Assembly: GCF_963921235.1 (NCBI RefSeq)
Contig: NC_086097.1
Coordinates: 176,082,001 to 176,146,000, forward strand
Source: Mobula hypostoma
Taxonomy: Eukaryota
Length of the DNA stretch: 64,000 bases
Direction of reading: 5' to 3'
Made by a program: the position numbers and the translations under genes. The notes under the pieces are model-generated. The model saw only the letters and a program-made list of their open reading frames with translations. It was not told where the DNA came from and made no database searches. How positions within the stretch are numbered: the first letter of the stretch is position 1; the number at the start of each line of letters is the position of its first letter. This document shows positions 1-64,000 of this stretch, piece after piece.

Positions 1-445
1 GCACTTTCAAATGCTGTTGAGGACAACTCCAGGCCTTGGGGAACCATGTTTGTTTTCAAAGATTGACTTGTAAATCTTATTGACAAACAGGCTACAGGGG
101 TTCAGAAAAAGAAGGACAAGGATATTTGTGTGTGTTTGTATCTATAGGAACATCTCCTCCTGCACCCTCTGCACTTCACAACCTCTTCTAAGATAATCTC
201 TTGATTCCTCATAGCAGGGAAACATTGATCACATTTCTTGCTTGTGTTTTTAACTTGGAGTTAAGTACGTCTTGTTGCAGGTTTGGCTGCAGAGGAGATT
301 TTCTTAAAAAGGCTTGCGTAGGGTTCTGAATACCTGAATGTGAAATTGATCTACAAATGCAGGAAATTAATCTCAGGGTTGTGTATGGTGGTATATATGT
401 ATTTTGATAATAAGTTTACTTTGAACTTAGAAATGTCATTTTTGG

Positions 446-930
446 GTGCCCTGCTATGTTATTAAACTGGAAAGAATGCAGAAAAGGTTTACATGGACAT
501 TGCCAGGACTTGAGGGACTGAGTCACGAGATGAAATTGGACAGGCTAGGACTTTATTCCTTAGAGGATATGAAACTGGGAAATGATCTTACAGCTGTATA
601 TAAAATCACGAGGGGCATAGATAGGGTGAATGCACTTAATCTTTTACCCAGGGTTAGGGAATCAAGAACTAGAAGGCATAGGTTTAAGATAGAAGTGGAA
701 ACATTTGAGAGGCAATTTTTGTATAAAAAAATGTTGCATCTATGTGGAATGAGTTGGAAGGAGAAGTGGTTGATAACAACTTTTAAAAGGTAGTTGGACA
801 GGTACATAAATTGTCTAGAAGGTTATGGTCAAATGCAGGCAAGTTGGATGAACCTCAATGGGGCATCTTGGTGCTCATGGAATAGTTGGGCTGAAAGGCC
901 TGATTCCATACTTTATAACTCTGCCTTTAG
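446..930 (+). mobile_element. CR1 LINE 3' fragment (old)
   Basis: ORF 446-793 LERMQKRFT..LPGLEGLS..LDRLGLYSLE..SRTRRHRFK matches the CR1 ORF2 C-terminus; a CR1-like 3' UTR follows. Confidence 0.85.
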
Positions 931-1819
931 TACTCGAATATAAAGGAACTGATAGAGTGGTGGTGAATGTATTTGAAAGGATGAAAGGGAGAACGTTCAA
1001 AGTGACAGGAGCAGAGTCTAGACAGAGAAGCCAAGAATAATATCCAAATGCATAGAAAGCAGAGCGAGTATTATGAAGTGTTCAAGCTCAAACTGATGTT
1101 TGACGTAGCTTAGATGAGGTTAATCACTGAGCGAATCTCAGTCCGACCTAGCAAGCTGATCCAGACTGGAAGAAGATGTGGATTCAGGGTGAAATAAGCA
1201 ATTAGGTACAAACTTGGCTCGTGATCAGAGGCAAAGGGTGGTGGCGAAGGGTTGCTTTTCAGATTGGAGACCTGGAAACAGTAGCATGCTGCGTGGATCA
1301 GTACTGGGATGATATTTTGATTAATGTTTTGGAAGAGAGTGTAGATAGCATGATTTATAACTTTGCAAATGACTCTAAAGCAAGTGGGTATAGTGGACAG
1401 TGAAGGAGGTTGTCTAAGGTTACGGCAAGATCTACATCGACCAGTAAATTGATATGTTGGTACATTGATTTATTATTGTCACAGGTACAAACACTCAGTT
1501 ACAGTTACAGAGAATGTACATTGCATATAGATAATAAGGTGCAAAGCCATCACGAGGTATTAGGGGTCTATTCATTAGTCTTATAACAGATTGGTAGAAA
1601 GTTGCAGTATTTCCTCCAAGGTAGAGGAGTCTGAAAAAAGTGGGCTTACTGTACGTTTAAGGTGAGAAGGAAAAGATTAAGATGGAATTGAGAGGCAAAT
1701 TTGTCACACTCCATGTGGTGGTTATGTGGAACAAGCTGTCTGAAGAAGCTGAGGTGGATACAATTACAACACTTACAAGGCAGTTGGGCAGGTACGTGAA
1801 TAGGAAAGGTTTAGAGCTA

Positions 1820-3659
<1,840 letters not shown>

Positions 3660-4341
3660 TATATATTCGAAGTGCATGCAAACGGGATTAATTGAGATCA
3701 GAATCTTGACTGGCATGGATGAGTTGAGATGATGAGTTTATTTTTGTGTGGTATTATTCTAACACTTTGAATCTATGAAGCTTTATGGCAAGCTATAAAG
3801 AGATCTTTATTTGTATAGAGATCTAGATTATGCTTTCCATTATAAAAGTGATATTGTTGTTTATTATTTTCCCCTGCCCTCTGACACTCTTTGTCTCTGT
3901 AAGCATTCCATTGATTTATTTTAAACCATTCTCCTTCAGTTCTGGCTGCTTCATCATATCTGATTTAAACCATTCCGCTGCGCTCACCAGGGTGGGAGAT
4001 CTCATTATAAATCACAAAATCCTTACAGAATAAACCATTCCAACGTCAGCAGTATGGGTTCAGCTGTCTCAGACGATGGGTTCCCCTCAATTTATCTCTC
4101 CATCTCACTTTCCCTGTAAGGAAGCGGGGGAGAGGAAACAGAAAGTTAACAACTTGATTACTGGTGGTGAAAATGCTGGAGGTTATTAGCAAAAGCACTT
4201 GGAGAAGAGTGACATAATTGGTCAGATTCAGCACTTAGTAATTGGTTTATTGCTTTAACATGCACTGAGACACAGTGAAAAGCTGTTTATTGTGGCAAAT
4301 CATTCCAACTACAAAAGCATTAAGTACACAAGAACTGCAGA

Positions 4342-4520
4342 ACCTTGTGGCACATTGGGCAGCCATTTTTTGCCATTTCCATTGCATTATTTAATGAGGC
4401 CGGGTTGCTAGCCGAACACTCAACCCAGCACAGATGGAAAGTGTGCAAGGAGTCAGACAGATTCGTACTCGGGACCATTTGCCTCAAAGTCCAGTGCTGA
4501 TGCCACTACATCACCGGCTG
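4342..4520 (-). mobile_element. tRNA-derived SINE (family A)
   Basis: Colinear with the copies at 5122-5279 and 8512-8712; A/B-box-like head. Confidence 0.7.
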
Positions 4521-5121
4521 GTGCATAGTTGGAAAAGGCATTGGCTTATTATTGTCTGATATGATGAGATATGTTGCAAAACTTAGTTTTGTGTGCCATC
4601 CATGCAGATAATTTCAAAATGTAAGTACATTGCAGCAGCACAGGGGAAAGTAATGACAGAATGCAACATATACTGTAGTGTTACATTTACAGAGAAAGTG
4701 TAGGCAGACAGACAAATAACATGCAAGGTCCACAATGGGATAGTTTCTGATGTCAAGAGTTCATCTTTATCATACTAGAAGTCTGTTCAAAAGTTTTATA
4801 ATAGCAAGACAGAAGCTGTTTTTGAGTCTGTTGGTACATGTTCTCTAGATCCCCCTAATAGGAGAGTGGAGAAGAGAGAATGGCCAGGTCCTGGATTGTA
4901 TTGGTTGCTTTCCCGAGGTAGCGGGATGTACGTACAGACAAAGTCAATGGTCTGGGTTGTGTTGACAACTTACTGCAATAACTTGTGGTTAGCCCGGATT
5001 CATGAAAGGGAACCCATGCTTGACAAATCCACTGGAATGTTCTGAGGATGTAATTGACAGAACCAATGGATAAGATGTATTTGGACTTCCAGAAATCCCT
5101 TGATAAAATTTGAGGTGATAG

Positions 5122-5279
5122 TTGTTAGCAGTTTTGTTTGTTTTTTTTTATGAGGCTGAGTTGTTAGCTCAATGCTCAACTCAGCACAGATGGAAAGTAT
5201 GTAAGGAGCCAGCCGGATTCGAACCTGAGACCACTCGCCTTGAAGTCTGGTGCGAATGCCATTACACCACTGACCAGCT
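5122..5279 (-). mobile_element. tRNA-derived SINE (family A)
   Basis: Minus strand reads GGTGTAATGG...GGTTCGAATCC (A/B boxes), then the GAGCTAACAACTCAGCCTC body shared with the other copies. Confidence 0.75.
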
Positions 5280-6644
5280 ACCTCAGTACATGTGCAATAA
5301 CAAACCAATTTACCAATTTAAAACATTAATTTTATTCCTTCTTCAGGCATTTTTCATACCTATACTTTTCACAACTCATTGCCAATGCAGAGGCACAAAC
5401 CCTTAGATCCCTTGAGCAGTGAACACTGCCTGTAACACATAGTCCTGTACTCTACCAAAGTATATCCCTATTCTGTTCCCTATACAAACATGGTTGTGGG
5501 GCTTAGCATTACTTCAAAGCCATTTACAAATTTGTGATTGACATCACTGTTGGATGAATCTCAGCTGGTGATGAGTCAGTGTTTAGGGGCTAGACAGACC
5601 ACCTGGTTGAGTGGTGTCAAAACGAAAACAACTTACTCAATGCCATTGAAACTAGAAAGCAGATTTTTGACTTCAGGAAGGGGAAGGGGGAAACCATGTG
5701 GCTGTCTACATTGGCGTATCAGCAGTGGAGAATCAGCAGCTTTAAGTTCCGTAACGTTAACATGTTGGATGACCTGTTCTGGATCCAGCAGACAGATGCA
5801 ATCATAATGAAGGTGCACCAGACCCTTTACTTTCTTGGGAGATTAAGGAGCTCAAAGTCAAAGTTGACTTTATTGTCATATGCACAAGAATATACTGTAT
5901 TTGCACAGGTGCAATGAACATTTTTATAGCATCCGAGAAGCAGCATTCACAAGAAAAACATAAACCAAACATAAATTATTAACACATTTTACAAGAAAGA
6001 ACAGTGTTTTTAGCACTAAAAGCTTTGTGCATTGTAGTGAAAACTCATGAAAGTGATTGTCGTTTTATCGAAGTGTAGAGATCAGGGTTGTGCCGGTTGG
6101 TTCAAGAACCGACTGGTTAAAATATAGTAGCTGTTCTGAAACTGATGGTGTGAAACTGCAGGCTTCTGTTCCTCCTCCTGCAGTGGGGATCTTTGATAAT
6201 GGATGTTGCCTTCTTGAAGCAGCAGCTCCTGTAGATACTATTGGTGGTGGGGAGGGTCATGCCCGTGATGTACTGGGCTGACAATGTATTCGGTGTAGTA
6301 TATGCTTTGAGTGCTTTATGACCATTCTGCTGAATTTAGAGGGGTGAGGACATCACTGCCCTCTCCTTCACCAACAACAGACCTATCCCACATCAGAGAC
6401 ATTTGTTAGAATTTAGAATGCCAAAGAATCTCCTGCATTTCCCACATTTTCTGTTTTTATGTTGCAGATAAACAAAAACTCGTGAGACCTGTTGCAGGAC
6501 TGGGCATGATTTGCATTGACTTGGAGACCTAGTGTGGCCACACCTGCTGTAGCTGGCAGAAAATATGCAGTAACCTGTCAATGCTTGAAATATAAGACCA
6601 AACACATCCAGCCTATAAGGACTACACCCTGCTGATCTCACACC

Positions 6645-7135
6645 CACTCAAAATTGTGCAATTGTGCAATAACCAATCACAAAGCACTCCAGCATGTGGT
6701 GAAAACTGCCCAGCAGATTATTGGCACCCAATTGCCCACCATTGAGAACATCTACCATAAGCGTTGCCTGGGCAGGGCGAAAAGCATTATCAAGGATGCA
6801 TCTCACCCTAACCATAGACTTTTTACTCTCCTCCCATCCGGTAGGCGCTATAGGAGCCTCCGCTCCCACACCAGCAGGCACAGGAAGAGCTTCTTCCCTG
6901 AGGCTGTGACCCTGCTGAACCTCACATCACCACGCTTAGCAGTATTGCATGGATACTGTACTGTCTCAGTGCTTTTATATTTGTGTGCTGTAGCACTTAC
7001 TTTTTATTCGCAGTTATTTTGTAAATAACACTATTCTTTGCATTTCTGGTTAGATGCTAACTGCATTTCATTGGCTTCGTATCTGTAGTTGGCACAATGA
7101 CAATAAAGTTGAATCTAGTCGAATCTAATCTAATT
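6645..7135 (+). mobile_element. Rex1/Babar-type LINE 3' fragment
   Basis: KALQHVVKTAQQIIG..IIKDASHPNHRLFTLLPSGRRYRS..SFFPEAV C-terminus; ends ATGACAATAAAGTTG(AATCT)n. Confidence 0.85.
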
Positions 7136-7244
7136 TTAGTCGTCCAATTTGCTTTTGAACAAAATGGGTTACTTCGCTCAGTGGGCTAGACTATTAGTTA
7201 CAAATCACAAGGTTGTGAGTTCAAGACCACATCCAGAAACCTTA

Positions 7245-7381
7245 GGGGTGGCATGGCAGTATGGAGGTTAATGCAAGGCTATTACCGTGTCAGTGTAACC
7301 AGTTTACTTGTGCCGCTCTTTGTAAGGAGATTGTGCATTCTCCCTGTGTTCGTGTGGGTTTCTACTGGGTGCTGTGGTTTC
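7245..7381 (+). mobile_element. HE1-like V-SINE fragment
   Basis: V-domain-like GGAGATTGTGCATTCTCCCTGTGTTCGTGTGGGTTTC. Related decayed copies at ~25075-25420 (+) and ~49740-49895 (-). Confidence 0.65.
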
Positions 7382-10300
7382 AAATTCAAGTTCAGCTTAT
7401 TTTTATTTAACTGTACACAGTTATATCACCAAAGGAAACGTTCCTCCGGACCAGGGTGCACAACACAGTACCTATTACTCACACACATAACACATAAAAT
7501 ATTATTACTACAAAGAAATTAATAAATAATAAAGTGCATTTATGACACACGCTAAAAGTAAGCAGTATAAAAGTAAGCAGCAACACACACAAAATGCTGG
7601 AGGAACTCAGCAGGCCAGGCAACATCTATGGAAAAGGGTAAACAGTCAATGTTTTGAGCCGAAACCCTTCAAAAGTACTGGAAAAAAGAGATGAGAAGTC
7701 AAGGTAAGAAGGTGGGGAGAGGGGAAGAAGAAATACAAGGTAGTAAGTGACAGATGAAATTGGAGAGGGAGAGGGGTGAAGTAAAGAGCTGGGAAGTGGA
7801 TTGGTGAAAGACACACAGGGCTGGAGAAGGGGGAATCTGATAGGAGAGGACAGAAGGATGTGGAAAAAAGGGAAAGGGGAGGAGCACCAGAGGGAGGTGA
7901 TAGGCAGGTAAGGAGGTAAGGTGAGAGAGGGAAATGGGAATGTGGAATGGTAAGGGGAGGTGGGGGCAATTACCGGAAGTTCAAGAAATAGATGTTCATG
8001 CTATCAGGTTGGAGGCTATACCCATACAGAATATAAGGTGTTGCTCCTCCAACCTGAGTGTGGCCTCATTGCAGCAGTAGATGAGGCCATGTCAGAATGG
8101 GAATGGGTAGTAGAATTGTAATGGGTGGCCACTGGGAGATCCCACATTTTCTGGTGGATGGAGCAGAGGTGCTCAGTGAAGTGGTCTCCCTCCCTCACTA
8201 CCATTCAGAGCCCCAAACAGACCTTTCAGGTGAGATGGCACTTCACCTGTGAGTCTGCTGGGGTCACCTACTGTTTCTGGTGCTCCTGGTGTGGCCTCCT
8301 GTATATCTGTGAGGCCAACATGTATCGGGAGTCTTATCCGCCGAGCACTTATGCTCTGTCCACCAGAAAAAGTGGGCTTCCGTGATGAGGTGACACTCAG
8401 GTTGGAAGAGCAACATCTTATATTCCACTTGTTTAGCCACCACCCTGATGGCAAGAACATAAGATTTCTCGAACTTCTGGTAATTTCTCCCCCCCCCCCC
8501 CCCAACCATTCCGCCGGCTGGTGGTGCAGTGGCATCAGCGCTGGACTTCAGAGCGAAGGTTCCTAGGTTCGAACCCAGCTGGCTCCCCAGACACACTTTC
8601 TGTCCATGCTGGGTTAAGCATCGAGCTAGCAACTCGACTTCTTAAAAAAGAAATTGCCTGATACAGAAACATCAACAGCAAAAAAGTTGATGGCCTATGC
8701 TCCCTGTGAGTTTAAAAGACAATTTCCTTTTCCTTCCTCACCATTCCCCATTCCCATTTCCATCTCTCAACTTATCTCCGTACCTGTCCATCATCTCCCT
8801 CTGGTGCTCCTCCCCCTTTATTCCTTTCTTCCAAGGCCTTCTCTCCCCTCCTTTCAAGTTCCCCCTTTCCAGTCCTTTATCTCTTTCACCAATCGACTTC
8901 TCAGCTTTTTACTTTACCACTCTCCCCCTCCCTGTTTCACCTATTACACACCACTTTGTACTTCTTCCTCTCCTCCCCACCGCCCTTACTCTGTCCTCAT
9001 CTTTTTCCGTGTTCTGACTGTAGGTCTTAGCTCGAAGCATCTTGTTTACTCTTTTCCATAGATGCTGCCTGGCCTGTTAAGTTTGTCCAGCATTTTGTGT
9101 GTGTTACTTTGATTTTCAGCATCTGCAGGTTTTCTCTTGTTTGAGTGTAATATTACTGGTGCTTCATACAGGATGAGACCTGAGTGGGGGCAGGGAGTTC
9201 AGTAGTCTCATGGCCTGGGGGAAGAAGCTGTTTTCCATCCTAACCATTCATGTCCTAATGCTATGGTATCTCCTGCCTGTTGGTAGGGGGTCAAAGAGAT
9301 AGTTGGATGGAAGGGAGGGATGATTGACAATGCTAAGGGCCCTGTGCACACAGCACTCCTGATAAGTACCTCTGATTGGTGGCAGAGAGCCCCCTGATGA
9401 CTCTCTGAGCAGTCCTTGCATTCCTTTGTAGGGACTTGCAGACAGATGCTTTGCAATTGCCGTATTAGACGGAGATGCTGTTGATCAGGGTACTCTCAAA
9501 GGGTGCAGATGTAAACATTTGTTAGAATGGTGAGGGAGGAGGGAAGACACTGGTTTCAATCTCATTAGCAGTTGGTGACACTGCTGTGCTTTATTGCCCA
9601 AAGAACTGTTTTTGAGGGACCAGGTGAGATCGTCCATTATGTGCACTCCCAAAAATCTGGGGCTCCTAACTCTCTCCACAGAGGAACTGCGTATGTGAAA
9701 TGTCAGCCTGCACAATTATCTCTTTGGTCTTGTCCACATTGAGACTCAAGTTGTTGTGTTCACACCACTCTAGAAGCTGCTCTACCTCCTCTCTGTACAC
9801 CCTCTTGTCGCAGTGGGCTGAGCACGTTGCCCTGGGGAGTGCCAGTGCTCAGTGTGATGAAGCCAGAGATGTTTCAGATGAGACTGACTGTGGCCTTTCT
9901 GTCAAGAAGTCCAGTTATTGAGAGAAGTTTTGAGACCCAGCGAAGACAATTTACCCACCAACTTCTGAGGGATGATATTATTAAACACTGAGCTGAATTC
10001 CATAAATAACATCCTGGCCTATGAGACACCATTTTCCAGGTAGGACAGGGAAGAGTGGAGCTTAGAGGCTATGGCGTCATCAGTAGACTGATTTGAACAA
10101 TGTGAACTGGAAAGGGTCCAATGTAGCATGAAGATGGGATTTACGGTGATCCATAACTAGCTTCTCAAAGCATTTCATTATTGTTGAGGTCAGTGTCACT
10201 GGACGGTAGTCACTGAGGCAGGTTACTGTCACCCTCTTGGCCATTAAGCTGATGGTGGCCGCCTTGAAGCCTATGGGGATAGTGGACTGTTCCAGGGAGT

Positions 10301-10900
10301 TGTTGAAGATCTCGGTTAGAACCTCTCCTAACTAGGCCGCACAGTCCCTCAGCTCCCAACCAGGTACATCATCAGGCCTTGCTGCTTTACGTGGGTTGTC
10401 CCTGACTCGGGTGTTCCTCACATCAGCTGTCCTGCAGCCGGAGAGAATGCCTGTTCCTTGGCGTGGGGAAGGCAGGGTCCTTCTTCGCCAGCACATTGTT
10501 CCATGTATCAAATTGAGCATAAACAACATTCAGCCTTTCAGGAAGAGAAGCATTGCTGTCATTGAAGTGCAGGGTTGACTTTTTGTCCATTATGGTCTGA
10601 ATGTCCTGCCACATGTACCTCGTGTCTCTGAAATAGCTGTGTCATCCCATTTTACCTTCCTGATGGCACAGAAAAGTGCAACTCTTGCTGTCTTATCCCC
10701 TGACCTGAAGGCAACATCCCCATCTCTGCCATACCCAGAACTCTGCTGTCAGCCACAGCTTATGATCTATGTTCCCTCTAATGACCAGTGTGCTCAAAAA
10801 TCTTGTGCTGTGCAATTGCTTTTGTCCAGTGACAACAACATGCATGGACTGAATTTTATGTATAGAGGTATTCATTTTAACAGCTGGCAAAACATTGTCA
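7381..10900 (-). mobile_element. Rex1/Babar-type LINE, decayed, interrupted by Penelope copies (7582-9143)
   Basis: Fragments VERVRSPRFLGVHIMDDLTWS, NDYRPV-like and MWQDIQTIMD..LPERLN; the 3' UTR resumes on either side of the Penelope block. Confidence 0.75.
7582..9143. mobile_element. Inverted pair of Penelope-like (GIY-YIG) fragments with a SINE insertion at 8512-8712
   Basis: Minus copy 7582-~8185 and plus copy ~8186-9143. Both contain LRLEEQHLIF..NF-type C-termini and the GATGCTGCCTGGCCTG terminal segment. Confidence 0.85.
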
Positions 10901-10974
10901 ATAAAATCCTCGATCTCCTCTGGGTTTGATTGTTTTCACTCTTGTTCATCTGCACTCTTACAAAACATACACAG

Positions 10975-11370
10975 CAGGCCTATAGCCGGTAATGAAGGAT
11001 TTTCTCATCGGAGCCTTCCATATGTGATTTGCTTGCTAAACGATGCTTTAAAATTTCAAGTTTCCGAATATCATTTCATTTCTTCCTACTTGCAAATTCT
11101 CCAGCAACTTTTGTATTGTGACAATACACACAGGTAACTCCAGTTTTTTGTATTGTACGTAAGTATTTCTCATAGCTGCATATTTCTGACGTCGTAAGCT
11201 TTCGGTGTAGCAGTTTCTACTGTTTCATTAAGCCATTCTGCTTTAAATGAACTAGCAGTTCTTTTGCTCTTCACACTCTTTGCTTCTTTGGAACTCGACA
11301 TAGTGAATCAATAATTTCAATAAAAACAGTATAAATAAGCCAGTTCTAAAATCTGCAGACAAATCATTGC
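10975..11370 (-). mobile_element. hAT (Tip100-like) transposase N-terminal remnant
   Basis: My minus-strand translation from ATG at 11301: MSSSKEAKSVKSKRTASSFKAEWLNE..., then after a stop and frameshift TGVTCVYCH...KLEILKHRLASKSH, a TTF-type zinc-finger pattern. Confidence 0.5.
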
Positions 11371-11372
11371 AA

Positions 11373-11865
11373 ACCAGAAGTTAGAGAAATTGATACTTAT
11401 GCCATCGGGTTGGAGGTTATTCAGACAGAATATAAGGTCTTGCTCCTCCAACCTGAGTGTGGCCTCATCGCAGCAGTAGAGGAGGCCATGGACTGACATG
11501 TCGGAATGGGGATGGGTAGTAGAGTTGAAATGGATTGCTACTGGGAGATCCCGCCTTTTCTGATGGACGGAGTGTAGGTTCTCGGTGAAGCTGTCTCTCA
11601 ATCTATATCCGCTCTCACCGATATACAGGAGGCCACAGTGGGAGCACCAGATGCAGTAGATGACTCCAACAGCCTCGCAGGTGAAGTGTTGCCTCACCTG
11701 GAAGGATTGTTTGGGGGCCTGAATGGTAGTGAGGGAAGAGCTGCAGGAGCAGATGTGGCACTTGTTCCACTTGCAAGGATAAGTGCTTGGAGGGTAATCA
11801 GTGGGGAGGGACAAATGGACAAGAAAGTCATGTAGGGAGCGATACCTGTGGAAAGCAAAGTGGGA
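11373..11865 (-). mobile_element. Penelope-like element GIY-YIG fragment
   Basis: ORF 11317-11814: CxxC linker, VIYCIWCSHCGLLYIGES, HFNS..H, RLEEQ. Confidence 0.9.
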
Positions 11866-11904
11866 GAGAAGGAAAGATTTGGGACAGCAACAGCTTTGTA
11901 TTGT

Positions 11905-13042
11905 ATGCTATTACAGGAAAGATACTAGCATGGATAGAGCAATGGCCAATTGGCAGGAGGCAAAGAGTGGGAATAAAGGGAAGCTTTTCTAGTAGGTTGC
12001 CAGTGACTAGTGGTGTTCCACAGGGATCTGTGTTGGGGCCACTTCTTTTTATGTTCTATGTCAATGATTTGGATGAAGGAATTGATAGCTTTGTGGCCAA
12101 GTTTGTGGTCAATGCAAAGACAGGAGGAGGGGCAGGAATTGCTGAGGACGCGGAAGGACTTAAACAGATTAGGAGAATGGGCAAAGACGTGGCAGATGGA
12201 ATACAGTGCTGGGGAGTATATGGTCATGCACTTTAGTAGAAGAAATAAAAGTTAGACAATTTTTTAAATTGAGTTAAAATTCAAAAATCTGAAGTTTAAA
12301 AGGCCTTGGGAATCCTCATGCGGGATTCCATAATGGTTAATTTGCAGGTTGAGTTGGTGGTGAGGAAGGTAAAATGCAATGTTAGCATTCATCTCAAGAG
12401 GACTAGAGTATAAAAGCAAGGATGTAATGTTAAGGCTTTAGAAGAAACTGGTGATGCCTCATTTGTAGTATTGTGAGCAGTTTTGGGTTCCTTATTGAAG
12501 AAAGGATGTGCTGACATTGGAGAGGGTTAAAATGAAATTCACAAAAGTGATTCCAGGATTGAAAGGCTTATCATATGGTCAGTTTTGTTGGCTTTGGACC
12601 TGTACTCACTGGAATTCAGAAGAATGAGAAGTGGGGGGCCGTGGGGGGGAGATCTCATTGAAACCTGTTGAATGCTGAAAGACCTTGATAGAGTAGATTT
12701 AGAGAGGACATTTCCTGTGGTGGGAGCCCCCTAAGACACGAGGACAGAGCCTCAGAAAAGAGGGGCGTCTATTTAGAATGGAGAAGAGGAGGAATTTTGT
12801 TAGCCAGAGGAGGGTGAATCTATGGAATCTTTTCCCACAGGCAGCTGTGAAGACCAAGTCATTGGACATATTTAAGGCAGAGTTTGATAGATTCTTGATT
12901 AGTCAGGGCATGAAGGGATACAGGGAGAAGGCAGGAGATTGGGTCTGAGAGGAAAATGGATCAGCCATGATGAAATGGTGGAGCAGACTCAATGGGCCAA
13001 ATGGTTTAATTCTGCTCCTATGTATATCTTATGGTCTTATGG
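11905..13042 (+). mobile_element. CR1 LINE (RT to 3' end), decayed
   Basis: VTSGVPQGSVLGPLLF..YVNDLD; (TCTTATGG)n tail. Confidence 0.9.
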
Positions 13043-14109
13043 AAAGTATGCACCAGGGATGTTTATTTAAACCAGGTCTAATGTGTTCTCTCCTCTGGTG
13101 GCAAAATTAACATGCTGGTAGAATGTAGGCAGGACTGTTTTTAAGTTAGCATGTTTGAAGTCATCAGCAACAATAAAGAAGGCGGGGGGAAGTGGTGAAA
13201 TAAAGAGCTGGGAAGTTGATTAGTGAAAGAGATAAAGGGCTGGAGAAGGGGGAATCTGATGGGAGAGGACAGAAGGCCATGGAAGAAACCATCGGGGTGT
13301 GTGGTTTGTTGTCACTGATTATTTCCTACATCACCATGGGGAGGAGGACGTGTGGGATGTATACAGCCACAATCACAATAACAGTTTTCCCTCGGTAAAT
13401 AGAAGGGCCTATACCTCACCGTTACAAACTTTACCAGAGGCAAACAGTGGGTCTTTCTCCCAGATTTCCAAGATGTATTGGCTGTAATTGGGGTGGTGTG
13501 GGCCTGAACAAACAAATAAGTGAAACAGATGCCATTGAATGGATGAGATATCCACAGAGGAAGTTTGATTTTCCAATCATGCTCGGCCCAGCTCCTCACC
13601 GACCCCCAGCTTAGCTCACCTGCAGCTGAAATCCTCACCCACCTCTTCATGAAACTCCCTCTAATCATCCTTACCATCCGAGTTATGCTCCCATCTCGCT
13701 GTTACAATCAAGCAGTGAGTTCTCAACCACCAGGTTCAGGAAGAGCCACTTCCCTTCAGGGACTCAGTTCACCAGGCTCACCTTAAACTTCTTGATGTCT
13801 GGGTAAAGCAGACAGAATAACTAAAGACCCCACCAATCCTGGACATTCTCTCCTCCCCCTCCCACTGGGCAGATGATACAAAGGCTTAAGAGCACATACC
13901 ACCAGGCTCAAGGACAGAATCTATCTCACTTCTATAAGACCATTGAAGGATCCCCATATACGATAAGATGGTCTCCAGATCTTGCAATCTACCTTGTCTG
14001 ACCTTGTATTTTATTGTTTGCCTTCCCTGCACTTTCTGTGACTGTAACACTTCATTCTGCGTTCTTTTATGTTTTCCATTGTACTATTTCAATACACTGA
14101 TGTGATGAA

Positions 14110-14251
14110 GGGGTGTATGGGGTGTATTGGTCCTGACTAAGTATCAGGAAATGCCAATAGCGATTATATAGCTTCTCCCACCCAAGACAACTCCGCCTTC
14201 ATGTAGGACTTAGGTCCGGGTGCACCCTGTCTCGCTGAAGGAGCTCTGTCT
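14110..14251 (+). ncRNA. HDV-like self-cleaving ribozyme (minimal P4, CpG-decayed)
   Basis: Manual fold: P1 GGGGTGT/GCACCCT (14222-28, G1.U wobble); P2 CTCC/GGAG plus AGACA/TGTCT; P3 GCC/GGT; L3 TTCATGTA plus hairpin; J4/2 TGAA. Confidence 0.6.
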
Positions 14252-15747
14252 ATGGCGAATGTTTGGCGCCAGAAAAATAACCAGACCGATGGTGGTGGTG
14301 TCACCTAAAATCACCGAAGTCTCCGGCAGCAGGGAGATGGATTCCAAGCTTTGGTGGAGGATTGTCTTTGTTCAACAACAGCAAAGGTTGGGCGACGTCT
14401 AGTGTATGAATCGCAATTGGGAACACCAATAGAGGTCAAATGCTGTAGTTAGATGAGCACTGCGGCAACAGAAGGCAACGGCAAACCACTGTTGAACTTT
14501 CTGCCTAGTCAATCATGGAAAGAAACAAAAGAAGGAAACCAGACAACGGCGTGAATGGAGTTGAGTCTAATCAACAGAACAACACCTCGCTCGGTAGGGG
14601 TAGTCATGTGCTGCAGGTGACACCAGACCATCATCCAGAGACTGTAAGCAATAGGGAAAGGCTAAGGGTAGCAACATGGAACATCCGTACACTTCACCAG
14701 AAAGGAAAGTTGGACAACACATTAAATGAAATGAAAAGGTTGGAAGTTGATATCTTAGGCCTGTCAGAAATTAGAAATTAGATGGACCGACAGTGGCAAA
14801 TTCACTAAGAATAGTTCTCTGATAGTTCTCTGATAATGTATTCTACAGCGTGTGTATGGAGTTGGAATTATTTTAGTTAAATTAAGGGATAACCCTTTTA
14901 ACATTAGCATAATCCAAGCCTACGCACCAACAAATAATGCAGATGAAGAGGATATCAATAAGTTTTGAAGATCTCGACAGTGCTTATGAGCAATGTAAAT
15001 CTCATGATATAAAACTGGTCATGGGAGATTTTAACACCAAAGTTGGACAGGAAAGGGCCCTTTGGATTAGGAAAGAAAAATGAAAATGGAGAAGGGTTTA
15101 CTGATTGGTGTGTCAGAAACAACCAAGTGACCACCAATACTTGATATAAAAACTATCCATGTAGATTATGTACTTGGATTAGCCCTGGAGATAGAACAAG
15201 GAATCAAATAGATTTCATTACCATCAATGAACACTTTAGAAATAATATCACAAATTCTAAAGCTACCCAGGAGCAGTCTGTGGTTCAGATCATCATCCAG
15301 TAACAGCTACTATTAAAACAAAATTAAAGAAACTGAAACGTGGAAAAAAGAGAAAGTATATGTTGGGAGAACTTAAAAAAGATAGCATACTTAAGCAACA
15401 ATTCAGGACAGCTGTAGAAGAACATTTCAACAAAAACATAACAACACCTATTTGGGACAGATTTAAGTATGCTATACAGCGATCAGCAGAGGAGATAATC
15501 CCAGTACAAGAAATCCAACACACCAACAAGGGGTGGGTAACCCAAGAACTTCTAGATCTGATGGAACAAAGAAGCTTAGTGAAGAATAATGAAGTGCAAT
15601 ACAGAGAGCTAGACAGACAGACCAGACAATTATACAATATTGCAAAGGAAGAATGGCTGAATCAAAAATGCAATGAAGTAGAAGGCCATATTAACAACAG
15701 CAAAGAAATGCACAAGAAAATCAAGGAAATTACTGGAATTAAGAAAC
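14110..15747 (+). mobile_element. RTE-clade LINE 5' portion (5' UTR, APE endonuclease, linker); RT and 3' end absent
   Basis: GAAGGCAACGGCAAACCACT 5' UTR motif; RVATWNIRTL..DILGLSE, IIQAYAPT, MGDFNTKVG, NQIDFI, GSDH APE motifs with stops and frameshifts. Confidence 0.9.
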
Positions 15748-16262
15748 CGTCTATCCACGGCCTCCTCTACTGTAAAGATGAAGCCACACTTAGGTTGGAG
15801 GAACAACACCTTATATTCCGTCTGGGTAGCCTCTGTCCTGATGGCATGAACATCGACTTCTCTAACTTCCGCTAATGCCCCACCTCCCCTTTGTACCCCA
15901 TCCGTTATTTATTTATATACACATATTCTTTCTCTCCTTTTTCTCCCTTTGTCCCTCTGACTATAGCCCTTGCCCATCCTTTGGGTCCCCCCCCCATCTT
16001 TCTCCCTGGACCTCCTGTCCCATGATCCTCTCATATCCCTTTTGCCAATCAACTGGTCCAGCTCTTGGCTCCATCCCTCCCCCTCCTGTCTTCTCCTATC
16101 GTTTTGGATCTCCCCTCCCCCTCCCACTTCCAAATCTCTTTACTAGCTCTTCCTTCAGTTAGTCCTGACAAAGGGTCTCGGCCCGAAACGTCGACTGTAC
16201 CTCTTCCTAGAGATACTGCCTGGCCTGCTGCGTAAACCAGCAACTTTGATGTGTGTTGTTTC
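15748..16262 (+). mobile_element. Penelope-like element 3' end / pseudo-LTR
   Basis: SIHGLLYCKDEATLRLEEQHLIFRLGSL..NIDFSNFR*; near-identical to 34360-34905 and 39801-40315. Confidence 0.9.
16161..16196 (+). ncRNA. Minimal type-I hammerhead ribozyme (core G->A variant)
   Basis: AGTC-CTGACAA-AGGGTCTCGGCCC-GAAA-CG-TC-GACT; differs from the CUGANGA core at one base. Confidence 0.7.
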
Positions 16263-18421
16263 ATATGGATGGCATACAAGTTTTTTTTCTGTGCCTCAGT
16301 ACATATGAAAATTTTAATCAATTCGTCAATTTACCATTTTACTAGTTTAACAATTTTTAAGTCAACTTACACAACCCCACTTCTACCTCAGGAACGGAAT
16401 ATTACAGATCACCTTTTGTGCTACCATGGACTTGTCTCTGCTTGTGTCTTTTATTTGTACTCTACAAACATGACTGCTTTTTTTTCAGTCCTTTTTTTTC
16501 CTCTCCCTCTTCACTCCCTCTTCAATGTCTTTTAAAAAATCAGTGTAATTGATTTTCTGTGTGTTGTCTGCACCGTGATGCAGCTGCAAGCGAGATTTTC
16601 ATTATACCTGTACAACACTGTGCTTGTGCACATGACAGAAGCTAGACTTGCCTTGTTCTCTCCAGATTCACTCTTCAGTTCCCTCTGAAGACCTCCCTCC
16701 TTCCATCCTCCACAAAATTTTGATCACCTAGGACTTGGCTCTTACCTGCTTAACTATCACAATGTCCTATTTGCTCATCAGCCTTGTGAACGTTAACTTT
16801 CACCATCACTGCTTCAGCAACATTGCCTCTTCTTTCCACTTGGGTTTGGTGCACGTCAAGCCTTTGTTTATCGATTACACTTTCACATTCAACACAATCA
16901 TCCTCTCAGTAATACCCAACAAGCTTCAAAGCCTGGGCCTCTGCGCCTCCCCCGGCAACTGGATCCTTGATATCCTTATTGGGAGACTACAGTCAGTGCA
17001 GATTGGTAGTAACATTACCAAAACGGAACCATAGGTGCAATAACAATATTTAAAAGATGCTTAGACAAGTATATTGTTAGGAGAGGTTCAGAGGGATATA
17101 GACCAAATGCAGGCAGATGGGATGAGCTCAGATGGATATTTGGTCAGTTTAGACCAGTTGGGCCAAAGGTCCTGTTTCCATGCTGAATTACTCTGTGAAT
17201 TTAATCCAAACATAGGAAGGTCATATCCAGTATAACCTTTTTAAAACAACAGCTGAAATGTTTTGCATTCAGTTCTGTTCACTGCTTTATGGAAATGATA
17301 TGGAGGCATTGGAGATTTTGCAGAAAAGATTTATGAGAGTCATCATTGATAAGAGGGACTAGGAGAGATTCGAGTGGTTGGGGATGGTTAGAGAAGAGGG
17401 CAGACTTGATGGAAGTAAATTAAATGATGAAAGGTCTGGACAGAGTTAAGAGTGGAGTGGAAGGATTTTCACATTGCTGGTGTGTATAATAAAGGGGAAG
17501 GGGAATAAAAGTGACACAAAGATATTTTCCTTCACACTTCATATTTCATCTAGGTGGTAGAAACATAGAAACATAGAAAACCTACAGCACAATACAGGCC
17601 CTTTGGCCCACAAAGCTGTGCCGAACATGTCCTTACCTTAGAAGTTACCTAGGGTTACCCATAGCCCTCTATTTTTCTAAGCTCCATGTACCTATCCAGG
17701 AGCCTCTTAAAAGACCGAATCGTACCCGCCTCCACTGCAGTCACCTGCAGCCCATTCCACACACTCACACTCACTGCGTATAAAAAAATCTTACCCCGAC
17801 ATCTCCTCTGTACCTACTTCCAAGCACCTTAAAGCTGTGCCCTCTAGTGCTAGCCATTTCAGCCCTGGGAAAAAGCTTCTGACTATCCACAATATCAATG
17901 CCTCTCATCATCTTATACACCTCTATCAGATCACCTCTCATCCTCTGTCGCTCCAAGGAGAAAAAGCCAAGTTCACTCAACCTATTTCTCACAAGGCATG
18001 CTCCCTAATCCAGGCAACACCTTTGTAAATCTCCTCTGTACCCTTTCTGTGGTTTCATATCCTTCATATAGTGAGGTGACCAGAACTGAGCACAGTACTC
18101 CAAGTGGGGTCTAACCAGGGTCCTATATAGCTGCAACATTACCTCTCAGGTCCTAAACTCAACCCCACGATTGATGCATCATGATTGAGGCAGTGTCCAT
18201 TATTAAGGACCTCCAGCACCCAGGGCATATACCATTCTCTCACTGTCACCATCAGGTAGGAGGTACAGAAGTCTGAAGGCACACACTCAGCAATTCAGGA
18301 ACAGGTTCTTCCCCTCTGCCATCCGATTCTTAAATGGACATTGAAGCTCTGGACACTAACTTACTTTTTAAATACACAGTATTTCTGTTTTGCACATTAT
18401 TTAAAATCTATTCAATATATG

Positions 18422-19629
18422 TGTAACCCTCAGGCTCGCCCAGCTCATGTTTGTTGAGGGGAATCAGCCTTTGGCCCCGCCAAACTGGGTAATCGCGTTT
18501 GTGTGGATGTTGTGTAGTGTACCCCCAGTTACAATCCCACAACGCAAAATATCAGACAGATGATGGCAGCACAACGCAGTGTACGCGGCCGCTCCGAAAT
18601 GATGTCATATTTGTTAAGTAGGGGCTGTGCACAATCCTGATTTGATTGAGACAGACGTGAGAGCACGGAGGAACATTTGCAGAAACTTCTGAAATACCTG
18701 CTTCACTGCCGCTGCTACTGTGCGACCGAGAATCTCTGGAGGGGAAGGCCCCAAATCCTTGGCTTTGACTGTTGCCGGGGCCGGGGTTGAAGCACTCGGC
18801 AGAGATGGTGCTCGGTTCTTGGTGTCAGAGGGCTGGTAGGAGGCTCGAAGTTTTCAGACGGACTCAAGAGTCGGCTGTGGTCCGATGCTTCCGGGGTGCT
18901 GCATCGGCAAGTTTGCGGCGCTGGAGGTTCATAGCAGGGAGAGATTCTCCCTTCTACCGTCTGCTTGAGATGATGGGACTTTCGAGAGACTTTGAGACTT
19001 TTTTTTACCGTGCCCATGATCTGTTCTTTATCAAATTACGGTATTGTTTTGCACTGTTGTAACTATATGTTATAATTACATGGTTTTTGTCAGATTTTTT
19101 AGACTTGGTTTGTCTTGTGTTTTTGTGATATCATTCTGGCGGAACATTGTATCATTTCTTAATGCCTGCGTTACTAAATGACAATAAAAGAGAACTGCAT
19201 GTCCTCATAATCTAATCTAATGTAATTAAATGACAGACATTATGAATCTTAATCTGAATATAGGGTTAGTAATGAAAATAAACAACAAAAAAAAGGCCTA
19301 AGTCAAAGTCAAAGTCAAAGTCTCTTTGGAGCTCACTCAGTAGTCATCCTTCCACTATCGATTTCCTCCAAATGTCACCGACCTTCGGACCCTCAGATCC
19401 CAGTCCACTCTGTCTGGTGGTCTACCAGCTCTCTCCACACGCGTCTTCACTCTTCATCTCTCCTTGACAAAAGATCGCGAAAACAACATCTTTCCAGATA
19501 CACAAGACAAAACAACAATCCCCGATTGGCTAATAGTCCTCTTATCTCTAGCAATAACCCAAACATTGCTGCTACAGAGAAACTGTTACCTCAGCAATGA
19601 ACATTAAAAAAAGCAAAGAAGCCATTACA
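18422..19629. mobile_element. Probable solo LTR (~540 bp after removing the nested retroposon)
   Basis: TGTAA...TTACA termini; 4-bp flanks TATG/CACG, both derivable from TACG; the host 3' UTR is continuous across it. Confidence 0.6.
18558..19226 (+). mobile_element. Non-coding non-autonomous retroposon, copy 2
   Basis: Colinear with 2217-2892 over its length; same GTCCTCAT(AATCT)n end. Confidence 0.8.
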
Positions 19630-20977
19630 CACGTAATTGATTTATTTGTTTATTTATGATTATGTTTTATTTTATTCATTTTTTTTCTCTTTCTCTCTGC
19701 TAGACTATGTATTGCATTGAACTGCTGCTGCTAAATTAAAAAATTTCATGTCACATGCCTGTGGTAATGAACCTGATTCTGATTCTGATCAAGGCCAATG
19801 CACTGTATGCTTTCTTACCACAGAGTCAACCTGCGCAGCAGATTTGAGTGTCCTATGGACTCGGACCCCAAGATCCCTCTGATCCTCCACAAGAGTCTCC
19901 AATCTATTAACGTGAACATCTATCTCTCTAACATCTGGTAACCACTCCTCCCCACCTCCTAATTTCTTGAGCATGCCCACAAGAAAATGACTCTCAGGGT
20001 TGTACATGGTGACAAACATGTACTTTACTTTTACTTTGAACTGTTATGAAAATAGTCTACACTTGTCTTCATTCTTCCATAAATCTTTGAAGGTGGTGTC
20101 ACAGGTAGACAAGGTCATAAAGAGAGCTTTAGGCACATTGGCCTTCATAAACCAAAGTATTAAATATTATGCTGAGGTTGCATAAGATGTTGGTGAGGCA
20201 AAATTTGAAGTATTGTGCATAGGTCTGGTCATCTACTTACAGGAAAGATTTCAATAAGATTGAAAGAGTGCAAAGGAAATTTACAAGGATGTTTGTTGCC
20301 AGTACTTAAAAGGTTGGCTATGAAAGGTCTTTGTTCCCTGAAGTGCAGGGGAATGAGGGGAAGATTTGTTAGAGGTATACAAAATTATGAGGAGTACAGA
20401 CATGGTAAACACAAGCAGGTTTTTTTCCATTGAGGTTAGGTGAAACGAGAGCTAAAGGTCATAGGGTAAGGGTGAAGGGTGAAATATTTAGGGGAAGCCG
20501 AAGGGAACAACTTCATTCAGAGGGTGGTGTGAGTGTAATGAGCTGCTGGTGGAGGTGCTGGATGCTAGTTCAATGAGAAGTTTGGATAAATACATAGATG
20601 TGAGGGGTGTGGAGGGCTATGTTCTAGATGCAAGCCAATATGACCAGGCAGAATAATAGTTTGGCATGGACTAGAGGAGCTGAAAAGCATCTCCCTCTGG
20701 TGTCCCTCCTCCTTCTCTTTTTTCCTTGGTCCACTGTCCTCACCTATTAGATTCCTTCTTCATCCCCTTAATTCTTCCACCCCGTCAACTCCCAGCTTCA
20801 TCACCCCTCCTCCACACATCCCCTCTCTGTCACCTAGTTTCACCTAACACCTACCAACTGTACTCCATCACCAATCCCTCCCATCTTCTTATTCTTGATT
20901 CTTTCCCCTTCCTTGATTCAGAGGGGTAGGTTCAGAATCAGAAGATGAATCAGATCGATTATCACTGGCTTATATTA

Positions 20978-21471
20978 CAAGGGTGATTGATAAGTTCGTG
21001 GCCTAAGGTAGACGGAGTCAATTGTAGAAAACCTAGAACATTTATTTTCAACATAGTCCCCTCCTAAATTTACACACTTAGTCCAGCAGTTGTGGAGCAT
21101 ACGGATCCCTTCTTTGTAGAAGTTGGCATCTCAGACCTCCAGAAGTAGTCCATAGCAGGGGTGATTGATAAGTTCGTGGCCCAAGGTAGGCGATGAGTTA
21201 TACAGCCCTCGTTACATGCATGTGCAGTTCAACTCTTTGACTGATTACACAGAAAGTTTGAAGTTAATAACTCATCTCCTTCTACCTTAGGCCACGGACT
21301 TATCATTCACCCCTGCTGTGGACCACTTCTACAAAGAAGGGATCTGTATGCTCCACGACCGCTGGACTAAGTGTGTAAATGTAGGAGGGGACTATGTTGA
21401 AAAATAAATCTGCTAGGTTTTCTAAAATTGACCCGTTTACCTTAGGCCACGAACTTATCAATCACCCCTGG
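20978..21471. mobile_element. Mariner-derived palindromic MITE
   Basis: TA flanks (20976-77, 21472-73); TIR GGGTGATTGATAAGTTCGTGGCCTAAGGTA; the arms contain the mariner C-terminus FYKEGICMLHDRWTKCVNVGGDYVEK*. Confidence 0.9.
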
Positions 21472-21700
21472 TATGTGAAATCTGTTGTTTTGTGGTAACT
21501 GTTCAGTGCAAACTTAAAATTACCATAAATTACAAACTGTGAAAAGCGTCGTTTGTATTAACAACCAAGGGTGCATTGGGGACAGCTGCAAGTATTGCCA
21601 CACATTCCAATACCAACATAGCATGCCCATAACTCTTGGCAGAACAAAACAGAACACCATTATCAACAAACACATACCCACACACCTACACACACACACA

Positions 21701-22790
21701 CTTCTTCTTCTTTGGTTGTCCATTGAAATCCGATGACGATGTCCACTCCTTTAACAGTGAGATCTTTGATGACTATACAGTCCTATCCTGGACCCACAAG
21801 CTCTATTGCAGGTGGGACATGTATATGTGGTAGTGGTGGCAACCATGGCTGCATTCCTCCTGGCTCTCTTCTGCTTGTTCTTTCCATCTCCAGAATATGA
21901 AACCCATCTCTACACAGCTGTCGCCAAGTGGTACAGTCAGCAGCAACATCCTCCAGGTTCTCGGGTCTGATCTTGCACTTCCTTCAAGCATTCTTCATCT
22001 GATCCTTATAGCGCTTCTTCGGCCTTCCAGCTGAGCAGCGACCATGATGCAGCTGGCCGTATAACACTCTGTGGGGTAGCCGATATGGGGGCATCCTTAT
22101 CACGTGCCCCAGCCACTGCAGCTGGCGCTGGGTGATCATGGCCTCAATACTCCTGCAGTTGGTCTTTACAAGTATTTCAGTGTGAGGCACTCGCTCACGC
22201 CAGGTAATTCCCAGGATGCGCTGGAGGCAGCTTATGTGGAAGCGCTCCAAGGACTTGATGTGACGGCTGTAGGTTACCCAAGCTTCACAGCTGTAAAGGA
22301 GGGTGGTGACACAGACTGCTTGGTATACGGTGACCTTTGTGGAGGGACGAAGGCTCCTGTTCTGAAAGACTCTACACCGAAGTCTCCCAAAGGCAGCTGA
22401 TGCCTGTTTAATGCTGCTCTTCATGTCGTTGTTAATGCCACTATCCTCAGAGAGAATGCTCCCAGATATTTGAAAGATGGCACTACTGACAGCTTTTCAC
22501 CACCAACAGTGAAGGCAGGTAGAGTGGGTGGGATACTGGTACTCCACTGGCAAACTACTTCTGTCTTGGTGGTATTGACAGTCAGCCCCATCCTGCTGTA
22601 CACTCTCACCACCACAGCAAGGACAGTCTGAGGATCCTACAGAGTATGGGCCACAAGAACACAGTCGTCCACATACTGCAGCTTCAGGACCCGCTCTCTA
22701 TGGAGTTTGGTGGTTGCGTGGAGCCTCCTGATGTCAAAGAGGTTACCATCTAATCTGAAGTCCACTGCCACACCGCTGCTGTCTTCAATT
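21701..22790 (-). mobile_element. RTE (BovB/Expander-like) LINE, RT C-terminal half and 3' end
   Basis: LQYVDDC, FKYLG, ASAAFGRL..TLLYSCEAW, terminal YTCPTCNRAC..HQRSH zinc finger, (GAA)n tail. Confidence 0.9.
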
Positions 22791-23829
22791 CCATTTGTGT
22801 GGGTTAGAGTATTTGCTCACAGGGTGCGTGTGAAGTGTCTAGTGCAGTAGTGTAGTATTGTTTGTAGTTAGTGCATGCTGCAGGCTGTATGCCGCATAGT
22901 GCTCTCTGCTTGCTACTCTCTGCTTACAGCTATTGCCGCTGGCTAGCCTTCTTAATAGAGGGTGAAAAGAGGGGCCGAGTGTGTACGCCTCCTCCTGCCA
23001 GTACAGAGCCTCTCCACCACTAAGACTCCTGCAGTGCCTCCTTCAATCTCAGGACAGGCCGTCTTCAGCCTCTAGCAGTCTCAGACTTGGGCTGCAACTT
23101 CCTAAGCAGTCTTGCAGAGACTTGCAGGCTTAGGGTTCTGGCCACCAGGCCTTGACTTCCAGAATTCTGATCGATCTTCTGGCCTCAGTTCTCAACAATG
23201 TCCCCAGGACCCCTTAATCACCAAACACGAGGCCGTTATCAATAAAGTAGAACTGTTGGTGTGCCTTCTTCTTGATTACTTCAATATGTTGGTCTAGGAT
23301 AGATCCTCCAAGGCATTGATGCTCAGGAACTTGAAACTGACCATCCTTTCCACAGCTGGTCCTGCAAATAGTCATAGTGATACTTTATTGATCCCGGGGG
23401 AAATTGGTTAAATGAGGACTCATGTGTGTTCTCCCAATCTCCTCTTCCTGAAGTCCACAATCAAGTATGAGGTTGTTATTGTGACACCACTCAACTAGCT
23501 GATCTCTCTCATTCCTATGTGCCTCTTATATGGGATCACCATATCAAGTTCTACCAATATCATCGGCAATTATATTTTTTCGGGACAAAATTTTCATACA
23601 GAGAGCGGTGGGTGTCTGGAACACACTGCCAGTGATAGCGATGGAGGCAGATACAATAGAAGTACTTAAGAGTGAATATACATAGAATGGAGAGGTATAG
23701 ACCAGGTGCTGGAAGAAGGGGTTAGTTTAATTATGTCATTCAGCACAACATCATGGTCCAAAGGGCCTGTTTTTGTGCTCCGTTGTTCTGTGTTCTATGT
23801 TCTACATTCTAGGTTTTATGTTGTCCCAC

Positions 23830-25060
23830 TGACTGATAATCCAACCCAGCTCCCACCGCATATTTTAAAGTTCCCTTGTCTTTAAATCTCCTAATGGTCT
23901 GAGACCAGAGCACATCACAGAATTCTTTTCGTTTTATATTCCTGCTCGAGCTCTCAGGTCTTTTTCTGCCAGTCTCTTAAATTTACACAATCTCCCCCAA
24001 AAGATAATCAAGAGGTCAGGTTTTTTTAACTACACTCCTGAACTGTGTACCTTAATTCCTGCAGACTCAGTTGACAGTTTTAAATATATTTTTTGTCTTT
24101 ATTTTCATATTTATTTCTTTTTTATATCTTGTTTTGATATTTGTTCTTTTATCCCAATGTAAAGTGCTTTTATTGCTTTACATCATCTGTTATTGTGGAT
24201 AAATGTGAAGTTATCCACTTTGGTGGCAAAAATAGGAAAACAGATTATTATCTGAATGGTGGCCGATTAGGAAAAGGGGAGGTGCAACGAGACCTGGGTG
24301 TCATTATACACCAGTCATTGAAAGTGGGCATGCAGGTACAGCAGGCGGTGAAAAAGGCGAATGGTATGCTGGCATTTATAGCGAGAGGATTCGAGTACAG
24401 GAGCAGGGAGGTACTACTGCAGTTGTACAAGGCCTTGGTGAGACCACACCTGGAGTATTGTGTGCAGTTTTGGTCCCCTAATCTGAGGAAAGACATCTTT
24501 GCCATAGAGGGAGTACAAAGAAGGTTCACCAGATTGATTCCTGGGATGGCAGGACTTTCATATGAAGAAAGACTGGATGAACTGGGCTTGTACTCGTTGG
24601 AATTTAGAAGATTGAGGGGGGATCTGATTGAAATGTATAAGATCCTAAAGGGATTGGACAGGCTAGATGCAGGAAGATTGTTCCCGATGTTGGGGAAGTC
24701 CAGAACGAGGGGTCACAGTTTGAGGATAGAGGGGAAGCCTTTTAGGACCGAGATTAGGAAAAACTTCTTCACACAGAGAATGGTGAATCTGTGGAATTCT
24801 CTGCCACAGCAAACTGTTGAGGCCAGTTCATTGGCTATGTTTAAGAGGGAGTTAGATATGGCCCTTGTGGCTACAGGGGTCAGGGGGTATGGAGGGAAGG
24901 CTGGGGCGGGGTTCTGAGTTGAATGATCAGCCATGATCATAATAAATGGCAGTGCAGGCTCGAAGGGCCGAATGGCCTACTCCTGCACCTATTTTCTATG
25001 TTTCTATGTTTCTATGTATGAAAGTGCTGTATAAATAAATTCATTATTATTATTATTATA
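23830..25060 (+). mobile_element. L2 LINE 3' fragment interrupted by a CR1
   Basis: FKSPNGLRPEHITEFFSFYIPARALRS-like remnant; ends ATAAATAAA..(ATT)n after the CR1. Confidence 0.6.
24192..25016 (+). mobile_element. Young 5'-truncated CR1 LINE
   Basis: Uninterrupted frame VDKCEVIHFG...[15 protein letters not shown]...WNSLP to the stop at 24917; (TTTCTATG)n tail. Confidence 0.95.
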
Positions 25061-28000
25061 CGTGTGTGAGTTTCACTCAGCTGTGCATTATTGGTAGAGC
25101 TGCTACTTCATAGTGCCGGAGATCCTTGGGCACTGAGTAGAGCTTCTCCCTGTGATCATGTGAAATTCCTCAGATATTCCAGTTTCCTTCCATTTCCCAA
25201 AGGCATTCAGTTCGATGGGTTCATTTACATCCTCCTCCTTCTCGCCTTGATCATTGTCATCCTACTTATCAACCAATAAGAAAAAGAATCTGGCCGGGGG
25301 TGAGTTGATAGAAATGTGGGGAGAATAACATAGAGTTTAGGGAGGGTAAGTGCAAAAAAAGGGTACCAGGTGGTCAGCATAGACCCAATGGGCTGAAGGG
25401 CCTTTTTATGCTGTGTGACTCTGTATAGATTTTGATTTATTATTGCCATTTCCAACGAGAAACAATGAAATAATCTTGATTGCTTGCCATCCAGACAGGT
25501 CATTCCACAGAGACAGTACAAAAGGAGAAAAAGGAATGGTTACAGTTACAGTGAAAGCACAGGCAGAGAAATGAAGTACAAGGGGCACAATGAGGTAGAT
25601 TGAGAGATCAACAATAAGAGGTCCATTCAAAAATCTGATAACAGTGGGACAGAAGCAGTACTGGGATAGATCAGCTGAGCATGAAGAATGCCATCCTATG
25701 TCACAGAATTGGCAGTCAGACTGCGACAGAAAAATATCATCCCACGCGCAAGCTCTTTTACTCCTGGGACCTTTAAAATGTAACACTTCAGCTAATTGTA
25801 GATCATCTTTATATTTGAATTTTGTTTGTTTACTTCTTTCAAAAGAAATAATTTCTGGATTCCTCCATGAATAAATCACAGAACATCAAACATTACAGCA
25901 CAGTATTGGAATTGGAGCTGAAACTGGAATCGGTTTATTGTTGTCATATGCACCAAGATGGAGTGAAAATATTTTGCTTGCATGCCGTCCATACAAATCA
26001 TTTCATACAGTACCTAGTACATTGAGAGGAGGTAAAAAGAGAACAAAAATACAGAGTGTATTGCTAGAGCTACAGAGAAAATGTAGAGATAATGATAAGA
26101 GGCATACAGTAGATAGAGGGGGTAGCCAGTACCTTTTCCTCAAGGTGGAAATGCCAAATATAAGTGGGCATAAGCTTAAGTGACTGGAGGAAAGTGTAAC
26201 GAGTATGTTAAAACATTTTTATTTGGGTGCATGGAACACAGTGCAGAGGGTAGTGGTAGAGGCAGATACATTGGGGACATTTAAAGGACTCTTAGATTGG
26301 CAGGTGGTTGACAGCAAAATAGAGGGCTATGTGTAAGGGAAGGGTTAGGTTGATCTTGGAGTAGGTTAAAAGGTCAGCACAACATTGTGTGCCAGGGGGC
26401 TTGTACTGTGCTATGGTGTTCTATGTTCTATGTTCAATGCAGGCAGAAAATATAATGCAAGGACCAAGATGGGTTTGACTGGAGATCAAGAGTTTGGGTT
26501 TTAGGGTGTGAACTCTGTGACTTGGTTCTTGGGAACTAATAAGCTTTACCATAACATTTACAATCAAATTGGTTGCCAGCATTGCCATGCATTCACCCAT
26601 CACATACCTGTTCCTCACAGTAAGGTTCTGGCCTCCCAGAAATTCTTTCTGTTTAGTGTGATGGACAGTCCACTGGGTCTTGCCTTACCCCCTTCCTGAC
26701 TTGACAATAAATACTGGGAAGCTTTCATTCCAAATTCACCACTGCTCAATATTCTCACTCCTTCACAGGATGGAGGATTTCAAAGATTTTGTCAGTTGTC
26801 GAAGACTCTTGCAAATTTCTAGAGATGTATACTGGAGAGCATTTTGACTGGTTGCATCACAGCCTGGTATGGAAATTCCATTGCACCTGAACACAAGAGG
26901 CTACAGAAAATGGTGGTCTTAGCAGCCAGCTCCATCACAGGTACATTGAGAACATCCATGAGCTGATGTTGCAAGAAGGTGACATCAGGGACAGCCTCCC
27001 CCCTACCCCTCCACCACCATCCAGACCATGGACCATGCCCTCTTTTAGATGCTGCATCAAGCAGGCGGTACAGAAAGGTCAAAGTTCATACCTCAAAGTT
27101 CAGCAACAGCTTCTTCCCTACTGATGTCAGATTCTTGTACTGATCAGAGAAACCCTAACACTACCTCAGATATTTTTACTCTCTCTCTCAACTTGCAACT
27201 AATATTGTTATGTTTATTGTCATATTTATACATTATGTATGATTTATGTTGATTTGTTAACTTATGTTTGTCATGTTTATAGGGTAGTGTCCCTGTTGTA
27301 AAAAGCAAATTTCATGGCATTTATACCCTGGTATGTTTGCCCATGACAATAAGCTTGAATTTGAACTGTGGTGCACAGGGACTAACATCAGGATAATCAG
27401 TTCTCCGGAGGTACCTCAACTGAGATAGAGAGTGGAGGATATGGATATGGTCAAAGTGTGGGAAAGACGGATTAGATTAATTGCAAGTCATTGGTTTAAT
27501 TAGTTCAGCACAACATTGTGGGCTGAAGGGCCTGTTCTGTGCAGTACTTTTCTATGTTCTGATATCTCAGGACATACAATTTTCTTTCAGCATCAGGGCC
27601 TATCTGTTACATCAGAGATTTAAGCCCCCTCTCCTTCACGGTGTGAAAATTACTGGTAAATTTGGCATTATTTACTCAAAGAGTGACTTAGGTATAATTC
27701 AGCAACCACCTCCCTCCCACCTGGGTTGTTTCTTCCAGACAGATCCACGAAACCTATTGAGTTTCATGTTACAAATTCCGACCTTTGATCCTGCATCCAC
27801 TGCTATGTAGGCCAAAGACTGGATCCGATCATGGTTTGGAACTTTACATTCATTGCCTGCATACCAACTTGCTGAAACAGCAATTCTGAAACAATGTTAT
27901 AGTGCCTGAGTCACCGTGTTGTTCTCCTGGCTAATGTCTTTCAATGCATTCACGTGGAACATAATAATACTGCCTATTATAGGTGTAGGCATGACAGACA

Positions 28001-28809
28001 GAGCTTTCAAGTACAGAAGTATCATTGTCATGATATCCCCTGGGTGTGTCTAACTGCGGAATGGCTCAGAACAATAACCTGACAGGTCAATTCCAGAATG
28101 AACAAAAGTTTCAAAAGATAGCAAGCACAGTTAAAGCCCTGAAGAACAAACAGTTCTGACTATGTTAAGAAATCAGTCAACTCCTTTCCTTAAGGGCTGG
28201 TAGTTAAGGGTGCTTTCCCTGTTTCATCAGCCAGACAGAACTAAACTGAACACTGGGGCATCAGATTTGTGAATGTGTTCACGCTTACAATACTATTTGC
28301 ATGTTTCTAGCTCAGCACATCAATATATCTCTACACATGAGTCAAAAGAAATAGGAAAGAACAGGGAACAACTATGCAATTACTTAGTCCATAGAACAAC
28401 ACATTATGGGCCCTTCAGCCACAATGTTGTGCCATCCCATATAAATCTGCTCAGTGACCAATCTGACCCTTCTCTCCTAGATAATCCATAACCCTCCATC
28501 TTTCTTAGATCCATGTGCCGATCTTAAGAGTCTTTAAAAAGTTCCTTTTGTTTCAAACTCTACGAGCGCATAACAATTTAGCTTATGATTTCTAGAGCAA
28601 CTAGCAAGCATAATCACAAATCTGTCTCCTGTGACAAGGCAGATATTATTAACCTAACAACAGTAAACCATTAACATTTGTCAATATTGACTCTGCATTA
28701 AGCTATTTAGAGATAATGCACAAAACTAATCTTGGACGCTGTCAGTCATTGCATTAAGATAAAGTTTCATTCAAGATGATTTGATTTCTTGGTCAATGAC
28801 CTAGTCACT

Positions 28810-29880
28810 GAAGAGTACATAACAGATGATCTCACCTGGTCCCCCAACAACACTTCTTTAGTCAAGAAAGCACAACAGTGTTTCCATGTGCTGTGGAAAG
28901 TGAAGCGGTGAGGCTTCCCACCCCCAGCCCCATCATTCTAACAAATTTTTATAGGATTACAATTGATAGTGTCCTATTCAGCTGCATCACCAGCAGGTTT
29001 GGGAATTGAAAGGCACCTACTTTCAAGGGATGGTGAGGACAGCTAAGAGGATCTTCGTGTTCTCTCTTCCACCCATCAGAGATATTTATCAGGAGCATTG
29101 CATACACAGGACCCTTAGCATTGTCATGGATCCCTCCTATCCATCCCACAATCTCATTGATCCCTACTATCAGGTAGGAGGTACCATAGCACTAGGGCAA
29201 GGACAGCTAAGATGGGAAACAGCTTGTTCCCGGAGGCCGTAAGACTGCTAAGTTGCCTGCCAACACCCAGGTCTCATGTATGAAGTGCCAGTAGCCTTAT
29301 ACAGTTTACTTTTTAACTTGTGTTGTAAATGCACCTCATCATTTGTTAATTTATTTGTGGTGATGTTATTTTATTGTTGCGTGTGAGTTACAGGTACTGT
29401 GTTGTATACTTTAATCCAGCGGCACATTGTTTTGTTTGGTGGTGTACTTTATGTGTTGTGTGTGAGTTACCTGTACTATGTTGTATACTTTGGACCAAAG
29501 GAACATTGTTTTGTTTGGTGGTGTACTTCATGTGTTGTGTGTGAGTTCTCTGTACTGCATTGTACACTTTGGTCCAGAGGAACATTGTTTTGTTTGGTGG
29601 TGTACTTCATGTGTTGTGTGTGAGTTACCTGTACTGTGTTGTATACTTTGGACCAAAGGAACATTGTTTTGTTTGGTGGTGTACTTTATGTGTTGTGTGT
29701 GAGTTACCTGTACTATGTTGTACACTTTGGTCCAGAGGAACATTGTTTTGTTTGGTGGTGTACTTCATGTGTTGTGTGTGAGTTCTCTGTACTGCATTGT
29801 ACACTTTGGTCCAGAGGAACATTGTTTTGTTTGGCAGTGTACAGATCTAGGGATGAGTGACAATAAACTTGAACTTGAAT
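28810..29880 (+). mobile_element. Rex1/Babar-type 3' fragment with expanded 3' UTR
   Basis: DDLTWS..., IDSVLFSCIT remnants; GACAATAAACTTGAACTTGAA tail. Confidence 0.75.
29374..29842. repeat. 79-bp minisatellite, about 6 units
   Basis: Units start at 29374, 29453, 29532, 29611, 29690 and 29769; explains the staggered near-identical ORFs in the track. Confidence 0.95.
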
Positions 29881-32078
29881 AGTAACTGATTGTCACCAAC
29901 AATAAACTGATAATTTCTGTACTTCTTCCTTCGAACATAGAACACAAAACATAGAAGAGTGCAGCACAGGATCAGGCCATTCAGCCCATTGAGTACTAGC
30001 TCAATGCACTGTGATGATGTGATCTGTATGAACAGTAAGCAAGATAATCTTTTCACTGTCTCAGTACATTTGACAATAATAAACCAATTCCAAATCCAAT
30101 TCCAATGTCTGTGTTAGCCATGATGACCGTCTAACATCTAATCTGCCTGCAAAGTTCCCTATCCGTCCATTCCCTGCCTGTTCATGTGTCTGTCTAAGTA
30201 TCTTATATATGTTGCTGATATATCTATTTCCACCACCTCCCCTGCTAGCATGCTCCAGGCACCTGGCACTCTCTGGGTAAAAAAATCTTACCTTGTAAAT
30301 CTCTTTAAACTTTTCTCCTCTAACTTATGCCCTCTAGAATTTGACAATTCCAACCCCATCAAAAGTTCCCATATTTTTCACGACTTAGAATGGAGATGAG
30401 GAGGAATTTCTTTAGCCAGAGGTGGCAAATCTGTGGAATTCTTTGCCTGAGGCAGCTGTAGAAGCTGGGTCTTTATGTATATTTAAGGCAGAGGTTGATA
30501 AATTCTTGATTGGTCAGGGCATGAAGGGATACAGGGAGAAGGCAGGAGATTGGGGTTGACAGGAAAATAAATCAGCCATGATGAAATGGCAGAGCAGACT
30601 CGATAGGTCAAATGGCCTAATTCTGCTCTTATATCTTATGGTCTTAAAGGAGACCAATTAGTGCATTGAATCTTCATCATCTCTCAGAGTTTCCCTATTA
30701 ACCCCATTCCATCTGCAACTCGTTCTCTTTTACTTGCCCATTGACCCTTCGCTGATTGTACTGTCATCCAGCTCCACCAGAGGAGCCATAGAAAACATTC
30801 TAACTGTATGCATAATGACTTGGTATGACAACTGTTCTGCATATGAAGAAAAGCAAGGTTTAAAAACTTTTTACATTCTTAATGTCAATGGTGAATATAT
30901 TCAGTATTGTTAACCCATTTTCGTACATAGCAACATTACCACTTGCATGACCCTCTGGGCTGATGCACCTTTTCATTGAAGAGTGACCCCACCCAATACA
31001 GCCCCTTCATATCTAATAGCAGAAAGAGTCCAAACTGTAGTCATTCCACAAAGAGCCTTTGCATTGCCTGCACTGAACTTCAGTGCACTTCTCCTGAAGC
31101 CTGGATATGCCAGTTGGCACCATTCCCTTACAGATACCTCCCTGTGCTGGAAGACCAGCAAGTTTTGGGCAGACTAGAGGACATCTTGCCCAAAATTCAT
31201 GATCTTTCAGCAGCATGATGTCTGTCTCGGTGAGCCTTGACTTAGCTCAACCCCATGAACAACCCATAGGTCAGAGAGTACTACCTCTCACTATCACTGA
31301 TGTCCCTCTGGTATAGTAATCTTGCTCTGAGGTCTTCAGCTTTATTTTCCAGTGACTGTACGTTTGCCAGCAGGATAGTTAGTTGGTAGTGGAAGTCTAA
31401 GACTGCTTTGTTTCAATTATATCTGTAAGCTTTTCTTTTCTTCTTGACTAGATTTACTACAGCCTTTGTACACCATGATTCCTGTACCCTACTATAATTT
31501 CCCTGTCTCCTTGGAACGTACCTGTGCAGAACTCCACACAAATATCCCCTGAACATTTGCCACATTTCTTCCGTACCTTTCCCTGAGAACATCTGTTCCC
31601 AATTTAAGCTTCCTATTTCCTGCCTGATAGCCTCATAATTCCCCTTACTCCAATTAAACGCTTTTCTAATTTGTCTGTTCCTATCTCTCTCCAATGCTAT
31701 TGTAAAGGAGATAGAATTATGATCACTATCTCCAAAATGCTCTCCCACTGAGAGATCTGACACCTGACCAGGTTCATTTCCCAATACCAAATCAAGTACA
31801 GCCTCTCCTCTTTTAGGCTTATCTACATATTGTGTCAAGAAACCTTCCTGAACACACCTAACAACCTCCACCCCATCTAAATTCCTTGCTCTAGGGAGAT
31901 GCTAATCAATATTTGGGAAATTAAAATCTCCCACCACGACAACTGTGTTATTATTACACCTTTCCAGGATCTGTTTCCCTACCTGCTCCTCGATATCTAT
32001 TGGGCAGCCTAAAAAACACCTAGCAGAGTTATTAACCCCTTCCTGTTCCTAACCTCCACCCACAGAGACTCCATAGAC

Positions 32079-32833
32079 CAGACGTCCCCAAGCTTTTTTG
32101 CACCGCGGACCGGTTTAATATTGACAATATTCTTGTGGACCTGTTGACTGGGGTTGGGGGGTGGTGTTCAAGTAGGGTTAAACTCACCTCAACATGTCTT
32201 TTACAGTTAGAGTTGCCAACTTTCTCACTCCCAAATAAGGGACAAAAGTAGCAGTCAAATCCCAGGACACGTTACCCCAGGAAAGACTACCATGACCATG
32301 AAGCCTTTCGCGGGCACCTGTGTGCGCATATGTGTACATGCCAATTTTTTCTCCACAAATCGGTTTTGCCTTCATCTTCCCAACTACACTGTACATACAT
32401 TATTTCTACTTTATTTAGGCTGTGTATTTATCATATCATTCCTGCTTTTACTATATGTTAGTGTTATTTATTTTCTGTTTTATGTGTTATTTGGTATGAT
32501 TTGTTATGTTTTTTTTGGCTCTGGGAACGCTCAATAATTTTTCCCATATAAATTAATGGTAATTGCTTCTTTGTTTCACGCCATTTCGGCACGAAAGATT
32601 TCATAGGAACGCTCTACCTTAGTGGGGGAAATACAGGACAAGGGGGTGGTCCCATATGGGACAAACCAATTTAGCCCAATATATGGATGTCCTGGCATAT
32701 GCGGGACAGTTGGCAACTCTATGTTCAAGTTCGACAGAGCGTGACAGGGAATGAGGAAAGGTGCAGCTGACTCATATCGTTTCCTCACGGCCTGGGAGCA
32801 CATGATTTGCGGCCCAGTGGCTGGCGACTGCTG
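32079..32833. mobile_element. hAT (Charlie/MER1-like) non-autonomous composite element
   Basis: Perfect 8-bp TSD CCATAGAC (32071-78, 32834-41); degenerate TIRs CAGACGTCCCCAA / CTGGCGACTGCTG. Confidence 0.85.
32173..32721. mobile_element. Nested hAT-type element (TAGRGTT ends)
   Basis: 8-bp TSD TGTTCAAG (32165-72, 32722-29); perfect inverted pair TAGAGTTGCCAAC (32208-20) / GTTGGCAACTCTA (32709-21). Confidence 0.8.
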
Positions 32834-34359
32834 CCATAGACAATCCCTGCATGTCATCCACCTTTTCTGCAGCCGTGACACTATCTCTGATCAACAGTAC
32901 CATGCCCCCACCTCTTCTGCCTCCCTCCCTGTCCATTCTTAACTATCTAAAACCCGGCACTTGAAGTAACCATTCTTGTCCCTGAGCCATCCAAGTCTCT
33001 GTAATGGCCACCACGTCTTAACTCCAAGTACTGATCCATGCTCTGACCTCATCCGCTTTGTTCACAATACTCCTTGCATTAAATAGACACATTTCAAACC
33101 GTTGGTCTGAGCACGTCCCTTCTCTATCACCTGCCTATCCTCCCTCACACACTGTCTCCAAGCTTTCTCTATTTGTGAGCCAACAGCCTCTTCCCCAGTA
33201 TCTTCAGTTCGGTTCTCACCTCCCAACAATTCTAGTTTAAACTCTCCCCAGTAGCCTTAGCAAACCTCCCCGCCAGGATATTGGTCTCCCTGGGATTCAA
33301 GTGCAACTCATCCTTTTTGTACAGGTCACACCTGCCCCCAAAAGAGGTCCCAATGATCCAGAAATCTGAATCCCTGCCCCCTGCTCCAATCCCTCAGCCA
33401 CACATTTATCCTCCACCTCAATCTATTCCTATACTCATTGACATGTGGCACAGGTAGTAATCCCGAGATTACTACCTTTGCAGTCCTGCTTCTCAACTTC
33501 CTTCCTAACTTCCTGTAGTCTGTTTTCAGGACCTCTTCCCTTTTCCTACCTATGTCATTGGTACCAACATGTACCACGACGTCTGGCTGTTCTCCCTCCC
33601 ACTGCAGGAAATTGTGGATGCGATCTGAAACATCCCAGACCCTGGCACCTGGGAGACAAACTACCATCTGAGTTTCTTTTCTGTGTCCACAGAATCACCT
33701 GTCTGACCCCCTAACTATCGAGTCCCCTATCACTACTGCCTTCCTCTTCCTTTCCCTACCCTTCTGAGCCACAGGGCCAGACTCTGTGCCAGAGGCACAG
33801 CCACTGTCGCTTCCCCCAGGTAGGCTGTCCCCCCCAACAGTACTCAAACAGGAGTACTTATTGTTCAGGGGGACAGCCACAGGGGTACTCTCTAGTACAT
33901 GACTCTTTCCCTTGCCTCTCCTGACTGTTACCCACTTGTCTGACTCCCGTGGCCCCGGAGTGACCATCTGCTTATAACTCCTTTCTATCATCTCCTCGCT
34001 CTCCCTGGACAGACGAAGGTCATCGAGCTGCAACTCCAGTTCCCTAACATGGTCCCTTAGGAGGTGCAGCTTGACATATTGGGCGCAGGTATGGCCAACC
34101 AGGGGGCTGGGATACTCCAGGACTTCCCACATCTGACACCGAGAACAGAACACTGGCCTTGCACACATACTTCCTTTTGAAGGACCCATGATTATCCTAG
34201 AATCATAGAAATCTACAGCCCATTACAGGCCCTTTGGCCCACAATTTTGTGCTGACCATGTAACCTACCCAAGAAACCGCATAGCCTTCTATTTTTCTAA
34301 GCTCCATGTACCTATCTAAGAATCTCTTAAAAGACCCTATTGTATTCACCTCTACAACA

Positions 34360-36027
34360 GGAATTCTGCAGATGCTGGAAATTCAAGCAACACACATCAA
34401 AGTTGCTGGTGAACGCAGCAGGCCAGGCAGCATCCCGAGGAAGAGGTACAGTCAACGTTTCAGGCCGAGACCCTTCGTCAGGACTAACTGAAGGAAGAGT
34501 GAGTAAGGGATTTGAAAGTTGGAGGGGGAGGGGGAGATCCAAAATGATAGGAGAAGACAGGAGGGGGAGGGATAGAGCTGAGAGCTGGACAGGTGATAGG
34601 CAAAAGTGGATACGAGAGGATCATGGGACAGGAGGTCCGGGAAGAAAGACAAGGGGGGGGGTTGACCCAGAGGATGGGCAAGAGGTATATTCAGAGGGAC
34701 AGAGGGAGAAAAAGGAGAGTGAGAGAAAGAATGTGTGCATAAAAATGAGTAACAGATGGGGTACGAGGGGGAGGTGGGGCCTAGCGGAAGTTAGAGAAGT
34801 CGATGTTCATGCCATCAGGTTGGAGGTTACCCAGACGGAATATAAGGTGTTGTTCCTCCAACCTGAGTGTGGCTTCATCTTTACAGTAGAGGAGGCCGTG
34901 GATAGACATGTCAGAATGGGAATGGGATGTGGAATTAAAATGTGTGGCCACTGGGAGATCCTGCTTTCTCTGGTGGACAGAGCGTAGATGTTCAGCAAAG
35001 CGGTCTCCCAGTCTGCGTCGGGTCTCGCCAATATATAAAAGGCCACATCGGGAGCACCGGACGCAGTATATCACCCCAGTCGACTCACAGGTGAAGTGTT
35101 GCCTCACCTGGAAGGACTGTTTGGGGCCCTGAATGGTGGTAAGGGAGGAAGTGTAAGGGCATGTGTAGCACTTGTTCCGCTTACACAGATAAGTGCCAGG
35201 AGGGAGATCAGTGGGGAAGGATGGGGGGGACGAATGGACAAGGGAGTTGTGTAGGGAGCGATCCCGGTGGAATGCAGAGAGAGGCGGGGAGGGAAAGATG
35301 TGCTTAGTGGTGGGATCCCGTTGGAGGTGGCGGAAGTTATGGAGAATAATATGTTGGACCCGGAGGCTGGTGGGGTGGTAGGTGAGGACCAGGGGAACCC
35401 TATTCCTAGTGGGGTGGTGGGAGGATGGAGTGAGAGCAGATGTACGTGAAATGGGGGAGATGCATTTAAGAGCAGAGTTGATAGTGGAGGAAGGGAAGCC
35501 CCTTTCTTTAAAAAAGGAAGACATCTCCCTCGTCCTAGAATGAAAAGCCTCATCCTGAGAGCAGATGCGGCGGAGACAGAGGAATTGCGAGAAGGGGATG
35601 GGGTTTTTGCAAGAGACAGGGTGAGAAGAGGAATAGTCCAGATAGCTGTGAGAGTCAGTAGGCTTATAGTAGATATCAGTGGATAAGCTGTCTCCAGAGA
35701 CAGAGACAGAAAGATCTAGAAAGGGGAGGGAGGTGTCGGAAATGGACCAGGTAAACTTGAGGGCAGGGTGAAAGTTGGAGGCAAAGTTAATAAAGTCAAC
35801 GAGTTCTGCATGCGTGCAGGAAGCAGCGCCAATGCAGTCGTCGATGTAGCGAAGGAAAAGTGGAGGACAGATACCAGAATAGGCACGGAACATAGATTGT
35901 CCCACAAACCCAACAAAAAGGCAGGCCTAGCTAGGACCCATACGGGTGCCCATAGCTGGGCATAGCTAGGACCCATACGGGTGCCCATAGCTAGGCATAG
36001 CTAGGACCCATACAGGTGCCCATTGCC
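34360..36027 (-). mobile_element. Young Penelope-like element, 5'-truncated (RT C-terminal half, GIY-YIG, pseudo-LTR)
   Basis: 374-aa ORF 34781-35905: FLRYIDD, FLDL, YYKPTD, VIYCVRCSRCGLLYIGET; inserted in a minus-strand CR1 3' end. Confidence 0.95.
34449..34486 (-). ncRNA. Minimal type-I hammerhead ribozyme (intact core)
   Basis: Minus strand AGTC-CTGACGA-AGG GTCTCGG CCT-GAAA-CG-TT-GACT: stem I AGTC/GACT, CUGANGA and GAAA cores, palindromic CG stem III. Confidence 0.85.
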
Positions 36028-36536
36028 TTTTTGTTCAAGTTTCAAGTTCACTTAAACTATTCTCACAAGGCATGCTCTCCGATCCAGGCAACATCCTTGT
36101 AAATCTCCTCTTCACTCTCTCTATAATATCCACATCCTTCCTGTAGTGAGGTGATCCAGAAGTGAACACAGTTACTCCAAGTGGGCTCTAACTAAGGTCT
36201 TATACAGCTGTAACATTACCTCACGGCTCTTGAACTCAATCCTATGGTTGATAAAGACCATCACTCCATATGCCTTCTTAACAACAGTGTCAACCTGTGC
36301 TTTGAGTGTCCTATGGACACGGACCCCAAGATCTTACTGATCCTCCACACTGCCAAGAGTTTTGCTATTTATATATTCTTTCTTCAAATTTGACCTACCA
36401 AAATGAACTACTTCACACAGATCTGGGTTGAACTCCATCTGGAACTTCTCAGCTCAGTTTTGCTTCCTATCGATGCCCCACTGTAACCTCTGACAGCCCT
36501 CCAGACTGTCCACACAGTTATGACTGTGGATTTCAG

Positions 36537-36745
36537 CCTCCTCAGTACCATCCCTCTCACAGTAAGGTGATCACTCTGTACTACCCCTGCCAGAGTGTAG
36601 TGATGCTTCTGTACAGCCGCTCCCATAGTAAGATTTTCCCTCATTACTGCCCCTCCCACAATGTGATGCTCCCTCAGTACTGGTTCTCCTATGTATGATG
36701 CTCCCTCAGTGCCAACAGTCTCCCACAGTCAGAGGCTCCCTCAGT
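36537..36745. repeat. Degenerate ~30-bp tandem repeat
   Basis: About 7 recurring units of the type CTCCCTCAGTACTG-CCCTCCCACA-TGTGATG. Confidence 0.6.
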
Positions 36746-39264
36746 TGTATTGTGCACCATCAATCCCCTGCTATGAACAACAGCCCCAATGTTTGTGCTA
36801 ATGTTTCTGGACTGGAGGTTCTAGCCTACTGACTTAGTTGAGACTGTTTTACTGTGAGTGCTTGGTGTATTCATGAGAACTGTTTAGTTCTCATTGACAC
36901 ACCCTACCTGTCGGAGCTGTTACAATTACCAGTACTAATTAATCCTGCTTTTGCTATTTGCAGCCGCGTCCAACTCTGAGCTCACCTAAGGAGATTTAAG
37001 GGTCTTAACTCAGTTACCGCTACAAATGAAGCAAATTACAATCTCTAACTCTGCATAATTTTGTAGAGCAGACAAGCGTGCAAACTTAGTGACTGAAAGC
37101 AAACTTTAAATCAATTTTTCAAAGTAAGTGTGATTCAGGACAGGCAGAAATATTGAACTATTTCCTTTAGCAAATGGTACAGAAGTTAGAGTGTGTTCAT
37201 TTAGATTTGAATTTGACTTTGACTTTCACCCTTATTCTACCACTTCTCATTCTAGTCTCACACAATCTCAGTTGAAAAAGCCTGCTTGCATTTGTCATAT
37301 CTATATTCCTCATAATTTTGTATACCTCTATCAAATCTCCCCTCATTCTCTAATACTTCAGGGACCTATGCCACCTTTCTCTATAACTCTATTCCTGGCA
37401 ATATCCTTATAAATTTTCTCTGTATTGTTTCAATCTTAATGGCGTCTTTCCTGAAGATAAGTGGCCAGATCTGCACACAATATTCCTAAGTCTTATACTA
37501 CTTCAACATAACATCCCTACTCCTGTACTCAGTACTCTGATATATTCAGGAAAATGAGACAAAAACTCTCTTTATGACCCTATCTACCTGTAATGCACCT
37601 TTCTAGGAAGGTGCATTACGGGATCTGTGTTGCCAGAACTTTTTGTTCTGCTGCACTCCACAGCCCTTCAATTCACTTTGTTAAGTCCTACCCTGTTTTG
37701 TTTTACCAAACTGCAACACCTCACACTTTTCTGCATTAAATTCTACCTGCCATTTTCAGCCCATTTTTCTCGTGTGTCCAGATTCCAATGAAAGCTTTGA
37801 TTTACCTGTTTTGTTTTGTTTTACCAAACTGCAACACCTCACACTTTTCTGCATTAAATTCTACCTGCCATTTTCAGCCCATTTTTCTCGTGTGTCCAGA
37901 TTCCAATGAAAGCTTTGATAGGTTTCCTTGCTTTCAACCACACCTCCAATCTTGGTGTCATCTGCAAATTTGCTGATCCAGTATTGCAATTAGAATACTT
38001 AAGAACTTACAAAGCTGCAGAGAGTAGTGAATTCAGCCTAATACATCACAGGTACATCCCTTCTGACCACCTACAGGAGGTGCTACCTCAAGGAGGCAAC
38101 ATTCGTCATCAAAATTCTGCACTGTCTGGGCAAGCCAACTTCTTACAGCTACCATTGGGCAGGAGGTACCAAAGCTCAATGTCCCACAACACCAGGTTCA
38201 AGAACAGGTACTTCCCTTCAACTATTTGGTTCTTGAAACAGCACTTACTCAGTATCACAACACTATGTCAACTTTGCATGACGATGGACCTATTTCTTAT
38301 TTTAGTTATGTTCCTGTAAAAGTTATTTCCTCAAAGAATTCCACCAGATATGCTACGCAAGATTTCCCCTTAAAGAAACCCTGTTGACTTCGTCTGATTT
38401 TTGCATGTACTAAGTACCCCAAAACCTCATCCTTAATAATGGACTCCAACAGCTTCCTGACCATTGTAGTTAGGCTAACTGGATTATGATTTCCATTTCT
38501 CTGCCCCCCTCCTTTCTTGAAGAGTGGAGTGACAATGCAATTTTCCATTTTTCCGGAACCATTCCAGTGATCCTTGAAAGATCACTTCTAATGCCTCTAC
38601 AATCTCTTTAGTTACCTCTTTCAGGCCCTGATATTTAATCCAACTGGTCCAGGTGACTTACCTCCTTTGGACCATCCAGCTTCCCAAGCACCTTCTCCTT
38701 AGTAATAGCAACTACACTAACTTTTGCTCCCTGACACTGCTGAGTTTCTAGCACCCAGCTAGTGTCATCCACAGTGAAGACCGATGCAAAATACTTATTA
38801 AGGTTGTCCGCCATTTCTTTGTCTCACAATACTACCTCTCCAGTGTCATTTTCCAGCGGTCCAATATGCACTCTTGCCTCTTTTCCTCTTTATATATCTG
38901 AGGAAAAACCTTTGGTATCTCCTTTTATACTATTGGCTAGATTGCCTTCAAATTTCATCTTCTGTTTCCTTATTGCTTTTATAGTTGCCCTCTCTTTTGC
39001 TCCTGTTTTTGACACTTGTCAGCCACAGTTGCATCTTCCTGCCTTTAGAAAACTTCTTCTTCGGGATGTATCTATCCTGCACTTTCCAAATTACTTTCAG
39101 AAGCTCTAGTCATTGCTGTTTTTTGCTGTCATCTCTGCTAGGGCCCCCTTCCAAGTAACCTTGGACAGCTCCTCTCTCATGCCTCATCATCTACTTTACT
39201 CCACTGTAATGCTGATGCATCTGATTTTAGCTACGCCCTCTTAAACTGCAGGGTGAATTCAATC

Positions 39265-42200
39265 CGAGGAACAGACGGGAGATTCTATGGACGTGTACGG
39301 GACATTCAGGTGGTATGTTGCCACCCAGGTGCCAGGGTCAGGAACATCTCAGATCGCATCCACAACATTTTGGAGAGGGCGGGAGAGCAGCCAATGATAT
39401 AAGAAAGAAAAGCAAAGAGTCCTGAAAAGAGAAATTAGAGAACTAGGTAGAAAGATGAGAAGCAGGACCTCTAGGGTAGTAATTTCTGCATTTCTGCCTG
39501 TACCATCTGCCAGTGAAGGCAGATACAGGTTGATCTGGCAGATTAATGTGTGGCAGAGAAGCTGGTGCAGGAGGCAGGGCTTCAGGGATTCAGATTTTTG
39601 GATCATTGGGATTTCTTCTGGGGGAGTTATGACCTGTACAAATGTGACAGGTTGCACCTGAACCTAAGGGGGACCAATATTCTTGTGGGCAGCTTTGTTA
39701 GAGCTGTTGGGGAAGGTTTAAACTAATTTGGCAGGGGTTGGGAAATAGAGTGAGGCAACTCAGGATTGGGTGGATGGTAAAAAAGCATAGATAGCGTTCA
39801 AGCAACACACATAAAAGTTGCTGGTGAACGCAGCAGGCCAGGCAGCATCTCTAGGAAGAGGTACAGTTGACATTTCGGGCCGAGTCCCTTCGTCAGGACT
39901 AACTGAAAGAAGAGCTAGTAAGAGATTTGAAAGTGGGAGAGGGAGGGAGAGATCTGAAATAATAGGAGAAGACAGGAGGGGGAGGGATGGAGCCAAGAGC
40001 TGGACAGGTGATTGGCAAAGGGGATATGAGAGGATCATGGGACAGGAGGCCTAGGGAGAAAGAGAGGGGGGGGAGCCCAGAGGATGGGCAAGGGGTATAG
40101 TCAGAGGGATAGAGGGAGAAAAAGGAGAGAGAGAAAGAATGTGTGTATATAAATAAATAACAGATGTGGTACGAGGGGGAGGTGGGGCATTAGCGGAAGT
40201 TTAAGAAGTCAATGTTCGTGCTATCAGGTTGGAGGCTACTCAGACGGAATATAAGGTATTGTTCCTCCAACCTGAGTGTGGCTTCATCTTTACAGTAGAG
40301 GAGGCCGTGGATAGACATATCAGAATGGGAATGGGACATGGAATTAAAATGTGTGGCCACTGGGAGATCCTGCTTTCTCTGGCAGACAGAGCGTAGGTGT
40401 TCAGTGAAACGATCTCCCAGTCTGCGTCGGGTCTTGCCAATATATGGAAGGCCACAGCAGGAGCACCGGACGCAGTATATCACCCCAGTCAACTCATGCA
40501 GGGATCGCTCCCTACGCAACTCCCTTGTCCATTCGATCCCCCCCATCCATCCCCACCGATCTCCCTCCTGGCACTTATCCTTGTAAGCGGAACAAGTACT
40601 ACACATGCCCTTACACTTCCTCCCTCACTACTATTCAGGGCCCCAGACAGTCCTTCCAGGTGAGGCGACACTACACGTGTGAGTCGGCTGTACCTCTTCC
40701 TAGAGATGCTGTCTGGCCTGCTGCGTTCACCAGCAACTTTTATGTGTGTTGCTTGAAATTCCAGAATCTGCAGACTTCCTCGTGTTTGCGTTGATAGCGT
40801 TCAGTCAGACTGACAGGAAGGGTAGGTAGATGATAGGAAAAAATTGTACCCAGCAGCTAGAGTATCAGTACATTAGGTAAAAATCAAAAATGGTAGCAAA
40901 AACAGTACTCAAAGTGTTCTATCTCAATGCACAGAGTTTAAGAAACAAGGTGGATGATCTTGTTGCACTATTACAGATTGTCAGGTATGATGTTGTGGCC
41001 ATCACTGAATCATGGATGAAGGATGGGTGTAGCTGGGAGCTGAATGTCCAAGGTTACCCGTTGCATTGGAGAGACAGGAAGATAGTCGGAAGGGGTGGCG
41101 TGGCTCTGCTGGAAAGAATGGTATCAGGTTAGTAGAGATGTGACATAGGAGCGGAAGGTGTTGACTCCTTGTGGGTTGAGTTAAGAAACTCCAAGGGTAA
41201 AAGGACCCTGATGGCAATTATATACAGACCTCCCAACAGTAGCTGGGATGTTGACCACAGATTACAACAGGAAATAGAAAAGGCATGTCAAAAGGGCAAT
41301 GTTATGATAGTCATGGGAGGATTTAAAATGCAGGTCTTTTGGGAAAATCAGGTTGGTAATGGATCTCTAGATAGTGAGTTTGTTGAATGCCTAAGAGATG
41401 GCTTTTAGAGCAGTTTGTCATTGAGCCTACTAGGGGATCTGCTTTGGTGGATTGGGTGTTATGTAATGAACTGGAGGCGATTAGGGAGCTTAAGGTAAAA
41501 GAACCCTTAGGAGGCAGTGATCACAATATGATTGAGTTCAACTTGAAATTTCATAGAGAGAAAGTAAAATCTGACATAGGAGTATTTCAATGGAGTAAAG
41601 AAATTACAGTGGTATGAGAGAGGAGCTGGCCAAAGTAAACTGGAAGAAGATGCTGGCAAGGATGACAGCAGAGCAGCAATGGCCTGAGTTTCTGGGGAAA
41701 ATGAGGAAGGTGCAGGATAGACATGTTCCAAAAATTAAGAAATACTCAAATGGCGAAATAGTACAGATCATGGCTGATAATGAAGTCAAAGATAATGTAA
41801 AATCAAAAGAAGGGCATAGAAAAAAGAGAAAAAATTAGTGGGAAGATCGAGGATTCAGAAGCTTTTAAAAACTTACAGAGAGCAATTAAATGAATCATTG
41901 TGAGCACAAAGATGAAATATGAAAGCAAGCTAGCCAACAATATCGAAGTGGATAGTAAAAGCTTTCTCAAGTATGTAAAAAATAAAAGAGAGATGAGAGT
42001 TGATATAGGACTGTTAGAAAATGAGGCCGGAGAAATAATAATGGGGGCCAAGGAGATGGCAGGTGAACTAAATGAATACTTTGAATCGGTCTTCACTGTG
42101 GAAGACACTAGCAGTGTGCCAGATGTTGTGGTGTGTGAAGGAAAAGAAGTGAGTGAAGTTACTATTATGAAGGAGAAGATGCTCAAGAATCTGAAAGACC

Positions 42201-43634
42201 TAAGGGTACATAAGTCCTCCAGAGTGGATGAACTGCACCCATGGGTTCTGAAAGGGGTAGCGTTAGAGATTGTTAGAGGCATTAGTAATCATCTTTCATA
42301 AATTATTGCACTCTAGCATGATGTCAGAGGACTGAAAATAACATATGTCACTGCACTTTTTCAGAAAGGAGGACAGCAGCAGAAAGGAAATTATAGACCA
42401 GTTAGCCTGATCTTAGTGTCTGGGAAGATGCTGGAATCAATTGTTAAGGATGAGGATATGGAGCACTTGGTAACACAGGATAAGTTAGGACAAAGTCAGC
42501 CTGGTTTCCTTAAGGGAAAATCTTGCCTGGCAAACCTGTTAAAATTCTTTAAGGAGATTACAAGTTGGGTAGATAAAGGGGACATAGTAGATTTGTATAT
42601 CTGGACTTTCAGAAGGCCTTTGACAAGTTGCCACACATGAGACTGCTTACCAATTTGAGAGCCCATGGTATTATAGGAAAGTTACTGGCATGGTTAGAGC
42701 ATTAGTTGATTGATAAGAGGCGGCATGTGAGAATAAAAGGATCCTTTTCTGATTGGCTGCCAGTGACTAGTGGTGTTCTGCAGAGGTCAGAGTTGGGACC
42801 ACTTCCTTTATGCTGTATATCAATGATTTAGATGATGGAATAGATGGCTTGTTGCCAAGTTTGCAGATGATACGAAGGTTGGTGGAGGGCAGGTAGTATT
42901 GAGGAAACAGGTAGGCTGCAGAAGGACTTGGACAGATTAGGAGAATGGGCAAGAAAATGGCAAATGTAATACAATGTTGGAAAATGCATGGTCATGCACT
43001 TTGGTAGTAGAAATAAATGTGCAGACTGTTTTCTAAATGGGGAGAAATTCCAAAATTTTGCAATGCAAAGGGACTTTGGGAGTCCTTGTGCAGAACAACT
43101 TAATGGTTAACTTGTAGGCATAGTCAGTGGTGAGGAAGGCAATGTTAGCATTCATTTCAAGAGGTTTAGAATGTAAGAGCAGGGATGTAATGCTGAGGCT
43201 TTATAAGGCACTCGTGTGGCCTCACCTTCAGTGTTGTGAACAGTTTTGGACTCCTCATCTAAGGAGTTCATCTAGCATTGGAAATGGTTCAGAGGAGTTA
43301 CACAAGGATGATTCTGGGAATGAAAGGGTTATCATACGAGGAACGTTTGAAAGAAGGGTGTCCATTTAAAATAGAGATGCGGAAAAATTTCTTCAGCCAG
43401 AGGGTGCTGAATTTCTGGAATTTGTTAGCATAGGCAGCTGTGAAGGCAAGGTTGTTGGGTGTATTTAAGGCAGAGGTTGTTAGATTTTTGATCGGACACT
43501 GCATCAAAGATTAGGGGGAGAAGGCTGGGGAGTGAGGCTAAAGAGGGGAAGAAAAAGATCAGCCATGATTGAGTGGTGGAGCAGACTTGACAGGCCTTAT
43601 TCTGCTCCTCTGTCTTATTGTCTTATGGTCTTAT
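39265..43634 (+). mobile_element. Long CR1 LINE (esterase, APE, RT, tail), multiply disrupted
   Basis: YLNAQSLRNK, YRPPNS, GGSDHNMI, NYRPVSL, KFADDTK; (TCTTATGG)n tail. Confidence 0.9.
39801..40792. mobile_element. Penelope-like insertion with inverted termini
   Basis: 11-bp direct repeat GATAGCGTTCA (39790-800, 40793-803); minus segment to ~40491, plus segment after; ~70-bp inverted ends; decayed hammerhead at 39865-39900 (-). Confidence 0.9.
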
Positions 43635-44449
43635 TATGATTACTGCCTCCTAAGGGTTCCTTTACCTTCAAGTCCATAATCAAATCTGGTTTATTACACA
43701 ACACCCAATCCAGATTTCCTTTACCTTAGTGGGTTCAACTACAAGTTGCTCTAAAAAGCTATTTCATGTGCATTCTATAAATTCTCTCTGTTGGGATCCT
43801 GCATTAACCTGGCTACAATTTTGCCCTATCATCTGCCTGCCCTTCATTACAGTCTCACAACACACTGCATTAGTTGTATACCAACTGCCCCATCCTCAGC
43901 CCCATGATTAGGGTTCCCATTTTCCTGCCAAATTAATTTAAACTCTTCCCCAACACCTCTCGCAAATCTGCTTGCAAGGATACTGGCTCCCTTCAGGTTT
44001 AGGTGTATCCTGTCATTTTTGTACAGGTCGTATCTTCCCTAGAAGTGATCCCAATGATCCAGAAATCTGAAACCCTCCCCACTGACTCAATTCCTCAGCT
44101 GCATATTCATTTACCAAGTCATCTTATTCTTTCCCTCACTGATGCATGGCACAGGCAACAATCCAGAGATTACTACCCTTGAAGTCCTGTTTTTCAGCTT
44201 TCTACCCAATTCCCTATATTCTCTTTTCAACACCTCCTCCCTTTTCCCATTGACTTGCATGCAAATCATTTTATCACATTGGTGCATAGAGGTAGTACAA
44301 GGGAAAATAATTTATGCTCTCCTTGTAATTTTTTTCTGCACTTTTCTCAAAGAATTTTTTTTAGTGAAATAAAAATACGCGGAAGCCATATTGAGGATGT
44401 TCTGGACAGATCTCCAATTTCTGGAGAGGGGAAACAATATGCTTAAGTT

Positions 44450-45440
44450 GTTTCTGTGTGGATTAGAAATAACGTCTCCACCTCACTGACAATCAATACT
44501 GGTGCACCTCAGGGCGGTGTCCTTTATCCATTGCTCAACTCCCTCTACACTCATGACTCTGTGACTAGGCAGAGCTCAAATGCTATCTATAACTATTGTT
44601 GGCAGAATTTCAAATGGTGATGAGAAGGTGTGCAGGAACAAGATATAGGAGCTAGTTGCGTGTGTTGCAGCAATAACCTCGCACTCAACATCAGTAAGAC
44701 CAAAGAACTGATTGTGGATTTCAGTGAGGTTAAGATGAGAGAATACACACCAGTCCTCATAGAGGGATCAGAATTGGAAAGAGTGAGTAAGTTCAAGGTC
44801 CTAGGTGTCAATATCTATAAGGTCCTAACCTTGACCAAACGTATCAATGCAGCTACAAAGAAGGCATAATAGCAGCTATATTTCATGAGGAGTTTGACGT
44901 GATTTTGTATGTCACCTAAAACATTAGCAAATTTCTACAGATGTATTGTAGAGAGCATTCTAACTGGCTGCATCATCATCTGGTATGGGAAGGGGGGCTA
45001 CTGCACAGGATTGAAGTAAGCTACAAAGAGGTATAAAATTAGTCAGCTTCATCATGGGCCCTAGCCTCTGTAGTATCTAGGACATACCCTCTTCTCATTT
45101 CTACCATCAGAAAGGAGGTACAGAAGGCTGAAGGCACACACTCAATGATTCAGGAACAGCTCCTTCCCCTCTGCCATCTGATTTCTGAATGGACACTGAA
45201 CCCATGAATACTACCTCACTACTTTTTATTTCTTTTGTTGCACTACTTATTTCATTTAACCATTATGCCTCTCCATGGCACCAATGTTGTCCAAGGGAAT
45301 CTATACACACTTGCTGTAATTCACCAGCTTTTCTTTCAATTATTATGTATTGCATAAAACTGCTGCCGCAAATTTCACAAAATTCATGACATATGCTGTT
45401 GATATTAAACCTGATTCTGACGATGAATTCTGATTCTGGT
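44450..45440 (+). mobile_element. Rex1/Babar-type LINE fragment (RT to tail)
   Basis: TGAPQG, NNLALNISKTKELIVDF, (TGATTC)n tail. Confidence 0.85.
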
Positions 45441-46458
45441 GGGGAAGTTGTCTTTGCCTCAACAAAGGAAGCTGATTGGTGGAGGTTATTTTCCTTATTT
45501 ATTTTAACGCTCTACTGGGCTCACTTTGTTTTGCTTATACTAAGCTTTCAAAAGAAAAACTTGAAGTCAGGGAGCATTCTTCACCTGTCCTCTCCACTGT
45601 GCATCAAATAACTAAGAACTGTAGTTTACAATAGGCTTTTATCATTCCTTTGTGTCTGTGAAATGAATCATGACTCTACCATATAAAGAGGCCACTCCCC
45701 ACCTCATGAAAAATTCTCTTTGTGATGTGTGTGTTAGTTGAGTGAGCAATTCAGATACTTGACAGAGAGATCACATATCCTTGCCAGTATCAGTTACTCC
45801 ATTGGTCATCGGTCACCTTAAGAGTCTGGAACTTGAAATGCACTGTCAAAAATATCCAAAAAATTGGTGACCTGTTCACCTAAAACTGCTAATAGTGATA
45901 CATCGTACTAGCTTCAAGTTAAGCGCTACCTGATTTTGCAACAGATCAGAAATAAGCCTTTCAGCCCATTGTCACTGGTCATTGTACTTCCATAGAGTCA
46001 TAAGATTCTTGAAGCACAGAAACAAACCTTTAGCCCAACTAGTTAAATCAGGGCATCAAATGTTACAGGGAGAATGGGGTTGAGAAGGATAATAATCAGC
46101 CATGATGGAATGATGGAGAAGACTCAATGGCCAAGTGGCCTAATCCTGCTCTCATGTCTTATGTTCTCATTGTCTTTTCTGACCAAGGCTCCGGCCTCCT
46201 AGCTTGTTTCATTTGCTATCTGATCCATATCCTTTCCATTCCATGAACATGGCCAACTGTCTTTTTAAAGTGTTTCAATAACAGTGGCAATGATAGACCA
46301 GGGAACTACAAGCTGGTAATTCTGACTTCAGTTGTACTGAAGTTATTGCAGGGAGTTCTGAGTGACAAGATCTACCAACACTTGGATAGTCAAGGCTTGA
46401 TCAGCAATAGTCAACACAGTTTTGTGCATAGGAGGTCTGATGAATCTTTTGGAGCTCA

Positions 46459-48125
46459 ATGAATCAGAAACAGAATCAGTTTTATTATCACCGGCATGTG
46501 ACATGAAATTTGTTAACTTAGCAGCAACAGTTCAATGCAATACATAATCTAGCAGAGAGAAAAAAAAATTAAAAAATAATATTAATAAATAAGCAAGTAA
46601 ATCAATTGCGTATATTGAATAGATTTTTAAAAACGTGCAAAAACAGAAATACTGCATATTTCTAGATTGGTCAAACTGGACTGGTCAAAGAACACTGAGG
46701 CTGTCTACAAGAAGGGTCAGAGCCGTCTCTATTTCCTGAGGAGACTGAGATCCTTTAACATCTGCCGGATGATGCTGAGGATGTTCTACGAGTCTGTGGT
46801 GGCCAGTGCTATCATGTTTGCTGTTGTGTGCTGGGGCAGCAGGCTGAGGGTAGCAGACACCAACAGAATCAACAATCTCATTCGTAAGGCCAGTGATGTT
46901 GTGGGGATGGAACTGGACTCTCTCACGGTGGTGTCTGAAAAGAGGATGCTGTCCAAGTTGCATGCCATCTTGGACAATGTCTCCCATCCACTACACAAAG
47001 TACTGGGTGGGTACAGGAGTACATTCAGCCAGAGACTCATTCCACCGAGATGCAACACAGAGCATCATAGGAAGTCATTCCTGCCTGTGGCCATCAAACT
47101 TCACAACTCCTCCCTTGGAGGGTCAGACACCCTGAGCCAATAGGCTGGTCCTGGACTTATTTCCTGGCATAATTTACGTATTACTATTTAACTATTTATG
47201 GTTTTATTACTATTTAATTATTTATGGTGCAACTGTAACAAAACCAATTTCCCCTGGGATCAATAAAGTATGACTACTACTACTACTTAAAAAAAAAAGT
47301 GAGGTAGTGTCCAAAGGTTCAATGTTCACTATCAATGTCCATTTAGGAATCGGATGGCAGGGGGGAAGAAGCTGTTCCTGAATCACTGAGTGTGTTGCTT
47401 CAGGCTTCTGTACCTCCCACCTAATAGTAACAGTGAGAAAAGGGCATGCCCTGGGTGCTGGAGATCCTTAATAATAGACGCTGCCTTTCTGAGACACCGC
47501 TCCCTGAAGATGTCCTGGGTACTTTGTAGGCTAGTACCCAAGATGGAATTGACAAGATTTACAACTTCTGCAGCTTCTTTCAGTCCAGTGCAGTAGCCCC
47601 TCCATACCAGACAGTGATGCAGCCTGTCAGAATGCTCTCCTTGGTATATATAGAAGTTTTTGAGTGTATTTGTTGACATGCCAAATCGCTTCTAAACTCC
47701 TAATATTTTACAGCCACTGTCTTGCCTTCTTTATAACTACATCAATATGTTGGGACCAGGTTAGATCCTTGGAGATCTTGACACCCAGGAACTTGAAGCT
47801 GCTCACTCTCTCCACTTCTGATCCCTCTATGAGGATTGGTATGTGTTCCTTCGTCTTACCCTTCCTGAAGTCCACAATCAGCTCTTTCATCTTACTGGCG
47901 TTGAATGCCAAATTGTTGCTGCAGCACCACGCCACTAATTGGCATATCTCACTCCTGTACGCCCTCTCGTCACCACCTGAGATTCTACCAATAATGCCTG
48001 TATCATCAGCAAACTTATAGATGGTATTTGAGCTATGCCCAGCCACACAGTTATGTGTATATAGAGAGTAGAGCAGTGAGCTAAGCACACACCCCTGAGT
48101 TGCACCAGTATGGATCGTCAGCGAG
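46459..48125 (-). mobile_element. Rex1/Babar-type LINE fragment inserted in an old CR1 (~46280-49280)
   Basis: TGATQGCVLSSLLYSLYTH..YKFADDT; itself interrupted at ~46660-47287. Confidence 0.85.
46660..47287 (+). mobile_element. Young Rex1/Babar-type 3' fragment, (TAC)n tail
   Basis: Intact frame KLDWSKNTEAVYKKGQSRLYFLRRLRSF...SFLPVAIKL; ends GGGATCAATAAAGTATG(ACT)n. Confidence 0.9.
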
Positions 48126-50111
48126 GTAGCCAAGGGGATTGATGAAGGTAGGGCAGTAAATATTATCTATATGGACTTTAGTAAGGCTGTTGACAAGGTC
48201 TTGCATGGTTGTCTGATCTGGAAAATTAGGTCACTGGCATTCAGGGAACACTAGTGACGTGGATTCAGAATTGGCTCAATGAAAGGAAGCAGGTTGCGTT
48301 TGTTGAAAGTCGATGTTCTGACTAGAAACCTGTGACAAAGGGGTCAACTTAGGGGTCAATGTTGTTCATTATCTATGTACATTATTCAGATGTGAATGCA
48401 CATGGAACTATTAGAAAGTTTCATGATGATACTAAATTAGGGCATCTTGTTATTGAATTACAAAGAGTTAGGGAAAAGGGCTGAAGAATGGCAAGTGGAT
48501 TTCAACTTAGATAAGTGTGAGTAATTCAGTTTGAGTATTCAAAGTAGGGTAGGACAAATGGCAAGGTATTGAAAAATGTGTGGAACAGAGGGACCTGGGA
48601 GTACAAGTGCGTAGTTAACTGGAAGCAGCTGCAGAAATAGACCGGGTAGTGAAGAAGACATTTAGCATGCTGGCCTTCATCAGTGTGTGCATCTAGTTTA
48701 GGAGTAGTGACATTATGTTGCAGTTACATAAGTCATTGGTGAGACTATGCTTGGAGCACTCTGTACAGTTTTGGTCTCTTTGTTAAGCTGGAAAGGGTGC
48801 AGAAGAGATTTACAAGGATGCTGCCTGGACCAGAAGGCCTGACCTTAAGGGAGAGGTTGGCTGCGTTGAATGTTTGTTCCATGGAGTGCAGAGAATGAGG
48901 GAATGACCTCAGAAGTTTTAATATCATCAGGGGTATGGATAAAGTGAGCAGCCATAGTCTTTTCCTCTGGGCTGGGGAATCCAAATCAAGACATCATAGA
49001 TAGAATATAAAAAGGAAGGCATTTAAAAGAGACCAGAGAGAACACTTACTTATACAGAAGATGGTGAGTACCTGGAGTGAGCTGCCAAAGGAAGTGTTTG
49101 AGGTTGGTACAATTACAAAGTTTAAGAATAATTTTAATATGTACATGAAGGGGAGGGGCTTTGAAGGTTATGGGCTGAATGTAGGTAACTGAGGCTAGCA
49201 GGGAGGATGCTGTGGTTGGCACGGACGAGATGGGCCAAAGGACTTGTTTCCATGTTGCATTACTCATTGACTCAATAAAGTTGCTACTATACCTATCACC
49301 ATCACCTCCTCAGGCAGCTTGTTCCAGATTGCTACCAGCTTTCATGTCCTGCATATTATACAGAACGCTGTCTGTATGTGTTACCACTCAGTATCTTCTT
49401 CATATCTTCGTCAGTACTTAGTCACTTCCACCATTCATCTCCCAGCTTCTTACATCATTCCTACTCTTTCCCCGCCTTCACCTATTGCTCACCAGCTCCA
49501 GCCACACCTTCTCCCCCACCATTTTATACTAGCTATCTATCTTCTTTATTGATGATCCTGATGAAGGGTTTAGACCCAAAACACCAACTGTCCATTTCTG
49601 CCATGAAAGCTGCCTGACCCCCTGAGTTCCTCCTGCTTCTTTGTTCATTGGCCCACTGACACTCATTCTGCATTAATTCCATTTTATTCTCCTCAAATTC
49701 CCATCAGCTCACTCCCTCCCCCGAAGATTCTACCACTCACGAATACAGCAGGGAAAATTTACAGCAGCCAGTTAACTCACCAACTGCACATCTTTGAAGT
49801 GCTGGAGGAAATTGGAGCACCCAGTGGAAACCCACACGGTCACAGGGAGAACATGCAAACATGACACAGGCTGTGCTGGAGGTCAGGGTTGAACCAATGA
49901 ATGAAATGCTGGATGACCCCAGCAGGTCAGGTAGCACCTGTGGAGAGAAATGGACAGTTAATGTTTCAGGACAAGACCCTGCACTGTTGGTTTTTGGCTT
50001 ATTATTGTCACCTGTAGGAGATACAGTGAAAAGCTTTGGTTCGTGAGCCATCCAGACAGAACATAAAGTTCAAAGTTCAAAATAAATGTTATTATCAAAG
50101 TACATACATGT

Positions 50112-50426
50112 GGGCACATGGCCAAGTGGTTAAGGCATTCGACTAGCGATCTGAAGGTCGTGAGTTCGAGCCCCAGCCGAGGCAACGTGTTATGTCTTTG
50201 AGTAAGGCACTTAATCACACATTGCTCTGCGACGACATTGGTGCCAAGCTGTATGGGTCCTAATGCCCTTCCCTTGCACAACATTAGTGTCGTGGAGAGG
50301 GGAGACTTGCAGCATGGGCAACTTCCGGTCTTCCATACAGCCTTGCCCAGGCCTGCGCCCTGGAGTGTGAAGACTTTCCAGGCGCAGATCCATGGTCTCA
50401 CAAGACTAATGGATGCCCCAAAATCA
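50112..50426 (+). mobile_element. Full-length tRNA-derived SINE (family B)
   Basis: A box TGGCCAAGTGG, B box GAGTTCGAGCC; ACATGT direct repeat at 50106-11 and 50427-32. Confidence 0.85.
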
Positions 50427-50929
50427 ACATGTCACCATTTACAACCCTGAGATTAATTTTCCTGTGGGAATACTCAGCAAATCTGTAGAATAGTAACTAC
50501 AACAGAGTCAATGAAAGATCAAGTGGTGTGCAAAAGACAACTGTGAAAATGCAAATATAAATAAATAGCAATAAATAATATGTGATAACAAAATAAAGAG
50601 TCCCTCAAAGAGAGATCATTAAAGAGGAACATCTCAATGGATGGCTAACTGAGTGTAGTTATTCCCTTTTGTTCAAGAGTCTGATAGTTGAGGGGTAATA
50701 ACTGTTCTTGAACCTGGTGATGTGAATTCTGAGGCCCTTACCTGATGGCAGCAGTGACAAAAGATCATGGCCTGGGTGGTGGGAATCTCTGATGATGGAT
50801 GCTGCTTTCCTGTGGCAGTGTTTCATGTAGATATGCTCAATGGTTGGGAGGGCTTTAGCAATGATGTACTGGGCCAAAACCACTAATTTTGTAGGAGTTT
50901 CCATTCAACAGCATTCTATACCAAGCCAT

Positions 50930-51120
50930 GGGGTGTATGGGGTGTCAGGGAGGGGTAGCACCATTGGTGGGGAACATGTCGTGTCCTTTTCAAGGCGGTT
51001 AGTCCACCTTCGGTCCCCACCTGGCACTCAGCTATCACTTTGTGGCTCCTCGTAGCTGTTTGCATGTGACAGAGGCCACATCCCGGGCAACGGCTTCGAC
51101 AAGCCGGCTAAACCAGGTGA
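50930..51120 (+). ncRNA. HDV-like self-cleaving ribozyme
   Basis: P1 GGGGTGT/ACATCCC (51078-84); P2 TCACTTTGT/ACCAGGTGA; P3 GGC/GCC; L3 TCCTCG..; P1.1 CC/GG; GCAA; P4 CGGCTT/AAGCCG; J4/2 G-C(51108)-TAA. Confidence 0.8.
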
Positions 51121-51502
51121 GGGTAGCCGATGGGTCTCAAACCCTCGGTGAGATAGGGAGTTGTCTATCTCAGCATGTGAAGACAGACTCCGGCGGATTG
51201 AGCGGATGAGACCACTGGAAGGTCCAACAGTCAAGAAGGCGGTCTCTGCAAGCATTGTGGAATGTGTAGAGCAGGACAAGACACAGAAAACGTCCTGGTC
51301 ATCCACTGCACCTAGTCCCATCTCCAGCCGTCTCGACTCTGTCTTGCCACTGGATCCAGATGGGAATTGGGAAGAGAGAGTGAGGCTGACGCTGCGCAAC
51401 TCTCCCTCACTTAAATCCAAATCACGCGCTAGTCTCGACACCATCGCAATGGTGTCGAGGTCCTCATTGACATTGACGATGGATGAACATCACATCATCA
51501 TC
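50931..51502 (+). mobile_element. Non-coding non-autonomous RTE-type retroposon, full length
   Basis: Perfect 13-bp TSD ATACCAAGCCATG (50918-30, 51503-15); (CAT)n tail; 5' start shared with the RTE at 14110; inserted in a minus-strand Rex1 fragment (~50065-52460). Confidence 0.85.
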
Positions 51503-53123
51503 ATACCAAGCCATGATGCAGTCAGTGAAATCACTGCCCACTGCACTTCTATAGAAGTTTGTTAAAGTTTTAGGTGTCAAGCTGAAGTTCTGCAGTTTCT
51601 GAAGGAAGTATAGGTTCAACCATGCTTTCTTCAAAATTGCATTTATGTGCTGACTCCAGGACAGATCCTCTGAAAATGGTAACACACAGGAATTTAAAAT
51701 TACTAACCTTCTAAACTTCTGATCCTTTGATGAGGGCTGGCTCATGGATCTCCGGTTTCCCTCTCCTTCCTCTACAATCAGTTCCTTGGTCTTGCTGACA
51801 CTGAGTGAAAGGTTGTTGTTAGGACATCACCTAGTCAAATGTTCAATCTCCCTTCTGTATGCTGATTCATCACTACCTTTGATTTGGCCTAAAAAAAGTG
51901 GTGTTATCAGCAAATTTGAGTATGGTATTGGAGCTGTGCTTAGCCACGCAGTCATTGGTGTAAAGCGAGTAGAACAGGGGGCTACACACACAGCCTTGTG
52001 GTGTACCTGGGCTGATGGAGATTGTGGAGGGAATGTTGCCAATCCGAACTGACTGGAGAAGACAGGAAATCTAGGATCCAATTGCACATGGAGGTATTGA
52101 GGACAAGGTATTGGAGTTTATTGTTTAGCTTTGAGGGGATAATAGTATTGCATGCTGTGTAGTCAACAAAGAGCACCCTGATATATGCATCTCTGCTGTA
52201 CAGATGCTCCAGGATTGAGTGACGAGCCAATGAAATGGCATCTGCTCTGGATCTGTGGCTCTAGTAGGCAAACTGGAGTGAACTCAAGCTTCCTCTCAGG
52301 CAAGGGCTGTTATGTTTCATCACCACCCTCTCAAAACACTTCATCACTGTGGATGTAAGTGGAAATGGTCTATAGTCATTGAGGCAGGTCACCATGCTCT
52401 TCTTGGGCACTGGTATAATTGAAGGCAGCTTGAAGCAGGAGGGTACCACACACTGCCAAAATGAGAGGTTAAATACTATGAGGAAGTGAGAAATTAAGTA
52501 CATTGAGGTAGTAAAGAGAAACCAGAATGTAGAATACAGTACTGAATAAAACTGAGATGATATTGCATACGTCAGTACCATGCACTAGGAGTACTCAGAG
52601 GCCCTGTTTAAACTGGGGAACAAGACCACTACATCACATGTCATGGCATATGATATGAAATTTGTCTAGTGTCAAAACATAACAATCACTATAAATTACA
52701 AGGATAAATAAACAAAGCAAATAAAAACAAAGTGGTTTTCTTGGGTTCATGAACTGTGCAGAAACCTGATGACTGGGAGGAAGAAGCTGTTCCTAACTCA
52801 TTGAGTGTGGATGATCAGACTCCCTGAACCTCCTCTTTTTTATGCACAATTGATAAGGAGAACTTGACACACCTACTGTACACAAGCCCCCACATCTCTG
52901 GCTGACCCTGTAATTTCAGTCTCTGAGACTGACATCAGGGCATCCTTCAAGAAGTTAAATCCATGAAAAGTGTCCGATCCAAACAGGGTACACGCTCAAG
53001 TACTTAAGATTTTTGGAGACCAACTGGCTGAAGATTTTACAAACATATTCAATCTCTCACTCCTGTGGTCTGAGGTTCCCACCTGCTGCGGAAAGTCATC
53101 TATTCTACCAGTGCCCAAGGTGA

Positions 53124-56100
53124 ATTTCTGATTTTTGGAAAAAAGGCAGTTTTTACCACTCGGGGTAAAAGAGAGGCAAGACTGTGTAGGCGCATGACGT
53201 CAGCTAGTAGAGCGCGAAAGGTTTAAAAAGAAGACCGCCATATCCAGTGGGCAGTGTTCGGAGCGGGCAGCGGAGTGAGAGTCAGCAGAGTGATAGGGCT
53301 TTGGCTCAATGGTCTTAGGCGGTAATGGGACAAGGTGAGGTAGGTTTACTGGAGTCATTTGCGGAAAGGAGGAAGTATGTGTGTGAGGCCAGTTTTCTGT
53401 GCTCGGTGTCAGATGTGGGAGGTCCTGGAGTCTCCCAGCTTCCTGGATGGCCATATCTGCACCCAGTGTGTCGAGCTGCAACTCCTAAGGGACTGAGTTA
53501 GGGAACTGGAGATGCAGCTCGATGACCTTTGTCTGGTCAGGGAGAGTGAGGAGATGATAGAAAGGAGTTAAGGCAGGTGGTCACACTGGGGCTACGGGAG
53601 ACAGACAAGTGGGTCACAGTCAGGAGGGGCAAGGGGAAGAGTCAGGTACCAGAGAGTACCCCTGTGGCAGTACTCCTTGACAATAAGTACTCCTGTTTGA
53701 GTACTGTTGGGGGAAGCAACAGTGGCCGTACCTCTGGCACAGAGTCTGGCCCTGTGGCTCGGAAGGGTAGGGAAAGGAAGAGGAAGGCAGTAGTGATAGG
53801 GGACTCGATAGTTAGGGGGTCAGACAGGTGATTCTGTGGACACAGGAAAGAAACTCTGATGGTAGTTTGTCTCCCAGGTGCCAGGGTCCGGGATATTTCA
53901 GATCGCGTCCAAGATATCCTGCAGTGGGAGGGAGAACAGCCAGAGGTCGTGGTACATATTGGTACCAATGACATAGGTAGGAAAAGGGAGGAGGTCCTGA
54001 AAAAACAGTACAGGGAATTAGGAAGGAAGTTGAGAAGCAGGACCGCAAAGGTAGTAATCTCAGAATTACTGCCTGTGCCACGTGACAGTGAGAACAGGAA
54101 TAGAATGAGGTAGAGGATAAATACGTGGCTGAGGGATTGGAGCAGGGAGCAGGGATTCAGATTTCTGGATCATTGGGACCTCTTTTGGGGCAGGTGTGAC
54201 CTGTACAAAAAGGATGGGTTGCACTTGAATCCCAGGGGGCCCAATATCCTGGCGGGGAGGTTTGCTAAGGCTACTGGGAAGAGTTTAAACTAGAATTGTT
54301 GGGGGGTGGGAACCGAACTGAAGAGACTGGGGAAGAGGAGGTTGGCTCACAAACAGAGAAAGCTCATAGACAGTGCGAGAGGGAGGATAGGCAGGTGATA
54401 GAGAAGGGATGTGCTCAGACCAAAAGTTTGAGATGCATCTATTTTAATGCAAGGAGTGTTGTGAACAAAGTGGATGAGCTTAGAGCGTGGATCAGTACTT
54501 GGAGATATGATGTGGTGGCCACTACAGAGACTTGGATGGCTCAGGGACAGGAATGGTTACTTCAAGTGCCCAGTTTTAGATGTTTCAGAAAGGACAGGGA
54601 GGGAGGCAAAAGAGGTGGGGGCGTGGCACTGTTGATCAGAGATAGTGTCATGGCTGAAGAAAGGGTGGACGCCATGGAGGGATTGTCCACGGAGTCTCTG
54701 TGGGTGGAGGTTAAGAACAGGAAGGGGTCAATAACTCTGCTGGGTGTTTTTTATAGGCCACCCAATAGTAACAGGGATATCGAGGAGCAGATAGGGAAAC
54801 AGATCCTGGAAAGGTGTAATAATAACAGAGTTGTCGTGTTGAGAGATTTTAATTTCCTAAATATCGATTGGCATCTCCCTAGAGCAAGGGGTTTAGCTGG
54901 CGTAGAGTTCGTTAGATGTGTTCAGGAAGGTTTTTTGACAGAATATGTAGATAAGCCTACAAGATGAGAGGCTGTACTTGATTTGGTATTGGGAAATGAA
55001 CCTGGTCATGTGTCAGATCTCTCAGTGGGAGAGTATTTTGGAGATAGTGATCATAATTCTATCTCCTTTACAATAGCATTTTGGAAAGAGATAGGAACAG
55101 ACAAGTTAGAAAAGTGTTTAATTGGAGTAAAGGGAATTATGAGGCTATCAGGCAGGAAATTGGAAGCTTAAATTGGAAACAGATGTTCTCAGGGAAAGGT
55201 ATGTAAGAAATGTGGCAAATGTTCAGGGGATATTTGCGTGGAGTTCTGCATAGGTACATTCCAAGGAGACAGGGAAGTTATGGTAGGGTACAGGAACCTT
55301 GGTGTACAAAGGCTGTAATAAGCCCAGTCAAAAAGAAAAGGAAAGCTTACAAAAGGTTCAGAGAGCTAGGTAATTTTAGAGATCTAGAAGATTATAAGGC
55401 TAATAGGAAGGAGCTTAAGAAGGAAATTAGGAGAGTCAGAAGGGGCCATGAGAAGGCCTTGGCAGGCAGGATTAAGGAAGACCCCAAGGCATTCTACAAG
55501 TATGTGAAGTGCAAGAAGATAAGACATAAAAGAATAGGACCTATGAAGTGTGACAGTGGGAAGGTGTGTATGGAACCGGAGAAAATAGCAGTGGTACTTA
55601 TTGAATACTTTACTTCAGTACTCACTATGGAAAAGGATCTTGGTGATTGTAGTGATGACTTGCAGCAGACTGAAAAGCTTGAGCATGTAGATATGAAGAA
55701 AGAGGATGTTGCTGGATCTTTTGGAAAGCATCAAGTTAGTTTAAGTCACCAAGACCGGATGAGATGTACCGCAGGCTACTGTGGGAAGCGAGGGAGGAAA
55801 TTGTTGAGCCTCTGGCGATGATCTTTGCATCACCAATGGGGACGGGAGAGGTTCTGGAGGATTGGGGGGTTGCGGATGTTGTTCCTTTATTCAAGAAAGG
55901 GAGTAGAGATAGCCGAGGAAATTATAGACCAGTGAGTCTTACCTCAGTAATTGATAAGTTGATGGAGAAGATCCTGAAAGGCAGGATTTATGGATATTTG
56001 GAGAGGTATAATATGATTAGGAATAGTCAACATGGTTTTGTCAAGGGCAGGTTGTGCCTTATGAGCCTGATTGAATTTTTTGAGGATGCGACTAAACACT

Positions 56101-57300
56101 TTGATGAAGGAAGAGCAGTCGATGTAGTGTATATGGATTTCAGCAAGGCACTTGATAAGGTACCCCATGCAAGGCTTATTGAGAAAGTAAGGAGGCATGG
56201 GATCCAAGAGGGCATTGTTTTGTGGATCCAGAACTGGTTTGCCCACAGAAGGCAAAGAGTGGTTGTAGACGAGTCATATTCTGTGTGGAGGTCGGTGTCC
56301 AGAGGTGTGCCTCAGAGATCTGTTCTGGGACCCTTACTCTTCATGATTCTTATAAATGACCTCGATGAGGAAGTGGAGGGATGGGTTAGTAAGTTTGATG
56401 ATGACACAAAGGTTGGAGGTGTTGTGGATAGTGTGGAGGGCTGTCAGAGGTTACAGTGGTTCATTGATAGGATGCAAAACTGGGCTGAGAAGTGGTAGAT
56501 GGAGTTCAACCCAAATAAGTGTGAAGTGATTCATTTTGGTAGGTCAAATATGATGGCAGAATATAGTATCAATGGTAAGACTCTTGGTAGTGTGGAGGAT
56601 CAGAGGGATCTTGGGGTCCAAGTCCATAGGACGCTCAAAGCAGCTGTGCACGTTGACTCTGTGGTTAAGAAGGTGTATGGTGTATTGGCCTTCATCAATG
56701 ATGGAATTGAGTTTAGGAGCTGAGAGGTAGTGTTTCAGCTATATAGGACCCTGGTCAGACCCTTTTGGAGTATTGTGCTCAGTTCTGGTCGTCTCACTAT
56801 ATGAAGGATGTGAAACCACAGAAAGGGTGCAGAGGAGATTTACAAAGATATTGCCTGGATTGGGGAGCATGCCTTATGAGAAATAGGTAGAGTGAACTTG
56901 GCCTTTTCTCCTTGGAGCGCCAGAGGATGAGAGGTGACCTGATAGAGGTGTATAAGATGATGAGAGGCATTGATATTGTGGATGGTCAGAGACTTTTTCC
57001 CAGGGCTGAAATGGCTGGCACTAGAGGGCACAGGTTTAAGGTGCTGGGGAGTAGGTACAGAGGAGATGTCAGGGGTAAGTTTTTCACTCAGAGAGTGGTG
57101 AGTGCATGGAATGGGCTGCTGGCAATGGTGGTGGAGGCGGATACGATAGGGTCTTTTAAGAGACTTTTGGATAGGTACATGGAGCTTAGGAAAATAGAGG
57201 GCTATAGGTAAGCCTAGTAATTTCTAGGGTAAGGACATGTTCGGCACAATTTTGTGGGCCGAAGGGCCTGTATTGTGCTGTAGATTTTCTATGTTTCTAT
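53124..57300 (+). mobile_element. Apparently full-length CR1 LINE (5' UTR, ORF1 zinc finger + SGNH esterase, ORF2 APE-RT), inactivated by stops and frameshifts
   Basis: ORF1 MCVRPVFCARC from 53377; IYFNARS, YRPPNS, NYRPVSLTS, YMDFSKA, KFDDDTK; (TTTCTATG)n tail. Splits a Rex1 fragment (~52860-58400). Confidence 0.95.
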
Positions 57301-58964
57301 GACCTGTATCAATAACTGCCATCGGTAGCACTTTCATCAACCATAATAAAGGGTTTTGAGAAGTTGGTTATGGTGCAAATCAACTCTTGCCTGGCTCCAC
57401 TTCATTTTGCCTACTGCCACAACAGGTCAACAGCAGAATTCTTTACATTCTGCTTTGGACAACAAGAAGTCGTATGTCAGGCTGCTGTTCATTGACCGTA
57501 GCTCAGTGCTCAACACAGTCATCCTATTCAAACTCATCATAAAGTTTCAATCCCTGGGGCTCTGTAGCTGACCCTGAAACTGGATCCTGAACTTCCAATT
57601 TGGCAGACCACAGTGTTGATAACGACATCTGCTTCTCTTTTTCCATCAATACAGGTGCACATCAAGTTCACAAGCTTAGTCCCTTGTTCTTGTCTCTATG
57701 CACGCAGGATTGTTTGGCTAAGTACAGCTATAATGCCACTTACAAATTCAACGAGGATGCCATAGTTGTTGGATGAATTACAGGTAGCAATGAGTCACCA
57801 TAATTGAGCGAGCGAGAACACCAGGTGGTGTGGTGCACAATAACAACCTCTTACTCAATGGCAATACAAGTAAATAGCTAATTGTTGATGTCAAGAATGA
57901 GAAGGAGGACAAACATGCACTAGTATACATTGGGCGATCGGCAGTGGAGAGAGTCAGCACAGTAAAATTCCTTGGCATTGACATATTGGATCACCTGTCC
58001 TTTGCTCAGCACGTAGATACGAGCACACGAAAAGCATGCCAGAGTCTTTGCTTACTGAGGAGGTTCAGGAGGTTTGGCTTGTTACCCAACACTCTAACAG
58101 ACTTCATCAGATGTATTGCTGAAAGTGTCCTTACTGGTAACATCATGGTCTGGTTAGGCAATTCAAATGCACAGGAATGTGAGAACTGCAGAGAGTAGTG
58201 AACCCATAAACATTACCTCACTACTTTTTAAAAAATATTATTTCTATTTTTTGCACTACTTATATAATTTAATTAATATCTATATATATTTACTGCAATT
58301 GACAGTATTTTTCTATTATTATGTATTACATTGTATTTGATGCCGCAAGGTCAACAGTTTTCACGACACATGCTGGTGATATTAAACCTGATTCTGATTC
58401 TCTACCTCCTGTCTGATGGTAACAGCAAAAAGAAGGTATGGTCCAGATGGTGTGGATCTTTAGTGGGGAACTGCGGATTTTTGTGTTTCTGTGCTTTGGA
58501 ACTGCCATACTATGCTCTCTGCCTTCCTGTGGAGTGAATTACTTTGGTGTGTCCCTATACTCATTACGCAAGTCTGACTCATAAGCAAAAGAGAAAAACA
58601 ACACAAGTCAGGCAGTATCAGTAGAGGGATGAACAGAGTACCCTTTCGATGAAACCTTAACTCCTCTCCTTCACAGATGTAATGTGACTTGCTGTGAATT
58701 CCCACCATTTTCTGTTTTTAGTTCAGATTTTCTCAGATTAGCAACTGATTGATTTTCAATTCATTCATGGCACAAGATTGAACAGATCTTGTTTTTTTTC
58801 CCCACCCAGTTAAATGCTTATTGGACATTTTGGAAGGAATGGATTTTAATCCAGAAATGAGTCTGCACTAGTTCTCTGCAATAAAATGAAGAAACACTTC
58901 ATTCTGTGAACGTGACAGGAGCTCCCAGAGGCATTGAATAAAGCTAGAGACCACTATTATGTTG

Positions 58965-59180
58965 TCTGTCTAAAGGTTGTGAGTTCAAGTCCCACTTGAC
59001 ATCTAGGTTACAAACTCTTAACTGCTGCTCTGGTGTACTGTCCATTGTCCTACCTTTTGGAAGAGATGTAAAGCAAGACACCATCTGTGCTGTTGCTGGA
59101 CATAAAAATTCCACAGGCTTGAGAAAGAGGTGTGAAATCCTTCCCAGCAGCATGACCAGTATTTATAGTCCAAATAACTT
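58965..59180 (+). mobile_element. Ancient Deu-domain-like SINE remnant
   Basis: GTGAGTTCAAGTCCCAC B box, then sequence resembling my recollection of the Deu domain (GAGATGTAAAGCAAGAC..TGGACATAAAAATTCCA..ATTTAT). Confidence 0.5.
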
Positions 59181-59209
59181 CACTGAATCAACAGCTGCTA
59201 TTCCTTCTG

Positions 59210-59700
59210 GGTAGTCTATAACCTGACGGCTTGGATATCAATTTCTCTAAATTTGGTAACCACTCTCTTCTGTTCCCCCTCACCTCTTTTGTTTGTCTCC
59301 CATTCTAGCTGCTCTGTCACCCTTTTCTTCTCTTCCCCCACCCTCATTTGTCCATCACCTCCTTCTGGTTCCCCATTTCCTTCTCTTCATTCCATGGTCC
59401 ACTGTCCCTTCCTATCAAATTGCTTTTACTACAGACCTTTACCTCTTTCACATATCACCTCCCAGCTTCTCACAAAGTCCTCTGTCCCATACCCATCGAC
59501 CTTCCCCACCTTCACTTATCACTTGCCAGCTTGTCCCTGTCCTCCTCCTCCGCCATCTTATTCTGGCTTCTGCCTCCTTCTTTCCCAGTCCTGATGAAGG
59601 GTCTCAGCCCAAAATGTCAACTGTTCTTTACTCTGCACAGATGCTGCCTGACCAGCATTTTGCTCGAGTTACTCAAGATTTCTGGCATATGCTGAATCTC
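59210..59700 (+). mobile_element. Old Penelope-like pseudo-LTR with decayed hammerhead (59587-59622)
   Basis: GATATCAATTTCTCTAA start, pyrimidine-rich body, AGTC-CTGATGA-AGGGTCTCAGCCC-AAAA-TG-TC-AACT. Confidence 0.8.
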
Positions 59701-60343
59701 TTAGGACATAACACATAGAACAGCACAGCACAGCATGGGTCCTTTGGCCTGTGATATCGTTCTGATCTTTATAAACCTACTCCATGATCAATTTAACCCC
59801 TCCTTCCTATAAAACTCACAACCCTCCAATTTAAAAAAAAATGTCCCTAATGCGTAAGCCTCAGCCAATTATTCCCAGACTCCTATTATCTGAGTTATCT
59901 GGAAAACATTGCATGTGGGATCTTGTTCTTTACAAGTTTTTTGGCTTGCTTCCTTTCAGTGCAACCAGTTGTGGACTCAACCAGCTCCATCATGGGCACA
60001 ACTCTCCTGCCAGCCCTATCCCTACCACTGGGGACATCTTCAAGAGAAAATGCCCCAGGAAGGTGGTGTCTGTCAGTCAGAACCCTCACCACCTGGGACG
60101 TGCTTTCTTCTTGTTACTACCATTACAGAGGAGCTGAAGTTACACACTCATCAATTCAGGAACAGCTTCTTCCCTTTTGCTTTCAGATTTCTGAACAGTT
60201 CGTGAACCCATGAACACTATCTTGTTAGTCTGTTTTCTCTACACTATTTATTTATATTTTCTAATTAAAAGTAAATTTTATGACCTTGCACTTACTACTT
60301 TTGCAAAACAACAGCTTTTCGTTAATTTAGTATTTGGTAATAA

Positions 60344-60548
60344 TGTAGGTTTTTACAAATAAAACGGTAGAGGGATTTTACATTTCAGAGAAGCTACAAC
60401 AACTCATTTGTTGAACACCAAAAAACTGAACAGAAAGTGTGCTAGAAGTCACTTATGTAACTACCTCATCCCGTCAGACCCGCCTCCTAAAAGTGAACGT
60501 CAACACAATGATGGTGGTTGTGAATTCTGTGCATTTCCACTCTTTACA
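60344..60548 (-). mobile_element. Probable 3' LTR of the adjacent Gypsy element
   Basis: TGTA...TACA termini; purine-rich CTAGGAAGAGTAA immediately precedes it on the minus strand; lies downstream of the integrase. Confidence 0.5.
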
Positions 60549-60567
60549 TTACTCTTCCTAGAATGTG

Positions 60568-60950
60568 TGGGGATCTCATTGAAACCTACCGAATGTTGAA
60601 AGGACTAGATAGGGTGGATGTGGAGAGGATGTTTCCTGTGGTGGGGGTATCCAGAACTAGAGGGCACAGCCTCAAAATTAAGGGACGCTCTTTTAGGACA
60701 GAGGTAATGAGGAATTTTTTAGCCAGAGAGTGGTGAATCTGTGGAATGCTCTGCCGCAGACTGTGGTGGAGGCCAAGTCCATGCGTATAGTTAAGGTGGA
60801 AATTGATAGTTTACTGATTGGTTAGGGCATTAAAGGATATGGCGAGAAGGCAGGTGTATGGGATTGAGAGGGATCTGGGATCAGCCATGATGGAATGATG
60901 GAGCGGACTTGATGGGCTGAATGGCCTAATTCTGCTCTTATGTCTTATGG
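60568..60950 (+). mobile_element. CR1 3' fragment inserted in the Gypsy element
   Basis: GDLIETYRMLKGLDRVD..SRTRGHSLK-like sequence; TCTTATGG tail. Confidence 0.85.
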
Positions 60951-63900
60951 TGATGGCAGGGGCATGGTAGAGGAATCTTTCAAATCCTGGTGAGGGGTGG
61001 GTTTAGGGCAATCCACCAAAACACATTTAGGTTAACCCCCCTTATCTATGATATGTCTTTTTTCGCTGTTCCAAAATGTGGAATGGGCCTAAGGGGATGT
61101 TGGTGTGCATCATGGCAGACAAAACCAAACGAGGCAGAATATAGATCAACAGGAACCCAAGAGCGCTGTATGCCATTATGGGAGGCAGGAAAAAGGTGCA
61201 AGAAACTTGAATTTACTGAAGAGGATGGAACATTGTTGAGAGACCGTCTAGGTGGTTGTGGCATCAGGGATAAAACCGCCTGGCACTTGTAACAGCTGCC
61301 TGTATACCAGTTTAGCTATGGATGACTGCAGGTCCTCTTTGGAGCTGTTCTGAGCCCCAGCAGGACCCATGGGAGGTGATTATGCCAACACCCATCCATC
61401 AGGGCAGCCCCCAGCGCAGCCTTTAAGGAGCGGTGAAACTACTTGCATAGGCCATTGGACTGCAGTTGATATGCTAAGGTGCTGTAGCCAGACACTGAGG
61501 TTTTGGGTCATTGCAGCCCAGAGGTCTGATATAAACTGGGGACTGCGGTCAGAGGAATTATCAGATGGGCTGATAATGGACTGAGTAACCCAGGTCCTGA
61601 TGAATGCTCGAACCATGTCTGTGGCCATCATTGATGCTAGAGGAATGACCTCTGGCCACCTGGTGGTACAGCGCACCATAGTAAGGAGGTACGGGAAGCC
61701 ATGGGAGGAGTGGAAGGGGATCAAAAAGGTCCAGATTGACACGGTCAAACCGTCGCTCAGGGACCTTAAAAGGTGCCAATGGTGCTTGGATTTGGCGGTT
61801 AATTTTTGCCTGCGGGCACTCCACATAGGCTGCAGTCCAATCACACATGTCCTTTCTAAGGCAGTGCAACCCAAACCAGACATCCCACCTCTCCCAGAAG
61901 TTCCGGGAGTCTCCCGCATATGAATAGTGGCTCCCTGATGCCCGCAAATTATATACAATATCATGGAAATCAATTTTTTTGAGAGCGAGCGAGTGAGAGA
62001 AAGCAAGCAAGAGAGAGCGTGAGAGCAACCACAAGAGAGCGCGCATGCGAGAGAGAGCGAGAGCGCGAGAGAGAGAGCGTGAGAGAACAAGAGAGAAAAC
62101 AAGAGAGAAAGCGAGAGCGCGCCATGGCAGAGTGTTCCAAAAAATATAAAATGCACATCACCCCAGGCTACACTAAAGTGTACCCCTGCCTAATAGGGGT
62201 CAAAATAATGACAGTGTTGCTCGCTGCACTGTTTGCAACAGTGACTTTTCTATTGCCCATGGTGGGTTAAAATGTAAAAGACATGTTAATTAACATGTGT
62301 CATTCATTCATTAGCATAGCTAACGTTATTTAAACTAGCTGGCTAGCTGCTAAGGAGCTACTCTATTGCAGACATCCCACCTCTCCCAGAAGTTCTGGGA
62401 GTCTCCCGCAAATTGATGGTGCTATCTCCCTGAAATGAGTTTTTGCAGGGTGGGATGTCTGCGCAAACTTTAGTGCCAATTTCTGTGAGGCTGTCTGGCC
62501 TGGATGTGAGAGGCCATGTATGGAGTCAAAAACAATCCAATTCCAGTTTACAAGCATTATGGGGCAAGGGCAAGCAGTTGAGACATTGTTTGAGAAACCC
62601 CATCTTCCCTGAACTTAATATCAGGCAACTTCAGGCCTATGACCGTCGTTCGGTAAGCGTGGACCTCTGGGTCAGCAGTTTGGTTGGCTCCCATGCCAGC
62701 ATAGTCAACCCTGATGTGTATGGCCTCAAGGGCTGGCCGTGAGAGGCAATTGGCCACAGCATTATTTTTCCCCTTGATATGTTGTATATCAGTTGTGAAT
62801 TCTGATATGTAGGCCAGGTGGTATTGCTGCTGTAGAGACCTAAGGTCTAATATTCTGGCCACCATGTGCATGAGGGACTTGTGGTTAATGAACACTGTGA
62901 AATGGTGACCTGCTAGGAGAAAATGAAAAAGATGGACAGCCAGATAGAGACCCAGAAGGTCACGGTCAAACATGCTAAGCTTCCTTTTAGGGGAACAGGG
63001 CTGCCGGCTGAAGAAGGCGAGCAGCTGCCACACGCCTCCAACCAACCATTCATGCACAGCACCCACAGCATAGTCTGAAGCATCAGTAGTAATCGATATA
63101 GGTGCATTGGGGAGCGTGTGCCCCAGTGGGACTTGTTGGAAAGAGCTTGTTTGGTATCATCAAATGCCCTGGTCATGTCCTCTGACCAGTCAAGCACGAG
63201 ATTAGAGATATTGGCTTTTAACACACTATACAGAGGAAGCAAAGGTTCAGCAGTTCACAGAATAAAGTGGTGATGAAATTCACTATATGTAAAAACTCCT
63301 TTAGCTTTTTTAGTAGGGTGGGGTGGAGGGAAATCCAAAATAGTGGTTACTTTTGATAAGAGGGCTTTCATTCTTTCTGCAGAGATGCGATAGCTGAGTA
63401 AGTGAATGGTTGACAATCCAAATTGGCATTTAACAGGGTTAATAATCAACCCACATTGGCTTAAGCACTCGAAAAGTGTGCAGAAATGAGATATATGTTT
63501 GGATTTGGATGTACTGGCGATAAGTATGTCATCCAGGAAAACAAAAAGGAAATCTGAATCTTTTAATACAGAGTCCATCAGCTGTTGGAAAGCCAGCGCT
63601 GCATTTTTCAGCCTAAATGACAGGCACAAAAACTCAAAAAAGCCAAACCTGGTTATCACAGCCATTTTGGGAATGTCTTCTGAGCAGACAGCCACCTGAT
63701 GGTGGTCCCAAACTACAAACGTTTGTAGATCGAACTTGGAAAAAATTTAACTTTCTGGTTAAATGTACAGAGAAGTCCTGGATGTATGGCACTGGGTAAC
63801 AATCAAGGGTGGTGGCCTCACTAAGATATTGGTAATCAGCATATGAGTGGCAAACACCATCGGACTTAGGGACCATATGGAGATGTGAAGCCCAGGGGCT

Positions 63901-64000
63901 ATTCGGCAGGCGTACATTGCCAAGTCTTTCCATGTGAATGACGAAACAGCATTAGCTACTCGCCAGTCCTCCAGGACTTCACCTGTGGCTTGTAAGGCCT
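60951..64000 (-). mobile_element. Gypsy LTR retrotransposon pol (RT-RNaseH-integrase), decayed, runs off the window
   Basis: SPWASHLHMVPK, FVFLDDILIAS, RNaseH LAFFSR..DLLGLY..KGKNNAVANCLSR, integrase YLLTMV..TRWPE..SDRSPQFISDLW. Confidence 0.92.
61877..62461 (+). mobile_element. hAT-derived non-autonomous element with BED-finger remnant
   Basis: TIRs CAGACATCCCACC/GGTGGGATGTCTG; imperfect CCCAAAC/CGCAAAC flanks; frameshifted ARCTVCNSDFSIAHGG..KRH; (GA)-rich tract at 61981-62120. Confidence 0.8.

Follow-up and report, generated by a model that had tools for sequence, protein, structure and literature searches.

The question raised by this locus is whether the 5′ end of a degraded RTE LINE, placed at position 14110 of the window (the whole 64,000-nt stretch of DNA that was analysed), is formed by an HDV-like self-cleaving ribozyme and, if so, which base would be catalytic and whether this copy might still cleave. 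That an HDV-like ribozyme can sit at an RTE 5′ end is already known, RTE examples having reportedly been described by Ruminski in 2011, and a single decayed copy is in itself ordinary. What is new here is that the register is corrected, that two of the three decay claims made in a preliminary description of this DNA are refuted, and that a link to a second LINE lineage is drawn. From the sequence comparisons below, the locus is quite probably an RTE LINE's 5′ head with an HDV-type fold that carries a hairpin in L3 and has no P4, likely cut the element's RNA just before G14110 and has C14235 as its predicted catalytic base.

The host element (family A) and its surroundings comprise the following features:

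14110..15746, forward strand: 5′ half of an RTE-clade LINE of 3.35 kb with one ORF (family A), 87% identical to the full-length copy L091
14471..14489, forward strand: short motif common to many related LINEs in their 5′ regions; 11 of 80 metagenome relatives (the best 80 of 508) have it upstream of the ORF
14509..15746, forward strand: broken endonuclease-linker ORF, in five pieces and three frames against the L091 protein
15749..15900 (3′ limit approximate), forward strand: start of an unrelated high-copy repeat with matches elsewhere, which replaces the 3′ half of the LINE

In L091, an AP endonuclease (PF03372/PF14529) precedes the reverse transcriptase (PF00078); the family A ORF was pieced together from fragments, no intact copy having been read. 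Family A copies carry (GAA)n 3′ tails and target-site duplications of 10–16 nt, and named homologs of the protein bear the label craniofacial development protein 2-like (CFDP2-like). Such CFDP2-like proteins are RTE-derived. The proposed RTE identity is thus borne out by the endonuclease and reverse transcriptase domains, the length of ~3.3 kb, the tail and the homolog labels, from which family A appears to be an RTE-clade LINE. Since its 3′ half is gone and its frame is broken, the window copy is defunct as a LINE, whatever the state of its ribozyme. The repeat that replaces the 3′ half has 2,747 candidates, and 39 other places match it only from 15748–51 onward. Another high-copy repeat (14060–14109) hosts the LINE and seems to resume at ~16260–16310, past the unrelated repeat, though with loose ends; no duplication was visible by eye. 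A variant of the 14471–14489 motif has 342 matches in the source genome. Together with 14545–14660, the 14471–14489 motif forms a set of nucleotide motifs before and in the ORF start that are kept among LINEs only ~50% identical in protein, a retention exceeding what coding alone would suggest.

The family 5′ end was examined in 77 unique family A copies, many of which were found by their likeness to the window copy. G occupies positions 14110–14113 in 60–69 of the 77, while no base at −1 to −4 exceeds 36 of 77. Among 30 copies picked by protein instead (window copy included), 26 reach 14110–14117, of which 19 align from 14110 and 7 from 14111–17; three are truncated and one gave no match. Full-length copies number 32 among 52 long loci, and 19 of the 32 have a target-site duplication of at least 10 nt. 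These duplications end exactly before G1 (G14110) in 12 cases, within −1 to +2 in six more and at −6 in one, in a search that permitted ends from −6 to +6 only and covered copies chosen for intact heads. Position 14110 is therefore confirmed as the element's 5′ boundary, where family conservation begins and duplications abut. An extra G is absent at all 12 junctions whose duplication stops exactly before G1. So sharp a family 5′ end is the footprint expected from cleavage before G1, and an internal promoter could also leave it.

The head of the window copy is organised as follows, all on the forward strand:

14110..14116: P1 5′ strand, with G14110 as G1 and predicted cleavage just before it, placed by the conservation start and the duplications
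14117..14184: long structured J1/2, from folds of J1/2 alone
14185..14197: P2 extension (14185–89), P2 5′ strand (14191–94) and P3 5′ strand (14195–97), with pairs kept in 66–75 of 77 copies
14198..14204: conserved 7-nt part of L3, with U20, C22 and G25 intact; position 24 is 14202
14205..14218: L3 insert, composed of A, a 4-bp hairpin (14206–09/14214–17, 4-nt loop) and G, complete in 73 of 77 copies
14219..14230: P3 3′ strand (14219–21), P1 3′ strand (14222–28) and P1.1 3′ side (G14229 and U14230), the family form having T14221
14231..14239: linker of 4 nt where P4 would lie (14231–34) and 5-nt J4/2 (14235–39), from copy counts and the alignment with relative L113
14240..14251: P2 3′ strand (14240–43), 3-nt internal loop and P2 extension 3′ strand (14247–51), from the descriptor, copy counts and the L113 alignment

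P1 (14110–16/14222–28) is thus a 7-bp helix with a G1·U pair, its pairs being retained in 62–69 of 77 copies; P2 is 14191–94/14240–43 plus 14185–89/14247–51, and P3 is 14195–97/14219–21. Within J1/2, a P1.2-like helix (~14120–25/14178–83) and an inner hairpin (14131–36/14144–49) are predicted. The first P1.1 pair, C14200-G14229 (C22-G38), is present in 74 of 77 copies and its second position is U·U in family A, with 4 nt and no P4 between the G-U of P1.1 and the catalytic-position C. All helices named in the preliminary description (P1, P2 with its extension, P3 and a one-pair P1.1) are present where it placed them, and it also saw almost no P4; what it left out is the 14-nt L3 insert at 14205–14218.

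A structural descriptor with position 24 relaxed and L3 allowed up to 37 nt matched the window copy with an L3 region of 21 nt, a spacing of 6 nt between P1.1 and J4/2, and the latter at 14235–39. Dinucleotide shuffles of 14110–14260 were matched in 7 of 20,000 cases, one of them with G1 at the first base, and five cores were matched across both strands of the 64-kb window. The HDV-like fold is beyond chance. As its L3 region is 21 nt rather than 7–8, the predicted family A ribozyme is a variant and not a standard HDV-like member: the same descriptor limited to a 7–8-nt L3 returned no match on family A, nor on the two further families (B and C) described below. No Rfam ribozyme family matched window positions 13500–15000 or copies L003, L007, L408, L437, L444 and L455, families A, B and C all being missed. 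ViennaRNA gave P1 and P3 a probability near zero (z-score −0.28); as this program cannot fold pseudoknots, thermodynamic folding is uninformative here. The weak points of the fold are P1.1, with its one Watson–Crick pair, and the P3/P1 junction, which consists of two G·U pairs.

The same L3 build recurs in families B and C, which were folded by pattern. The descriptor misses them because their P2 is bulged next to P3. A family B copy lies in the window itself:

50930..51504, forward strand: family B short retroposon of 575 nt, sharing the first 15 nt and the L3 build of family A

In this copy, L3 spans 51047–53, followed by A51054, the hairpin (51055–73) and G51074, and the predicted catalytic C is at 51108. 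It has a flanking duplication and a (CAT)n tail, and shows changes in P2, P1 and the closing pair of the hairpin. Family B has 2,756 candidates in the source genome, and BLAST of A against B finds only the first 21 nt shared. Family C heads a LINE in 27 of 30 loci, with a protein 25% identical to that of family A; it (L435, L452–L481) comprises a second LINE lineage plus short derivatives, L435 having a C-terminal zinc-finger-like end. The first 15 nt are common to all three families, and in each of them the predicted fold has its G1 exactly at the 5′ end.

In families A, B and C (77, 30 and 31 rows) the insert sits between a fixed A and a fixed G right after U26. Its majority stems read GC, GC, AU, CG in A; GC, CG, UA, GC, UA, UG in B; and GC, CG, UA, GC, UG in C, so that three of the four stem pairs of family A differ on both sides in B and C; in one further copy (L444) the stem is closed by AU. 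Since B and C are kin, these represent two independent hairpin sequence forms and not three. Elsewhere in the fold, P3 is GCC/GGU in A and GGC/GCC in B and C; the G1 pair is G·U in A and G-C in B and C; the second P1.1 pair is C-G in B, C and L113; and P1 and P1.1 thus also change with their pairs kept. P4 is present in B and C. A role of the hairpin as a replacement for P4 was rejected because B and C have both, and a role in blocking CPEB3-like ACGU dimers is not general, B and C being without the palindrome. Two positions within the insert stand out for A-to-G changes, 14208 with 14 and 14212 with 13 of 75 copies; among the 337 non-CpG A sites (mean 1.9%) no others reach such counts. No copy has both changes, which occur on several backgrounds; one keeps its pair as G·U and the other lies in the loop. 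RNA editing was considered for these changes; similar mid-frequency variants occur at other bases elsewhere, and the copy tree is star-like.

The insert most likely projects as a side helix from the 3′ edge of L3, away from the active site. In genomic HDV, the eighth L3 nucleotide lies at that 3′ edge and points outward. Published text on genomic HDV describes such an eighth L3 nucleotide (bioRxiv 2022.09.22.508989). No paper on a helix within L3 was found in a literature search that did not take in the main RTE-ribozyme papers.

The alternative that survives best, though it is unlikely, holds that the head is a relic that does not cleave, or else serves for protection or for the start of translation, with the active site blocked by the insert and the 5′ end set by an internal promoter. 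An L3 of 7 or 8 nt in published ribozyme structures, as far as the available text gives them (bioRxiv 2022.09.22.508989), would fit a blocked site; position 24 of family C is A in 31 of 31 copies and the family has nevertheless spread; and the 15 nt common to three families are what a promoter motif might look like. These points are set against the retention, across otherwise unrelated sequences, of the catalytic-position C, G25, U20, C22-G38 and the pairing of G1, and against the fact that all three families have G1 of the fold at their 5′ end; the missing extra G at the 12 exact junctions speaks, weakly, against a template that was capped.

For the predicted ribozyme, the register of the catalytic strand was addressed with related LINEs, the best 80 of 508 metagenome loci being examined. 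Four of these 80 (L113, L133, L157 and L159) have canonical folds 305–557 nt upstream of the endonuclease match, all with G1·U, P3 ACC/GGU, a 7-nt L3 with C24-G25, and a 5-nt J4/2 of the form C-N-A-A-N (CUAAC, CGAAC, CGAAC or CCAAG). L133, L157 and L159 have one P1 mismatch each, the P4 region of L159 is only 8 nt, and two further loci gave loose descriptor matches. A stricter descriptor, in which J4/2 must end in A, matched 0 of 80 and then gave 2 chance-like matches among 80; allowing one extra base recovered the four relatives. As the descriptor matched six of the 80 on the real strand against four of 80 reverse-complement and eight of 80 reversed controls, the case for the four relatives is made by their position, their GC-rich helices and their 7-nt L3 and not by the number of matches. 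Their GGU and J4/2 length indicate that the lineage habitually has U at 14221 and a J4/2 of 5 nt. A covariance model built from 18 family A copies found L113 alone (E 0.0096), with C14235 aligned to its C, and the Rfam HDV-F-prausnitzii model puts that same C within the J4/2 of the model (E 0.03, under the gathering threshold). L113 has the same P2 and 3-nt internal loop as family A, two extension pairs being changed on both sides. C14235, which starts the J4/2 CUGAA and has the N-R-A of HDV-like ribozymes behind it, is therefore predicted as the catalytic base; on these alignments it is the likely catalytic cytosine, present in 73 of 77 copies, and the earlier placement at 14236 was off by one.

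The L3 insert is absent from all 80 of these metagenome relatives. An ACC-type core pattern gave 21 matches in the source genome against 12 in the control, mostly family A. In phage contigs, 120 pattern matches yielded one loose descriptor match, judged to be chance; a covariance-model scan of 80 of the 120 gave weak matches, selected by pattern; and no protein relatives were found. Prokaryote assemblies held seven protein relatives, of which the three with upstream DNA gave no fold.

A ribozyme in another register or fold, with either C14233 as the catalytic base or a long P4 and a J4/2 at GGCGA near 14254–59, is very improbable. The GGCGA motif does resemble the J4/2 of HDV, and another group of related LINEs keeps CG-N-UGAAG, which would align C14233; yet the downstream J4/2 lacks a P2 partner adjoining P3, the heads of the CG-N-UGAAG group fail the HDV descriptor, and the descriptor returns C14235 only, which the L113 alignment also favours.

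The preliminary description had read three departures from the HDV-like consensus, at 14202, 14221 and 14236, as CpG-to-TpG changes, with 14236 as the decayed catalytic base. Over 12 CpG sites of 14110–14480, the 77 copies hold CG 541, TG 153 and CA 162 times, and true CpG sites retain CG in 35–54 of 77 copies with both TG and CA. Position 14202–03 behaves like the 11 other sites (CG 37, TG 16, CA 20), the family base being C in 59 of 77 copies, and decay is upheld there. At the other two, T is the family state: 14221–22 is TG in 69, CG in 1 and CA in 0 copies, and 14236–37 is TG in 74, CG in 0 and CA in 0. CpG decay was accordingly rejected for both. As many of the 77 copies were picked by likeness to the window copy, a genome-wide pattern left open at the disputed positions was also used and counted by hand; among the 100 matches listed, T14236 was found in 99, C14235 in 98 and T14221 in 94, with C at 14236 in one copy and at 14221 in one. 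Contigs of four other organisms hold family A, with mostly C at 14202 and no difference listed at 14221, 14235 or 14236. T14236 is indeed kept, but an alternative candidate for the catalytic C stands beside it at 14235. The version in which the family has C at all three positions, 14236 is catalytic and CpG decay killed the copy is thus hardly credible: true decay at 14202, a 4-nt J4/2 starting at 14236 that fits the geometry and the one listed copy with C at each site stand in its favour, against CG in 1 and 0 copies and CA in none at 14221 and 14236, the four relatives with U and a 5-nt J4/2, and the four other organisms without such a difference.

In the family form the core is intact, and 30 of 77 copies keep all eight core bases checked. 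Over 14110–14260, the window copy differs from the family majority only at 14125, 14126, 14128, 14141, 14202 and 14259. It keeps G1, U20, C22, G25, G38 and the catalytic-position C, but C24 is lost to CpG decay (U at 14202). The claim that it died through a decayed catalytic C does not hold, as C14235 is intact and T14236 ancestral. C24 is fixed in the four canonical relatives, and was also fixed in ribozyme design work (PMC6326823, in the part available), and C-to-A and G-to-A changes in L3 go with inactivity of an R2 ribozyme in the available text of PMC3774820; family C, however, has A24 in 31 of 31 copies, and nothing on the effect of C24U was found in the literature searched. Judged from these bases, the ribozyme of the window copy is probably slowed and not certainly dead, and the chances of residual cleavage appear about even. 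The descriptor starts in this copy at 14110 and at 14119, giving a second possible P1 5′ strand (14119–25) with cleavage before G14119. The private changes at 14125, 14126 and 14128 make the second 9 nt (from 14119) identical to the first 9 nt; at the corresponding place, a genuine additional 9-nt repeat is present in a family B copy (L451).

In the proposed mechanism, which draws on known HDV chemistry and on the biology of retrotransposons (PMC6765202, PMC11331408, as far as their available text goes), read-through transcription would yield a longer RNA containing the LINE, the head would fold as a double pseudoknot, and C14235 as general acid would cleave just before G14110, leaving a 5′-hydroxyl G1. 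The cut RNA would have a protected 5′ end, to which reverse transcription would run full length. The long J1/2 helix and extended P2 would likely make up for the absent P4. Silkmoth R2 ribozymes without P4 cleave, and one ribozyme whose J4/2 is elongated was active, according to the accessible parts of PMC3774820 and PMC10879173, respectively; in the available part of PMC6326823, J4/2 was fixed as C-R-R-A in design work, with base 76 flipped out.

Compared with known systems, again as given in the available parts of the sources, family A is closest in some features to each of several. (i) The 5′ ribozymes of R2, R4, L1Tc, baggins and RTE have the same first-base position, a nested double pseudoknot and a long J1/2, and free the RNA from a co-transcript as proposed here; the 14-nt A-hairpin-G insert in L3 is in this comparison found only in family A (PMC6765202, PMC3774820). 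(ii) CPEB3 has, like family A, an ACGU-containing 7-nt L3, U21 and C22 facing G-U in J1/4, and a P1.1 of one G-C and one U·U, but differs in its P4, short J1/2, lack of an L3 insert and intron location (bioRxiv 2022.09.22.508989, PMC9901934). (iii) The minimal ribozymes drz-Mtgn-1, theta and silkmoth R2 likewise have no P4 (PMC10879173, PMC3774820), and an elongated-J4/2 variant in that group is active, comparable to the 5-nt J4/2 of family A (PMC10879173); family A is not minimal overall, unlike these, given its 74-nt J1/2 region, extended P2 and L3 hairpin. (iv) In drz-Agam-2-1, with its P1.2 ‘pinch’, a structured J1/2 and extended P2 together speed cleavage, and family A is similar with its predicted P1.2, whereas no L3 insert is mentioned for drz-Agam-2-1 in the text available (PMC4908430).

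The distribution of the insert among LINEs bears on how it is passed on. L113 has a plain 7-nt L3 though 38% identical over the same protein as in the family C comparison, and the closest relatives of family A (L103, L104 and L105; 45–48%, among the best 80 of 508) have other heads. An exchange of 5′ heads between LINE lineages is the simplest reading of these sequences, the alternative being an old origin with losses. Other 5′ modules were also observed. A short element of ~470 nt (about 20 of 30 loci, L204–L233) has a conserved 5′ structure in common with five metagenome LINEs (L104, L108, L110, L119 and L134); it contains covarying hairpins and is possibly another processing RNA, and neither the HDV descriptor nor an Rfam family matched it in the loci scanned. 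A third conserved 5′ module with hairpins occurs on the closest protein relatives (L103 1–90, L105 1–130 and L164 ~2490–2590), with no Rfam match for L103 and L105; downstream in L103 and L164 are stretches resembling the family A head without its core.

In HDV-type ribozymes the active site is lined by L3, a loop that search descriptors fix at 7–8 nt. A natural L3 helix that is retained across families with changed pairs would widen the known fold and expose ribozymes missed by Rfam and descriptors; the source genome has over 1,400 exact matches to the head, and the presence of the insert on two distant LINE lineages makes 5′-module exchange testable. We propose, tentatively and with somewhat less than an even chance, that A-hairpin-G ribozymes are a distinct HDV-like subclass and a swappable 5′ module carried by two LINE lineages and short parasites. 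If this is true, L3 would be a new site for ribozyme engineering, for example for attaching sensors, and fixed-length searches would be blind to the subclass, so that self-cleaving RNAs may lie unrecognised by the thousand in the genomes of vertebrates.

Follow-up and report, generated by a model that had tools for sequence, protein, structure and literature searches.

A predicted HDV-like ribozyme with an additional hairpin in L3 at the 5′ end of a non-autonomous RTE-type retroposon of Mobula hypostoma

HDV-like ribozymes were reportedly found at the 5′ ends of RTE-clade LINEs by Ruminski et al. in 2011. In three papers (PMC5786205, PMC3774820, PMC6765202) such 5′ ribozymes of RTE-clade LINEs are described with the cut predicted at the 5′ junction. 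The element described here is similar in having a 5′-terminal ribozyme that would release it from a host co-transcript. It differs from these LINEs by a 21-nt hairpin insert in L3, by being non-autonomous and by its thousands of copies. RTESINE1/2, WALLSI3, MAR4 and Bov-A (PMC5786205) are built like our element, with the 5′ part and the 3′ tip of an RTE LINE joined and with neither an ORF nor a Pol III head. The passages of that paper describe no ribozyme fold for them, whereas in our element the full fold has been traced. R2 SIDE ribozymes have been shown to cleave according to PMC3414825, with which PMC6765202 and PMC3774820 agree, and both R2 SIDEs and NARTc/RIME (PMC3383444) combine, as our element does, a 5′ HDV-like ribozyme with the 3′ end of a partner LINE. 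R2 SIDEs are restricted to rDNA and were called rare, in contrast to the dispersed element of AP-endonuclease type studied here, and NARTc has a promoter as well as a ribozyme. 5′ ribozymes of RTE elements and of their internally deleted derivatives are already in print.

The element and its predicted ribozyme fold

The window, i.e. the whole stretch of DNA analysed, is 64,000 nucleotides long. Judged by its sequence, the element at 50930 is an internally deleted, bipartite non-autonomous derivative of an RTE-type LINE, with the following parts:

50918..50930 (+), left TSD of 13 nt, its last base common to G1
50930..51504 (+), RTE-type retroposon, non-autonomous and bipartite, about 565 nt long with a tail in addition
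51161..51434 (+), body with homology to an autonomous RTE-type LINE in its 5′ UTR (74% to copy L155)
51434..51459 (+), inverted repeat where the 5′-derived and 3′-derived parts join
51464..51504 (+), 3′ tip with homology to the terminal 3′ sequence of the LINE, then a short CA/CAT tail (start approximate)
51503..51515 (+), right TSD

The window copy was inserted into an old minus-strand LINE fragment, which we take from its motifs to be L2-like. In the genome searched (3.48 Gb, 200 contigs) there were 4293 first-look candidates, 40 of which were scored, and a 32-nt stretch of the core had 1116 exact matches. The original prediction called the ribozyme copy near-intact, but at 94.7% to the consensus of 30 copies it is the lowest of the 30; the 29 other copies of these best 30 are about 96–98% identical to the consensus. 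An exact TSD of at least 7 nt was found in 43 of 57 full-length copies, and its first base was A in 31 of the 43; TSDs of the dispersed family are 6–14 nt long. The copies end in CAA, CA or AACC tails and some are truncated at the 5′ end, so that TSDs, a microsatellite tail and 5′ truncations, the marks of target-primed reverse transcription, are all present. A-starting TSDs with CAA-type tails have been reported for animal RTE elements (PMC6007223). There are no tRNA genes in the window and no exact B box in copy L012, and a tRNA-, 5S- or 7SL-derived Pol III head was found neither in the window, nor in L012, nor in an Rfam scan of the element.

Several observations were made alongside. One locus (L106) holds a head-to-tail pair of copies and another (L109) a copy with an inverted 5′ part. 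Words of the element are present in sequencing runs X1–X24, which bear 11 organism labels, six of them at 0.37–0.57 of words, and two of four runs compared cover nearly the whole element; therefore the family is not confined to the Mobula hypostoma genome. The window also contains a 79-nt tandem array at 29272-29903 and, at 31424-34175 and 53370-55351, a long repeat in two inverted copies that agree to about 92%.

The predicted ribozyme occupies the first part of the element:

50930..50936 (+), P1 5′ strand, predicted cut 50929/50930 (from the fold and cross-family pairing)
50937..51034 (+), structured J1/2 domain with a closing helix of 10 pairs, 50940-49/51020-29 (from the constrained fold)
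51035..51043 (+), P2 5′ strand
51044..51046 (+), P3 5′ strand
51047..51053 (+), L3 core with the U20 equivalent 51047, P1.1 CC 51048-49 and the G25 equivalent 51052
51054..51074 (+), L3 insert of 21 nt: A, hairpin 51056-60/51068-72, G
51075..51090 (+), P3 3′ strand 51075-77, P1 3′ strand 51078-84, P1.1 GG 51085-86, J1.1/4 GCAA 51087-90
51091..51106 (+), P4, 6 pairs (51091-96/51101-06)
51107..51120 (+), J4/2 with the predicted catalytic C51108, then P2 3′ strand 51112-20

The helices that had been drawn by hand in the original prediction were all recovered. P1 has 7 of 7 pairs in the window copy, including one G–U, and is entirely Watson–Crick in the consensus; P2 has 8 of 9 pairs and P4 6 of 6, while P3, P1.1, the GCAA junction and J4/2 (GCTAA) with C51108 in the predicted catalytic position are found where they had been placed. 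Taken together they form a nested double pseudoknot, and the parallel drawn to the order and motifs of the genomic HDV ribozyme stands. The equivalents of U20 and G25 are T51047 and G51052, those of C21 and C22 the P1.1 CC 51048-49 (L3 residues are numbered as in bioRxiv 2022.09.22.508989), and the purine G1 is paired at the base of P1 (G50930–C51084). The element shares with genomic HDV two C–G pairs in P1.1, the GCAA junction, U20/G25 and the catalytic C in J4/2, and with drz-Agam-2-1 a large structured J1/2 with a closing helix. It differs from both in that L3 has 28 instead of 8 nt, G1 pairs with C and not with U, and P2 has a bulge or mismatch beside P3. As predicted, J1/2 is structured (−43.0 kcal/mol folded alone), and the second GGGGTGT (50939-45) pairs with 51020-29 as part of the 10-pair helix. 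The first GGGGTGT is the better P1: the constrained fold has −66.4 kcal/mol as compared to −55.3 kcal/mol with the second copy, a difference of 11 kcal/mol. According to PMC4908430, a stable J1/2 helix, such as the P1.2 helix of drz-Agam-2-1, accelerates HDV-like ribozymes.

The nested MFE of the motif is unremarkable (z = −0.52) and hence uninformative. The motif exceeds chance in a search with our purpose-written descriptor, which found one core in the window versus three in 60 resampled single strands; this descriptor was composed after the motif was seen and overlooked the element at 14110 described below. Rfam scans gave no HDV-family match for the window and the element and no relevant match for families C and F; the test is insensitive here because the canonical ribozyme of family C is also unmatched. 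In a nested-only partition function the P1 5′ strand of the window copy pairs with the P2 5′ strand (~0.9), and by this model the window copy may misfold in that way. We lean slightly towards the view that this somewhat decayed copy retains cleavage.

5′ ends of the family and of its partner LINE

Family 5′ ends had been expected to concentrate at GGGGTGT, and this was borne out. They lie within 4 nt of G1 in 19 of 29 copies chosen by their 3′ half (without the window copy) and in 20 of 29 copies chosen by the core pattern (without one duplicate). Choosing copies by the 3′ half, and by the core pattern in genome order, limits the selection of full-length ones, and the core-pattern set by design excludes copies truncated beyond the core. 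Starts at positions 5–14 were found in four copies of each set, and starts further in were found in six and five copies, respectively; one late starter (L038) is an internal deletion with its true beginning near G1. Families C, D, E and F likewise start at P1. The claim that the left TSD finishes on G1 is true of the window copy, but as a family rule it does not hold and amounts to a 1-nt microhomology. In the 43 copies with an exact TSD, its left repeat stops upstream of G1 in 19, abuts it in 8 and overlaps it by 1–4 nt in 16. In this variable junction the element resembles R2 elements cleaved at their own 5′ end, as described in PMC3774820. The family end is thus G1, while the exact overlap in the window copy is microhomology. 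The lower mutation rate of the core (1.5% vs 2.2% in the body) was dropped as evidence, some copies having been selected by exact core match.

That an HDV-like ribozyme sets the element's 5′ end is well supported by sequence comparison, and from this we infer cleavage. It is probable that the element spreads by read-through transcription, self-cleavage before G1 and trans-mobilisation via the 3′ tip that it has in common with a LINE; these three steps we infer from a sequence compatible with the ribozyme structure, the compensation between families, the clustering of 5′ ends and the ends shared with the LINE, all of which are observed. The first ~190 nt would fold as an HDV-like ribozyme in a copy transcribed from upstream, and the predicted self-cut just before G1 would strip the flank and leave a unit-length RNA. 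The RTE endonuclease/reverse transcriptase would then recognise the common 3′ tip and insertion would occur by target-primed reverse transcription, the 5′ end being joined via short microhomology or added bases.

A partner LINE was found by protein search. The route via PF20049 was rejected as it ends at another RTE-like LINE (L091), which apart from a 31-nt 3′ match in L090 is not homologous to the element; a protein search from L091, however, led to the young sister family A, which has a 1129-aa endonuclease–RT frame. L091 itself has an unbroken 1018-aa endonuclease–RT frame at 3260-6313 (−) and a GAA tail. Family A (copies L154 and L155) is 77% identical to the element in its 5′ UTR over consensus positions 232-505 (282 nt) and 84% identical over the last 31 nt (consensus 535-565), and the two also have the 3′ half of the ribozyme in common. 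Another LINE copy (L260), 75% identical over consensus 1-498, has the element's L3 insert too and leads into an endonuclease frame. A direct autonomous parent was not found in the genome searches, where the nearest LINEs are 75–77% alike. The partner has a single long APE–RT frame with a C-terminal zinc finger; by the long single frame, the CAA tail and the A-starting TSDs it is a putative RTE-type LINE.

The ribozyme core is kept in seven family A copies. Two of these begin at P1, one with a 12-nt TSD ending there and the other without a clean TSD. The remaining five lack P1 bases 1–3 and have upstream sequence in common; in three of them the TSDs lie 445, 608 and 1059 nt upstream, and in the other two the 3′ end was not found. 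Loss of P1 together with a 5′ extension is what loss of cleavage would predict, although the five copies may all go back to a single chimeric source that had gained a new promoter. The extensions of 445–1059 nt inside the TSDs (L232, L234, L235) contain a C-rich minisatellite and, in L235, the apparent final part of a C2H2 zinc-finger gene, with an inversion in L232.

The original prediction took self-cleavage to make an internal promoter unnecessary, but an internal Pol II promoter could also start the RNA at G1, with the ribozyme only trimming read-through transcripts or being vestigial. In L1 an extra G at the 5′ end is the mark of capped-RNA copying, and such a G before G1 is rare in our copies (4/48, background 22%). 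The P1-broken family A copies retain almost the entire 5′ sequence, but their starts are scattered far upstream, which argues against a promoter at G1, whereas the missing tRNA head and exact B box rule out Pol III only. On the other hand, the first 15 nt are identical in the element consensus, in most D copies and in family F, which exceeds the demand of pairing. Two papers point the same way: promoter and ribozyme lie within the same 77 nt in L1Tc/NARTc (PMC3383444), and bipartite LINEs are held very likely to be Pol II-transcribed (PMC5786205). Considering both sides, we regard a promoter-defined end as unlikely, though it is the strongest competitor of a 5′ end set by self-cleavage.

Captured leaders are frequent in family A. 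Among 40 distinct loci, 24 carry a CpG-rich leader that joins within P4 and another 6 one of host-mRNA type, while 6 have the full core, 1 the core's 3′ half and 3 are truncated. As 30 of the 40 loci carry other leaders, the ribozyme is unnecessary for the spread of family A. The CpG-rich leader (L157, L161, L167, L176, L180 and others) contains tandem ~40-nt units and a TATA-like stretch, and its sequence looks like promoter capture. Leaders of mRNA type occur in L154, where positions 301-504 hold a Glyoxalase_4 frame, and in L156, L159, L168 and L191. The frame in L154 presumably resembles methylmalonyl-CoA epimerase, and the leader of L191 contains what we take to be an OTUD5-like stretch. 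In plant RTEs 5′ switching has been reported (bioRxiv 2022.11.04.512097); as far as we have searched the literature, lineages exchanging a ribozyme for captured leaders are new.

Structure across families and the L3 insert

Covariation had been proposed as a check of the fold. It is seen between families, where P1, P2 and P4 are compensated, and it is weak within the family because the copies are ~97–98% alike and degenerate once inserted. Families A and C share this fold, their L3 being a plain 7-nt loop. P1 pair 6 is G–C in three families and A–U in another, P4 pair 2 is G–C or C–G, and one P2 position is C–G, U–A or G–C depending on the family, while P3 is invariant and hence uninformative. 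In the alignment A1 (35 copies from 3 families) 95.6% of the P1 and P4 cells are paired as compared to 36–53% in slid controls, and there are 28 double changes vs 12.6 in shuffles; these double changes are two family-level events (P1 pair 6 and P4 pair 2) and kinship inflates the statistic. An A–U pair at P1 position 1 was discounted since the A of L231 belongs to its TSD, and G6A without a change of its partner occurs in 5 of 42 parsed copies. P2 was compared by anchored parsing because MAFFT misplaced the P2/P3 5′ strands of the short-loop families (alignments A1 and A2); family A was left unparsed in this way (0/7) and read separately. The predicted catalytic C is retained in the parsed copies of families C, D and E, with the note that it was required by the parser and by one copy set. 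On balance, the predicted P1, P2 and P4 helices are supported by compensatory changes, which represent few independent events.

Two of these families deserve a separate description. Family C (L207–L229) is a ~465-nt non-autonomous element with a GAA tail and a canonical short-loop ribozyme, and its copies L213 and L217 run on into an endonuclease-like frame. Family D (L249, L254, L263, L266) is a ~530-nt non-autonomous element, 78–80% alike over the first 381 nt; its 3′ half contains a motif also present in the 5′ UTR of the 14110 family, and by its sequence family D is apparently a chimera of two RTE lineages.

While the helices around L3 agree with the original prediction, the size of L3 does not. 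The loop closed by P3 (51047-74) has 28 nt and not 6–8, consisting of an L3 core of 7 nt and then an insert of 21 nt at 51054-74, the unusual part of the motif, which had been left out. In the insert hairpin (51056-60/51068-72) the outer pair is broken in the window copy and the consensus has one pair more. A standard L3 of 7–8 nt, as in HDV and CPEB3, is therefore absent from the element; we file the motif as an HDV-like variant because the sister families A and C carry a 7-nt loop. An alternative P3 via GCT 51055-57, giving an 8-nt L3, would detach P3 from P1 and was rejected because families A and C show P3 closing on the P1-adjacent GCC. The extra hairpin lies after L3 position 26, 3′ of U20/G25 and the P1.1 residues, where it is probably tolerated. 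A degenerate core pattern with the insert has 2677 genome matches vs none for the reversed control; by our count, other families make up 22 of the first 100 matches listed. A similar pattern without the insert, slightly different in other respects, has 58 matches. Among close families 94.6% of the hairpin cells are paired with one double-changed pair, which is equalled in 41 of 500 shuffles and is not significant alone.

A second, different element in the window contributes to this question:

14110..14252 (+), RTE-like element with an HDV-like fold, CPEB3-type L3/P1.1 and an unrelated L3 hairpin at 14206-17

This family F has 206 genome candidates and begins with the same ~15–16 nt as the element at 50930. 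All 9 copies examined, namely that of the window and 8 of the 40 scored, have 7/7 pairs in P1 and 3/3 in P3. The fold was set by hand-placed anchors and its J4/2 register is less certain; a relaxed scan of the family did not find the correct fold. Family F is like CPEB3 in the 7-nt L3 core UUCACGU and in a weak P1.1 of one C–G and one U–U pair, and differs from it by the L3 hairpin insert, an almost absent P4, a long J1/2 and by being a mobile element. Its hairpin is flanked by A and G and lies at the same L3 position with unrelated sequence, having 4/4 pairs in all nine copies. This is stronger support for the L3 insert than the covariation among close families. Further along, within 14110-14760 (+), there are a GAAGGCAACGGCAAACCAC motif near 14472 and the start of an endonuclease-like frame near 14670.

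There are reasons to ask whether the insert kills or cripples catalysis, so that the fold persists as a relic that stabilises the 5′ end or binds a protein. L3 has 7–8 nt in HDV and CPEB3 (bioRxiv 2022.09.22.508989) and lines the active site (PMC4908430), and a ribozyme fold is able to shield an RNA 5′ end (PMC13708176); the weak hairpin covariation among close families adds to this. Nevertheless, families with the insert have retained not only starts at G1 but also the catalytic C, U20/G25 and P1.1, they far outnumber the short-loop matches, and family F has a different hairpin in the same place. We consider crippled catalysis improbable and prefer a ribozyme that tolerates its insert.

Still less credible is a start of the transposing RNA elsewhere than at the predicted cut site, be it at a U one base upstream or at the second GGGGTGT. 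The base before G1 is T in 32 of 48 copies (P ~5e-8 against a background of 29%) and in 12 of 16 family C copies, the enrichment being noted for families N, C and D, and some copies begin at 7–14 (8/58 at 5–14). But T at −1 is far from universal, and of the 24 copies in which the TSD abuts or overlaps G1, 16 have a target base there, as expected if an A added to the cDNA anneals to a target T. Such an added A would explain the −1 T, a templated U being the alternative; nucleotide addition by the reverse transcriptase may be involved in the enrichment. As for the second repeat, it is locked in its 10-pair helix, far worse as P1, and absent from families A and C. Finally, a chance arrangement in a GC-rich repeat would agree with the unremarkable MFE and the lack of an Rfam match, but it is hardly credible given the compensatory changes, the family F topology on a different sequence, the empty reversed control and P1 at the 5′ end in every family sampled that far.

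Meaning of the probable ribozyme-defined 5′ ends

Within the literature searched the recurring L3 hairpin is new; no description of it or of the element family was found, judged by titles and abstract openings, and a prior description may exist. We see about even chances that the RTE-type elements described here make up a structural subclass, i.e. active HDV-like ribozymes with A-hairpin-G at a fixed L3 position, of unrelated sequence on HDV-type and CPEB3-type cores, unseen by Rfam, scattered in thousands across one genome and with sisters switching to captured leaders. The A-hairpin-G module may have a function of its own, e.g. as a folding aid or protein contact. If the insert-bearing form cleaves, the HDV-like fold is widened at a position usually limited to 7–8 nt, search models with a short L3 undercount such ribozymes, and L3 is a natural site to graft hairpins.

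The element offers a direct test of a point raised in PMC5786205, namely why few LINE clades yield ORF-less bipartite elements. In family A, ribozyme-defined 5′ ends can be compared with leader-captured ones inside a single family, which bears on RTE-based gene-writing templates. For the host, thousands of intronic or intergenic copies could cleave its transcripts.

Follow-up and report, generated by a model that had tools for sequence, protein, structure and literature searches.

An additional helix in L3 of predicted HDV-like ribozymes that head RTE-type retroelements

Background

HDV-like ribozymes have been described at the 5' ends of several non-LTR retroelements, including R2, L1Tc/ingi, RTE and baggins (text sections of PMC3774820, PMC5786205 and PMC6765202). 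The predicted ribozymes presented here resemble them in their exact 5' position, in the order P1-P2-P3-P1.1-P4, in the CNRA motif, in a long and structured J1/2 and in being carried also by bipartite non-autonomous elements, and differ from them in L3, which is 7-8 nt long in the described ribozymes, with no such insert in the sections cited, and 21-29 nt long here, with a helix of its own. In R2, a comparable case, the element's 5' end is set by ribozyme cleavage (PMC3774820, in the sections cited). As described in parts of other papers, the J4/2 cytosine acts in the HDV family as a general acid together with a metal ion (PMC13635239), and such ribozymes release and protect the RNA of the element (PMC6765202, PMC11331408).

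Other ribozymes are comparable in part. The Anopheles ribozyme drz-Agam-2-1 has, as here, a stable P1.2 in J1/2 and an extended P2; its peripheral domains are located in J1/2, and a helix in L3 is unmentioned in the portion of the paper cited (PMC4908430). Sea-urchin HDV-like ribozymes, in the part of the RNArobo supplement that covers them, have the 7-nt loop and the GT after P1' of our ribozyme B, and CPEB3 has an L3 of 7 nt and a weak P1.1 (excerpts of bioRxiv 2022.09.22.508989); in both, unlike B, P3' directly follows the 7-nt loop and P4 is present. The minimal HDV-like and theta ribozymes are comparable to B, whose best-supported fold has a mere 4-nt loop where P4 would be, but according to the sections of PMC10879173 cited they come from phage genomes, whereas B belongs to an animal LINE and has a long J1/2 and an L3 helix.

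Results

The window, i.e. the whole stretch of 64,000 nt that was analysed (Mobula hypostoma, contig NC_086097.1, positions 176,082,001 to 176,146,000), contains two sites, A and B, both on the plus strand. Sequence comparison confirms them as predicted HDV-like ribozymes located at the exact 5' ends of what we take to be RTE-type retroelements, the labels RTE, BovB-like and RTE-1-like being presumed from architecture and motifs. Element A (50930..51502, about 570 nt) lies between a 12-bp target-site duplication copy (50918..50929) and the identical 12-mer at 51503-51514, and consists of the 5' part of a LINE 5' UTR, the last ~40 nt of the LINE and a short repeat tail. Since it matches the autonomous LINE L128 at both ends (92% over the first 522 nt of L128 and 32/41 at its 3' end), it is a bipartite non-autonomous derivative, of a type described for RTE in part of PMC5786205. 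L128 and a second A-lineage LINE, L129, encode a reverse transcriptase (PF00078), upstream of which tblastn detects an endonuclease-like region. Exact target-site duplications of at least 7 nt flank 8 of the 17 tailed A copies. Ribozyme B (14110..14251) is located at the 5' end of an endonuclease-encoding LINE, whose broken endonuclease-region ORF was found at 14509..15752 by tblastn of an intact copy; the enzyme is of the AP type (PF03372, above cut-off on copy L032). The LINE B protein is 26-29% identical to those of the A-lineage LINEs and well separated from them in an endonuclease tree of 12 rows. The genome (3.48 Gb) contains 2550 candidates for site A and 209 for site B.

Several other features of these elements deserve mention. 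At the L061-L089 junctions, the target-site duplication and G1 are in many A copies separated by one or two additional bases, frequently T. Two A copies (L077/L078) stand in head-to-tail tandem 576 nt apart, and one B copy (L352:1170-1460) has its 5' ribozyme region in the opposite orientation to the remainder of the element. A very abundant repeat of ~350 nt (L347-L376, motif count 6357) has a UTR motif in common with LINE B; our descriptor and Rfam detected no HDV-like core in it. Family E (L161-L189), a LINE ~50% identical to B, has a conserved and strongly structured 5' region of 250 nt; 15 of its 29 copies reach the 5' end, and none of these has an HDV-like core. The region has no Rfam match and may hold another 5' processing element. 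The window also contains another decayed LINE (54269-56495, plus strand) with endonuclease and reverse transcriptase matches, not RTE-like by tblastn, and two minus-strand ORFs (34784-35926 and 61383-62189) whose GIY-YIG and integrase-core matches are weak and fall short of the Pfam cut-offs; these ORFs are probably remnants of Penelope-like and LTR elements.

In ribozyme A, the 5' strand of P1 (50930..50936, with predicted cleavage just before G50930) pairs with P1' (51078-84) and is followed by the structured J1/2 domain or P1.2 (50939..51029), by the 5' strand of an extended P2 (51031..51043) and by that of P3 (GGC, 51044-46). Then come the canonical part of L3, TCCTCGT (7 nt, 51047-53), which holds the equivalents of U20, C21, C22 and G25, and, at the 3' end of L3, an insertion (51054..51074) made of A 51054, a hairpin (51055-51073) and G 51074. 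The segment 51075..51086 contains P3' (GCC, 51075-77), P1' and then the GG of P1.1; it precedes the P4 hairpin (51091..51106) and a segment with J4/2 and P2' (51107..51121; CTAA at 51108-11, P2' at 51112-21). CTAA corresponds to the CNRA of the published descriptor, and the position of the predicted catalytic C51108 is C in 10 of 11 aligned rows. P1 has 7 bp in both ribozymes and its first base, located at the 5' boundary, is G; L3 measures 28 nt in A and 21 nt in B, versus 7-8 nt in published descriptors.

The window copy of A is decayed, with a G-U pair in P1 and a P2 damaged by an extra T and substitutions; its P1' reads ACATCCC, against ACACCCC family-wide. The first-pass annotation had correctly located the L3 hairpin in both ribozymes. 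The stem that it gave for A, CTGT with ACAG (51056-59 / 51069-72), is that of the window copy, whereas the family-wide stem has 5 bp (GCTGT/ACAGC): a C>A change at 51073, private to this copy, turned the closing G-C into G-A. Among the difference rows listed, the closing C is kept in all four outside runs covering the hairpin, from four organisms. The insert itself is kept in 30 copies each of A and B.

In ribozyme B, P1 is formed by 14110-16/14222-28, P1.2 extends over 14119-83, P2 is formed by 14185-94/14240-51 (4+5 bp, by inspection) and P3 by 14195-97/14219-21. From P3 onwards the order is GCC (14195-97), TTCATGT, A, hairpin, G, P3' GGT, P1' GCACCCT and GT; the insertion (14205..14218) contains, between its A and G flanks, the hairpin GGAC-TTAG-GTCC at 14206-17 that had been reported there, in which a recurrent A>G variant leaves a G-U pair in 5/30 copies. 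The best-supported fold replaces P4 by a 4-nt loop. The P2 register adjoining P3 sets the predicted catalytic C at 14235, with CTGAA in 29/30 copies; a second candidate site, C14256, is disfavoured, being polymorphic, with CGAA in just 8/30 copies. J4/2 then has 5 nt, a fifth base for which the antigenomic ribozyme offers a precedent (in the section of PMC2175327 cited) and which RNAMot versions of the published descriptor tolerate. A competing 6-bp helix between L3 and J4/2 would sequester both, and B was missed by a model built on the A lineage. The activity predicted from the sequence of B is less certain than that of A.

What the two L3 have in common had been described as a single form. 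The 7-nt L3, the hairpin between A and G, and P3' are indeed found in both; the loop, given as TYCNYG, reads TYCNNG-T-A across families. The compensatory swap of P3 (GGC/GCC in A, GCC/GGT in B) holds as well, and in the alignment the middle pair of P3 changes between G-C and C-G.

The position of the 5' boundary was examined in 28 A loci that were selected through their L3 motif, which lies 117 nt further downstream, hence without 5' bias. Copies start at G1 in 21/28 and within +4 in 25/28, and the DNA upstream is unrelated (two of the loci overlap and were both aligned to one copy; the other copy likewise begins at G1). Such starts are expected if cleavage occurs before G1, although they do not measure it. 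The tandem repeat said to open both ribozymes is exact over 7 nt in A, where the second GGGGTG closes the J1/2 hairpin, and shrinks in B to 6 nt, present in most copies. The J1/2 domain of A folds at -41.6 kcal/mol (z -3.0, with 0/200 shuffles as low), while z for the J1/2 hairpin is -1.3 in B and ranges from -3.3 to +0.4 across ten sequences. Family D (L130-L159) has two identical 9-nt repeats at its 5' end and a C-A mismatch atop P1. Among the 20 of its 30 copies with a 5' region (the other 10 have none), 9 start at +1 to +5, 8 between +6 and +11 and 3 further inside. From these repeats, cleavage at either P1 copy is possible, and the spread fits the duplicated-P1 model outlined in part of PMC3774820 and also plain truncation.

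A pattern running from L3 through the insert to P1' has 1785 matches in the genome, versus 39 with a reversed control; of the first 100, 91 are of type A, 6 of type B and 1 of type C, and 2 have no relation to these. When 30 LINE loci were chosen instead by a downstream UTR motif, the core was present in 22, with the full insert in 21, a partly deleted one in 1 and a canonical L3 in none. Changes within a family are mostly neutral decay, and other families were therefore sought for comparison. With a pattern placing no constraint on the insert, 77 metagenome loci were obtained, of which 5 are homologues, one of them followed by a related endonuclease ORF; the model judged the remaining 72 to be chance matches. 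Judging from these homologues and the four outside runs, the variant occurs in other hosts too. Two matches on viral contigs look like coding DNA. Of 30 matches in prokaryotes, 12 had a pairable P3 and, by inspection, none an evident P2 with J4/2. One locus from another host (L222:1501-2180) is a bipartite element with a hairpin ribozyme and an A-like 3' tail, inserted in coding-like sequence.

An alignment of 11 rows, modelled with the five canonical helices and the L3 hairpin as a sixth, has 92% of its cells paired and 11 of its 25 pairs changed on both sides; 0/500 shuffles reach this pairing, and slid controls give 26-46%. The T, C, C and G of the canonical L3 are invariant in 11/11 rows, and the partner of P1.1 after P1' is GG or GT. 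Two-sided changes affect 3/9 pairs of P2 (94% of cells paired), 3/6 of P4 (83%) and one pair of P3; P1 is invariant and hence shows no covariation. In the L3 stem they affect 4/5 pairs, in agreement with the proposal that the hairpin is conserved and covarying: in the metagenome loci L240 and L234 the stem differs, with both sides of four pairs replaced. As these two are 79% alike, this amounts to one lineage contrast, to which B is additional; we estimate the probability of four Watson-Crick replacements by free variation at ~0.004, or ~0.02 counting G-U. The stem of B is a third, unrelated sequence in the same register, with the same A flank, G-C closure and G flank, and families C, D, A' and H have the stem of A in spite of divergent P4, J1/2 and 5' part of L3. 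The terminal loop varies in sequence and in length, from 4 to about 10 nt. When further stem sequences were sought in this genome, nothing was retrieved beyond A, B and C copies bearing mutations or deletions.

The support that these sequences lend to the hairpin is comparative and not thermodynamic, since on its own the P3-closed domain is no more stable than its shuffled versions (z -0.5 and -1.0). For this domain taken in isolation, the minimum-energy fold differs from the proposed stem in 3/7 sequences (window A, L234 and L260), and in L240 the stem forms and P3 does not. A different P3, using the proximal strand at 51055-57, had been named as the fold that would speak against the hairpin. 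As the active fold it is disfavoured: hairpin plus distal P3 lies below it by 0.2-7.6 kcal/mol in 7/7 sequences (marginally in L234), and it would put ~20 nt between P3' and P1', which are adjacent in the hairpin-less families F and G. It nevertheless stays pairable in the A lineage, in all 24 cells of the 8/8 hairpin-bearing rows, with one-sided changes only (2/3 pairs in B), and is possible as a folding intermediate.

Short loops were then sought, with 42 matches versus 2 in the control; 18 of the 42 belong to family F and 2 to family G. In both families L3 is plain, at 7 nt, and P3' immediately adjoins the P1' that the hairpin families also have. By comparison of these sequences, the insert is thus a clean block, an A, a stem and a G, set between the canonical loop and P3', and a discrete module that is optional because F and G do without it. 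The comparison supports an HDV-like fold to which an L3 helix has been added; 'variant' fits better than the 'subclass' first suggested, the hairpin being optional. Family G, an autonomous LINE, shares 65% identity with A' across 108 residues. In the endonuclease tree, in which G2 has no row and one D row is a long branch, G falls in an open fork, and gain versus loss of the hairpin is not polarised. Family C has the P4 and L3 letters of F and the P2, P3 and hairpin of A, which suggests an exchange of 5' modules between elements. Family F itself (L289-L314, e.g. L292:1488-1564) is a repeat of ~420 nt with a canonical HDV-like core and the L3 TCCAAGT. At loop position 5 it does not have the C demanded by published descriptors, and neither do families C and H and L222, so that this position of the descriptor is too strict as well.

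The RNArobo descriptors, in the section of PMC4870747 that gives them, fix L3 at 7-8 nt, written TYYHCG*Y or TNCNCGY, and limit J1/2 to at most 51 nt. With an L3 of 21-28 nt, the variant escapes them, as the first-pass annotation had argued; these elements are missed for other reasons too, their J1/2 being about 100 nt. An approximation of the published descriptor found 0/7 test sequences, again 0/7 with J1/2 relaxed, and 2/7 once an L3 insert was permitted; what made F, G, B, D and the window copy fail was something other than the insert. Rfam covariance models gave no ribozyme match in the window, in six representative loci (among them L313 and L309, which have no hairpin) or in four loci from two further families, and thus miss the sisters with a canonical L3 also. 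In the passages of text that the literature search covered, we found no L3 insertion or helix, and the sections covered of PMC3774820, PMC4035085, PMC10879173, PMC9901934, PMC4114689 and bioRxiv 2022.09.22.508989 mention none. We think it rather probable that the L3 helix is so far undescribed, though a drawn example may exist.

Discussion

We propose that a predicted HDV-like ribozyme, with its nested double pseudoknot, would cut RTE-type RNA from host read-through transcripts before G1 and would thereby set the element's 5' end; the fold and the boundary are observed, and the cleavage is what we infer from them. By analogy with the family, the J4/2 cytosine would serve as general acid together with a metal ion, and cleavage would release and protect the element RNA. 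The last positions of L3 probably face solvent. The extra helix buds from there, past the U20-G25 pair and P1.1. As the insert follows the equivalents of U20, C22 and G25, the catalytic nucleotides would, in three dimensions, be left in place and the active site need not be disturbed. The helix may be seen as an appendage that is optional, has become fixed in several lineages and stays paired under selection; its compact stem would shorten the effective loop and occupy a P3'-like strand otherwise prone to mispair with P3. We lean towards regarding the hairpin as a dispensable, neutral to mildly stabilising appendage of HDV-like ribozymes, and not as a requirement of the chemistry, since sister families with the same core have spread without it.

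The conserved A and G flanks suggest something more than a passive insert. The hairpin might be a functional sixth domain, whose A/G junction and helix dock on the core or bind an element protein or the translation machinery, tuning the rate or the use of the RNA. This would account for an A flank, a G-C closing pair and a G flank kept across three unrelated stem sequences, and for a stem that A, C and D have unchanged in spite of divergence in P4, in J1/2 and in the 5' part of L3, and it agrees with the great acceleration that peripheral domains can bring to HDV-like ribozymes (in the portion of PMC4908430 cited). We nevertheless find it unlikely, because the hairpin is absent in F and G, the latter an autonomous LINE, and because a terminal loop so variable in length and sequence argues against a fixed docking surface. 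A folding switch, in which P3 would first pair with the proximal strand (8-nt loop) and later rearrange, so that cleavage is delayed or damped, could exploit the order of transcription, the proximal strand being transcribed first; the early fold would be inactive, with P1' 20 nt away. The alternative P3 does pair in 24/24 cells, yet it has only one-sided changes, forms 2/3 pairs in B and is weak (-1.2 kcal/mol), and the leading G is equally explained as part of the hairpin closing pair, all of which makes a switch quite improbable.

It has also to be considered that the insertion crippled the ribozyme and left a structure acting as an exonuclease-resistant 5' cap or a protein signal, the 5' end being set otherwise, e.g. 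by an internal promoter. An HDV-like fold aids R2 templates partly by its structure and not by its activity (according to part of PMC11331408), the core of B is atypical and the window copy is mutated. However, hosts distant from one another have retained the catalytic C, CNRA, U20/G25 and P1.1, and copies start at G1, and we give this explanation very little credence. The dispensable appendage thus remains the reading that we prefer.

Conclusion

A broader interpretation, which we offer as tentative and somewhat doubtful, is that of an undescribed six-helix HDV form, in which a conserved junction of A, G-C stem and G emerges from the active-site loop. It would be a swappable 5' module among distant RTE lineages in many animals; its helix would serve a purpose in its own right, be it rate control or protein docking, and the form would account for a large part, so far overlooked, of the HDV-like ribozymes of animals. 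Thousands of genomic copies outside current searches are implied by our counts. Sister families of which one has the helix and the other lacks it (C versus F, A' versus G) make its effect directly testable, and the L3 site is a candidate insertion point beside the active site for engineered switches. Finally, published descriptors, in the sections that we cite, treat L3 as a fixed part of the catalytic core of 7-8 nt, and a natural helix at this place shifts the view of where the HDV fold tolerates additions.

What the first reader, a model, noticed from the sequence alone, without database searches (positions are those of the whole stretch)
50931..51502. Ribozyme-headed non-coding retroposon (SINE-like without a Pol III head)
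Seen: 572 bp, perfect 13-bp TSD, no A/B boxes, no credible ORF, a 5' HDV-like fold, a perfect 11-bp stem-loop CTCGACACCAT-CGCA-ATGGTGTCGAG (51434-59) near the 3' end, and a (CAT)n tail. Known: analogous ribozyme-bearing short derivatives exist for Ingi/L1Tc and R2 elements. Inference: a minimal parasite of an RTE LINE made of a ribozyme plus a 3' RT-recognition hairpin; sense intronic copies could cut host pre-mRNAs.
Basis: partly seen in the sequence, partly recalled or inferred. Interest (0 to 1): 0.7.

Follow-up and report, generated by a model that had tools for sequence, protein, structure and literature searches.

The report
RTE retroposon revealing 5'-3' RNA clasp
This is one of several thousand copies of a short, ribozyme-headed deletion derivative of an RTE retrotransposon, and its small hairpin is made of two complementary arms that sit about 3.5 kb apart at the two ends of full-length RTE elements, a predicted RNA clasp that likely explains why this clade so often spawns such short parasites.

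Summary
The element is real: about 573 bp, 13-bp target duplication, several thousand copies. Its parent is in the genome: a 4.08-kb RTE LINE sharing about 520 nt of 5' UTR (92-96%) and the last 45 nt. It is therefore a bipartite non-autonomous RTE, a known class (RTESINE2/WALLSI3; analogous to R2 SIDE and RIME). An HDV-like ribozyme fold with an extra L3 hairpin fits at the 5' end; cleavage is untested.

It straddles the deletion junction: one arm comes from the LINE's 5' UTR, the other from just after its stop codon. These arms stay complementary, with different sequences, across distant RTEs (cognate -13.3 versus non-cognate -6.1 kcal/mol, 0 of 100,000 permutations). Published marsupial and platypus bipartite SINEs are cut inside the same stem. 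In this genome, 205 chimeras join a tRNA-SINE to the 5' UTR exactly at the 5' arm, with varied spacers.

Likely mechanism: a 5'-3' UTR clasp holds the reverse transcriptase next to the 5' arm, so template jumps land there. I found no report of it in nine library searches. The intron-cutting idea was not testable.

The parts
50918..50930 (+). Left copy of the target-site duplication; last G shared with the element's 5' end
50930..51502 (+). Bipartite non-autonomous RTE copy (5' UTR of parent RTE-P joined to its last 45 nt), 5% from the column majority of 30 close copies
50930..51126 (+). Predicted HDV-like ribozyme: P1 5' strand 50930-36 (a second possible strand at 50939-45), P2 51032-43/51112-26, P3 51044-46/51075-77, P1 3' strand 51078-84, P1.1 GG 51085-86, P4 51087-106, J4/2 51107-11 with the catalytic-position C at 51108
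   Evidence: descriptor search; same topology with compensatory changes in other RTEs; cleavage not tested
50940..51029 (+). Long J1/2 hairpin domain (P1.2-like), predicted
   Evidence: folds
51054..51074 (+). 21-nt hairpin inserted in loop L3 of the ribozyme
   Evidence: a 19-nt insert at the same place in the distant RTE L350
51127..51448 (+). Remainder of the RTE 5' UTR; 76% to RTE-B, visibly homologous to the RTE-1_PSi and RTE-3_AMi 5' UTR pieces printed in the supplement of PMC5786205
   Evidence: searches compared by eye
51426..51433 (+). Conserved 8-nt motif that precedes the 5' arm in RTE 5' UTRs
51434..51444 (+). 5' arm of the stem; 5' UTR sequence of the parent LINE; landing site of the SINE chimeras
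51445..51448 (+). Loop that holds the deletion junction (about 3.5 kb of the parent removed)
51449..51459 (+). 3' arm of the stem; begins at the parent's stop codon
51465..51481 (+). Terminal RTE-type hairpin, likely 3' recognition element
   Evidence: covaries among RTE-A, RTE-B, RTE-P and metagenome RTEs
51486..51502 (+). Short-repeat tail, CAT-type in this copy only
51503..51515 (+). Right copy of the target-site duplication

Best explanation
The element is a multi-copy internal-deletion derivative of an RTE LINE found in the same genome, and its 11-bp hairpin joins a 5' UTR arm to a 3' UTR arm that are complementary in full-length RTEs and likely pair as a long-range clasp, which would steer reverse-transcriptase jumps to the 5' arm. 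Steps: (1) shown: parent, junction, copy number, target duplications and 5' truncations. (2) Predicted: a read-through Pol II transcript is cut at the first G by the HDV-like ribozyme, giving a defined 5' end. (3) Shown at sequence level, predicted as RNA structure: the arms covary across RTEs. (4) Inferred: the clasp loops out the ORF, so a jump from the 3' arm to the 5' arm creates the short element, which keeps ribozyme, clasp and terminal hairpin and is copied in trans. (5) Inferred: a tRNA-SINE carrying the same 3' arm pairs in trans with the LINE's 5' arm, and the enzyme jumps from the SINE's 5' end onto the LINE 5' UTR at that arm.
For: Family: 40 of 40 scored hits are full length, 4,141 candidates; 1,693 and 2,756 exact hits of two 24-mers, controls 0; 32 of 50 full-length copies have 7-13-bp duplications. 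Parent: L234 matches positions 3-524 of a family copy at 95.8% (92.3% to the window copy), then runs into an EN-RT frame and ends in the shared 45 nt; 8 of 20 fetched parent copies carry both ends. Clasp: a blind duplex scan of up to 900 nt of 5' UTR landed just after the conserved motif in 11 of 20 RTEs. Anchored matrix of 18 RTEs: cognate -13.3 versus -6.1 kcal/mol, 0 of 100,000 permutations, shifted windows -4.4 to -5.6. Ungapped register in 13 families: 78 of 104 positions pair, 2-4 pair types at 7 of 8 positions, 1 of 100,000 permutations. Supplement S1 of PMC5786205, read by eye: RTE-1_PSi 9 of 9, RTE-3_AMi 10 of 10, BovB 8 bp; WALLSI and MonoRep87 junctions lie in the loop. Chimeras: 205 exact hits; of 30 read, 18 different spacers, none with a second 3' arm, 12 with a duplication around the whole unit, and LINE-type 5' markers in 22 of 30 and 15 of 20, against 7 of 117 and 10 of 106 in short copies.
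Against: No RNA structure or activity was measured. The anchor rule was set after seeing the sequences; 7 of 25 RTEs got no anchor and 3 were probably mis-anchored. By energy alone the 5' UTR site beat the best ORF-interior window in only 10 of 20. The blind scan missed RTE-A, RTE-B, L301, L302 and L321, and RTE-A pairs weakly (7 of 10 in register). The RTE families are related, so permutations overstate independence. Some copies lack the hairpin by precise deletion. The chimera pattern counted only joints within 8 nt of the arm. The minimum-energy fold of this copy sequesters P1, only 10 of 30 5'-intact copies pass the strict ribozyme descriptor, and no intact parent ORF was seen in the one parent copy translated.
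Confidence: 0.7

Rival explanations
1. The clasp is real but serves translation, stability or export of the LINE mRNA (closing the RNA loop in place of a cap and poly(A) tail on a ribozyme-cut transcript); deletions and chimeras at the arm are by-products.
For: RTE RNAs predicted to be ribozyme-cut would lack a cap; the 3' arm begins at the stop codon. Covariation shows selection on pairing, not which step needs it.
Against: Non-coding derivatives keep both arms: this family, WALLSI, MonoRep87 and Bov-A. The chimeras place the reverse transcriptase at the 5' arm.
Confidence: 0.15
2. The junction hotspot comes from a free RNA 3' end just after the 5' arm (cleavage, premature termination or exonuclease trimming at the CAT microsatellite), and end-to-end template jumping uses that end; base pairing is not needed for the jump.
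For: Chimera spacers look non-templated, as in end-to-end jumps (R2 jumps: passages of PMC3414825). The parent has a (CAT)n run right after the arm.
Against: It does not explain the covarying complementarity. RTE-B, RTE-1_PSi and RTE-3_AMi have no such run at the arm in the stretches seen, yet related bipartite elements are cut there. It is compatible with the clasp protecting that end.
Confidence: 0.1
3. The short element arose once by DNA-level deletion between inverted repeats or microhomology, and the hairpin has no role in RNA.
For: The junction has a few bases of microhomology. The three main loop variants go with subfamily markers, as expected from a few masters. Eickbush and Eickbush favour recombination for R2 SIDEs.
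Against: Inverted-repeat deletion in DNA usually removes the repeats (my knowledge), whereas both arms are kept. It does not account for covariation in autonomous elements or for hundreds of varied chimeras.
Confidence: 0.05

Closest known systems
Bipartite non-autonomous RTE LINEs (RTESINE1/2, WALLSI3, MAR4_MD, RTE-N2_Lch, Bov-A; Kojima 2018, PMC5786205)
   Same: 5' end plus extreme 3' end of an RTE, no Pol III head, short-repeat tail; 5' part homologous by eye to RTE-1_PSi, RTE-3_AMi and WALLSI1/2.
   Different: Longer 5' part with a ribozyme that has an L3 insert. The paper reports no pairing between the two parts and calls the restriction to few clades unexplained.
R2 SIDE (PMC3414825) and RIME/NARTc of Ingi/L1Tc
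   Same: HDV-like ribozyme at the 5' end, 3' UTR at the other end, ORF deleted, moved in trans.
   Different: Other clades; R2 SIDEs are confined to rDNA; no 5'-3' stem appeared in the passages read.
HDV-like ribozymes of RTE 5' UTRs (Ruminski 2011, seen only as cited in PMC5786205 and PMC3774820; P1.2 peripheral domain, PMC4908430)
   Same: Nested double-pseudoknot order, long structured J1/2, predicted cut at the element's first G.
   Different: A 19-21-nt hairpin inside L3 (also in L350); whether it is described in Ruminski 2011 could not be checked.
3' terminal hairpin of RTE LINEs and their SINEs (Nishiyama and Ohshima 2018, PMC6007223)
   Same: A terminal hairpin with compensatory changes; duplications whose first base agrees with the tail repeat (mostly A here).
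   Different: That hairpin is local to the 3' end; the stem described here joins the two UTRs.

Membership tests
Bipartite non-autonomous RTE LINE | 5' part derived from the 5' terminus of an RTE LINE | tested here: met
   92-96% to the parent's first 520 nt in full-length parent copies
Bipartite non-autonomous RTE LINE | 3' part derived from the extreme 3' end of the same LINE | tested here: met
   last 45 nt match at 80-86% in 11 of 20 fetched parent copies
Bipartite non-autonomous RTE LINE | Partner is RTE clade: one EN-RT ORF, short 3' UTR, short tandem-repeat tail | tested here: met
   parent frames 56-74% to the intact 1,069-aa RTE-B ORF, which has Pfam RVT_1 and Exo_endo_phos; UTRs match Repbase RTE pieces by eye; no tree was built
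Bipartite non-autonomous RTE LINE | Amplified as a unit by target-primed reverse transcription | tested here: met
   duplications in 32 of 50; 22 of 30 3'-anchored copies near full length and 8 5'-truncated
Bipartite non-autonomous RTE LINE | No coding capacity | tested here: met
   frames are UTR-derived; ORF deleted
tRNA/5S/7SL SINE (Pol III head) | A and B boxes in an RNA-derived head | tested here: not met
   no match; the head is LINE 5' UTR
HDV-like ribozyme | P1, P2, P3, P1.1, P4 in nested double-pseudoknot order, G at position 1 | tested here: met
   1 background core in 209,508 nt, probably the element piece in L059
HDV-like ribozyme | Conserved L3 core and catalytic C in J4/2 | tested here: met
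   L3 core at 51047-53 and C at 51108; L3 lengthened by 21 nt
HDV-like ribozyme | Covariation of helices among homologues | tested here: met
   P1, P2, P3 and P4 differ but pair in L301, L350, L359, L300 and RTE-A; few families, no formal statistic
HDV-like ribozyme | Self-cleavage in vitro or in vivo | not testable with these tools
   only contigs were available for RNA runs
HDV-like ribozyme | Match to a curated Rfam model | tested here: not met
   no hit; long J1/2 and L3 inserts may defeat the models

The most novel reading that the evidence does not exclude
RTE proteins recognise a composite RNA made by a conserved 5'-3' UTR clasp plus the terminal hairpin. The clasp is a clade-wide cis element that explains bipartite derivatives, and SINEs capture the enzyme by base-pairing their tail in trans to the LINE mRNA's 5' arm.
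Probability: 0.4. Interest if true: 0.8.

Novelty: new variant of a known kind. Interest (0 to 1): 0.62.

Why it matters
The element alone is a new member of a described class. The stem is the part that matters. [quoted passage not shown] A covarying 5'-3' clasp gives a testable reason, predicts where such deletions fall, and says why RTE-type SINEs keep a piece of the 5' UTR. It also offers a base-pairing route by which a SINE could capture a LINE enzyme. RTE-1_MD is used as a gene-insertion tool with payloads between cognate 5' and 3' UTRs that were optimised by screening (passages of PMC13708176), so the stem is a direct design rule to test. About a third of 5'-intact copies keep a strict ribozyme fold (10 of 30), which would be on the order of 1,000 dispersed predicted ribozymes.

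Tried and rejected
Rfam: nothing. Whole-element folding: z -1.9, not informative. RTE-A, the window's own RTE family, is not the parent: no 5' UTR similarity above shuffles and a different 3' end. RTE-B is a cousin, not the parent: 76% in the distal UTR and no ribozyme region upstream. A 3'-end pattern (30 of 537 loci read) and an exclusion pattern (30 of 69 loci read) both missed the parent; it turned up as 1 of 30 5'-anchored loci. Rejected: SINE inserted into a genomic short copy as the source of chimeras (0 of 30 have two 3' arms; 5' markers are LINE-type). Rejected: each short copy made afresh by a jump (main loop variants follow subfamily markers); a minority with parent-like 3' ends (12 of 118; this set is enriched for odd junctions) may be separate births but this was not shown. 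Sequencing runs: the element is held at 0.26-0.58 of its words in runs of seven organism labels and one unlabelled run; runs guessed to be RNA hold it, but contigs cannot show RNA ends; the one raw-read run gave 0 reads. Laying RNA contigs on 20 kb of the window showed no host gene. One search was a mistaken query with no result. Earlier-findings look-ups were empty.

Full report
Observation. The window lies in a 3.48-Gb genome; its repeats look like those of a cartilaginous fish, which is my recollection and comes from no call. The element at 50931-51502 is flanked by a 13-bp duplication. The G at 50930 belongs equally to the family's 5' end. There is no A or B box, and an 11-bp stem like the one at 51434-59 appeared in 0 of 300 shuffles. 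Rfam has no hit.

Family. All 40 scored genome hits were full length; the 39 others were 93-94% identical; 4,141 candidates. Exact counts: 1,693 for a 5' 24-mer, 2,756 for a middle 24-mer, 537 for a CpG-rich 3' 27-mer; reversed controls 0. Since 17 of 30 5'-anchored loci held the exact middle 24-mer, about 4,900 copies carry that region, LINE and chimera copies included. Of 30 3'-anchored loci, 22 start within the first 14 nt and 8 are 5'-truncated. Of 50 full-length copies, 32 have exact duplications of 7-13 bp, mostly starting with A after T, and tails are mostly AAC-type. Non-CpG divergence from the column majority is about 2% for short copies and 3% for LINE copies.

Parent. One of 30 5'-anchored loci ran on into a reverse-transcriptase frame. 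This locus, L234, matches positions 3-524 of a family copy at 95.8% (the window copy at 92.3%), continues with about 340 nt of UTR and a broken EN-RT frame, and ends in the element's last 45 nt. Its unique part has 629 candidates and its 3' 21-mer 175 exact hits. Of 20 copies fetched, 11 carry the 3' end and 8 carry both ends, about 4.08 kb long. The related family RTE-B has an intact 1,069-aa ORF with RVT_1 and Exo_endo_phos domains. RTE-B is younger (96-97% between copies) and ends similarly, so it may have helped to move the short element; this was not tested.

Ribozyme. A descriptor for HDV topology that allows an insert in L3 hits only this element in both strands of the window, with P1 starting at 50930 or 50939 (coordinates). 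The same order with different, still pairing helices occurs at the 5' ends of RTE-A, L301, L359, L300 and L350; L350 (49% amino-acid identity to RTE-B) has the same L3 insert. 10 of 30 5'-intact copies pass the strict descriptor; background was 1 core in 209,508 nt. Against: the pseudoknot-free minimum-energy fold of this copy pairs the P1 strand with the P2 strand, and nothing was shown to cleave.

The stem. In the parent the 5' arm lies in the 5' UTR, followed by a CAT repeat, and the 3' arm starts at the stop codon. RTE-B has a different pair at the same two places, 11 of 12 complementary, with five double changes relative to the parent; 12 of 12 5' arms and 11 of 11 readable 3' arms agree. 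To test generality I fetched 73 RTE loci from metagenome contigs and kept 24 near-full-length ones (one duplicate and the partial loci dropped). A blind scan of the 18 nt before the terminal hairpin against up to 900 nt of 5' UTR was run on 17 of these (7 had no hairpin by the rule used) plus three genome families. It landed right after a conserved 8-nt motif in 11 of 20, but beat the best ORF-interior window in energy in only 10 of 20. With motif anchors, 18 of 25 elements entered a matrix: cognate mean -13.3, non-cognate -6.1 kcal/mol, 0 of 100,000 permutations, own partner ranked first in 12 of 18. In 13 families picked for a clear motif, 78 of 104 ungapped positions pair against 53.9 expected, with several pair types per column. 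The anchor rule was tuned after seeing the data and the families are related, so the blind scan and the pair-type table carry more weight than the permutation counts. Sequences printed in supplement S1 of PMC5786205 give outside support, read by eye and not computed: RTE-1_PSi 9 of 9, RTE-3_AMi 10 of 10 with one G-U, BovB 8 bp; the junctions of WALLSI1, 1A, 2 and MonoRep87A/B lie in short loops of this stem, while SINE2-1_EC pairs only partly and is cut about 40 nt further on.

Chimeras. A tRNA-like SINE shares the parent's 3' tail. The pattern 5' arm, 0-8 nt, SINE start has 205 exact hits. Of the 30 read, 20 have a full 5' end, 12 have a duplication around the whole unit, none has a second 3' arm, spacers fall into 18 kinds, and two SINE subtypes occur. 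Their 5' parts carry LINE-type markers (22 of 30 and 15 of 20; LINE copies 20 of 27 and 16 of 22; short copies 7 of 117 and 10 of 106). This fits repeated jumps from SINE RNA onto the LINE's own 5' UTR at the arm. The pattern cannot see joints elsewhere, but 4 of 30 unselected 5'-anchored loci were such chimeras (L175, L183, L190, L191) and I saw no SINE joint elsewhere among them, though only the short matches were inspected.

Mechanism. Shown: origin by internal deletion, copying by target-primed reverse transcription, covarying arms, clustering of junctions. Inferred: self-cleavage sets the 5' end; the arms pair in RNA and bring the 5' UTR beside the priming end; jumps across or onto the stem make bipartite elements and chimeras. 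Confidence that the element is a bipartite RTE is about 0.97, that the clasp is a real conserved RNA structure about 0.85, and that it acts in reverse transcription as stated about 0.7.

Literature. Read: PMC5786205, main text parts 1-4 of 5, a term search and supplement parts 1-3 of 15; passages of PMC3414825, PMC13708176, PMC4908430, PMC6007223 (with abstract), PMC7245038 and PMC3774820. Nine searches gave listings only and showed no report of pairing between RTE 5' and 3' UTRs. Ruminski 2011 is not held; Gogolevsky 2008 and Okada and Hamada 1997 were seen only as citations; patents and most subscription papers are not covered. Any of these, or the unread parts of the supplement, may already note the stem.

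Verdict. The element is a new member of a known class, with an L3-extended ribozyme as a variant feature. The 5'-3' clasp and its link to deletion and chimera junctions appear unreported and are directly testable; interest 0.62.

Noticed in passing
L157:975-1130 (also L149, L170): Some RTE-B copies begin with a captured piece of a methylmalonyl-CoA epimerase gene (TIGR03081, E 1.6e-14). RTE-B has several different GC-rich 5' ends instead of a ribozyme, which suggests 5' capture of host sequence.
   Followed up: partly
window 50930-50945; L350, L359, L300, L110: The P1 5' strand is present twice in tandem at the 5' end of this and four other RTE ribozymes, giving two possible cut sites (3-9 nt apart in four cases, 31 nt in L110).
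   Followed up: no
L120, L183, L190, L191, L371-L400: An unnamed tRNA-like SINE of about 185 nt, with two subtypes, shares the parent RTE's 3' tail; free copies were not counted.
   Followed up: partly
L118, L122, L126, L127, L131 and others: Many copies have lost part or all of the 11-bp hairpin, several precisely, as if the enzyme skipped a folded stem.
   Followed up: partly
window 21984-22496 (minus strand): Fragment of an abundant 4.2-kb RTE family (RTE-A, 20,365 candidates) with a canonical HDV-like fold at its 5' end and only a weak clasp.
   Followed up: yes
L141:5553-8762 (minus strand): An RTE-B copy with an unbroken 1,069-aa ORF; relatives at 80-82% amino-acid identity occur in public assemblies, in line with the horizontal transfer reported for RTEs.
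   Followed up: partly
window 15261-15875: Another RTE-like endonuclease fragment, joined to a GIY-YIG-type repeat (family names recalled).
   Followed up: no
window 50780-51640: The element sits inside an older repeat; the joined flanks match other loci across the site at 71-73%.
   Followed up: partly
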